NCBI RefSeq assembly: GCF_009914755.1
Contig: NC_060935.1
Direction: 5' to 3' (one strand)
DNA from: the human T2T-CHM13v2.0 reference genome, Homo sapiens
DNA length: 64,000 bases
Shown here: positions 1-64,000 of the stretch, in pieces
Position numbering within the stretch: the stretch's first letter is position 1
How the letters are laid out: each line of letters opens with the position of its first letter
Translations under genes and position numbers: made by a program
The notes under the pieces: generated by a model
Told to the model about the DNA's origin: nothing
Database searches by the model: none
The model's input: the letters and a program-made list of their open reading frames with translations, nothing else

Positions 1-409
1 GGCCGTGTCGTCCATTTGGCATGCACAGACCTTGGCACACTTCCTTCCCCTAGAAGCATCTCTCTGGGGCTGCTGATGCCTGTCTGGTTTGTGGCTCTCC
101 CAGGAATCAGCCCTGGGCTCACATGGTAGTGGCTCCCCCATGGAAACTGAAGACAGATGCCTCAGTGGCTTGTGTTGAATATCTGCTTCCTAGTCACTGT
201 CCCTTTCCCAAAGCACACTCACTCAACACTTCTCGCCACATTCTGCCCATCTTTGGAGACTCAGTTGAAGCCCTGCACCTTCGTTGGGCCCGCTAGCCCT
301 GATCATTCTGGCCTCCTTTGGTTCTTTTTATAACGAAATTATAATAATGATTGTAACTGAATTACAAAGTTTAATTTATAATTATATGTTATAATTTATA
401 ATTCATAAA

Positions 410-563
410 TGAGGCACAGAGATTAACAATAAAATATAATAATAATAATATACTGTAATAAAATTATGGGAAAATGACCTCTCTCTCTCAAAATATCTTA
501 TTGTACTACACTGAGAATAACTGAAACCACAGAAAGTAAAATTGCAAATAAGGGGGACTACTG
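410..563. mobile_element. MER44/Tigger7-like DNA transposon end
   Basis: TIR ...ATAAGGGGGACTACTG followed by TA. Confidence 0.55.
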
Positions 564-1149
564 TACCTCTAAGTTCTAGCTGTGGCTCTAGCTACATGTA
601 TGAGCTTAACAAGTCCCTTCCCCTCTCTGGGCCTCGGTTTCCTTTTTAACAAAATAATGAAGTTTAGCTTTCTACTCTAACTCTGTAAATTTGTGCTAGG
701 ATTTTACTCCTTGCCGCTGTCATTTCACCCTTTTCCCCACCTCTACCAATTACATAGAATGGTTGACACTTTTGAAGTGTTCTTTTTTATTTGTCTTTTT
801 TTAGGTTAAACTTACATACAATGATATACACAGGTCTCAAGTGGACCATTTGGTGAGTTTTGACAAATGCATACAGCCACATGTACCACGTCCCTAACAA
901 GATATTGAGAGCACATTTTCAATACCCCAGAGAATCCTCTTGTACATCATCCAGTTAATCCTTTCCCTCTAGAGGCAAGCACTATTGTGATTTTTTTCCA
1001 CCATGGACTAGTTTTATGGAATGGTTGGCATTCTGAACTCCTTGGCTCTTTGAGGTGTCTAGTTGTTCAGGTTGCCTATTCTTACACTCCTGAACTCCAG
1101 GCATGTGAAGATGAAAGAGAAATTCTTGGCGGGTTCTCAGGACACTCAC

Positions 1150-1326
1150 CCATGGTTCTGCAAGTTCTCTAATTTTCTGAGCCTCTGAGTCACTGACGAA
1201 GTCATGGTAGAGAGCAATGTAGGGCTCCAGGTGGATGACCTCCTTCCGGATGGGCTGGAGCAGCAGGTAGGCGTTGGAATTGGTCTCATAGGAACAGTAG
1301 AGGCTAGGGATCTGGTAGAGAGTGGG
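1150..1326 (-). CDS. P4HA3: P4HA3 exon 7 (PTLYQIPSLYCSY...YHDFVSDSEAQKIRELAEPW), start of catalytic domain; gene continues beyond left edge
   Basis: ttccag|C acceptor and TGG|GTGAGT donor; 177 nt; cumulative CDS 1110 nt = 370 codons. Confidence 0.96.
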
Positions 1327-1568
1327 CTGGAAGGAAAGAATAGGATGAGCATAAGAGAAGAAGGGTCTAGGAGCAAAACTCAACTTAGGGGAACTATGGC
1401 ATAAAAAAATTGGAATGCAAGAGATACAGAATGTGGTCACTCTGATGCTGCCCAAGTGAGCTTTATTGTTTTTAATGCATCAGCTCTATCCCCTCATGTT
1501 ATCCCAATTCTAGCTTCTCAAACTCTAGCCAGGCCTCTCCCCCTTTCTCTTTCCCTGAGGAATCCTAC

Positions 1569-1732
1569 CTGGGAACCCAGGGTCTGACATAGCCCCTCGT
1601 AGGTGTCTCTGGTCTGCAGGTGGGGTATATTGGGCCTCTGGATGACAGCCTCAGCTACCACGTGGTTGGGGCTCTCTGCCAAGAGCCTTTCATATTTCAA
1701 GACATTCCTGGCCATCCTCTTATTATCTGGGC
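1569..1732 (-). CDS. P4HA3: P4HA3 exon 6 (PDNKRMARNVLKYERLL...YEGLCQTLGSQ)
   Basis: ttccag|G acceptor and CAG|GTAGGA donor; 164 nt. Confidence 0.96.
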
Positions 1733-3090
1733 CTGGAAGAAATCAGAGCAGGGAATATAAAATAGGGATTAACAAATACTGGCCCCAGGGAGTGCCACCA
1801 AGGTTTCCTCCAGCTTCACTGCTGCACAGGATGGGCAAGTGGATCTCCTGAATAACTCCTCATGTCAACACACAGGAGGATGCAAGGCCCTCACTCCCAG
1901 AAGACTACCTGGTATTTTTTTAAAAGACTGACTTGATCCTGGTAGATCTGAAGGTGCAAAGGGTTTTGGGAAGCAAAGTGGAACTTAAAACTCTTAGGCC
2001 AAGGGATCATGAAGATGGCTGCTCTGGGATACTGTGATGGTATATATGGCGAAGATGAAGCCTCATTCATTCATTCATTCTTTCACCCATCCATTCAGTA
2101 AATCTTCAGTGAACATCTACTATGTACCAGATACTGTGCTACAGGTTGACCTCTCAGAGTTTAGAGTCTAATGGAGAAAAAGGACATTAAATTATCACTT
2201 ACAACAAAATATGATAAGTGCAATGAAAGAGAAGTCCAGAAAGCCAAAGCCTATTGCAAAAGGACCCAACCTATTCTTCCCCAGAGAATTGGAAGCTAAT
2301 TCATTCTTGGCTCCACTAGATCTTTCAAATCTCCTAACTGGCCTAGACCCAGAGCAAAGAAGTATGGCGCAGAGGGACTCTAGACTTTGGCTCTAGACTG
2401 GATTCCCACAGGGCCCTTGGGAAACCCAATAAATCTTGTGTCTTGTTTGTGCCCACCTGTTTGTACCCACTTTGGCTGCAAGATGCCCCATGCATTGGCA
2501 GAGCTACCCGTGGCCTGCTGGCCTCTTTGCATGACTCTCAATGCATCTCAGAAGGAGATGCTGAATTGTTCTAATGCTCCCAAAGCATCTTTCTCTGAGG
2601 AGCCCAGTGTGCTTCTAACCACAACCATCACCCTGGCAAAGGAGGAAAGGAAGGGGCAGAAATTACCATTCTGTTTTAACAAGAGAAGAAGTGAAGTTTT
2701 GGAGAATGGAAATTATAAGCCCAAACCCCAGTGAAAATATTGCAAAGCCGGAAATAAAACTGGGAATCTCAACTTGCCATGTTCTATTATCCACCTATAA
2801 AAGCACAAAATTTGAGTGGATAGCAAAGATTTTAATAGATCAAGTGCAAATAAATAAAGAAGGGTTGGATTATAATTTTGTTTGTACCACTAATTACTCA
2901 TGTGTTTGTAGATACACAGCTACTTCCTTATCCTATTGTTTGCTAATTATCAGAAGGGAATAATGTTACTAAATGGATTCATTAAAAAGTTTTGTATACA
3001 TGCAATTATAAAGTCCTACATGAAATACTTTATAAATATTAAAACAAAATAGTGATTTTGTATCTCATTGTAGTATCTAAATACTAAATA

Positions 3091-3425
3091 CTCATGCCTG
3101 TAATCCCAGCATTTTGGGAGGCTGAGGCAGGTGGAACACTTGAGGCCAGGAGTTTGAGACCAGCCTGGCCAACATGGCAGAACCCCATCTCTGCTAAAAA
3201 TATAAAAATTAGCTGGGCATGGTGGCACATGGCTGTAATCCCAGCTACTTGGGAGCTGAGGAACAAGAATCACTTGAACCTGGGAGGCAGAGGCTATAGT
3301 GAGCCAAGATTATGCCATTGCACTCCAGCCTGGGTGACAGAATGAGACTCTGTCTCAAAAAACAAAACCAACAAACAAACAAAAAAACCACACCCCTAAA
3401 AGCAAAAGCAAAACAAAACAAATAA
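3091..3425 (+). mobile_element. Alu (slightly 5'-truncated)
   Basis: Alu dimer with A/C-rich tail. Confidence 0.9.
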
Positions 3426-3916
3426 ATACTGTATTAAAGAAAAACCTAGGAAGCTATCTACCACTAAAATGTTAAGCAAATACATACATATAACTTTGAG
3501 GCAAACATTTCCAAGCAGATACCTGAGTTAGGAAGCATCTCCCTCCTGTTTAACTCATTTTATTGTCAGCAAGAGACTCCCTGAAGGGGGGTGATGCTGA
3601 ATTCTGTGACCTACTGGCTGGGCAGGATGCATGCATCACAGAGTGAGACCTGATTTAAGGGGAAAAACTGATATCTCCCTGTGAGCAGCTGAAGTGAGCA
3701 ATCCTGCTGAGTCACTTTCCTTCTTGCGTACATAGTGCACACTGATTTCATTCATTCTTGGGTCTGCTTCCAAAATCTGGGTCTTTAAAATGTCTCTGAA
3801 GAAACTGGCTCCCACTCCTGGACTTTTTCCCATTGAAGCAACACTAATATATCATTGATTGGTTGGAAGAAGGAAGGGACAGGTTGATATCTTCTCAGCA
3901 TTTTCCAACTAACTTA

Positions 3917-4381
<465 letters not shown>

Positions 4382-4420
4382 TCAGACCTGTGGCTGGCTT
4401 ATCTTTTATCCATTACGTAC

Positions 4421-4472
4421 TGTAGAGAAGAAACTCCCGAGAGAGGCTGAGGGCACACGAAACATTTCCTGC
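4421..4472 (-). CDS. P4HA3: P4HA3 exon 5 (AGNVSCALSLSREFLLY/S)
   Basis: Long T-run plus aacag|G acceptor and ACA|GTACGT donor; 52 nt keeps phase between exons 4 and 6. Confidence 0.93.
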
Positions 4473-5005
4473 CTGTTAAAAAAAAAAAAAAGAAAAGAAA
4501 GCATTAACTTCACTGAGGATATCTCTTCTGAACAAACCATTAAATTAAAAAAAAAAAAAAGATAAAATATTCTTACCATAAGTAGATAATAAGGCTCACT
4601 GAAAGGAACAGCAGACCAGAAATGCAGAGGATCTGTGGCCTCACTGCAAATCAGGTCTCACCAGTCTCCTCATTTACTAATGACTTATGACCACCCTTAC
4701 CGGGCAAGGTAGGAAAATAAATGAAAATAAACCTTCTTAAAGTGCCCTCAAATCTTTTTTTGTTTTCTGTTGAATTGTTTTTTCTTTTAATTTTATTATT
4801 ATTATACTTTAAGTTTTAGGGTACATGTGCACAACGTGCAGGTTTGTTACATATGTATACATGTGCCATGTTGGTGTGCTGCACCCATTAACTCGTCATT
4901 TAGCATTAGGTATATCTCCTAAAGCTATCCCTCCCCCCTCCCCCCACCCCACAACAGTCCCTGGTGTGTGATGTTCCCCTTCCTGTGTCCATGTGTTCTC
5001 ATTGT

Positions 5006-8845
<3,840 letters not shown>

Positions 8846-8893
8846 TTATTTTGCTCGTTAGTTGATGCAGTTTCTTCATAGCCTCGATGGTCT

Positions 8894-9909
8894 TTACAAT
8901 TTGACATGTTTTTGCAGTGGCTGGTACCAGTTGTTCCTTTCCATGTTTAGTGCTTCCTTCAGGAGCTCTTGTAGGGCAGGCCTGGTGGTGACAAAACCTC
9001 CCAGCATTTGCTTGTCTGTAAAGGATTTTATTTCTCCTTCACTTATGAAGCTTAGTTTGGCTGGATATGAGATTCTGGGTTGAAAATTCTTTTCTTTAAG
9101 AATGTTGAATATTGGTCCCCACTCTCTTCTGGCTTGTAGAGTTTCTGCTGAGAGATCAGCTGTTAGTCTAATGGGCTTCCCTTTGTGGGTAACCCGACCT
9201 TTCTCTCTGGCTGCCCTTAACATTTTTTCCTTCATTTCAACTTTGGTGAATCTGACAATTATGTGTCTTGGAGTTGCTCTTCTCGAGGAGTATCTTTGTG
9301 GCGTTCTGTGTATTTCCTGAATTTGAATGTTGGCCTGCCTTGCTAGATTGGGGAAGTTCTCCTGGATAATATCCTGCAGAGTGTTTTCCAACTTGGTTCC
9401 ATTCTCCCTGTCACTTTCAAGTACACCAATCAGACGTAGATTTGGTCTTTTCACATAGTCCCATATTTCTTGGATGCTTTGTTCGTTTCTTTTTATTCTT
9501 TTTTCTCTAAACTTCTCTCCTCGCTTCGTTTCATTCATTTCGTCTTCCATCACTGATACCCTTTCTTCCAGTTGATTGCATCGGCTACTGAGGCTTCTGC
9601 ATTCGTCACGTAGCTCTCGTGCCTTGGTTTTCAGCTCCATCAGGTCCTTTAAGGACTTCTCTGCATTGGTTATTCTAGTTATCCATTCGTCTAATTTTTT
9701 TTCAAAGCTTTTAACTTCTTTGCCATTGGTTCGAATTTCCTCCTGTAGCTCGGAGTAGTTTGATCGTCTGAAGCCTTCTTCTCTCAACTCATCAAAGTCA
9801 TTCTCCATCCAGCTTTGTTCCGTTGCTGGTGAGGAGCTCTGTTCCTTTGGAGGAGGAAAGGCACTCGATTTTTAGAGTTTCCAGTGTTTCTGCTCTGTTT
9901 TTTCCCCAT
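8894..9909 (-). pseudogene. L1 ORF1p, frameshifted near the N-terminus
   Basis: ATG at 9909; span 1016 nt (1-nt loss near 9867); the 304-aa ORF 8894-9808 matches ORF1p coiled coil, RRM and CTD. Confidence 0.92.
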
Positions 9910-12262
9910 CTTTGTGGTTTTATCTACCTTTGGTCTTTGATGATGGTGATGTACAGGTGGGTTTTGGTGTGGATGTCCTTTCTGTTTGTTAGTTTTCCTT
10001 CTAACAGACAGGACCCTCAGCTGCAGGTCTGTTGGAGTTTGCTAGAGGTCCACTCCAGACCCTGTTTGCCTGGGTATCAGCAGCAGTGGCTGCAGAACAG
10101 CAGATATTGGTGAACTGCAGATGCTGCTGCCTGATCGTTCCTCTGGAAGTTTTGTCTCAGAGGAGTACCCTGCCATGTGAGGTGTCAGTCTGCCCCTACT
10201 GGGGGGTGCCTCCTAGTTAGGCTACTCGGGGGTAAGGGACCCACTTGAGGAGGCAGTCTGCCTGTTCTCAGATCTCAAGCTGCATGCTGGAAGAACCACT
10301 ACTCTCTTCAAAGCTCAGTTGGAAATGCAGAAATCACCCGTCTTTTGTGTCACTCACGCTGGGAGCTGTAGACCGGAGCTGTTCCTATTCGGCCATCTTG
10401 GCTCCTCCCCCCGTGCCCTCAAATCTTAAAGCATGCAAAACCATGTAATTGCGGGGCGTTGTTGTTTGTTATATTTAATAATATAACTGAAGTTAAATAT
10501 ATTTAACCCAATGTGGAACTATAAAAACCCTAGTAAAAATATAATTTGTTCTCCAGATTCAGTTCTTCCCGGAGTCCACAAAGTTAGTGGAGGGAAGCAA
10601 AGAAAGAACTAAAATGGAAACATTGCCCAGTGCACAGGAATTAACTCTCCCTGCAGCCATTCAACCTTGGGCTCAACATAGTCAAAAGGAAATAGGGCTT
10701 TCCAGACAAATCTGGGGAACAGAATCCCGGATGGGTATCTAGCAGTCCTCTTCTGGGTGCTGCCAAATGATGATTAACTGATAGAAATGTATTTCATTCC
10801 AATCACTTTACTTTAGCATATTAACAATTCACTTCTAATGATAAAAGCAATAATAAGCACATTATGAAACATATGAGAAATGGAAAAAAATTACTACACC
10901 AAAATCCAGGGACTGAAGTACTTTGGATAATATATAGTTTTTACATAGTTATAAGCATATTTTTATACACTTCACATCCTGATTGTTTCACTTTACATTG
11001 TTATCAGGAGTACTTTGATGTCATCACATAGTCTTCACAGACAGCATTTTTAATGGCTGCATTTTATTCCATCCAGAAGATAGGCCACAGAGAACCTAAC
11101 CATTCCACTACTGTTGGACAAATACATTGTTTCTAATTATTTGATATCATGAATTACTCTGTTCTACATTTAACAAGGAATACTTGAGTAATCTATGAAT
11201 ATCTTGTAATGTCAAATATTAACTCAAGGTCATAGCTTTTCAAACTCTTCGTGAGATGAAAAGAACCAAAATACAATTTCACATATTTCTAAAACTTGAG
11301 AGTCTTGTAATAAAGTAAAATTATATTTTACAAAGAACAAAGAGTTACTTTCAGTGTCTCAGTTAAGTTTCTTTGGAAATAGGTACACTAAGGAACATTA
11401 AATGAAAAGAGAACATATATATGTATGTATCATGTAATAAGAACTGACATTTATCCAGTAAGTAGCATGTGCCACGCACGCATTCTGTTAAGGGCTTTGC
11501 CTGTATTAGCTCACTCAATCCTCACAGCAACCCACTTGAGGTGAGCATCATTATTCCTCTTTTACAAATAAGAAAACTGAGGCCCAGGGAAGCTAAATAA
11601 GTTGCCTATGTTTTCACAGCATTTGAATCCAGGACTGTCTGATTCCAGAGCCCATAGCTTAACCACTGTACTCTACCATCTCTCATTATTAGCAGTTATT
11701 AAAATTTTTTTTACTAAAATATATAATGAAATAAAATACATTAAATTTTATGTGATAATGAAAGGTCCACAGGGACATTTACTTCTAATTTACTAGGGGG
11801 TGAGGAGGAACACAAACCATCTATAAGATAATGCCTTATGTGTTCTGTTACTGGGGAATAAAAACATGCTGTAAGACCACCAAGGAGGAAAGCCTGGGGA
11901 GTGAGGAGAACTCAGGAAGACTTCACAAAGTAGGTGACATTCGAGGTGTGCCTTGTAACATAAACAGGATTTCACCAGACAAAACAGGATGTGGAAAGCA
12001 AGTAGAAGAGAAATCCAAGCCATCAGAGTTAGAGGGAAACAAAACAAAACTAATCAATAATTGGGTACAACATTTGAAACTCCGTCTTTCAGGGTAAGCT
12101 GCTTTAGTTTCTCTTCTCTGAGTCTTTCCATGTCGAATCTCCATTTCCTTCCTCTATTAAAACTCAATTACTTCTCACCCCTTCCTACATCACAGTTACT
12201 CTGTTTGGCTTTAACACACAGCAATTTAGCAGGAGAGTTAGGAAGAGCACATACACAGTTTT

Positions 12263-12596
12263 TTTTTTCTTTTTTTCTTTTTTTTTTTTTTTTGAGATGC
12301 AGTTTCACTTGTTTCCCAGGCTGGAGGGCAATAGCTCGATCTCTGCTCACCACAACTTCCACCTCTCGGGCTCAAGCGATTCTCCTGCCTCAGCCTCCTG
12401 AGTAGCTGGGATTACAGGCATGTGCCACCACACCCGGTTAATTTTGTTTGTTTTTGTTTTTGTTTTGTTTGTTTTTAGTAGAGATGGGGTTTCTCCATGT
12501 TGGTCAGGCTGGTCTTGAACTCCTGACCTCAGGTGATCTGCCCGGCTCAGCCTCCCAAAGTGCTGGGATTACAGGCGTGAGCCACCACATCCGGCC
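12263..12596 (-). mobile_element. AluS (Sp/Sq-like) with expanded middle A-rich linker
   Basis: TSD CACATACACAGTTTT at 12248-12262 and 12599-12613. Confidence 0.93.
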
Positions 12597-13554
12597 AACA
12601 CATACACAGTTTTACAACAAAGATCCATTCGCCAGGAACTTCCATGAAAGGAACAGGACTGTTTGCTGCACTGAGAGTAAATCTGTTTGGGCAGCAACAC
12701 ATGGGTTTGGAGCACCCACATCCTCCTCCCCTTTCTCAAGAAAATGGGGAAAGGAAAAAAAAGGTAGGGAGCAGAAATGGTTTACTAGTTTTGGAAACTC
12801 TAGGGAACTGGTTCCATGGAGATTTTTGCAGCCTACCCTTGAAGACTGTACAACTCGGGTGGGAAATGGGGTTAGCTATACAAAAGCTATACCTTACCCA
12901 GTTATTGGTTAGTTTTGTTTATTGGCAGCTGCTTTATTTAGGGAAATGAACTTCTATATAAGGCACAACAGGGAGTAAGTAGATCAACAGTGCCAAGGAA
13001 AAATAACACCTGGAGGAGGCACTGTGGCTGGTACTACAGAACAGTGACTCCAGCTCTGTAACCAGACAGGAGTCACATTACAGTTGGACTCAACTGCAGA
13101 TGGGAAAAGCTCATAATCAAACTTCTTTGTCCATGGCAATATTATGGGTAATATCTGTGATGAATTATGAGTTGCTGAGAGCACAAAAGAGTGATCTACA
13201 TTTATTATGAACCCATTAACTATTTGTGAATAAAGCAGCTGCTGCTACAGGTGACAAACTGCCTCCTACATGGGAAATAATGATTGTAAAGTAGTCAATG
13301 CATTGGAAAGAGCACTGGACTAACAGTCTAATCCTAGGTCTATAAGCTTTGTGACAAGTTAATAGTCTTTTGGAGATTCAGTTTACTCACATGTGATATA
13401 TGGAAATGATAAAATAACTTCCCTGCTTGGCTCAGTTTGGTCCTATTGGGAAGATGAAACAGATGAAGACATGAAAATACTTAGAAATTGTAAAGCAGCT
13501 ATAAAGGATTTCACTTAGTATAATAAAAGCAGTGAGCTTCACTTACTCCCTTAC

Positions 13555-13704
13555 CCGGAAATAAGCAAAGGCCAAGTGATCCAAGGCATCTTCTAGACTT
13601 GCCTCATCCTCTGTCTTCCACTCTCCGTAAGATCCTCGGAAGAGACTGACAGCCTCCTCCAGCCATGGAATGGCATGGTAATAATCCCCCATGTCATAGG
13701 CCAC
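13555..13704 (-). CDS. P4HA3: P4HA3 exon 4 (VAYDMGDYYHAIPWLEEAVSLF...LDHLAFAYFR), TPR-like substrate-binding domain
   Basis: Read manually (not in the ORF track): gtgtag|G acceptor, CGG|GTAAGG donor, 150 nt, open frame. Confidence 0.95.
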
Positions 13705-15691
13705 CTACACAGAACACAAGTACCATCGCCAAAGCCTTATTCCACAGGTAGAAAAAGAAAATGACAATTCAAAGAATAAGAGGGACTTTGGAATCCAAGA
13801 AGGCAGGTTTTAATTTCAAATTCATTTTAATTCAATTTATTAAGCATCTACTATATACAACGCATTGTACTACGTGGAGAGGAGACATAAGGGTTCTTGC
13901 ACTTAAGGAATTTATAATCTGAAGGAAAAGAGAACATGACCTCAATTAACTCTAATTTGGGACAGAATATCATGAGTGCTCCAAAGAAAATGTATACTAT
14001 GCTGTGGTGGCACAGGGAAGGGAGGAGACTTGGGAATCTCAGAAAGCTTCATGCAAGAGGTAGCATCTGAGACAGGCCTTCCTTGAAGAAGGAAAAGGAT
14101 ATCAGTGAGCAGAGACTGGGAAGAAAAGCATTTTAAGATGAGGGAATGGCAGCAACAGAAATCTAAAGCAAGAATGTGTTCAAGTAGTCCATCGTGGCTG
14201 TAGCTAGGGTGAAGAGAAACAAAAAGTAAACTTGAAACAGCAGCATGGGCTAAGCAAATTACAGTCTTGAATGTCATATTTTTAGGAAGATATTGCTGGT
14301 AGCAATGTGAAGAATGGATTACATTCATTCATTCATTCATTTATTCAATATTTACTAAGTATTTTCTATGTGCCTAGTGGCCCTGTCCTGTAAGAGCTTA
14401 AATCAAGACGGGGCACATGAGTAAGCCAATAATTGTAACACAATGCATTAGACACCATAATGAAGGTAGACATGGGAACGCTATGGAAGCTCAATGGATC
14501 TGTTCTGTATTAAATGCTGGAATGCTGGCAACATGGCAACACGTACCAGACACAGCTCCTGTCTCCTCATAGTTTACAGTTAACTAGAATACCAGAACTG
14601 CAAGTGGAATTTCCTGGAAGTTGATATTGGAGACAACATGGAACTGTAAAGTTACAGACTAGGAAGAACTCTTACAAAATGATCTAATTAGGGTGTAACT
14701 TCCTGACAGGGAAAAATCCTAGAGATATTGCAATTCTGCAGCCTAAACAATAAATCATTTTTCCTTCAAGTCTGCCATTAACCTGTTGTTTTATTTTTCT
14801 GCACCTCAAGTCCTATTTGTAAAAACGTTGAGCTGAAAAATGCTAAAAATGACTGAACTTTTCATGCCAAGTTAATTTGTTTAATTAAGATTTCCATGAG
14901 TAACTTCAAGTCCCAGCAATATGGTAGACTGAAACAACTGGAATCCTTCCGAACACAAATTCGGACACTTTGAATAAACTATAAAAAGCGTTTTATTATA
15001 TATTTTCAAGAAAAAAAAAAAAAAAACAACAGAAAATATCAGGTACCAGAAACAAAAAAGGGCTAAAAGCCCAAACCATAAGCTTATGAGCAGATGCTGA
15101 TGTTCCCTAGGATGGGGGTGGGTGTTAATCATAGTAACCTTGGTGTTCAGTAACCTTGGGTTATAATGCCCATATGAGGATAGAAGATGAGCCATCCTTA
15201 GACCTGCCCCAAGCCCAGGAACTGGAACTAAGACACCCTCATGAAACTGGATTCTATAAAAAACTATACCTTAGGAGAAAAGGTAGACCAGAAAAAAATT
15301 TGCTTGCTATCTTAATGAGACAAGAATATTTGTTTGTTTCTGTCTAGCTCTGTGTAAGAATATTCTCAATTTTGAGCCTCTACTTCTGGTGAGTATAGGG
15401 TTTGAATCTGCAATATTCATATGGTCAAGGAACTCCTATGTCAATAAATAAATATAAAAATGATCTAAGGCGAGTGAGAGCACCAGAGTTTCTGGAAGAA
15501 GAACACCCAAAACTCTCTGGAGGGATATTCCCACAACTCTGGGCACATGGATTCTCTTAGGGGGAAAATGTCCTGCTGAAAATAAGCTCCCAAACATGAA
15601 AACTATATCAGGAAATAATCCATCATGAGCAAGAGTCAACAGACACAATAGCACGATGATGGAATTAGACAATTAAGAATTTCAGAAGATA

Positions 15692-15982
15692 GGCTGGGTG
15701 CAGTGGTTTATGCCTGTAATCCCAGCACTTTGGGAGGCTGAGGCAGGAGGATCACTTGAGGCCAGGAGTTCAAGACCATCCCGGGCAACACAGTGAGACC
15801 CTTATTAAAAAATTAGCTGGATATGGTGGGGCACACCTGTAGTCCTAGCTACTCGGGAGGCTGAGGTGGGAGGATCACTTGAGCCCCCCCAGGTGGGAGG
15901 ATCACTTGATCAAGGCTGCAGTGAGCCATGATTGTGTCACTGCACTTACTTGGATGGCAGAGCAAAACCCTAAGAAAACAAA
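15692..15982 (+). mobile_element. AluJ-like, with small internal duplication of AGGTGGGAGGATCACTTGA
   Basis: Alu consensus; AAGAATTTCA on both flanks. Confidence 0.88.
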
Positions 15983-16079
15983 AAGAATTTCATAAACTAG
16001 AAATTTCATAATCCATAGAGGAAGGGATCGGGGAAGTGTAGATGAAACAAATTTGGCCACATGTTGATAATTATTGAAG

Positions 16080-16560
16080 CTTATTCTGTGAGTTGGCGAT
16101 ACCACTCCGAGGTATTCATCCAAGAGAAATGAGAATAAATGTCCATAGAAGGACATAAAAGGATGTTAATAGAAGCTTTATTCACAGTAGCCCAAACTAG
16201 AAGCAATCCAAGAATCTGTCAACAGGAGACTGGATCAACAGTTTGTGGTATATTCTTAGAATGGAATACTACTCAGCAATAAAAAGAAATAAACTACTAA
16301 CAAATGATACAATATGGATGAATTCCACAGATACAATGTGCTGAATGAAAGAAGCTGGACTTAAAAGGGCACATACTATATGGTTCAGGATCGCTGCTAC
16401 CTGGGCAAGGGTGGAGCAGAAGGGATGGGGGGTGGCGAGGAGGATGAGTGGGGTTTTAGCTGTATGTAACATGTTTTTTTTTCTAATATATATTTTTAAA
16501 AATGAAACAAACATAGCAAAATTTGAACATATATTCATTACAATAATAGATATAATTGCT
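16080..16560 (+). mobile_element. Old L1M 3' fragment
   Basis: AATGGAATACTACTCAGCAATAAAAAG and related L1M 3'-end motifs. Confidence 0.6.
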
Positions 16561-17711
16561 TGTTATATTATTTTATGTTCTTTTCTTATATTTGAAAAGT
16601 TTTCTCTCTCAAAATAAGTGAATAAATATAGAAAGAAAGATTGCCAGTAAGACTTCCAGGAAGTGACTTACTAAATTTTCAACATACGGTTTTACTTTCA
16701 GAAAGGCCTCACTAATATGTTAGTACCATACATTAAACTACTTTACCTGGCTTAAATTTAAATCAGCCATGAACATGATGATTGAGCTCTGATTCCACTC
16801 AGGATCCCAGAAAAGAGAAAACAGTATGTAGAGAGACTCAAGCAGCCTACTCTGCCTTAATTTGGAAGACTGACTCCCAAAACTTGGAATCAGGACACAT
16901 GAGACCCACTCCCAGATCTGTTGATGAATACTGTAGGAGTCAGGAAAAATACACCTTACTGCAATAAACATCTTCAAAGTTAAAATGGATTTGCTCCATT
17001 GCTTTTTATAGCAAAGGCTGGCAAAGAGTATATTACAAAATGATCTCACGTGTGATTACAACTTATAATCAAAGATCAGTTAAATACCTCAGATGGGGGG
17101 CGGGGGTGTTCCTGAAGTCTATTTCCTCAAGTAATGTTAAAGTGAATGGCCTTAGATTTTGGACACTACTTTAATTTTGTACTTCCAAATGCTTAGGAAA
17201 TGTTGCATTGGATTCCAGAAAGTCTCAGGAGGCTGTTTCCGTGATCTTACCTTTCCATCACCATCTCTTATCCTTTTCCCCAACCTTGCGTCCCTGACCC
17301 CCTGCTTTCCCTTTCTACCCAGGAGTTCATGCACTGGCAGGGTGCTATAGTTAGGGTGAACAAAGGACCATTTTTCCTAGTTCATGTCTGTTGTTCTAGC
17401 ATAATTAATAACACCCCTTTCAATCTCAAGAGTGTTCTAAGTATATAAACACCTTAACTACTATGGAAAGGGCCTGAGATTTGGAGTCAAAAGACTGGGT
17501 TCAAGCTTTAGTTCTGCCCTTAAAATTGCATAATCTTAGGGCAAGTTATTTACCCTCTCTGAATCTTGTTTTCTTTCTCTGAAAATGGAAATGATATCAA
17601 ATTTCCAAGTTTACTGTAAGTATTAAAAAGAAGTAAAATCAATCGGTACATAGTTATTTTATCCATAAGAAACCAGAGCCAAGCAATTGGCCCTCTCTTG
17701 AATATTGTTAC

Positions 17712-17935
17712 CTTGCCAACTTGGAAGCAGTCATCCCCTGTGAGAGAAAAGAGCCGTTTGGGGCTGTACAGGTCAGTGATGGCAGAGCCAGTGACTCTCT
17801 GAAAGACACCTCGGGCCAGGCCTTTCACATTGAGCATGTACACGTCCTGCAGCCGCATCAGGGCCCTTGCTGCTCCCTCAAGGTCCTCAAAGGCTGGAAG
17901 GTCTTGCTCCACCTTCTCATAGCCATCCTTCAGAG
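17712..17935 (-). CDS. P4HA3: P4HA3 exon 3 (LKDGYEKVEQDLPAFEDLEGAARALMRLQDVY...DCFQVGK)
   Basis: tacag|C acceptor and AAG|GTAACA donor; 224 nt; GAAxALxRLQDxY motif. Confidence 0.96.
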
Positions 17936-18224
17936 CTGTAAAAGTAGTAAAAACATCAACCCAGCATTCAAGAAACAGGAGTTGGGCATTTAATACATGT
18001 AAGGCATGACCACCTGTTCAAATATTTAATGACATCAAGTTGGATTTGTCTTTGTGTTCCCAGAGGCAAGCACAGTTCCTGGCACAGGGTGGATGCTTAA
18101 TGCAATTCTGAATGAGGAACATTCAGAATGAGTGAATGAGGAATAAAAATTAAGGCATACAGCTTCATTATATTGTCCTATCCTGTATGTTTACAGGAGT
18201 CTCACTCTTTAGGGAGACAACTCT

Positions 18225-19225
<1,001 letters not shown>

Positions 19226-19612
19226 GTCAACAAACTTCTTACAGCACAAAGTAGAATAAATTAGGAAAGTGATCTTGCTATAGATGACACTGTAGTGACA
19301 ATTTAATGAAACAGAAACTACTAGAAGACCGTTATTTTCTATACATATATAAATGGAAGGCTTGTACTTTGTCACAGGATTGTAGTGAACATCAAATGAG
19401 ACAATTGATATGAAAGTGCTTTCTAAGGTATAATCATATAAACTGATTAGCAAGCGGGCCTAATTCTTTGTGCTAGCTAGAGCTAAGGATATTAAGTAAT
19501 ACCCACCTACTCCATTACCCTTTGAAATCACATCCCAACAGAATCTCTCTCCTTACCACCGAGTCAGGAGATAGAATCCTCTCTCTTACCCTCCAGCCCT
19601 CCTCCTCATTAC

Positions 19613-19755
19613 CTCGGATGTTCTCACTGGCCTCCAGACTATGTACCACATTCCTCCAGTCAGACTGCAGGCGTTTGATGAGAGTAAATGCAAGCAGAGG
19701 GTTAGCCACAGGGGTTGTTGAATCCTCATGCAAAGAAAGTACCTTGTCGTAGAAT
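19613..19755 (-). CDS. P4HA3: P4HA3 exon 2 (FYDKVLSLHEDSTTPVANPLLAFTLIKRLQSDW...ENIR)
   Basis: ttcag|A acceptor and AG|GTAATG donor; 143 nt in phase with exons 1 and 3; NPxxAFxLxKRL motif of P4H alpha subunits. Confidence 0.96.
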
Positions 19756-20159
19756 CTGAAAGAAAGGAGTAGAATGATCTCACCTCCTGATACAACCACT
19801 ACACCTAGGGAAGGCTGGCATGGTGTGTGTACATTAAGAGTAGCTAACACTGACATGCTGAACCTCTTGAGATTCACATAATAGTCCAACCAAAAAGCCA
19901 TGCAAGCCCAAAGAATATGAAAACTATAGATACAACAAAAGTAGGTCCACTCTTTTGTTCACTGAATGAGTCAGTCTATATTAATCAATTACTGTATTTC
20001 AGGCACCATGCTAGAGATATAAAGGCAAGACAGGGTCCAGCTCTCAAAGGGATCACAAAGTCTTTTTCTCCTGTCATCACTGTATATGCAATACTTAGTA
20101 TCTGGTAGAAACTCAAAAACACTATTGAATTAATTATAACCACTGTGATATGTGCTATA

Positions 20160-20503
20160 TAGTGGTCCCCAACCTTTTTGGCACCAGGGACTAGTTTCAT
20201 GGAAAACAATTTTTTCCACGGACCGGGGGGTTGGGGGATGGTTTCGGGATGAAACTGTTCCACCTCAGATCATCAGGTACCAGTTAGATTCCTATAAGGA
20301 GCACACAACCTAGATCCCTCACATGTGCAGTTCACAATAAGGTTCACGCTCCTATGAGAATCTAATGCCGTGGCTGATCTGACAGGAGGTGGAGCTCAAA
20401 GAGTAATGCTCCCTTGCCCACCACTCACCTCCTGCTGGGGGGCCCGCCTCCTAACAGGCCATGGACTGGTACCGGTCCCTGGCCCAGGGGTTGGGGACCT
20501 CTC
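20160..20503. mobile_element. MER1B (hAT-Charlie MITE)
   Basis: TIRs GGTCCCCAACC / GGTTGGGGACC; ~340 bp; internal GAAACTGTTCCACCTCAGATCATCAGG. Confidence 0.85.
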
Positions 20504-23500
20504 TGCTATGAGAGAAGTGAGCATATAATGCTGCAGCTGTGCAGGCAGGGCAGCTCATCCAGGTGGGAGTTAGAAGGGGGAAGGAAAGGCTTCCAAGAAG
20601 AGATGGCATGTGATCTGAATCTTGAATGATTTGTTAAAATACTGAAAGCTATTACTTATTGAGCTCCTACCATGTATTGGCCTGTTGGGTGCTCTAAATA
20701 GATTGTCTCATTTAATTACCCCCCACCTTCCAACCGACCCTTAGTGTAGATTTAATTTTACCCATTCCACAGAGAGGAAACTGAAACAAAGCCACACTGT
20801 TAGTAAAGGGCAAAGCCAGGATGGAACCCAAGTCTGACTAACTCCAAAACCTGGGTTCGCAGCTGATTATGCTATATGGTTTCTTAAGGAGCTAGAACAA
20901 AGAAGAGAAGAAGAGTATTTTTCAAGCCAACAGGAACCATTAGTGTACAAAGGCACAGAGGCTTGAGATATATTTGTAGTAAGTCAATCTACACGAGTTA
21001 TTTGCTAGATGTCAGACTCCATGCTAGATTCTAGGGATACAAAGGCAAGACGAGGTCTAATACTCAAGGATTTCATGGATAAGAAAATAACTTTTTTTCT
21101 CATCATTCTATACCTAAATTCAATACATATTTCTATGAAAGAAAGAATGAAGTATACTCTCCTAGGAGCTAGGGACAAAATTCTGAATAAGGAAATAATC
21201 TTGGTCTCAAGGATCCACAGTTTAGTGAGTAAGAAAGACACAAATAATTACATTACAGATGCAATACCAGATTTAAGAACAAGGCTTAGTGGGGAGGACA
21301 GAGAGGGGATGATTAATTTGGCCAGAGCAGGTTAGAGAAGGCTTTAAGTGAGAGTGGTACTGTTGAAACTATGACTTGTTCACATATATAAATGTGTGAG
21401 AGGGTGGGGAGGAGGCCACTTCAAAACTGCAAGCACAAGACAAGGAGACTCTGAACCACGACAGCGATGGAGAATGGACTGGGTTCAAGGAAGGAGTTTA
21501 GGAAGTGGTGATGACTGTAAAGGGGAATAAGAGGTGGGATCGTCCAGCACACTTCCAACCTTTCTAGCTTGGCAACAAATGCAGAAAAGGGCAGAAATGG
21601 TAGGGCCTGAAGTGATCATCTTTCCAGTTAATTTCCCTTCTCCAGTGTCCTTCAACAGTGTTTATATAGGCAAAAGATGCTGTTTCCTTTCCTAGTATAC
21701 TCTGGTTAATTCCATTTCTAAAACACCAATGGAATTTATATTACTGAAATTTATTATCTATAACAGGGCAGATTAAGGTACTATTCCTGCTCTCCAAGAG
21801 TTTTCCCGCTCGTTTTAAAATTATCAACTTCAAAAATAGTATAACAAGAATGGAAGTAGAAGAAAAAAAAGTTTGTGCAAAGTGAAAAAAAATGAACGTG
21901 TGCAAGAGCACAGGAGACTATGAGTCCTTTGGCAAGAGTGGGCGACTTCTGCGAGGAGACAGAGATGAAAGTGAAAAATAGAGGAAGTGGCAAGGTGGTA
22001 GGATTTCAACCCCTTGGAGCAGAGTCTTATCTGAGGATTTCTAAAGAGTGAGGTCCTCAACTATGAAATGAAGCCTGAAATAGAAGACGACTGCCTTGAG
22101 GCTTCCAAGGAGCCAAATGTTCAATTCAACATAAACTAAGGAACAAGAACCTGGACCTGGGTCTCCCAGTGGGGAAATGGGAAGCCTGTCAAGTCCCAGG
22201 GTGTCTCTGATCCCAAAGACAAGGCAGTCTGTGAGCTGAAGCTCTAGGGTTTTGAAATGAAACCAGCCTCCAGGGTGTGGGATCTTTACTACCCATTGTC
22301 TCCTGCTTTGGCTCCGTATGGAACTACTTAGGGAAAGATACTCCACTGCTTGATGAAAAATCTTAACAAGCGGAGACTTGGGCTTGAGTCCAGCTTAAAG
22401 AGTAGGTGTCCAGGAACAATTGAGGCTGAGAGGGCAGTGATTTTATAAGACAGCTGGATAGGAAGGAACTGGGACTTATTCTGACCCAGCCTCCAACTAT
22501 CACTCAGTTTCCTCATCCATAAAATGAAGGAACTGATCTAGTCTAGAAGATTTCTATGGATCTTTTCAGCATGAACATTCTGTTATTTCTTCTCATCACC
22601 CCCTCCACAACTGAATAAACAGATTCCTCATTAGCTTGAGGACTAATGTTTAATAGGAATCAGAGGACACTGAGGCACAAAGGTAAAGTGGTAAAGCAGA
22701 GAGGTGAATATTTGCCCCAAGTCATGCATCAAATCAAAAGTGCTGTCTACTTCCTTGTTTTCTTAGCACCCCTCTTTGCATTTTGGGGTTGATTTGTTTA
22801 GGTCAGGGTTTGATCTCTATTGCAGCACATCAATTCAATCCAGTGTTTAGATATGCCATTTTTCTGTCACACAAAGAAAAAAAATCTCTCAACTGATAAC
22901 TGAGGTTGGCTTAGAATCCAAAAGTTGGCCCTATGCCCAGCCTCTGAGCACATAGCGGTTTCCAGAGACTGGAAACTGAGTTACTGGATGCTGAATTCAA
23001 ACCTCAGGGTTTCCTAAATGTCTTTTTGCTTTAACAAATACTGCTGAGAATGGAAAATCAGATCCTTTCCTTCAAGAATCTGCACATAAAATTTGCAACC
23101 CAATCCCTGCATTAAACATAGCCTGGGCAGGTTATCCAACCACAATACATGGGCTATTTCACTTCAATATGTTTTGCCTTTGGAATTCAGAAATGGTTTT
23201 GTATCAGTTCTTCTGGGACATTATTAATGCTTAATCCTTAGCACAGAAAAAATTGCTGCTGACACTTCTCTCTCACTCTTGGTGGTGTTTTAAACTGCAA
23301 AAACAGCAACAACAAAAGCTAGGATAAACTCTTTTTATATATATAACTAGTATATGTACCATACTGGCATATAACTATATATACTATAACAAGTATAATT
23401 TTTATTCATTAACTTGGAGTAGGGAGTAGTTTCAACCTCAAGAATACTGCATTTTTCTATCTCAACTGAGAGCCTTGGAAATAGCCTCTCAAGTTACATA

Positions 23501-23573
23501 AAATCACCAGATTGGGAGTATAGAAAAATTAGCAAGAACTGCCAAAATTCTTGTTTTAAAAGGCAAACATAAA

Positions 23574-23888
23574 GGCTGGGCACGGTAGCTCATGCTTGCA
23601 ATCCCAACACTTTGGGAGCCCGAGGAGGGAGGATCACTTCAGGTCAGGAGTTCAAGACCAGTCTGGGCAAGAGAGCAAGACCCCGTCTCTACCAAATCAA
23701 ACCAAACCAAACAAAAACAAAAACAAAAAAACCCTAGCCAGGCATGGTGGTGTGCACCCGTAGTCCTAGTTACTTGGTAGGCTTAGGCAGAAGGATCACT
23801 TGAGCCAGGGGTTTGAGGTTATAGTGAGCTATGATAGAGCCACTGCACTCTAGCCTGGGTGACAGAGCAAGACCCTGTCTCTTAAAAA
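23574..23888 (+). mobile_element. AluJ-like
   Basis: Alu dimer; flanking AAAAGGCAAACAT / AAAAAGCAAACAT. Confidence 0.88.
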
Positions 23889-26699
23889 GCAAACATTTCA
23901 CTGGGTTTTAGAGCAGTCACTAGAGAACAGAATGACAGAATGACAGTCTTCAAAATATCAAACTAAACTACAAAATTAACTGTTCATAAGTCACCTGAGA
24001 AAATAATTGAGAACTTTTCTGATTTGTTTTTTTATCTAGGCTGTCACAATCCTAGTTAATACTTAGAGCCAAAAGTGGGGCCTAGTTTCACTAGATGGTC
24101 TTAAAATAAAATAAAATAAAATAATAAGCATAAAGGCTTAGCATTTGTCCATCAATTGTTACATGCCAGGTACAATGATAAAAACTTTTACATGGTACTC
24201 TTAATCCTTCCAAAAACCCTATGGTGGTAGGTACTATTTTTATCATCATTTTACAGATTAGGAAACTAAAGCTCAAAGAGGTAAAGTAACTTGTCCAAGA
24301 TCAGAGCCAACGATTCAAATAGAGGTCTGTTAAACTCCTGAATTCACTGTTAACCACCATGTACTGTGGCCACTAGTAAAACCTCAATTAGTTAGGGGCT
24401 TGGTCTATGTCTTGGTATAACAGATAAAAGAAGTGGTAGGGATAACATAGCATAGTAGGAAAAAAGTTGGATAAACAATCAAAACAACTGTGTCCTAGTC
24501 CTGGATTTGCTACCTATTAGATTTATTAATACAATCTTGAGTGAGCAACTAGACTTTAGTTTTCTCATGTTTTAACTGATTTCTCAATAGTTAACAAGTG
24601 TAATACAAATCTATTTCAAAGCATTGTGTGTGAGAGAGAATCAGATGAGATATGGTTTGTATGAGACCTCCTGCTGTGACAAAGTTGTGATAATGACAGT
24701 GGTGGAAAGACAGTGAAGGAGACCAGCATGGTGGAATGGGGTTGGCCAGCTGCTTTGGCCAAAATGCTTCAAGTGCTCTCTTCTGAGAATGTAACCTGAA
24801 AGACCAGCAGGGGGATTTTGACCCCCCACTCCCGTCTCCATCTGAGCTACCCAAAGAGATTACTGGTATGAGAACAAGCATGGGTAGCAGGGAGAATGCT
24901 GGGCTCTGAAATCAAAGAGAAAAAATTCTGTCCTATTTCCACTAATAAGCTTGGACTCCAATGACTCTGGGCTATGAACAAAAAGAAAACATTTGGCTCG
25001 GTCAACATGGACCCATAGAATACTAGACAACTATGCTATTCCAAAGAGTGACAATAATTATTGAAATGATCTTCATTTATTGTTAAAATTAATACATACC
25101 TATATTGTATATTGTCACACTATTTCAAGCTGTTTATACGCAAGCCACATACTTAAGGACAAGCACCACATTAGCTCATTCAGTCACTATTAACAAGATC
25201 TCTCGCAAATACTTTCCACCCACAAAATGCTTCTCTTCTACATAGCTCTCTCTCACAGTCATGGGGTCACAAAGTTTCGCACAGGGTGACAATGGGTTTG
25301 GGGGTCACACTGGACCTCAGAGTCACTCCCCATTCCACATACCTTCTTCTCATGTCACCCCAGAATCAGTATTATTACCACACACACTCACGCAAAGTTT
25401 TAAAAGCAGTGCATTGTGCTGTCTTTGCTCAATGATAAGGTCACATGATATAAGTACAATATTAATATATCCAAATAGTGACGTGGTCATAACCACTCTG
25501 TCAGTGTTGTAGGCTTCTTGATGTCCCAGGCAGAGAAGGCGCAGCACATATTCATACAGATGGTATCATATACAATCATTTATCTTTCATTTTTGTCAGT
25601 TGGACACTGCTAAGTCGATACATGACTATGGTGCCTCAGCATCCCAAGTCTGACAACCTTTTATGCCACAGTGTGTAGCACTAGAGTTTGTTGACTGTAC
25701 CCCAAAACTATATTAGCTGAGCATCCACTGCTGTGTGCTACACTCAGTATCTTCTGCATCAAGTATGTTTTTTCACAGTGCTTTTTTGATATCAAATATG
25801 TTGACACACATATAACATCTCAGTTATCATTTATTTAGTATTTAGAGAGCTTCTACATGTGTAAAGAGAAGGAAGAACTGAAGACGTAGACGGCAGTGGA
25901 CATCTCTGATTAACAGTCATGGTGCTACAGACCCAAACTCCTCGAGGGCAGAGTTGGCTCTTGATCACCATTTTATCCCCACTGCCTGGAACACTGCCTG
26001 GCTCTTAGTAGGCACTCAAAAATATGTGTTGTATGAATTAATGAACTGAAGCATTATTCATATAGCGACCTGTACAGTTACTCAGCATCATTCACATGCA
26101 GAGTATGATATCCACAGTGTCGTGCCCATCCAGTCCCAATGACATGTAAACCTCACATATGGTGGAAGACTGTCACCTGACTCCTAACACTAAACATCAG
26201 CTCACTAGGTCATGCGGTGTTTCACGATCCCCCCTTGAAAGGTCAATACTTGCGTAGCTAAAGCGTCACCGTATTCTCTCCATGTCACTCTCACAGTGTC
26301 TCTGTCACAGCACCGTCCACTGTGTCTGTGTCAGTGTGACACAGGGCCTGGGGCTCACACAGCTTTGCACAGCACATTGTGAGGTCCTAGAGTCACCCCG
26401 CCCCGCTCTTCCACAGTGTATCAACTTTGCTGTGTGACGCTGGATATGGGGGGTGCCACTATGTGTGTGATGGAGTCTGCAGTCCCAGTGTGACCCAACC
26501 CTCGCCAACACCTCATGCCACGGAGTGTCAGGGTCCCACACAGGGTGACAATGGGTCTAGGGGGTCACACTGGCCCTCAGAGCCACTCCCCACCCCATGC
26601 CACAATGTCTCAGTCGCACGGTGCGACAGTGGGTCTGGGGTCCCACGCAGCATGACAATGAGCCTGGGGTCACACTCAACCTGAGTCACCCCACCCTGC

Positions 26700-27260
26700 G
26701 GCACAGTGTATCCCACTGAGGCCCCTCGGTCGCTCCCACTCGTCGTGCCCTCACCTAGTCAGGTCCCGCAGCCGCGCCTCCTCCCCGCGCAGGTACCGCC
26801 TCAGCAGCCCCAGCAGCCGGCGCTCGGGCGCCAGGGCGCGCGCCACGCTGGTCAGCGCCGAGAACGTGTCGCCCCGAGCCGCAGCCCTTTCTGGGTCTCC
26901 TGTCCCGAGCGCCAGCACCGCCAGCAGCGCCGCCAGCCGCGCCCCAGGACCCATAGCCAGCGCTCGCGAACTTCCCCTCAGACAGTCCTGGCCGCGCGGC
27001 GGCAGCCGCTCCCGCCCTCGCCTGCCCCGCCCCTGTCTCCGCCCCCTCCCGGCTCAGGCCCCGCCCTCTGGCCCCGGCCCGGCCCGTCCCGTCCACCGCC
27101 CAGTCTCGCTCCACGCCCCCTGACTCCTTCCTTGTTTCGACGCCTCACCTCGCTCTCTATTCCTCAGCTCCTCGGAATGCGTGGGGGCTTCCTGCAACAT
27201 CAGTCTCCGCCGCCCTCCACTAAATCGCGACCCTGGGAAGGTGTTTCCACTGTGCCCATC
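26700..27260. promoter_or_regulatory. CpG island / TATA-less promoter of P4HA3 with a cluster of GC boxes (Sp/KLF)
   Basis: Dense CpG; CCGCCC at 27012, 27027, 27039, 27061 and 27096, just upstream of the ATG on the minus strand. Confidence 0.88.
26755..26954 (-). CDS. P4HA3: P4HA3 coding exon 1 (signal peptide, MGPGARLAALLAVLALG...RDLT/R)
   Basis: ATG at 26954; 200 nt to donor AG|GTGAGG at 26755/26754; translation matches the P4HA3 N-terminus; lies in a CpG island. Confidence 0.97.
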
Positions 27261-28480
27261 ACACTAGGGGAAATTGAGGCGGAGGCAGGGTGAGCGATGA
27301 ATTCACAGGTCTAAGGCTGTGACTATCCCCAAATATTGTTAACACCACGCTCACAGGATCCCCAAAATATCCGCCCCTCTGTACCATGGAGTGGGAATAC
27401 ACAAACACCACTGGATCCCCACAGGGACGTCCAGAAGAGTCAATTATGCGTATGTGAATAGGTGCGCAGGCAAAGAGCGGCAAGAGGACAGCTGGGAGGA
27501 AAACCCTCACAGAGAGCGTGACATCTGAGCCATCTGAAGGATAAGTAGGACTGTGTCAGGATGTGAGTATATGACAAATCTAGGACTTACAGAACCTGAA
27601 GCTCTGGGGTCCTAAAGTCACTGCTTTACACAATATACTTAGAGTCACTTAAGCAAATAAAAATATTATTATTATTATTATAGCCTACTAGGCTATGTAC
27701 TCTATTTCCCCCCTCTTATGCATTTCCCAGGCAATGTTCATTCATGCAACAAATATTTATTAGTACCTGTGTTACTGTGCTGCCTACACAGAGAAATAGC
27801 AGATCCAATCCTGGACTCAAAGGAGGAGACAGTTATGTAAACAAGTAATCACAATAAAGTGCTGTCAGAGTAACTGAGGGTTGTGCAATATGCAATGGCA
27901 ACACTGAAGAAGGAACCCTCATGTAGTGGGTGGAGAGGGCATCAGAGAGGAGGTGATGGGTGCTGGTTCAAAAGGATGAAAAAAATTGGAAGTTGACAGG
28001 CAAGGGAGGAGTGGGCTTTCCTGGCAGAAGGTACATGGGCGTGACAAGGTTTGGAGGTGGAAAACAGTTTGAGTTCCAGAAATGATGAAAAGTTTCTTGT
28101 GCTTGAAACTATCAGATTGTGAAAGGTCTTTGCATGTCATACTAAGAAATTTAGGTGCTTGTCCTCTATGAAAATCCAGTGGAAGTTTTTAAGGTAGCAA
28201 TAATTGTAATAACAATGGCAACAGTAAACATAGTAGTTAATACTTACCGGGTGTTTCCTGTGTGGCAGTCGCCATCCAGAGTATTTTACATATATTAACT
28301 CATTTAATCGCTGTCCAGAGTATTTTACATGTATTAACTCATTTAATTCTCATGCTGACCCTATAGCCTAAGTAATATTAGTATTCTTACAGTATTATTG
28401 GCCCCACTTTACCGATGAGAAGACTGAATTGTAGGGACAATCATTAACCTACTCAGTGTTAATCACTTGTGGACCACATT

Positions 28481-28672
28481 CGAGGTGTGCTGGTAAACCA
28501 GCTCTCCAGGAAAAAAATAAAGTTCTGGTTTGTGGCATTTGCCAATTTCTGTGGTGTCAATTCTCCCACAGTGGCTAATTTCGACATGCAAAAATGTCAC
28601 CACTGACTGTGGTTGGATAAAGATGCCAACAACTCCTGTGAGCTGGGGTGAGCCAGCTCCAGCACACCACTG
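28481..28672. mobile_element. MER63-like hAT MITE
   Basis: Terminal inverted repeats GGTGTGCTGG...CCAGCACACCACTG; ~190 bp. Confidence 0.6.
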
Positions 28673-28675
28673 CTT

Positions 28676-29086
28676 GTGTAGACATGAGATGTAACATGCA
28701 GATCCCCCTTCGAAGAAGGACTTGTTGCACAGCTGCAGGGTATGTGATGAGAAGAGTATCCAGTGGTCAGCTGCTTTAGGGTCTGTCCTATAGCAGAGAG
28801 CAGTCTCGCTTAGGGAAATGTCCTTCCTGGAACAGCCCTAATCCAGCAATGGAGCAAGGTGAGGGAATCAAGGCCTAGCCATTTTGGCCCATCGTGAGAC
28901 AATTCTTACAGGAAATACTAGCTCCAGCGCACCTGCCACCTTGATCAAGGCTTTGTCAAGCCTCTTTGACTTCTTCCTCTGCCTTTTCCTGCTTCCTTTC
29001 CCTTTCGTAGATGCTGATCTCTAATAAACATCTTGCACCTCAAACTCCAGCTGTGCCTCTGCTTCTAGAAAACCCAATCTGTAACA
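28676..29086 (+). mobile_element. LTR16-like ERVL solo LTR
   Basis: 3' end CTAATAAACATCTTGCAC...CTGCTTCTAGAAAACCCAATCTGTAACA resembles LTR16. Confidence 0.55.
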
Positions 29087-29296
29087 TCAATTCAATCAAC
29101 ATACATAGTAAGTGGTAGAGAAGGGACTTGAACCCAGGTCATGTGGATCCTGATTCCATATTCTTAATCAATACCAGAGGCAGATTTACCTAGAAGGTTT
29201 TGAAGCTTAAGCTTCAAGGCTCCTAGCTTGCACAAACCCTTTCTAACTGAGTAGCCTTCCCATAGAAGGTATTCTGACCATAGAAGATTAGGGACT

Positions 29297-29795
29297 GTGG
29301 TAGGCAGAATCATGCCCTCCCTCCAAAGATGTGCATGTCTTGATTCCCAAAACCCATGACTGTGTTACCTTACATGGCACAAGAGACTTTACAGATGTGA
29401 TTAAGTTAAGGATCTTGACATTGGAGGATTATGCTGGTTTATCTTGGTAGTCCCGATGCAATCATGAGGGTCCTTAAAAGTCATAGAAGGAAATGTGACA
29501 ATGGAAGCAAAGTCAGAAAGATTTAAAGATACTTAGTACTATATTGCTGACTTTAAAGATGAAAGAAGAGGCCACCAGTCAAGGATTGTGAACCGCTTCT
29601 AGAAGCTGGAAAGGCAAGGAAACAGGTTCTCCTCTAGTGCTTCCAAAAGGAACAGAGACCTGCTGACACGTTGATTTTAGTCCAGTGAAACCCATTTCAG
29701 ACTTCGGAACTCCAGGGCTGTAAGACAATATATGTGTTGTTTTAAGCCACTGTGTTTGTGGTCATTTGTTTCAGCAACAGTAGGAAACTGATAAA
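29297..29795 (+). mobile_element. MLT1D-like solo LTR
   Basis: TGTGGTAGGCAGAAT...CCAAAGATGT start; TTTTAAGCCAC...GGAAACTGATA end. Confidence 0.75.
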
Positions 29796-30014
29796 GGAAC
29801 CCAAAGGTATCTGCTTTGTATTGTCTCTGTCTCTTTAGCCCAAGTGGGCAGTACTTCTATTGATAAAATCATCTTAAAACCTTTGAGGATTTCCTGTAAA
29901 TCTTATTGGAGTTCTTTCCGTTAGACAAAAACCATATCTATATTTCTTCCCAAGAAGTGCCCTTCTCTAACTTGGGCTGAGACTCAGGGTTGTGGTACAA
30001 CAGTCTTAAAAGTC

Positions 30015-30343
<329 letters not shown>

Positions 30344-30379
30344 TGAAATATAAGGTACACCCATAAGATTCTTAGAGAC

Positions 30380-34150
<3,771 letters not shown>

Positions 34151-34849
34151 TCCTAACTATAATATTTTGTTTTACTTCTGGATCAGAGAGGAATTTTTGA
34201 AGTCACTTTGAGTAATAGCAGTGTTCCAAGTTTAACTAAAACAAACTAAAATTTAATGAAATTATGCTACAAGTGTAAATAATTACATGACGACATTAGA
34301 ATAGGTATTTTCCGAACACTGGTAAGTTTGTGAGGGCTCAACTTACATTCCTGTTTGGAACAACTTGCTAAATAGCAAGTTTTTTTTCAACCTGTATTAC
34401 TAGACCATCCCTATTTCTGAATGTCAAAATAGTGAAAAATTTGTATTAGTTTTGAGGAAATGTTACTATAATAAGGCTTTTGAGTTTTAAAATGGAAAAA
34501 AATTGACAGAAAAGAGTTGAGGAAAAGATCAAGATTTTCAAATAATTATTAAGTCAGGAAAAGAGAAAGGCTTCTCTGGAAATAATAACCACCCTCAGCT
34601 TCAGCTTGTGCCACTCTCCTCTGCTCTCTCCACTCCAGCCATGCTGGCCTTTTGTCTTTTCATTTCTTGCTCTTGGCAAGCTCTTTCCTGATTCATGCGG
34701 AATTTCTGACAGACTAAATCCTACTCATCCTTTGAGTCATTTCCTCAGGGACATTTTATTTGTCTGCAGACTAGGTTCAAGTCTTCATATTATTCAAAAC
34801 ACACCCTGTATTTTCCCTTGGTAGCATTTATGACAATTATAATTTTTTA

Positions 34850-35158
<309 letters not shown>

Positions 35159-35287
35159 TATTATTATTACTTCTTATTTGTATAATTAATGGCTGTCTGC
35201 TACACTAGATCATATACTTCATATAGGTGAGATGGTTCCTAGCTGAGTGCCTGGCAATTGCAAGTACTCGTTTAAAAATATAGAATA

Positions 35288-35859
<572 letters not shown>

Positions 35860-37931
35860 TAAAAATGAAAATAAGAGAATAGATAAATAAAGTAGAAAGA
35901 GCATTCAAAACAATCCTGTTAATCTCTTTATCAAGTGTCTCTAGTGCCAGTCTTCTTCCAAATCTTTTGAATTGCCTGTCCTCATCATAAGCCTATGAAG
36001 TATGTATTGTCCTGCATTTTACAGTTGAGAAAACCAGTTTATGGAAATGAAGTGACTCAGCTGCAAGACGGTAAGCCCAGGGTCCCCAGCTCTCAGTCGA
36101 GTGCTCTTTCCATTGCATCATTACTTCACATTGCTCATTATCAGTTCCTGGGTTAGCCTCCCTTCTACATCCAAGGAATATTTCCAGGGGACTCACATCA
36201 CCTCAGTTTCTCCTTTATATTATGAAAGGATGAAACCAATAGATCAGTGTTTCTCAGTGTGGTCCACAGTCTATTTGCAACAGAATTATTCAGGTAAATG
36301 TGGATGTTCTTATGAAAAATTCAGATTCCAAGGTCCACCCAGATTCATTGAATCAGACTGTAAGAGGGTGGAAGACAGGCAAAGTCCAGGAAATCTGCAT
36401 TTATAACAGGCTCTTGAGGTGATTCTTACACACATCCGAGTTGAGAACACTTCATTAGGTGATCTTCAAAGTTCCTTTCCGCTTTGACAGTCTTTGCTTC
36501 TAAGACATTAAGTTTGGGGGGCATGTCTTTGCATCTCTATCATCTTTTACAGAGCCTGGAACTCAATATATTTTTAGTAAACTAATACATTTGTATTCGA
36601 AAGACCCAGATTCAAGTCCCTGCTTAGGTAGGTACCAGCTGTGATTCCTTGGGAAAATTACTTAACGTTCTAGAAATATCATTTTTAAGATGGAAATAAT
36701 AACAATCTCTATCCTGGCTGCCAACATCTGATGTGGAAGATAAATTAAATCATGTTTGTGAAAGCTGTTATGGTGGTTCCAAGTTGAAGAACCACTACAG
36801 GCATAAAGTGGGCACCAAGCAGGGGTTACTAAGTCCTTCAGACTCACGGGTGGCTCACATACAGCTCTCTCCAGTGGACTGAATGGGGAGCTTATTAAAA
36901 CACAAAATAAAACCACTACCACCTTTGAAAAATCACATTTCCATTCGAAGTAGGTAGAGTCTTTCCATGGAAATAACGTGATTTTTTAAGACTCCGAGGC
37001 ATTGCCACAGTGACCCCTAGTGGAGCTTATAGGCCAGCTCAAACCCACCATCCTAGTCCCACATTTGCTGTTGGCTTAGCGGAGAGATCAATTTATTAAT
37101 TCAATACATCTGTTCTTCACATAGGCTAGGAAATTTTTGTGAAGCTTCTCTTTGTCCTCAGAGTCTAGCATTCATTCATCCATTCAATTATTACTGAGCA
37201 TCCCGGGTGCCAGCTGCTGTGCTTGGCCCCAGAGGGACCCAGCAGACATTGGGATCCTCACCCTCAGAGCCAGGTGGGGACAAGTTAAGTAGTGGAGACA
37301 GAGAAGCAAACAGCCAACAACAAGAGTGACACATGCTCCAAAAGAGGAAGTGCACGGAACTACGGAAGCCACTTTCTTTGGCAAAATCTCAATGATCTGT
37401 TTTGAGAATAAGCATAGCACATTGAGGGATGAATGGCAAAAATGAGGCATGAAGTGTAAACAGGAGCCAGATGGCGAAGGGCCTACTCTATAAATAAATT
37501 TGGATTTTATTCGAAGGTCAATGGGAAATGACTGAATAGTTTTAAGTACAGGAATTATTCGATGTTTGTTTTTTAGTATCATGCTGGCTTCAGCAGGTAG
37601 AGCTGATGGGAGGAGGTAAGACAGGAAGGAACTGCATAGTCCAGGTAAGAAGTGAATATTAGGTTGGGAGGGGCATACAGGGAGTTTAAAATATATTGAT
37701 AAAATTGCATTTCTTTCCCTGCGTGGTAAGTACAAAAGCATCCTATTCTTTATACCTTACATTTATACTGCACAAATTATGTAGTATGTATGAAATAGTT
37801 CATTTAAAAACATATAGAACTCACAGGGGAAAAAACTATATATTTTTGATATGTACATATGTCACATAAAGATAAAATTTGGAAGGGAAGGATGGCCTCC
37901 CACTTTGTGATGAGGGTGGCCTCTGAGGAGG

Positions 37932-40133
<2,202 letters not shown>

Positions 40134-40406
40134 AAATAAATTGAACAAATATAAGAGTCAAAGCACAAAATTGGATAGAGAAGTACTTAAAAGGAAAGGG
40201 AAATATGTGAGATAAATGAGAAAGAGTGCTGATCTTTGTTGTTCTAGGTGGTGGGTACCTGGGTGTTTGTTGTATCCTTCCCTCTAATTTTCTTTATTTA
40301 AAGTTTTTACCATTAATAAAACTAGATTAAATTATAACTTTAAAGTAAAAAGAATACAAGTTGGAGTTCCAAAAGGCTAAGATTCCATCTCCTGTCTGCA
40401 CCCTAA

Positions 40407-40733
<327 letters not shown>

Positions 40734-40914
40734 ATTTCCACAGCTTTAAAGACTTTGGTATGTTGATAACTTCCAAATTTATATCTCTAGCTCAGACCTT
40801 TCTTCTGAGCTCCAGACTCATATTTCCAGTTGCCTACTTGATATTTACATTTGGATGTCTCTCAGGTGTCTCAACCATGACTTGTTTAAAATTGATCACT
40901 TAATCTTTCCCTCT

Positions 40915-41225
40915 GTTGTGGCCAGTCCCCAAGATAGCCCCCAGTGATCCCTGCCTCCGGGTACTCACACACTATGTCCCTTTCACACTGTAGGAGGATT
41001 GCAGGATTGCTATATGTTACCATAGACTTGTACAGAAATGACAGTGTGTGATTTCCAAGGCTAGGTCATAAAACACACTGTGGCCTGTGCCTTACTCTTT
41101 CTTTGGATCACTCACTCTGGAGGACGCCAGCTGCCTTGTCACGGAGACACTCAAGCAACCCTACAGAGAGGCCCATGTGGTAAGGAACTGAGGCCTCTTG
41201 CCAACAGCCATGTGAGTGGGCCATC
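40915..41225 (+). mobile_element. MLT1F-like LTR fragment
   Basis: CCAAGATAGCCCCCAGTGATCCCTGCCTCC...GGAACTGAGGCCTCTTGCCAACAGCCATGTGAGTG. Confidence 0.55.
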
Positions 41226-43151
41226 TGCCCACTCTGGCTTTCCTTATTTAGCTCAGATTAGCCGAAGCCTGGATGGAAGCCATTCAGCAAGTCACAAGCA
41301 GCCTTCCCAGGCTTCCCAGGCTTCACTCAGATAGCCCCTCTGTCTGGAGTTGAATTTACATATATGCCATGTGCCCCTCCCTACGCCTTTGCTTATCACA
41401 GCCTACTTGCCTTTAAAAACCCAGTTCAAATTCCACTTTTTTTTCCCCTTTTTTATTTTGCCGAAGACTCATGATATTGCTTGGCTTGGTGCTAGGTGCT
41501 TGGTGCTGGGGGTACTGCACTGACTCAGCTGATTCCAGCTCTCAGGGGGCCCACAATTCACTGAGAGAGTCCAATCATTTCAGTCTGGTATGGGAAGTGC
41601 TGCAACAGAGGGGCAAATGGAGAAGGAGAGGTGGGGCCCTGCCAGCTTGGTTAGGGCCACAGTCAGGAAAGGCTTTTTGGAAGGGGTGGTGCTTGAGTGA
41701 GAGTAAAAGGAAGACCAATCTCTGGCAAAGTGAAGAGAAGTCCAGCAGTGTTGTCGGCTGAGGCCCCTCTGCCCCATCTGTTGTGCTGCCTGTCATCTCA
41801 GGTAGAAATCACACCTTTCTCTACTCCGGACTGATGCCAGCATTCCATGAGTATTAATTTCTGGACTTGGGTTTTTGAAAACAAACTGCCCGTAGGTGAT
41901 CAGGAAGGGGAGGGGAACCCAAAACTGGTTATATAAGGAACAGCAGCTGAATTATGCATATTTAGACTGGGAGGTAGGGGGACTGAGTGAAAAGGAAATG
42001 GACTGTTTTTATAACACAGAGCTTCCAAGTGCAAAATGTAGGAGCTGCAGAAGGCAGAGGTCAGCTGAACACAAGAAAGAGCTCTCTACTGGCCTTTATT
42101 TAAAAGAGAATGAACTTGTTTTGGCCCGTTGTCCCTGGAGAGGTTCAAACATGTATCCCCACTGGAGGTCACATCATAGAAAATGGTGACAGTTAGGTAA
42201 GATGCCCTTTAAACTCCTTTCCAGTGGAAATTCTGTCGCACCACCATCATCCCTCGATGACTCCCGTCAGCTGCTGACTTTAGTCCAAGCTCCATGGAGC
42301 AGCACACAGAGCACTCCACCTCTCCACTCACATCCCTACTCACACCCACTCTCAAACTCCAAGAGCAACACCAAATCACTGGTGCTCTGCACACGTATGC
42401 CATGTTCAGTATTTAAAATACCCTCCCCTATCCCTTTGCCAGTGTTTATTCTCCAACACTCAGCACTAGCACTGTAGTGGATTTTTGTCACTTTTTTTTT
42501 GCACTATTATTTCCAATTTGGCAAATTAACTCCCCAACTGTGTCTCAATGGAAAGGTAACTAGTGTCCTGCCTCTTACTAGAACTCAGGAGGAAGCTAAG
42601 GGAGTCATATCCTTCCTTTATCAGCCTCCAGTTGCAGCTAGGAGGCAGGCAAATGACAAAAATCCAGCCAACTGGGCCTTCTCTCAAGTTACTTTGAATC
42701 CAAAGTCATAAGGAATAGATAAAGGTGATTTTCTGGTGGTGTGGGGGCAGTAGCATGGTGTCCTTAACTGGTTGTTTAGGCAGTAACGTGGTTGTGTCTT
42801 TTTTCTTACTTTTTAGACTTCTGGAGTGCCCTTGTTTCTCATTTCCAGATTAATCAATATGTATTAAATGAATGAATGAAGCAGAGGGATAAAGGTCAAA
42901 GACTTAATCTAAAGCAAATTATGTGCAAGGTCGGACCACTTAATGATCAGAAATGGAGGTAAAGAGAGGGAAATAAAAATAAACAGGAGAATGGTCACAG
43001 CACTAACAGAAATGAGGGGAAGTGTTGGTTTAGGGAAGATAGAGAGGAAGGATAGCGAATACCAAATTTTTATTATAATCCCCCCTCCAAAACGTTTCCA
43101 TTTATATACATACCAACTCTTCTCCTTTAGTGAGAACAAAAATAAAACCCT

Positions 43152-44586
43152 GCTCCCCCTCCCTCTCCCTCTCCCGTCTCCCACTTTCCACGGTCTCCCT
43201 CTGAGGCCCAGCCTAGGCTGGACTGTACTGCCGCCATCTCGGCTCACTGCAACCTCCCTGCCTGATTCTCCCGCCTCAGCCTGCCGAGTGCCTGGGATTG
43301 CAGGCGTGCGCCGCCACGCCTGACTGGTTTTTGTATTTTTTGGTGGAGACGGGGTTTCGCGGTGTTGGCCGGGCTGGTATCCAGCTCCTGACCGCGAGTG
43401 ATCTGCCCGCCTGGGCCTCCCGAGGTGCCGGGATTGCAGACGGAGTCTCGCTTACTTAGTGCTCAATGTTGCCCAGGCTGGAGTGCAGTGGCGTGATCTC
43501 GGCTTGCTACAACATCCATCTCCCAGCCGCCTGCCTTGGCCTCCCAAAGTGCCGAGATTGCAGCCTCTGCCCTGCCGCCACCCAGTCTGGGAAGTGAGGA
43601 GCGTCTCTGCCTGGCTGCCCGTCTCTGGGATGTGAGGAGACCCTCTGCCTGGCCGCCCAGTCTGGGAAGTGAGGAGCGCCTCTTCCTGGCCGCCATCCCA
43701 TCTAGGAAGTGAGGAGCGTCTCTGGCCGGCTGCCCATCGCCTGAGATGTGAGGAGTGCCTCTGCCAGGCCGTGAACCTGTCTGGGATCTGAGGAGTGTCT
43801 CTGCCTGACCGCCACCCCGTCTGGGAGGTGAGGAGCGTCTCTGCCCGGCCGCCCCGTTGGGGAAGTGGGGGGCAGCCCCCGCCCGGCTGCCGCCCCGTCC
43901 GGGAGGTGGGGGGCGCCTCTGCCCAGCTGCCCCGTCTGGGAAGTGAGGAGCCCCTCTGCCCGGCCGCCACCCCGTCTGGGAGGTGTACCCAACAGCTCAT
44001 TGAGAACGGGCCATGATGACGATGGCGGTTTTGTCGAGTAGAAAAGGGGGAAATGTGGGGAAAAGAAAGAGAGATCAGATTGTTACTGTGTCTGTGTAGA
44101 AAGAAGTAGACATGGGAGACTCCATTTTGCTCTGTACTAAGAAAAATTCTTCTGCCTTGGGTTGCTGTGAATCTATAAACTTACCCTCAACCCCGTGCTC
44201 TCTGAAACATGTGCTGTGTCCACTCAGGGTTAAATGGATTAAGGGCGGTGCAAGATGTGCTTTGTTAAACAGATGCTTGAAGGCAGCATGCTCCTTAAGA
44301 GTCATCACCACTCCCTAATCTCAAGTACCCAGGGACACAAACACTGCGGAAGGCTGCAGGGTCCTCTGCCTAGGAAAACCAGAGACCCTTGTTCACATGT
44401 TTATCTGCTGACCTTCCCTCCACTATTGTCCTATGACCCTGCCAAATCCCCCTCTCCGAGAAACACCCAAGAATGATCAATAAATACTAAGAAAAAAAAA
44501 AAAAAGTGTAATAGATATAATTTGGTGAACATTGTCAATTTTATAAAATTAAATCTTTTTCATTCAGTTATAATAAATAAATAAAT
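43152..44586 (+). mobile_element. Full-length SVA (older, SVA_B/C-like) with 3' transduction
   Basis: CCCTCT hexamers from 43153, antisense Alu-like domain, GC-rich VNTR ~43570-43990, SINE-R, AATAAA and poly(A) 44492-44505; TSD AAATAAAACCCT at 43140-43151 and 44587-44598. Confidence 0.95.
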
Positions 44587-45660
44587 AAATAAAACCCTAT
44601 TATTTTAGGTTGTGTTAGCTGCTTGGTCTCTTTACGTGGGTCTCAAGTCAATGGCCTTGCCCTTTACTTTCAGAGACTGTTACATTTAAAGAATGCATCA
44701 AATAGCACATACCCAGTGGCAGGAGAAATCGAAGATGATTTGGAGGTTTCAAACCAGGGAGATATACGGCCACTCAGGAAAAGCAGGAAGAAAATGTGGA
44801 GCTTGAGATTTCAGCAGGTATGTTGTGAGCAGAGATGACCCAACAGCAGCAACATGTCTCTAAAACAGGTGGTATCGCCACTGCATATTTCTCGTGCAAC
44901 TCTGCGCATATGCAGAATCAAGGATTTGGTGTTTTTCTTCTTCAAGAAGAAACATGACATAGGTTCTTTCATCTGACAAACATTTATTGGGTACCTACTG
45001 AGGGCCATACACTGTTCCAGGCAGTGGTAAAGTAGTGAAAAAGCTATGCTCATGAAGACAGATAATACTACTACTTAAATTGATTTGTTCATTTGTTTAT
45101 GTGCTATAAAGAACAATAAACTAGGGAAAGTGGTTAAGGACGGGGTCGGCATGGTTCTCAGAATATTCCATTTAGAAGCTGACAAAAGGACCTCGTAGAA
45201 CATTCCTTTCAGTCATCTTCCCTTTGAGCCTGATCTGGGAAAGGCAGGCAACAGAGACCAGGACCACAGATTCATAACAACCCTTGGAAACTCAGTCCTT
45301 CATCAGTATTGAAGCATAGATCTACGGTTATTACCGTGAGAGATTTCCAAACTTTAAACTTTTGTCTTATTATAGTAGCTGGCGCTAACATGGGCAAACA
45401 AATTAGATCAGCTTAAGGAGAGAAAAAGAAAAGAAAAATAAGAATGTTAATGTTAGTTCTCACATCTGGGACTTCTGATAAACCAATCAAGAAATATTTC
45501 CTGAGTACTAAGCCAGAATATTCATTTAGATGCAAAGTGGATTCTAGGGTATGTGATGTGTGTATTTCAAGAGTATTTCCTGTTTAGATAGCAAGCTTTA
45601 TGAACTACACAGTATCTCAAATAAAAATTACACAGAAACTCATGCCTATGAAGAGACCTG

Positions 45661-45666
45661 TTTATT
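45661..45666 (-). terminator. Probable distal poly(A) signal of PGM2L1
   Basis: AATAAA on the minus strand with downstream AGTTTCTGTGTAATTTTTAT. Confidence 0.6.
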
Positions 45667-46594
45667 ACTGATAACACTTCATTTGGCTAAAACCACAAGA
45701 AATCCACACACAAATACATAAAGTGCAAATTCTCACAGGCAGTACTTATAATACACCCTGGTGTTTTTGTAGGGAAAAATGAGAAGATGTTGACAGAAAC
45801 TGTTAAAACAAGGGCACAATTTTGAACTACTGCTACACACTTTAGTCAGAAAAATAATTCATTCTTGACTGCATATATTTTACCTGGCATATTCAATGAG
45901 GCATACAAAGAGTTTATTCTAGCCTAGAACAACAAGGCCTCACCATACATAGAAGCAGAGTCTTGCTTGAGTGGCTCTTGTAAGATACATGATGAATCAT
46001 AACAGTGGACAAAAACATACCAAATAGGATCAAATTTGTTGTGACTCACTTGGAAGGTAGTGCTACTAGGCTCAAAATGACACTTAGACTAGTGATATTA
46101 AGTCTACATAGACACCATTTCTTTACCTTCCTGGCCAACACCTTGCTTTGAGTGTAAAATACCAGGCATTATATATAATTTCCACAGAGAGATATGCTTT
46201 GCTCTCTCCAAAGAAACTGAGTATTTAAGGGGATGTCTGCTTAATAAACATTACATTATAAAGTTCAGTGATGGGACTTCATTGAAAAAACTGAATTAGA
46301 AAATTCATTTTTTGATTGTTCCTTAAACTATTTGCTACTTTTAAAAAATCCCTTAATTCCTAGTATCAGCAATTAAACACTCTATAACAGGTACTGAACT
46401 AGGTGGTATGGATATGAAAAATAATAAACCACGATTCCTACTCTCGGGACTGAGCATCAGGTGGTCCTTTTTAGTCAAGGAATGCCAATAGTAACAAAAC
46501 TGTTTCAGGTCAGTTTAGTTTGGCGTTAATCCTTCTGAAGGTCAGATTCCAAGGGCAGGAAATAGTCTGGATATGTTCTATGTTTATATATCTT

Positions 46595-46894
<300 letters not shown>

Positions 46895-49800
46895 TATGTT
46901 TATATATCTTGCACTACAGCCAGTGTGTGTAGCTCAAGGACTTGCCTCCACTGGGGGTGAGGGCACTGGGGGAGAAAACTGAGCAGCCACGTGATGAACA
47001 TGGTGCTCCTTTGTGGTGGCATAAGTTTCAGTAAAGATTAAACATATCATTTTTATATTAAAAGTTTTATTATAGAGAATGCAAAATTCACTTACATTTT
47101 AAAGACAGAACACACTTCATGTCAGTGGTAGGCTGATTCTGATTTTGCTCTCAGAACCCCTTCCCCCTTCATCATGCCCCTCTGCTTTAGGGTTACGCTA
47201 GTGGAAAAATTTGAGCAGCAAACTCTAGGTATGTCACTTTGTCCCTATTTGGTCACTCTACACATTCTTATAGGTTCTCTTTTATAAGTACATAGTCTTG
47301 AATAAACAAAGAGGAAAGATGGTCTAATAAATATATAGTATGGTGAATACTTTAAGGTAACCAGTAGTCAACACTAACTTTGTTTCCAACTAGAATTAAA
47401 TTCATGCTGTGCAAGGAGTCAGACAATGAGCAATTCTCATCTTACTATTTATACCTCTGTGGCTTAGGGTAAGATGCTCTGAGGGACAAATGTGAATAAG
47501 ATTTCCTTAGATCTTGTGCTTTGGCTCCCCAAGTACAAGGAAACCTGAAATAGAATGTTATGTCAATTGCCCATTCATTTTGGTTAGTACGACTCTTTCC
47601 TCATCAGTTTCTAGAACAATCTCAGATGACAAGTGAATTGTAAAAGGCCGTAATAAATTAACATATAGCAGTATGCAGACAGATCAAAACAGGTTATGAA
47701 ATAGATTTAAAATTACTTCCTACAATAAGTCTTAAATATAATGACAACATTAACAAAATAACCAAAGGTCCATAGGCAAATGTAGTTTATGACTAAGCTT
47801 AAAGCATTCTGAATGAATACAGTTGAGATTTCTTATCAGTGAGGTAACAGGGCAATAGTCCTTCACAGTAACAAAATGTGCAAGGGTGCCTAGGAAAAGT
47901 GGGAGGTAGAGAGAAAAAGGCATAAAATTAAATGTATCCAAGTGAAGTTTGGATTTTTCAAGCATCACAAATATCAATGGAAAATGTGGAAAAAAATACT
48001 GATAGCAGCAGCTCATAGAACAACTTATCCATTAAACTACAGCTAATATCCCTGTTGCATCAATTCCAGAAGCAACTTGCTTAAGAAATGGGAGGTCTAT
48101 TTCCTATATAAAGACATTCCAAAGTATCCAATCTCTTAGAACCTCTCCATCTGCTAACGTATCTACATCAAAATAACAACATATATATTCAAAACGAAAA
48201 CCTCAAATAACCTAAGCCACTATACATTCTTCAAGATGAACAAAATTTTGTTCAAGTCTCACTTAATTTGCCAGGTTAAATTAAAAATAACAGTGAAGCA
48301 GGAAAATTATTCATTGCACTTATGCATCAGTTACTCAAAACACACAAAAATTGTTTTGTGAGCTAAATTCTTCTAGATATGGAGTGAAACCCAAATGTTA
48401 CTTTTAGTGCCCTTTATGACATTTTTATTCTAACCTGAGTTTTTAAAAAAAATGTGCTGGAAAGAAGGACCCTTAAAAAGTCATCTGTATATCTCTTAAT
48501 TTTTAAAATTTTTATTCCCTTAAAAATAAAAAAAAGATTTTGAATAGAAGATATTATGAAGATTTCTCAAGAAGTTCCTAAATCTTAAACTTTCCATGCT
48601 GTCTTTAAAAAAAAGATCCTTATTCCCTCTGGTTCTGTCTTCACTAGAGATGGAGAACACTATGGCATAGTATTTCTTACTTTGAACCCTTCAATAAAAG
48701 ACTCAATAAAGCTTTATTAGCAAACTTAGCAAACTATCTCAACAGCTTTCTCCTCTCCAGAGTCAAACAATCTTTATTCCTTGAACTTTTTCTCAGAAGT
48801 CTTATTTTCTAATCTACATTTTCTTCCTTTTTATTTCTGCTCTATCTCTTCCTGAGTTCTCACATGATTCTGATACAACATCCTAGCAGGAACTGAATCC
48901 GTAAAAGGGATACTTTTTCTCACCTCCTAAACCTTGGCCTCATTTTAGTGATCACAATAAAGGAAAATGGTAGGTGCATACTCATCATAACAACAAATAA
49001 ACACAAGTAAACAGGTGGGACACAGTTTATTCCCTACTGTTATGGTGTTACATTTGCCCTTCACGAGAAGCATTTCCCGTGTCTCTTTATATTGTTTGCT
49101 TATTTCTACTGTTTATTTCCAATGTATGCTTTGATCTTGCCCTACTAATTCTCTCCTTTTCTCCAAAGCTTTAGAAAATTCCAGTTTTGACTTTCATGCT
49201 CAATGAGAATGCAATCATTTTCACAATATTGTTCAAAAAGAAAAAGATAAACATTGTAGTGCCTGAGGCTGAGACCTCCTAGCCAGCACTTCTGTCTCTC
49301 CTGACCAGCTTGGGCTATCACTGAATTTATCCTGTTAGGCAAATGTGCACCTACTACATCAAGTTCATGTTAAGTATCATGCTCAGACAGACTCATGACA
49401 GGCTAGAATAAAATAATTCCCTCAATCGATACACTTCAGGAACATTTGTAAAATTTTGTTAACTTGAGAGAAGAACACTTCAATAACTTTTCACCTTAAG
49501 ATGACTTAAATGTTGCATTATATTAAAGCACTCAAATAAAACTGTTTTCTTCATAATAGAATGACAGTCATGACATGGCTTTAGTAACTATGAATGAGCC
49601 GTTGATTCATTTTAGCTTCATTTTTGTTTATCAGTCACTGAAACACAGAACTAAACCAAATATACCTGTTTTTCATATATACAACATTATACCACTTTGC
49701 AGAATATATGCCATTTCCTAAATTACAATCTACATTCTTAAAAGCATATAAAACAAAAGATGTTTTACACATTTTAAAAATAAAACAAAAATTCTACACA

Positions 49801-50224
49801 TATCTTCTCCAGTGCAAAGCCTTTGAAAACAAACTCATTGAGAAAAATGGTGCTCTACATTTAGCTAGCTGTCTATTATCTACAGTCATACAGTCATATA
49901 AGATCCAACAATAAGAAAGTAAGGAAGGAACAAATTAACAATAGTGGCAATACAATAGTTGGACAATTAGGTTTGGATTATATGAGCTCAACCAAATGTT
50001 AGCTGACAGCTGCAACAAACGAAACCATGGTTTAAGGAACATTCTAATCAGTTCAAACTTTATATTATTATTTTATATGAAATAAATTCTCTAATTACAG
50101 TGCTATCTCCCATAAGCAATTTGTTTAGGTCTTGTTATTGTTATCTCCTAACTATACCCCATATGTATTCTGAGAACTATGTAGGACAAGATACATTTTA
50201 AGAAGATTAAACACAGCATTTCTT

Positions 50225-50752
<528 letters not shown>

Positions 50753-51984
50753 CAAAAGTGACTTTTTGTAAAAAATTATTTTCTACACTAAAAGAAGATA
50801 AATAATAGTCATGCAATCAGAAATTCTACAGAAGTCAGCAAGATGTTAGAATAAACTGGACCTCTGTTTTAAAACATGTAGTTTTAGTATTTCATAATAC
50901 TTAAAATTTGGATGTTTTATTCTTAGTAAAATTAACATTACTTCATAAAATAAAAGAATAAATCTACTTACAAAAATGTAATTCAAAAGTTAGACTGTCA
51001 AATAAATTCAGAGCTCCTTTCTCAGTTCAGATTTTTTTCTGTAATAAAAGGTTTGATAAATGACACAATTCTAATATGAAGATCCTTAACTACATTAAGC
51101 TTGCTTTTATTAAGATCTTTATTTATATTCCTAAGATTTTAAAATCAGTAAACTCACTTGATATAGAGGAAGCACCTACAGATTTTGGAAGATTTTCCTT
51201 AGCTATCTGCAAATTGACTGATTAAATTATGGTAAATGCAGGAACACTGTTTTTTCTGTTCATACCAGACCCTGAGAAGGCACTGAGAAATTTGATAAGA
51301 ACAAAGCCAATAGGAGTGTTGCCACTATTGTTTTATGTTCAGTAAACATCAGAATTTTAAATACATACAGTAAATTTATACTGCACCAAGGGCACCTGAA
51401 ACAGACATGCCAAAACCACACACTGTAACATCTGTTCTAAACTACAGAAATGCTAAATATCCTATTTCAAATACTCTAATTTGTAAATTAATACCTGTGA
51501 TGTCACAATGACACTTTTTCATAACAATCAAGGAAAGTACCATTTTCTTGCCAATTTTATGGACTAATTTCCTTAACTAACCCTACAATTATATAACATT
51601 TACCTGTCTTTTTTTTTTTCTTTTACCATGCTATACACAATTACGAGATACAGAACTAGGCTTAATCACACTATAATAAGAAAACTCACTTTTGAATTGT
51701 GATGTTTCTGTTAACGGAAGGACAATACGTTACTATAATACTTTTAGTGTAATAACTTTTGTTTGAATTATGAAAAAATTTGAATCATTTCCCTCTAGAC
51801 CATTTCATTTCAAACTTATACTTTGTTTAGTCTAGCCAGTTGACCAAAAAGAAAGAAAATAAAAGGAAAAAGATACTCGGCCAGATGAGATAGAGAGAGA
51901 ATGCTAACACAAGGTTCAATGTATGCAGTTCTCGGTTGCTCTGTTCCATATGCCCACACAGTGTCATGACGTATTGGTGTACCC

Positions 51985-52087
51985 CTAAACAGAACGCCAG
52001 ATCAGTCCATTCTTACTAGGCTGAAGAAAATTCTCTATCAGAGCATCAATGAGTTTCTTCAGTTCTTCCTCCAGTAAAGCAGTGTCA
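51985..52087 (-). CDS. PGM2L1: PGM2L1 last coding exon (DTALLEEELKKLIDALIENFLQPSKNGLIWRSV*)
   Basis: cctcag|T acceptor; TAG stop at 51987-51985. Confidence 0.95.
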
Positions 52088-53149
52088 CTGAGGAAAAGAT
52101 GAAGAGTTTTGGAATTATTTATTTTCATAGGCTTAAAATTTATTTAAATTAGTGTGATTTTTTAAGAGGTCCTGATGGAGTCATTAAACAATTGGTAAAC
52201 AAAAGAGAAATTCACTTGGTTAAAACAAAACAAGACCAAAAAAAAAAATTACACACAAAGAAAACACTGCTATCACAAACTGAAGGTGAACTGCATTAAT
52301 AGGAGTTCCTTGGCACATGATAAACAGAGGAGTGATGGTGTATCTAAAGAATTCTCCTGGGTCAGGAGAATGAGGTTCTAATGGCTTTGAACACAAATAC
52401 CAGGTGTTAGGAGAAAATGGCTTCCTGAAATACTTTGAAAAATATTCAGTACAGATGTTATGGAATGATATATCTTTCAGGTAGCAGAAGGAGGTGTGAC
52501 TAAAATAACGTGATGTTTAAAAAAATAAATGTGCACTTAAAAGAAGGCCCTTGAAAGTCATCACTGAGGTGCTGCCGTTGCCCAGAACATTTCGAGGCAA
52601 GCCTCTTTTAAACTGCCTTTACAGTCATTTTAAAAGCTACACAACAAATCAGTTCTTATTACTTTAATAATCTTCCTTCATTTTCAACCAGATGTAGCAT
52701 TACCCAATTTGGTTTACTTTAGATTCTACTTTGAATGACTTCGGGGGCTCTTTATCCCCCGCAAAGGAAATGAAATCTATCCTTAAATGCAAAGATTTGG
52801 GGAAATACAAAATAGTATAGCTTGGTTGGACTCTGAAAGCAATTCTAAAAAATCTCCTTCCCAAATATATATTGAGCAATTACAATATTATAGGAGACAG
52901 TACTTTTAATACATTTAAGTAGCCTTTGAATATGTTTATGAAATTCACTTAGTCACAATTCATCCTCTTAAAAGGAAATGAACTGAACAGATTATGTCAA
53001 GTCATATTAGACATAGAAAATGGATATTTGGCAATAAACAAATTATTTGATGATAATTTCCTTATGTTAATCACATAATACTTAAAGCTCAGAGAATCTT
53101 TCCAAGAATAGAAATTCAATACAATTTTAAAATTCAATTCCCAAATGAT

Positions 53150-53790
53150 GTAGCTGCTTTAAAAAATGGTCTGGCAGTTCCTCAAAAGGTTAAACACAGA
53201 GCTACCATATGACCCAGCAGTTCACTCCTAGGTATATACCTAAGAGAAATGAAAACATACATTCACACAAAAACCTGTATGTAAATGTTCATAACAGTAT
53301 TCAAAACAGCCAAAGAGTGCAAATAATCTGAATGTCCATCAAATGATCAATGGATTAAAAAGCATGGCATAGCCATGCAATGGAATATTGTTGGGCCATA
53401 AAAAACAAAACTTTAAAAAAAGGAATAAATTCATGCTACAACTGAATCATGGTGGAACCTAGAAACCATTATACTAAGTAAAAGACGGCAGTCACAAAGG
53501 CCCACATATTGTATGATTCCATTTATATGAAATGCCCAGAAAAGAAGCAAATCTATAGAGAAAGACAGTAGATTGGGGTTGCTGAGGGCCGTAAAGGAGG
53601 GAAATGGGAAGTGATTTCTCATGGCTACGGGCTTTTGGGGGTGATGAAAATGTTCTAAAATTGATTACAGTGATGGATGCACAACTTTGAACATACTAAA
53701 AGCCACTGAATTGTACATTTTAAGTGCGTGAGCTGTATGGTATGTGAATTATATTTCAATAAAGCTTTTGTATGTATATCTTAAAAAAAT
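53150..53790 (+). mobile_element. L1MB-like 3' fragment
   Basis: CCATATGACCCAGCAG...GTGATGAAAATGTTCTAAAATTGA...TTTCAATAAAGC. Confidence 0.75.
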
Positions 53791-53800
53791 CAATTCTTAC

Positions 53801-53934
53801 CTCTGGTCAGGTGACGCACACATCTCTGCATAATACTTTATCTTTGGTTCTGTTCCGCTTGTCCGAAGGGTAGCAACACAGCCATTTTGAAAAGTAAATG
53901 TAATCATTTGGCTGTTTTTACTCACAGGCAGCAC
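53801..53934 (-). CDS. PGM2L1: PGM2L1 exon 13 ([45 protein letters not shown]), phosphate-binding loop
   Basis: gcatag|G and AG|GTAAGA; 134 nt; RxSGTEPKxKxY motif. Confidence 0.96.
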
Positions 53935-54009
53935 CTATGCAAAATGGCAACAACAGCTTAATTATACTTGGCATCTTTTTCATTTTCTTTCATTTTCAAG
54001 AATTGTAAA

Positions 54010-54290
54010 ATATAGTCCACTTATATGAGGTATCTAAAGTCGTCAAATTTACAGAAATAGAAATTAGAATGGCAGTTGCCAAGGCAGGGGGTATAGGGAG
54101 TTATTGCTTAAAGGATAGAGAGTTTCAGTTTAGCAAGATGAAAAAGTTCTAGAGCTCTGTCGCACAACAATATAAATATACTTAACACTACCGAACTATA
54201 CACTTAAAAATGGTTAAGATAGTTAATTTTTGTTATGTGTTTTTTTAACCACAATTGAAAATTTAAAACATATTTTAAAAGAATTATAAA
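54010..54290 (+). mobile_element. L1MA/MB 3' end fragment
   Basis: CAAGATGAAAAAGTTCTAGAG...GAACTATACACTTAAAAATGGTTAAGAT. Confidence 0.7.
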
Positions 54291-56635
54291 ATACAAATGA
54301 AGATTACCTATATGTAATAATTCATAAACGTACCATTTACTGAATAGTTAAGGCATGGGGTTATATACCTCAATGCATGATCTCTGGGCCTCAACAATAA
54401 TCCTGCAAAGTAAGTGTTACCGCCATTTTACAGACGAGGCTCAAAGAGAGTAAACAACCCGTTCAAGACAATCAACTAAGTGGTAGAACAAGAAGCAGAA
54501 GCCAAGTTCCAAAGTCCAAACTGCCTCTATATTTGCGAAGCATTTTTGCAGTTTATCAATCGTCTCCAAAGAGGAGTGCACACATCCTGCATGTACTGGG
54601 GTGCAGAAAGAACTCTATTTTTTATAAAAATTAAAAAAAGAAGTGATGTTTTACTGACACTAAATATATGGATTAACACTGGTACTCTTGCTAGTCCACA
54701 CATCCGTCTGTTGAGGCATCTCGAGGGGACTGTGAGGGTTGTACTAGGCCAGAGGGGTTGACACTGGTACCTTTCCTCAGCTGTCCTGAGCCATGAGTCC
54801 TGTCCTTGAGACCCTTCTCTTGGTCAGTACATTACCATATACCAGTGACTTAACACAGAGATCTTCCCTTCTTTTTCACCCACAGCCCATAAAGTAGCAA
54901 GTCCTTTCTATACTTTATTTAACTCAACTTTATCCAGTTCTTTCCATCACTGCTCCTATATTGAATTCAGGTGACCATCACACCTCATCTAGACTGCTGA
55001 CACAGTGTACTAACTGATCTTCCTGCCTGGAAGTTTGCCCCTCAAAACCCACTCATCATGCAGGCCATTCTTCTCACCTCATACTCCAGTTATAGACAAC
55101 TACCTGTGGTTCTCTGAAAGAGAATATGCTTTTTCATCTCTGGACCTTGTACTTACTGTTCCCTTTGCCTGAAACACCCTCTGCTCCTCCTGCATCTGGC
55201 CAACTCCTAATCATACTTGGGAACTCAGTTCAGAACAGTTCTCTAGAAAGTCTTGCATAAGCCCCCAAAGTCTCTTCCATGACATCCTATGCATGCCTCC
55301 CCTGGTAGCACTTATCATTTTGTAAATTGCTATTTACTTGTCAATTTCCCCACTAGACTTTTTCTTGAGTGCAGTGTTTTTGTCATTGCTATATTCCTAG
55401 TGTACCTGTGCCTGCAGCACAGAAGGACTCTGATAAGTGAATATACACAGATGAACATCAATTAATCTGAAACATGGAAAAGAGAGAATTCAGGAAGGCT
55501 TTGACACTTACTATGCAACCTTGGGGATAACAACATCTATGCTACCTACCTTACAAACTTGTTGTAAGAACCAGAAGAGAATAGATGAAAAAGCACCCTG
55601 AATAATGAATATTATACACTTTAACGAGAATTAAGAGGGAGAAAAGCATTATACCATAGGCTACTTGAGCACAGCAAACTAGAGAAATAAAAAGAAGCAA
55701 AATGTGATTCTTCTCTTCCAGCAATTTACAAAGATAGAAAAGTAGACACATATATACTCATACACAGGATATCAACACCAGGAACTAATATTTGTTGATT
55801 GGATAAATATGCAAAAATGGAATATGGGTACTATTCTACACAATAAACTACAGATTTTCCAAAATACATTATGTCCCCAGAATCTTGAGACCACATCAGA
55901 ACATTACAAATGGAAATTTGGGCTAATAATCATCACAACAACAATAACAAAATGAATATAATCAGCATCTATGGCATTTAAGTATTTGTTGAGCAGCCAC
56001 AACATAGGCAGCAACTTGGTGAGGCAAAAAAGTACATCAGAAAGGAACATGCCATGTACAACACAATGATGACATAAAACAGTAATAGGAGGAAGGCACA
56101 CTATGTAATGAAACCTGAAGAGGAAGGTGTCTAATTATGAGGCCTAGAGGTCGCGTGGAACAGGTGACATTTGCCTTAAGTCTTATAGTAGCTGAGGTAT
56201 GGGCCTGTAGAAATTGGAAAAATGGGTAAACTAAGGAAACAACTGGACCAAAAATGCAGAAATTTAAAAAAAATGTATACATGTAGGTAAGTAAGTAAGC
56301 TGTTCTATTTGGCTGGAGGTATAGGGAATAACGTTGGAAAAGGAAGTTAAAATTAGAAAGATGTATGGCTTTGAAATTATAGGCTTTTACAGTTATTTTC
56401 AACATTATCTAGCATCCTTGCCCATTTTCTCTTTTTCTTTCTCTCTCTCTGCCCCCACCTCCATTCCACACATCTTACCCTGAGGGTAGTATACATGATT
56501 ATTTGGGAAGTGATAAGGATAGGATCAAAGTCAGAGAGATAAGTTAGCAGACTGAAAAATGCTCTGGAGCAAAACAATGGGTTCTAGTCTTAAGGAAACT
56601 CACAGGCCTGAAGTTTCACCATTTTATTATAGTAT

Positions 56636-57500
<865 letters not shown>

Positions 57501-57792
57501 GTATGAATTATAATAAACTGTTAAAAACTTTTTTTTTAAGTATTTACAGGAGCTTCCAGCTTGGTAAACACGTGGACTTGCTGGGAGGCTCCAGGCCCCA
57601 ACCCCACCCCTAGTACATTGCCCTATACATCTCTTCCATCTGGCTGTTCCAGAATTGTCACCTTTATAATAAACTGGTAAACATGAGGAAACTGGATTGA
57701 ATCTCATGTGAAATCTGTCCTGCCTCTGGACTTTTTGGTGACATGAGCCATGAAATTTTCTAAATTGTTTGGAAAAAAAAAAAGGTACTTAC

Positions 57793-57982
57793 TGATTTCT
57801 TATTAGGCTGGCTACTGTCATATCCAGTGGTAATGTCCCGTACATGCAATATAGCAAATGTTCCACAAAATTTTGGATATTCTTTTGGAGAATCAAAATT
57901 ACGAAGCCTTTCAAATATACTTTTGATGGTAGGTGGTTCATAACACAAGAAATAGGAAGTTTTTGAAATATGATAACCATAT
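57793..57982 (-). CDS. PGM2L1: PGM2L1 exon 12 (YGYHISKTSYFLCYEPP...RDITTGYDSSQPNKKS)
   Basis: gcacag|A and TCA|GTAAGT; 190 nt. Confidence 0.96.
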
Positions 57983-58216
57983 CTGTGCAAAGATTCAAAG
58001 TGCTAAAATTAGATTTCAGATAACTCTTTAAAAAAGCATATATTAAGGAAGATCAGCCTACTATGGTATTTTATACAAAGTGGCAGTCCTTAATTCACAT
58101 AATTTTAATACTTTTTAAAAAAGGATCAACTATTCTTCAGAAACAAATTTAGAAAACTAAGGGTAGGACAATAAAAGAAAAATCTAGCATGTGAAATTCA
58201 TAATAGTAGAACTTAC

Positions 58217-58346
58217 TTTTCATAAACCTTAACCAGTTGCTGTTTCAATGTTATATTCATGGTTTCCAGGTAAGATGCCATCTCAGCAACCACAACAGCT
58301 GCACTCACCCCATCTTTATCCAAAACTGAAGTTCCACAGAGAAAAC
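58217..58346 (-). CDS. PGM2L1: PGM2L1 exon 11 (FLCGTSVLDKDGVSAAVVVAEMASYLE...KVYE/K)
   Basis: ctcag|G and AA|GTAAGT; 130 nt; DKDG motif. Confidence 0.95.
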
Positions 58347-58654
58347 CTGAGGATTGAAAACCATCACTAGAAAAGAGGAAAACTTAAGGCTATAATTTCA
58401 ATAGTTTTACATTTCTTCAGAAGGACCAGGAAATTTAAAAGCCTAGTAATAGATGAAACTCATCAATACTGAGTGTATTTAGGGGACACTTTCGTTCTTT
58501 TTTTTTTCTGATAAGAAATGTATCTACATATTTCTCATTCTCTGTAGTTTTTACAACTCAAAATATGAAACCAGAACACAAAAAACTCCTCCTACAGAAT
58601 TACATTTTAAAAATTATCAATCAAATTTTGAATATTTTAATATTTACTACATAC

Positions 58655-58748
58655 CAATAGACTCTTCAAATGCAAAAAGGACTTCTTTCCCATTTTCCAG
58701 GAGGTCTATTATCCTACTTCCAATCCATTTAAAACCTGGTAATGTTTC
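58655..58748 (-). CDS. PGM2L1: PGM2L1 exon 10 (ETLPGFKWIGSRIIDLLENGKEVLFAFEESI/G), sugar-binding loop
   Basis: ttcag|G and G|GTATGT; 94 nt; GFKW and FEESIG motifs. Confidence 0.96.
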
Positions 58749-59074
58749 CTGAAATGCAGAGGAGGCCACTCTAGTTAAGTGACTGTCTCACAAATACCTA
58801 TTAGAGAAAAATCTGCCACTACATGCACACAACGTTCATATAATGATCCTTACTATAGTCTTCAGTCCACAAAGATTTATACAGTAGCAGACATATAGTA
58901 ATGAAGGGCCATAAATACACACACTGCTACTACTAATGACCTACTATTTACAGATTATAGTACTAGGTGATTTACACCAAATATAAACCAGCATTTATAA
59001 GTGGTGCTTCATGTAGTCACAAAGTAACATGAATAAGCACATACAGTATAATCAGTATAATCACCTACTATTAA

Positions 59075-59441
<367 letters not shown>

Positions 59442-60799
59442 TGAAACACAGCCTTGAAAGATAAGTCAATCTGCCCAAAATTATACTGCATATAAGAGAT
59501 GGAGTCAAGATTCAATTTCAAGTTTCTGCTTCTCAGAAACTGTCCTTTAAGCTATATTACAACCACTAATATAAGAGTGCCTACGAAAGTTGGTGGATTT
59601 ACTCTCCCTGAGTAATCAATGAAAGGTCATGAAGCTTTTTAGTGATGCACTTTTAATATTAGCATAACATAAGCTTGAACCAAGTGTACCTTCTCATAAC
59701 ACTGTGTCCTAACTATTAATAAAACCACCAAGACAGTTACTAACTACTTCTTTAAATAATTAGATTTGAGGACTTTTCATCTAATGAGCTACTGTTCACT
59801 TTAAAGACACAGAAAGAGTTTCAGAGTCAACAGAAAGAGTATGTGATACACCCTAATACTAAAGCTCACCATTACTAACTTGTTTCCTAATTCACCTTTC
59901 TACCTCCTTACTACAAAATAAAAATTAAAAAGTCAAAAACCTCCCTGCTACAACAAAAACAAGCAAATAAAATTATAATAGTGGTCTTTAGAATTGTTCT
60001 TCTTTCTCTTTTGTGCCCATTATACTTCTTCTTGCTATAGACATAAACTAGGAAAACATCAGAATCTTAGGTGTGAATCAACTTTCAGTATCTTCTATTT
60101 TGCTATTTGTGTTTTAGAAAGCATAAGGTTGAAAGCTCTATTTCATAAAGCCAGGTACAATTTTCTTTTACTCAGTCAATTAGTGTTAAGACCTGTAGCC
60201 TGACTATGGCTCAAGAAAAATGTCCAGGGACATTTTCACTGATATTTGGCAAAGATGGCAGAGAAAAAGCAATTTAGTTAACATGGCTGCAAAAATGGTC
60301 AGCTTAAGGGTCTTAAGGTCATAAGGTTAATGATCTGGGCTGAGAGAGAGCCACTGCTTGTTTTTTTGGATGTAGGATCATTGGGTTTACTATGCAATTT
60401 AGAAGACTACTTGAAGTTCCTTAAGACCATGCTTGAAGAGCCTGAACAAGGGGTTGATGACACCTACAACTTTTTGGAGAGAAGTCTGAGTTACTGATGG
60501 GGTCACCAGGAGCTATATTTTCCCTGTCTGAAAACCAGATATTTGTTGTACAGAATAATAAGTATTAATGTAATTTTTAAAGAATATCTCATCTTAGTCC
60601 CAGAAATTCATATACGGTACTGGATGAATTTTGGCTCAAGGTGTCTAAATTATCAAAAGAGACTGAACAAGTGTTAACAGAATTAGAAAAATAAGGGAAT
60701 TACAAATGAAATCAATGAAAGTCAGTCTTGGTGGGGAGATGTCTTTAACATACAGAAATAGGTTTTAAAAAGTAGCACACAGATATTATTGATTCTTAC

Positions 60800-60980
60800 T
60801 TCAAAATGAAATCCTTCTTTAAGTGCAATTGCCTTCAGAATTTTAGAAGAGACTGTGGTGGCTAACATATAAACGTTCTTCACATCAGCATTTCTTGATT
60901 TATTTTTCTTCCAGCAATCAAACATCCACCATCCAAACAAAGCTGCCAACTCATTCCCTGTGAAAACTTTCCAACAACCA
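60800..60980 (-). CDS. PGM2L1: PGM2L1 exon 9 (GCWKVFTGNELAALFGWW...KEGFHFE)
   Basis: ctacag|T and GAA|GTAAGA; 181 nt, in phase. Confidence 0.96.
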
Positions 60981-61323
60981 CTGTAGAGAGAAGGAAAATA
61001 CAATGTCAAGACCTTTCTTCTCATTAAAACTTCTTGACTCCAAGGCCTAAAAATTACCATCCTTCAGTTAGGAAAAATCAAAAACTATCATATGGGATTT
61101 TTGAGAAAACATTTATTACTACTTCTTTTCTAACTGACCAGGGGTGATTTTACGGTAGGAATGGTACAACGTCTTTTGGAAAATTATTATATCATTACAT
61201 TTATTCTTTTACTTAATGAGAGAAAAAATTATGATAAATAATTAAGCCTTTCTATTTAAGGACATTTGTCACATTATAATGGTAAAAATACATAGCAGCC
61301 CAGAGGACTAAGATTAGGAAATA

Positions 61324-61640
61324 GGTGGCTCATGCCTGTAATCGCAGCACTTTGGGGGGCCAAGGTGGGAGGATCACCTGAGGTCAGGAGTTCGAGACCA
61401 GCCTGACCAACATGGCAAAACCCTGTCTCTACTAAAAATACAAAATTAGCCAGGCATGGTGGCACATGCCTGTAGTCCCAGCTACTTAGGAGGCTGAGGC
61501 AGGAGAATAGCTTGAACCTGGGAGGCAGAGGCTGCAGTGAGCCAAGATAGCACCATTGCACTCCACTCCAGCCTAAGCAACAAGAGCGAAACTATGTCTC
61601 CAAAAAAAAAAAAAAAAAAAAAAGCAAACAAACAAACAAA
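61324..61640 (+). mobile_element. AluS (short 5' truncation)
   Basis: Flanks AAGATTAGGAAATA / AAGGTTAGGAAATA. Confidence 0.9.
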
Positions 61641-62058
61641 AAGGTTAGGAAATAACTACATCATAAAGCGATCTGTTGGGATATTATGTCTTTGTAAAAA
61701 TTAATATTTTCAAAAAATGTATAAAGTCAGGGGAAAATGCTTACACTGTAAGCATTATACTTAACCATTACACTGTAAGCAGTTTTTGAAGCATTTTGTA
61801 CAATTAATGTGGAAAATAATCAAGATATAAAACTATGATCATAATTTAATAAAAACAAATACATCTTTAAATATTTCAATTTAAAAGACAGGAAAGAATT
61901 ATCAAAGTATCAACTTAGGTGGTTATTTCGGGATAATGGATTTACAGGAAATTTATGTTCTTTTCTTATCTTTTCATTATTTTCAATGAGCCTGTAAGAC
62001 TTAAAATACATTGCTTTTCAAAGTTCAAGCTTTTAATCAAATAACAGATTCTACATAC

Positions 62059-62156
62059 TTCTCCTGAAGTTCTGCTGCTGCCAGTCTGTCTGCATCAGGA
62101 TCTGTGGCTAGCACTACCCGGGCATTTTCTTTCTCTGCCAGTCTCAAGGAAAGTTC
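62059..62156 (-). CDS. PGM2L1: PGM2L1 exon 8 (ELSLRLAEKENARVVLATDPDADRLAAAELQE/N), metal-binding loop
   Basis: ttcag|G and AA|GTATGT; 98 nt; DPDADR motif. Confidence 0.96.
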
Positions 62157-62474
62157 CTGAAACAGTGACCCAAAAAGCTGGATTGTACTGAAGAACCTAA
62201 GTTCAATGTTAATGTTCCTGTATGTAGGCACAATGTTAGTGATAGGAATTTTAGAAGGCATAGAATTCAGCTACGTTTAAAACAAGAAGCCAAAAGTAGG
62301 GACACCCACCATAGACATTTCAAACAAAACACAGCCTATTATTACTCCAATACAATTAAAAGATGTAAACTACAGTCCTTTCTGCTTTTGTAAGTAATCT
62401 TTGAATTGTCAATGAGTTCTATCTATTCTGATGGTTTAATAAACTAATAATAATTTAAATATTTAAAAAAATAC

Positions 62475-62664
62475 CAGCACAGATTCTCCTTCTTCAGGAT
62501 TTGGACATTTAACGGTAGAAAAGTCTGGATCAGGATCTTTTTGTTCTGGTACTGGAATTGGAGGCTTAAAACCAAACACTTTAAAAGCCAACTGCACATA
62601 GTCATGTCCGACCCCATGAAAAGATGTGTGCACAAATTTCAAGGTGGTCTTCGAGTTTAACTCC
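62475..62664 (-). CDS. PGM2L1: PGM2L1 coding exon (exon 7 if 14 exons; ELNSKTTLKFVHTSFHGVG...CPNPEEGESVL); gene continues beyond right edge
   Basis: ttacag|G acceptor and CTG|GTATTT donor; 190 nt; alpha-D-phosphohexomutase HTSFHGVG and DPDFxTVxxPNPEE motifs. Confidence 0.95.
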
Positions 62665-64000
62665 CTGTAAAGGAAAATCAACATAAGATCATGATTACAA
62701 AACCTCTTACCTTTGATATAATTAAAAACAATCAAATTCTGATTTGAAAATGTGATTAAATGTGATTTAAGCCTTCAGCAGAGGTCTAAGATATTCAAAC
62801 AAACAAATCAAGAGTACTAACTTAAAGATCAAGAGTTTTAATTCAACAGCATTCTCCCTTTGTGGCTCAACTTCCTGACCTGGACAGCTGCCTTCCATAT
62901 GCTGTGCCAATACCCTGAACAAGCTAAGCTTGTATCATCTAAGTAAATATTATCTCTCACTAGACCATCACAAACACTTCCTAACTGGTCTTTCTCGCTT
63001 GCCAGTAGACCCCTCGTTTCTTCACTTCCAGTTTAGATTGCAAAGTACCTAATTACACTCACCTTCTTATATGTCAGTCTGGCTACTTTGACCCTCCAAT
63101 ACCCCAAATCTTGTTGAACCCAAATGTGTTCCTTTTCCAGGCTTGCACCAAAATAGTTGAATATTGCTAGAATAAATCTCACAAAAGGATTGAACAGCTT
63201 CACTCTGAATGGATACCCAATGCTGCCAGGCAATCCTACTTTGTTACCCAGAAAGCTTACTTTTTTACTCTCCAAGATGGTGACTTAATTAGTACCTTCT
63301 CTTCTCTCCTTATTCCTTTCCTCCCCCTTCACCTCATACATCACTCAGACACAGAGCCATTTGATGGGAACTTCCTAATCGTCCCACACCAAACCGACAA
63401 CCCATATTTTTTCCTTCTTCCATCTGATAATAACGAGGAGGTGTTCTTTGTATCAAAGGTCAACCCCTCTACTTCTGCTCTGGTCCCCATCAATTCTCAC
63501 TTGAGAACTTTAGTACATGGATAATTCTCTCTCGCCGGCATCATTTCCATTAGCATCTAGTCTCTGTTTCTTTGGTCTTTTCCACAGCAAAACTTTGTAC
63601 ATCCTAACCTACCATTTACTAACTATTCCCCATAAAAAATACAATTTATTATAAGATAAATAATAAAAATAAAGTTATGACAATTTTCAAACATATGCAT
63701 AGGAAGACAGAATATCTAACACCATATACCCATTACCTCACTTCAATATGTTTCCATTGTCTGTCAATCTAGTCTCATTTATTCAAGATATATTACTTTA
63801 CATGAAAATGCTTTAGTATTTAGAAACATAACCATATTACCATCATTACATCTAACAAAATCAACAATAATTTCTTTCCTCTAATACCGTATCTGTGTTC
63901 AAATTTTCCCCAAGTGTCTCAAAAATACTTTTAACAGTTGTTTTACTTGAAGCAGGACCTGAACGAGGTTCCATATAATTTGACTGCTATGCCTCTCAAG

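What the first reader, a model, noticed from the sequence alone, without database searches (positions are those of the whole stretch)
10290..10412. The intronic L1 is a spliced retrocopy of itself (SpIRE 97/622 type)
Seen: the element has an intact 5' end, an A-tail and a 15-bp TSD, yet is only ~5.65 kb. On the minus strand, ...TTTCTGCATTTCCAACTGAG is joined directly to CTTTGAAGAGAGTAGTGG... at 10314/10313, 99 nt from the 5' end. Known: in L1 consensus the first part is followed by the donor GTACC (~nt 97/98) and the second is preceded by the acceptor ...GTCTGACAG (~nt 621). Removal of this ~524-nt intron defines SpIRE97/622 (Larson et al. 2018). Inference: the L1 RNA was spliced before reverse transcription, so this copy lost most of its sense promoter and the antisense-promoter/ORF0 region and was probably dead on arrival, while keeping the 5' YY1 site (CAAGATGGCCG).
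Basis: partly seen in the sequence, partly recalled or inferred. Interest (0 to 1): 0.8.

Follow-up and report, generated by a model that had tools for sequence, protein, structure and literature searches.

The report
Spliced L1 retrocopy in P4HA3 intron
An old LINE-1 copy inside a P4HA3 intron was made from an L1 RNA that had spliced out about 530 bases of its own leader, which is a known kind of crippled L1 copy, though this one is missing from the published list.

Summary
A minus-strand L1 (window 4757-10412, 5656 nt) has a 15/15 target-site duplication, a degenerate A-tail and an intact 5' end. At 10314/10313, 99 nt from that end, ...CCAACTGAG is joined directly to CTTTGAAGAGAG.

I compared it with 28 unspliced L1 relatives from the same genome. 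All 28 show one large gap at this exact position, 511-533 nt long (398 in one). The missing piece starts with GT in 27 of 28 and ends with AG in 28 of 28.

The same 27-nt junction (up to 2 mismatches) occurs at 181 places in the genome, against 0 for a reversed control. On a tree, spliced copies are mixed among unspliced ones, so the event recurs at the RNA level.

This is a SpIRE97/622 as defined by Larson et al. 2018. Its nearest labelled relatives are L1PA4. It is not in their S1 Table or S1 Data.

Both flanks and the upstream P4HA3 exon are single-copy, so there is no sign of duplication or progeny. ORF1 and ORF2 are now broken.

Ape orthologues could not be checked. This is a correct call of a known kind, of low to moderate interest.

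The parts
10413..10427 (-). 5' copy of the 15-bp target-site duplication AAGATTTGAGGGCAC
   Evidence: It is identical to the 3' copy seen.
10314..10412 (-). L1 5'UTR 'exon 1': L1.3 nt 1-97 equivalent, 99 nt here. It has one extra 5' G and includes the YY1-type motif CAAGATGGCCG at 10400-10390.
   Evidence: It is 96-99% identical to the first 99 nt of 39 other genomic L1 copies.
10313..10314 (-). Splice junction ...CTGAG|CTTTGAAG. Placement is ambiguous by 2 nt because both the upstream exon and the intron end in AG.
   Evidence: Unspliced relatives have GT...AG between these two bases.
9910..10313 (-). Remaining 5'UTR downstream of the acceptor (L1.3 nt 622 onward). The total 5'UTR is 503 nt.
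   Evidence: The ORF1 ATG is at 9909.
10039..10166 (-). 128-nt segment present in older L1PA copies and absent from 17 of the 28 unspliced relatives examined. It corresponds to the 129-bp ZNF93-site region described by Larson et al.
   Evidence: gap of 128 nt after L1 position 246. for the published description.
8894..9909 (-). ORF1, 1016 nt, one base short of 339 codons. It is frameshifted near its start and open for 304 aa from an internal ATG at 9808.
   Evidence: Pfam finds Transposase_22, Tnp_22_dsRBD and Tnp_22_trimer.
7112..8830 (-). First open piece of ORF2 (572 aa): the endonuclease domain and the start of the reverse transcriptase domain. A 63-nt spacer (8831-8893) precedes it.
   Evidence: Pfam finds Exo_endo_phos and RVT_1.
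4800..7111 (-). Rest of ORF2, broken into pieces (168-aa and 247-aa open stretches), plus the 3'UTR.
   Evidence: The two later pieces gave no Pfam match.
4757..4790 (-). Degenerate A-rich tail
4742..4756 (-). 3' copy of the target-site duplication. The inferred bottom-strand endonuclease site is TCTT/A.
   Evidence: The site is inferred from the flanks. TCTT/A is frequent in the paper's S1 Table.

Best explanation
An L1PA4-type source element was transcribed from its own promoter, starting at L1 nt 1. The RNA was spliced by the host spliceosome from the weak donor at L1.3 nt 98 (CTGAG|GTACC) to the acceptor at nt 621 (...TCTGACAG|CTTTG). This removed about 530 nt of the 5'UTR. The spliced RNA was then copied by target-primed reverse transcription into a TCTT/A site in what is now a P4HA3 intron, in the same orientation as the gene. 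That produced a 15-bp TSD and an A-tail.

The copy keeps nt 1-97 with the YY1-type motif. It lacks the donor/RUNX3 region, most of the sense promoter, and the region that holds an antisense ORF in unspliced copies. It therefore most likely never served as a source element. It has since decayed: ORF1 is frameshifted and ORF2 is interrupted.

Shown: the anatomy, the GT/AG coincidence, the recurrence of the junction, and the single-copy flanks. Inferred: splicing as the cause, the weak promoter, the age (roughly 12-20 Myr), and fixation.
For: - The junction and TPRT hallmarks are read directly from the sequence.
- In 28 unspliced relatives, GT follows the first part in 27 of 28 and AG precedes the second in 28 of 28. 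One large gap of 511-533 nt (398 in one) sits at the same position in 28 of 28.
- The identical junction lies at other loci. 30 of the 31 spliced loci fetched are elsewhere in the genome. The junction pattern has 181 places against 0 for the control.
- On a tree of 31 spliced and 28 unspliced copies, the spliced label needs 17 changes. The shuffled mean is 19.8, and 66 of 500 shuffles are as low. Starred branches force at least 5 changes. The deletion is therefore recurrent and not a subfamily trait.
- Of the 24 nearest relatives over the 1400 nt downstream of the junction, 21 are unspliced and 3 are spliced (with for status).
- The 5' end begins at L1 nt 1 plus one G, with no transduced host sequence.
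- The published definition and functional data come from PMC5860796 (sections read).
- An antisense ATG-ORF starting at about L1 position 440-455 lies wholly inside the removed piece in 17 of 28 unspliced copies. It is 71 aa in 6 of them.
Against: - No orthologous or empty site from another primate could be examined, so a later deletion at this one locus is excluded only by argument.
- The boundaries are ambiguous by 2 nt (AG/AG). This also fits a deletion between tiny repeats.
- Larson et al. did not detect the 97/622 splice by RT-PCR or northern blot from L1.3 constructs in HeLa cells. The splice is inferred from genomic copies, not seen as RNA.
- The element is absent from their list of 116.
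- The loci used for the tree were picked by similarity to the window, not at random, and most tree branches are weakly supported (36 of 56 inner branches drawn open).
Confidence: 0.92

Rival explanations
1. This copy is the daughter of an already spliced L1 (a SpIRE that was itself transcribed), rather than the product of a fresh splicing event on RNA from an unspliced source.
For: - The single nearest relative over the 1400 nt downstream of the junction is a spliced copy (chr18, SpIRE97/622-112, 96%).
- 3 of the 24 nearest relatives are spliced. The paper reports about 1.8% of full-length L1PA1-6.
- The window groups at SH-aLRT 89 with two spliced copies and one unspliced copy.
- A preprint reports that the RAP1GDS1 intronic SpIRE produced progeny through the host promoter (10.1101/2025.02.02.635956, passages seen).
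- SpIRE97/622 constructs keep about 7% retrotransposition activity.
Against: - The window shares no rare base with any one spliced copy more than once. There are 4 rare shared columns, each with a different partner, one of them unspliced.
- The group in the tree is an unresolved polytomy that includes the unspliced L032.
- Many unspliced copies are at 95% identity, barely below the best spliced one.
- The 5' end starts at L1 nt 1 with no host exon or flank. The RAP1GDS1 progeny were linked to that source by splicing from a host exon.
- The candidate pre-filter of the search is not a random sample.
Confidence: 0.06
2. The element inserted as an ordinary full-length L1, and about 530 bp was deleted later from the genomic DNA at this locus.
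For: The 2-nt AG repeat at the two break points would allow a microhomology-mediated deletion. No outgroup locus was examined.
Against: - The break points fall exactly on GT...AG with an upstream pyrimidine-rich stretch.
- The identical break recurs at 181 places, against 0 for the control.
- It recurs across different subfamily types on the tree. Independent DNA deletions would not do this.
Confidence: 0.015
3. The locus is a copy of another SpIRE made by segmental duplication or gene conversion, or is an assembly artefact.
For: Some SpIRE copies are duplicated with their surroundings. Three near-identical chr1 copies (L014, L015, L024) sit in the same part of the tree, and L015 and L024 pair directly there.
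Against: The 188 nt of 5' flank, the 182 nt of 3' flank and the upstream P4HA3 exon each match only this locus in the genome. The element has its own perfect TSD.
Confidence: 0.005

Closest known systems
SpIRE97/622 (Larson et al. 2018, PLoS Biol, PMC5860796)
   Same: It has the same donor (G98U99) and acceptor (A620G621), the same exact exon-exon junction sequence, and the same TPRT hallmarks. Its subfamily falls within the L1PA1-PA6 range. Like 51 of their 131 elements, it is intronic.
   Different: It is not among the 116 listed copies. The removed piece in its closest relatives is 528-533 nt rather than 524. It lies in the same orientation as its host gene, which is the minority case in the paper (32 of 51 intronic SpIREs are opposite).
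SpIRE97/853, SpIRE97/790 and SpIRE97/976 (same paper; Belancio et al., as cited there)
   Same: Same donor, and the same principle of a retrotransposed spliced L1 RNA.
   Different: They use other acceptors. The window's element keeps the 128-nt segment that holds the 853 acceptor, yet it used the upstream 622 acceptor. ORF1's start is retained, unlike in 97/976.
RAP1GDS1 intronic SpIRE (SpIRE97/622-35) that co-opted its host promoter (bioRxiv 10.1101/2025.02.02.635956, passages only)
   Same: It is an intronic SpIRE97/622 in the same orientation as its host gene.
   Different: Progeny were reported for that element. Here, no second copy of the 5' flank, the upstream P4HA3 exon or the 3' flank exists in the genome.
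Processed pseudogenes
   Same: Intron loss through L1-mediated reverse transcription of a spliced RNA, with a TSD and an A-tail.
   Different: The template here is L1's own RNA acting in cis, and the 'intron' is a cryptic one inside its promoter/5'UTR.

Membership tests
SpIRE97/622 | The 5' edge of the missing 5'UTR piece lies at the donor G98U99 (exon ends ...CTGAG, next bases GT in unspliced L1). | tested here: met
   GT in 27 of 28 unspliced relatives, and the gap is at the same position in 28 of 28.
SpIRE97/622 | The 3' edge lies at the acceptor A620G621 (...TCTGACAG|CTTTGAAGAG). | tested here: met
   AG in 28 of 28. The window resumes at CTTTGAAGAG.
SpIRE97/622 | Clean exon-exon join without filler bases, shared with listed SpIREs. 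| tested here: met
   the 28-nt string printed around the join (14 nt each side) is identical to the window's in 11 other spliced loci (L004, L005, L007, L009-L012, L019, L022, L029; L031 is the window refetched). Three of these, or close matches, are confirmed as listed clones: L005 = -95 and L007 = -112 share the string exactly, and L006 = -33 differs by one base.
SpIRE97/622 | Insertion by endonuclease-dependent TPRT: TSD, 3' A-tract and a TTTT/A-like site. | tested here: met
   15-bp TSD (15 of 15), degenerate A-tail, inferred TCTT/A site.
SpIRE97/622 | Belongs to L1PA1-L1PA6. | tested here: inconclusive
   The nearest labelled copies are L1PA4, and the window carries the older-type 128-nt segment. 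No curated subfamily reference or RepeatMasker run was available. The end branch of 0.027 fits an L1PA3-PA5 age; published subfamily ages are recalled, not looked up.
SpIRE97/622 | The junction was present at insertion, meaning all orthologues carry it and none has an intact 5'UTR. | not testable with these tools
   No other primate genome is held.
SpIRE97/622 | Reduced promoter activity and reduced retrotransposition. | not testable with these tools
   Only published L1.3-based assays are available.
Published SpIRE catalogue (S1 Table / S1 Data of PMC5860796) | The locus is listed. | tested here: not met
   'P4HA3' has 0 occurrences. The six chr11 SpIRE97/622 entries lie at 13.8, 26.3, 29.4, 48.6, 87.9 and 100.7 Mb. 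The TSD and 5'-flank strings have 0 occurrences, whereas the flanks of three listed copies were found the same way.

The most novel reading that the evidence does not exclude
The window's copy and its nearest spliced relatives (the chr18 copy listed as SpIRE97/622-112 and an unlisted chr2 copy) might descend from a spliced L1PA4 master that stayed weakly active. In that case some SpIRE97/622 elements were not dead ends but a small self-propagating lineage. Separately, the 181 junction-bearing places in T2T-CHM13 against 116 listed for hg38 suggest that the census of such copies is an undercount.
Probability: 0.06. Interest if true: 0.5.

Novelty: new member of a known kind. Interest (0 to 1): 0.25.

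Why it matters
This adds one well-preserved example, and by extension several more, to a known class that records how host splicing cripples L1. It shows that the published catalogue is incomplete. It also gives a clean case of a SpIRE in the same orientation as its host gene and without detectable progeny, in contrast to the RAP1GDS1 element. It does not change the understanding of L1 biology or of P4HA3.

Tried and rejected
- MAFFT multiple alignment of the window against six unspliced copies misplaced the first 99 nt. I replaced it with pairwise global alignment using cheap gap extension.
- The first attempt to search the supplements with 'chr11:74' failed on syntax and was re-sent without the colon.
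- I tested whether the stated '>95% identity to the L1.3 probe' rule explains why this copy is not listed. Young PA2-type junction 100-mers from stored loci served as a stand-in for the probe. The window scores 91-92 of 100, but listed copies L007 (89-90), L005 and L006 (92-93) score no better. The rule does not explain the omission, and the reason remains unknown.
- I looked for progeny or duplication by searching for the flanks and the upstream exon. None was found.
- I looked for rare variants shared with particular spliced copies. None was shared more than once.
Twenty 74-nt stretches were fetched instead.

Full report
**What is there**

Read on the minus strand, the stretch 10427-4742 is a complete L1 insertion. 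It consists of:
- a 15-bp target-site duplication, AAGATTTGAGGGCAC, at 10427-10413 and 4756-4742 (15 of 15 identical);
- an L1 5' end at 10412 (six G, then AGGAGCCAAGATGGCCG, which is one G more than most relatives show);
- a 3' end with a degenerate A-rich tail (about 4757-4790).

The flanks imply a bottom-strand cleavage site of TCTT/A. That variant is common in the published SpIRE table. The element is 5656 nt long.

The coding parts are L1. ORF1 (9909-8894) is one base short of 339 codons. It is open for 304 aa from an internal ATG and carries the three L1 ORF1 Pfam domains. ORF2 starts 63 nt after the ORF1 stop, at 8830. It is open for 572 aa (endonuclease and the start of the reverse transcriptase) and is then interrupted.

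The element lies in the P4HA3 intron between the exons at 4421-4472 and 13555-13704, in the same orientation as the gene (hub annotation).

**Is the join at the splice sites?**

No L1 reference sequence was available from any tool, so I used the genome itself. A search of the window's own assembly with the first 99 nt returned 40 scored places, of which 30 were fetched. Of the 29 that are not the window itself, 28 carry extra sequence between the two parts and one (L047) is spliced.

In the 28 unspliced copies:
- ...CTGAG is followed by GT in 27 (AT in one; mostly GTACC);
- CTTTGAAGAG is preceded by AG in all 28, after a pyrimidine-rich ...TGTCCCTSTCTGACAG.

Pairwise global alignment of the window's first 1000 nt to each of the 28 gives one large gap at the same position in all 28. 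The gap is 511-533 nt long, or 398 in one copy with an internal deletion. Everything else is small indels, apart from the 128-nt segment discussed below.

The aligner places the gap after position 97 rather than 99. This is because both the upstream part and the missing piece end in AG, so the break is ambiguous by 2 nt. One of the three placements is the canonical GT...AG.

In the closest relatives, which share the window's CCAACTGAG/GAGAGTA bases and the 128-nt segment, the missing piece is 528-533 nt. The published figure of 524 applies to L1.3.

**Is it recurrent, and at what level?**

A 200-nt probe across the junction found 40 scored places that match contiguously at 90-100% identity. 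The 30 loci fetched all show the same join, and 29 of them lie at other loci.

A 27-nt junction pattern with up to 2 mismatches has 181 places in the genome (96 forward, 85 reverse). The reversed control has none. Of the 100 exact matches listed, I count 44 with the older-type CCAACTGAG and 56 with CCATCTGAG.

I built a maximum-likelihood tree of 31 spliced and 28 unspliced copies, using the first 99 nt plus 900 nt downstream of the acceptor with the intron columns excluded. The spliced state is not clustered on it:
- it needs 17 changes, against a shuffled mean of 19.8;
- 66 of 500 shuffles are as low;
- at least 5 changes are forced by well-supported branches.

Caveats apply. The rows were chosen by similarity to the window, support is SH-aLRT only, and 36 of 56 inner branches are weak.

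The same break therefore arose repeatedly in different L1 lineages. This fits splicing of the RNA. It does not fit DNA deletion or a subfamily-specific 5'UTR.

**Identity with the published class**

Larson et al. 2018 (PMC5860796; abstract, Results sections 6-9, 11, 14 and 16, Discussion part 1 of 2, Methods section 21, S1 Table in full, and S1 Data by string search) define SpIRE97/622. It is an L1 that lacks the 524 nt between donor G98U99 and acceptor A620G621, and it carries TSDs, an A-tract and an endonuclease-type site. They report 116 copies in hg38, spanning L1PA1 to L1PA6. The window's element meets each structural criterion.

The subfamily could not be assigned with a curated reference. 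The evidence available is this:
- The nearest spliced relatives are clones the paper labels PA4. L007 is -112, L006 is -33 and L005 is -95, each confirmed by finding its flank in S1 Data.
- The window keeps the 128-nt segment at 10039-10166 that 17 of the 28 unspliced relatives lack. This corresponds to the 129-bp ZNF93-site region that the paper says was lost between L1PA3 and L1PA2/L1PA1.
- The window's end branch is 0.027 substitutions per site, against a median of 0.036.
- Identity to the best relatives over 1400 nt is 95-96%.

With substitution rates recalled from the L1 literature (about 0.17% per Myr), this points to very roughly 12-20 Myr. That is an inference, not a measurement.

**Not in the catalogue**

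- 'P4HA3' does not occur in the supplements.
- The six chr11 SpIRE97/622 rows of S1 Table lie at 13.8, 26.3, 29.4, 48.6, 87.9 and 100.7 Mb. The only chr11 entry near 74 Mb is a SpIRE97/790 in RNF169.
- The window's TSD and 5'-flank strings have 0 occurrences in S1 Data. The flanks of three listed copies were found by the same method.
- The flanks of five other spliced loci (L002, L003, L011, L021, L023) are also absent.

An exact-string search can miss a locus that differs by a SNP between assemblies, so each of these is 'probably unlisted'. For the window, three independent checks agree.

The paper's stated >95% identity cut-off to an L1.3 probe does not explain the omission. Listed copies score no better than the window against young-type junctions.

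**How this copy arose, and what it could do**

The 5' end sits at L1 nt 1 with one extra G and no host sequence. The template RNA therefore started at the normal L1 start site.

Of the 24 nearest relatives over the 1400 nt downstream of the junction, 21 are unspliced and 3 are spliced. The window shares no rare base more than once with any particular spliced copy. The simplest reading is a fresh splicing event on RNA from an unspliced L1PA4-type source. Descent from a spliced master is not excluded, and I put it at about 6%.

The removed piece contains, in unspliced relatives, an antisense ATG-ORF starting near position 440-455 in 17 of 28 copies. It is 71 aa in 6 of them. From recall, this matches ORF0 of Denli et al. 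2015, which the paper cites.

According to Larson et al., the removed piece also holds five transcription-factor sites, and the donor sits in the RUNX3 site. Their L1.3-based SpIRE97/622 5'UTR gave about 7-fold luciferase over a promoterless vector, against about 267-fold for wild type. It gave about 7% of wild-type retrotransposition without an added promoter. 'Dead on arrival' is thus a reasonable but indirect inference for this older element.

A preprint reports that a same-orientation intronic SpIRE in RAP1GDS1 escaped this fate by using its host's promoter (passages only). I tested the analogous idea here. The 188 nt upstream, the upstream P4HA3 exon and the 182 nt downstream each occur only once in the genome. 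There is therefore no transduced or exon-fused progeny, and no segmental duplication.

**What speaks against the reading**

- No primate orthologue could be examined.
- The 2-nt ambiguity allows a microhomology deletion in principle.
- The 97/622 splice was not detected as RNA in the paper's HeLa assays.

**Verdict**

This is a new, unlisted member of a known class. It is of modest interest in itself, with a side result that the published census appears incomplete.

Noticed in passing
Genome-wide; loci L002, L003, L011, L021, L023: The 27-nt SpIRE97/622 junction pattern (up to 2 mismatches) has 181 places in this assembly, against 116 copies listed for hg38 by Larson et al. The 5' flanks of five further spliced loci, besides the window's, are absent from their S1 Data. 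Some of the excess will be segmental duplicates, fragments or sequence new to this assembly.
   Followed up: partly
L014 (C1:121324093-121324297), L015 (C1:205597319-205597523), L024 (C1:144089893-144090096): Three near-identical young-type spliced copies on chromosome 1 sit in the same part of the tree, and L015 and L024 pair directly with very short branches (0.004-0.006; L014 0.018). This looks like one insertion carried along by segmental duplication. The paper lists one such copy, in SRGAP2B.
   Followed up: partly
L037 (C8:129471319-129471417 region): This unspliced L1 copy has AT instead of GT at the donor position. It is the only one of the 28 examined.
   Followed up: no
L075, L077, L080 (74-nt stretches): In these unspliced relatives the acceptor region is altered. 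L075 and L077 have small deletions that remove or shorten ...CTCTGACAG, and L080 has GATAG. They show decay of the acceptor after insertion.
   Followed up: no
L005 (C12:11183918-11184114): This copy is listed in the paper as SpIRE97/622-95 on an hg38 alternate contig (chr12_KI270904v1_alt). In this assembly it lies on the main chromosome 12.
   Followed up: no
window 4757-10412 relative to P4HA3: [quoted passage not shown] That is the minority arrangement for intronic SpIREs in the paper (19 of 51). No annotated P4HA3 transcript uses it.
   Followed up: partly

What the first reader, a model, noticed from the sequence alone, without database searches (positions are those of the whole stretch)
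44492..44598. SVA carries a ~65-bp 3' transduction with its own poly(A) signal and second tail
Seen: the TSD AAATAAAACCCT (43140-43151) does not reappear after the SVA poly(A) (44492-44505) but at 44587-44598. Between lie 65 bp of non-SVA sequence (GTGTAATAGATATAATTTGGTGAACATTGTCAATTTTATAAAATTAAATCTTTTTCATTCAGTTA, 44506-44570), with ATTAAA at 44548-44553 about 17 nt before a second A-rich tail decayed to (TAAA)n. Known: read-through of the weak SVA poly(A) signal mobilises downstream flank. Inference: the 65-mer is a barcode of the source SVA locus and may define a sibling family.
Basis: partly seen in the sequence, partly recalled or inferred. Interest (0 to 1): 0.7.

Follow-up and report, generated by a model that had tools for sequence, protein, structure and literature searches.

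The report
SVA transduction from a vanished parent
A jumping gene (SVA) on human chromosome 11 carries a short stretch of DNA that matches a single spot on chromosome 2, likely picked up from a parent copy that once sat there and was later lost; this is a known and ordinary process.

Summary
Observation confirmed. A full-length SVA (43152-44505) is followed by about 66 nt of foreign DNA and a second tail, all inside one 12-bp target-site duplication. The segment has one other genomic match, chr2:75,351,023-094 (70 of 72 bases). That site has no tail and no SVA within 40 kb, so chr2 is the origin and it is empty. The junction reads TT|AAAAA, an L1-endonuclease-type site, and a T-rich tract follows the cleavage point. 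Best reading (0.8): 3' read-through from a source SVA that sat at chr2 and never fixed. A published table lists the chr11 element as SVA_B, shared by human, chimp and gorilla, and lists no SVA at the estimated donor position in these three. Three further transductions among 29 related SVAs also traced to empty donors (4 of 4 in all), which makes this look typical for old SVAs. New member of a known kind; low interest.

The parts
43138..43151 (+). 5' target-site duplication (exact 12 bp 43140-43151; probably 14 bp from 43138)
43152..43182 (+). SVA 5' end: a G, then CCCTCT-type hexamer head
   Evidence: many relatives also start with G after their duplication; Damert 2018 legend attributes such a G to capping
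43183..43560 (+). SVA Alu-like domain
   Evidence: domain geometry fits the published SVA_B row
43563..43985 (+). SVA VNTR, about 11 units of about 40 bp
43986..44484 (+). SVA SINE-R ending in its own AATAAA (44479-44484)
44492..44505 (+). First poly(A) run (A14), inferred to be the source element's genomic tail; its last 5 A are shared with the chr2 donor
44506..44571 (+). Captured segment, matching G000:C2:75351028-75351093; two differences, at 44508 and 44550
44542..44553 (+). Candidate poly(A) hexamers: TATAAA 44542-44547 (same in donor) and ATTAAA 44548-44553 (donor ATGAAA)
44572..44593 (+). Second tail, now 5.5 copies of AATA, running into the 3' duplication
44587..44598 (+). 3' target-site duplication (exact 12 bp)

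Best explanation
The chr11 SVA carries about 66 bases that match one site on chr2, and it was likely copied from a parent SVA that once sat at that site, was read through into its flank, and was likely lost without ever becoming fixed. Steps: (1, inferred) an SVA_B inserted in sense at the chr2 TT|AAAAA site in the ancestor of African apes. (2, inferred) RNA polymerase II passed the SVA's own AATAAA and genomic A-tail and was cleaved about 66 nt into the flank, just before a GU/U-rich tract. (3, shown by structure, enzyme from established knowledge) L1 proteins inserted the whole RNA at chr11, giving one duplication round SVA, first tail, flank and second tail. (4, shown in a published table) the daughter is shared by human, chimp and gorilla. 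(5, inferred) the parent allele drifted out, leaving an intact empty site.
For: One duplication encloses everything. Single donor, 70 of 72 bases. The donor has no tail and no SVA VNTR or SINE-R match in 40 kb. Homology starts at the first A of TT|AAAAA, as expected if it began with the parent's 3' duplication. The 60 nt after the cleavage point are 60% T, reached by 0.27% of windows in the 40 kb. Levy 2017 Data S1 lists the element as SVA_B in human, chimp and gorilla, not called in orangutan, and lists no SVA at the estimated donor position in human, chimp or gorilla. Three further transductions among 29 relatives trace to empty donors with junctions TT|AAAA, TT|GAAAA and CT|AAAAA. Kirby 2025 reads sourceless cases the same way.
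Against: The parent itself was not seen in any genome. The ape tables come from old, gapped assemblies: the gorilla column also lacks a nearby SVA_B that human and chimp share. The donor lacks ATTAAA. The junction motif was defined after I saw the donors: 303 of 1,861 background A-runs fit it, P about 0.015 for at least 3 of 4, so that figure is soft. Five shared A also fit a template switch.
Confidence: 0.8

Rival explanations
1. RNA chimera: reverse transcription began on a polyadenylated chr2 transcript and switched after about 66 nt to the A-tail of an SVA RNA through the five shared A; no SVA ever sat on chr2.
For: Empty donor with a strong cleavage-site context; five shared A at the junction; Kirby 2025 proposes a template switch for an SVA-CKS1B chimera.
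Against: Kirby's case lacked a poly(A) between the parts, whereas an A14 is kept here. A switch does not predict TT before the A-run, seen at 3 of 4 donors against 16% background. Four of four cases share the same anatomy. No transcript ending at the chr2 site could be checked.
Confidence: 0.09
2. The parent became fixed at chr2 and was later removed precisely by recombination between its duplications.
For: Gives the same empty site as loss by drift; not separable in one genome.
Against: No SVA is listed there in human, chimp or gorilla, so the deletion must predate the split or repeat; Damert 2018 calls precise deletion the less likely route for missing SVAs; 4 of 4 empty donors would need it each time.
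Confidence: 0.05
3. Nested insertion: a 66-nt, 5'-truncated retrocopy of a chr2 transcript later inserted into the A-tail of an already resident chr11 SVA, its own duplication hidden in the A-run.
For: An all-A duplication would be invisible; the tail is a plausible endonuclease target (own knowledge).
Against: Needs a second rare event in a window of about 20 bp; the same layout recurs in 3 of 29 relatives; no second duplication seen.
Confidence: 0.04
4. The segment is native chr11 sequence and the 12-bp match is chance.
For: The outgroup orthologue was not seen; the match is A-rich.
Against: Chance rate 6 of 62,151; the segment alone matches chr2 while both flanks are single-copy at the junctions; the chr2 copy has no tail after it.
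Confidence: 0.01

Closest known systems
SVA-mediated 3' transduction (Xing et al. 2006, not held, recalled; Halabian and Makalowski 2022, PMC9311842; Hoyt et al., bioRxiv 2021.07.12.451456; Kirby et al. 2025, PMC12593883)
   Same: SVA, first tail, unique flank, second tail, one enclosing duplication; origin on another chromosome; length close to the 71-bp median for polymorphic SVA events in PMC9311842 Table 3.
   Different: Old element shared by three apes rather than a young polymorphic one; no source at the origin (Kirby found sources for 84% of young cases); no siblings.
Sourceless transductions ascribed to a lost source (Kirby 2025: chr13 origin of a 121-bp segment; Damert 2022, PMC9132208: orangutan lcr16a SVA)
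   Same: Origin traced, no SVA there, loss or rarity of the source inferred.
   Different: Here the junction is also shown to sit on an endonuclease-type motif, and the same holds for further old elements.
SVA_B subfamily
   Same: Published row for this locus: SVA_B by RepeatMasker and by network community; SINE-R 2.4-5.4% from 29 relatives.
   Different: Nothing unusual in the body; I did not test diagnostic positions myself.
Template-switch chimeras (SVA-CKS1B in Kirby 2025; U6/L1 type, recalled)
   Same: Foreign 3' part with no SVA at its origin.
   Different: An internal poly(A) is kept and the junction lies on an endonuclease-type motif.

Membership tests
SVA 3' transduction | One target-site duplication encloses SVA and extra sequence | tested here: met
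SVA 3' transduction | Extra sequence lies between the SVA's own tail and a second tail | tested here: met
SVA 3' transduction | Extra sequence maps to another locus where it has no tail | tested here: met
SVA 3' transduction | Poly(A) signal 10-40 nt before the second tail, GU/U-rich tract after it at the origin | tested here: inconclusive
   T-rich tract met; hexamer is ATTAAA in the copy but ATGAAA in the donor, TATAAA in both
SVA 3' transduction | Source SVA directly upstream of the origin | tested here: not met
   None in 40 kb of this genome; none listed for chimp or gorilla. Published catalogues keep such cases as transductions with a lost source, so this lowers 'source proven', not 'works like a transduction'.
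SVA 3' transduction | Pre-insertion site in an outgroup lacks SVA and extra sequence | not testable with these tools
   No primate relatives held; only indirect: SVA not called in orangutan
SVA transduction group (siblings sharing one segment) | Two or more SVAs carry the same segment | tested here: not met
   Only the chr11 and chr2 copies; searches skip simple repeats, counts are lower bounds
SVA_B | Hexamer, Alu-like, VNTR, SINE-R order | tested here: met
SVA_B | Subfamily-diagnostic positions | not tested
   Label taken from Levy 2017 Data S1; row matched to this locus by domain spacing
Template-switch chimera | No poly(A) between the two parts; origin is a known mRNA | tested here: not met
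   A14 kept; whether a transcript ends at the origin could not be checked

The most novel reading that the evidence does not exclude
Old SVAs were spread mostly by sources that never fixed: among fixed SVA_B-age elements nearly every 3' transduction points to an intact, empty endonuclease site (4 of 4 here), so these segments form a base-accurate map of vanished insertions in the ancestral African-ape population, and may keep the lost haplotype's alleles (both chr11 differences make better poly(A) elements, TGTA and ATTAAA).
Probability: 0.45. Interest if true: 0.4.

Novelty: new member of a known kind. Interest (0 to 1): 0.22.

Why it matters
As a single locus it matters little: 66 non-coding bases moved by a well-described process. 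Its value is as a fossil: it marks, to the base, where a now-missing SVA likely stood on chr2 in the ape ancestor. If the 4-of-4 empty-donor pattern holds genome-wide, it would make testable the idea that short-lived, never-fixed copies drove most old SVA spread, and it would mean catalogues that need a source element undercount old transductions.

Tried and rejected
Sibling search: 65-mer, 1-kb donor region and a 23-mer with up to 2 mismatches all gave only two copies of the segment. Alternative duplication starting at the first bases of the segment: no copy upstream of the SVA, so 'retrocopy first, SVA second' is rejected. CCCT as part of the hexamer head and not of the duplication: rejected, it is present in both copies and the element then starts with G like many relatives. 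Reverse direction (chr11 to chr2): rejected, no tail follows the chr2 copy. Paralogue of the empty chr11 site: none, flanks single-copy at the junctions. Control set: of 29 relatives, 20 got a duplication call; 6 had a gap over 55 nt; I dropped L011 (A-rich tail only), L031 (9-bp A-rich match, doubtful) and L032 (nearer duplication) and followed 3; seven had no call in either script. Literature: searches gave 0 papers; searches listed none on this locus by title or abstract start; Kirby 2025 supplements gave 0 hits for six coordinate prefixes (no positive control, hg38 prefixes rest on a recalled offset). Xing 2006, Damert 2009, the journal version of Hoyt 2022 and one further review asked for by a recalled id were not held; Hoyt Table S13 and the Xing 2006 list could already hold this locus. 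The Chu 2023 supplement was listed but not read.

Full report
Observation. The 12-mer occurs exactly twice in the window, directly before the SVA's first base (43152) and at 44587-44598; it is the longest word shared between the 500 bases before the element and the 1 kb after it. Taking each window position as a pseudo-junction, 6 of 62,151 gave a match of 12 or more bases in the 150 bases after the poly(A). The second tail is 5.5 copies of AATA. The duplication was probably 14 bp (13 of 14 match).

The element. It is full length: G, hexamer head, Alu-like domain, about 11 VNTR units, SINE-R with AATAAA at 44479-44484. A genome search scored 40 of 7,462 candidates; the best relative was 93% identical overall, and SINE-R differed by 2.4-5.4% from the 29 relatives fetched, so the element is old. 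Levy et al. 2017 (PMC5640379; passages and parts 1, 16, 17 plus row searches of Data S1 seen) list hg19 chr11:74038842-74040191+ as SVA_B, present in gorilla, human and chimp and not called in orangutan. I reached that row from recalled gene coordinates and confirmed it by domain spacing.

The origin. The 65-mer has one other match, G000:C2:75351028-75351092. Homology spans 72 bases, window 44501-44572, with 2 differences; 2 of 67 is 3% (95% interval 0.4-10%), compatible with an African-ape-ancestor age but not precise. No tail follows the chr2 copy, so it is the origin. No SVA VNTR or SINE-R match lies in the 40 kb round it, only ordinary Alu matches about 19-21 kb upstream. Homology begins at the first A of TT|AAAAA, the L1 endonuclease consensus (motif from established knowledge), as expected if the captured piece starts with the parent's 3' duplication. 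The 60 bases after the cleavage point are 60% T, a level reached by 0.27% of windows in the 40 kb, which fits a real cleavage site with a downstream element.

The signal. Which state is ancestral cannot be told here. The other difference gives the copy a TGTA. That both favour polyadenylation in the copy is a hint of a lost haplotype, no more.

No siblings. The 65-mer, the 1-kb donor region and a 23-mer with up to 2 mismatches (control pattern 0 hits) found only these two copies of the segment. These searches skip simple repeats, so counts are lower bounds.

Is the parent kept in apes? Two flanking human SVAs fix the T2T-to-hg19 offset at about +218 kb, placing the donor near hg19 chr2:75.569 Mb. 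Levy's lists show no SVA between 75.02 and 75.95 Mb in human, between 75.09 and 77.54 Mb of chimp chr2A, or between 72.82 and 86.59 Mb of gorilla chr2A. These assemblies are gapped, and the gorilla list also lacks a nearby SVA_B shared by human and chimp, so absence is weak evidence. Kirby 2025's two supplementary files gave no hit for six coordinate prefixes (no positive control).

Control. Among the 29 relatives, 20 got a duplication call; 6 had a gap over 55 nt; 3 were dropped as tail-only or doubtful and 3 were clear transductions. Each traced to one best donor: C7:141.498 Mb (98%), C1:67.106 Mb (99%), C11:72.3656 Mb (96% against at most 88% for other Alus over comparable length). None had SVA sequence next to the junction (about 1.5 kb each side for the first two, about 725 bases upstream for the third). 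Junctions read TT|AAAA, TT|GAAAA and CT|AAAAA. With chr2, 4 of 4 donors are empty and 3 of 4 have TT before the A-run, against 303 of 1,861 background runs (P about 0.015; motif set after seeing the data). The subfamily of these relatives was not looked up.

Mechanism. Most likely (0.8) a parent SVA_B inserted at the chr2 site, was read through about 66 bases to a flanking cleavage site, and the RNA was inserted at chr11 by L1 proteins; the daughter was inherited by three apes and the parent was lost. Shown: enclosing duplication, two tails, single tail-less origin, empty site, junction motif, T-rich tract. Inferred: the parent's existence, read-through, loss by drift. Rivals: template-switch chimera (0.09), precise excision (0.05), nested retrocopy (0.04), chance (0.01).

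What is known. Kirby 2025 (PMC12593883; abstract, sections 7 and 10, passages, supplement search) finds transductions on 40% of polymorphic SVAs, sources for 84% of them, and treats the rest as lost or rare sources. Halabian 2022 (PMC9311842; passages) gives a median of 71 bp. Hoyt et al. (bioRxiv 2021.07.12.451456; passages, supplement not seen) count 55 top-confidence SVA 3' events in CHM13. Damert 2018 and 2022 (PMC6139936, PMC9132208; passages) describe unidentifiable sources and call precise deletion less likely than lineage sorting. Xing 2006 was not seen and is cited from memory; it or Hoyt's Table S13 may list this locus. Searches showed no paper on this locus at the level of titles and abstract starts.

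Verdict. Real, well supported, and a new member of a known kind. Interest 0.22. The part worth following is general: empty donors may be the rule for old SVAs, which would turn these segments into a map of vanished insertions.

Noticed in passing
L028 (G000:C4:37.477 Mb, minus) and L055 (G000:C7:141,497,958-141,498,083): Related SVA with a 3' transduction of about 150 bp ending after AATAAA; its single donor is empty and the junction reads TT|AAAA.
   Followed up: yes
L036 (G000:C21:42,178,616-42,178,881) and L057 (G000:C1:67.106 Mb, minus): Related SVA whose 3' transduction is part of an older repeat and holds an internal tandem duplication of about 70 bp that the donor lacks; donor empty, junction TT|GAAAA.
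   Followed up: partly
L012 (G000:C13:35.187 Mb) and L062 (G000:C11:72,365,400-72,366,400): Related SVA that carries an Alu right arm; best donor is an Alu with no SVA in its A-rich linker. That donor Alu also has about 50 extra bases in its left arm.
   Followed up: partly
window 43658-43827 and 44674-44817: The predicted lncRNA LOC112268078 starts inside the SVA VNTR and uses a GT donor at 43828 to splice to an AG acceptor at 44673, skipping the SVA signal, the captured segment and the second tail.
   Followed up: no
window 44572-44660: Decay of the second tail created five overlapping AATAAA (44572, 44576, 44580, 44584, 44588) followed by GT-rich flank, about 1 kb from the convergent PGM2L1 3' end and 4.5 kb past P4HA3-AS1; a possible secondary poly(A) site.
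   Followed up: no
L002:854-999 of the query (G000:C2 about 75,351,680-75,351,825): An old low-copy repeat fragment (77-78% to loci on C18, C6, C4) begins about 600 bp downstream of the donor site.
   Followed up: no
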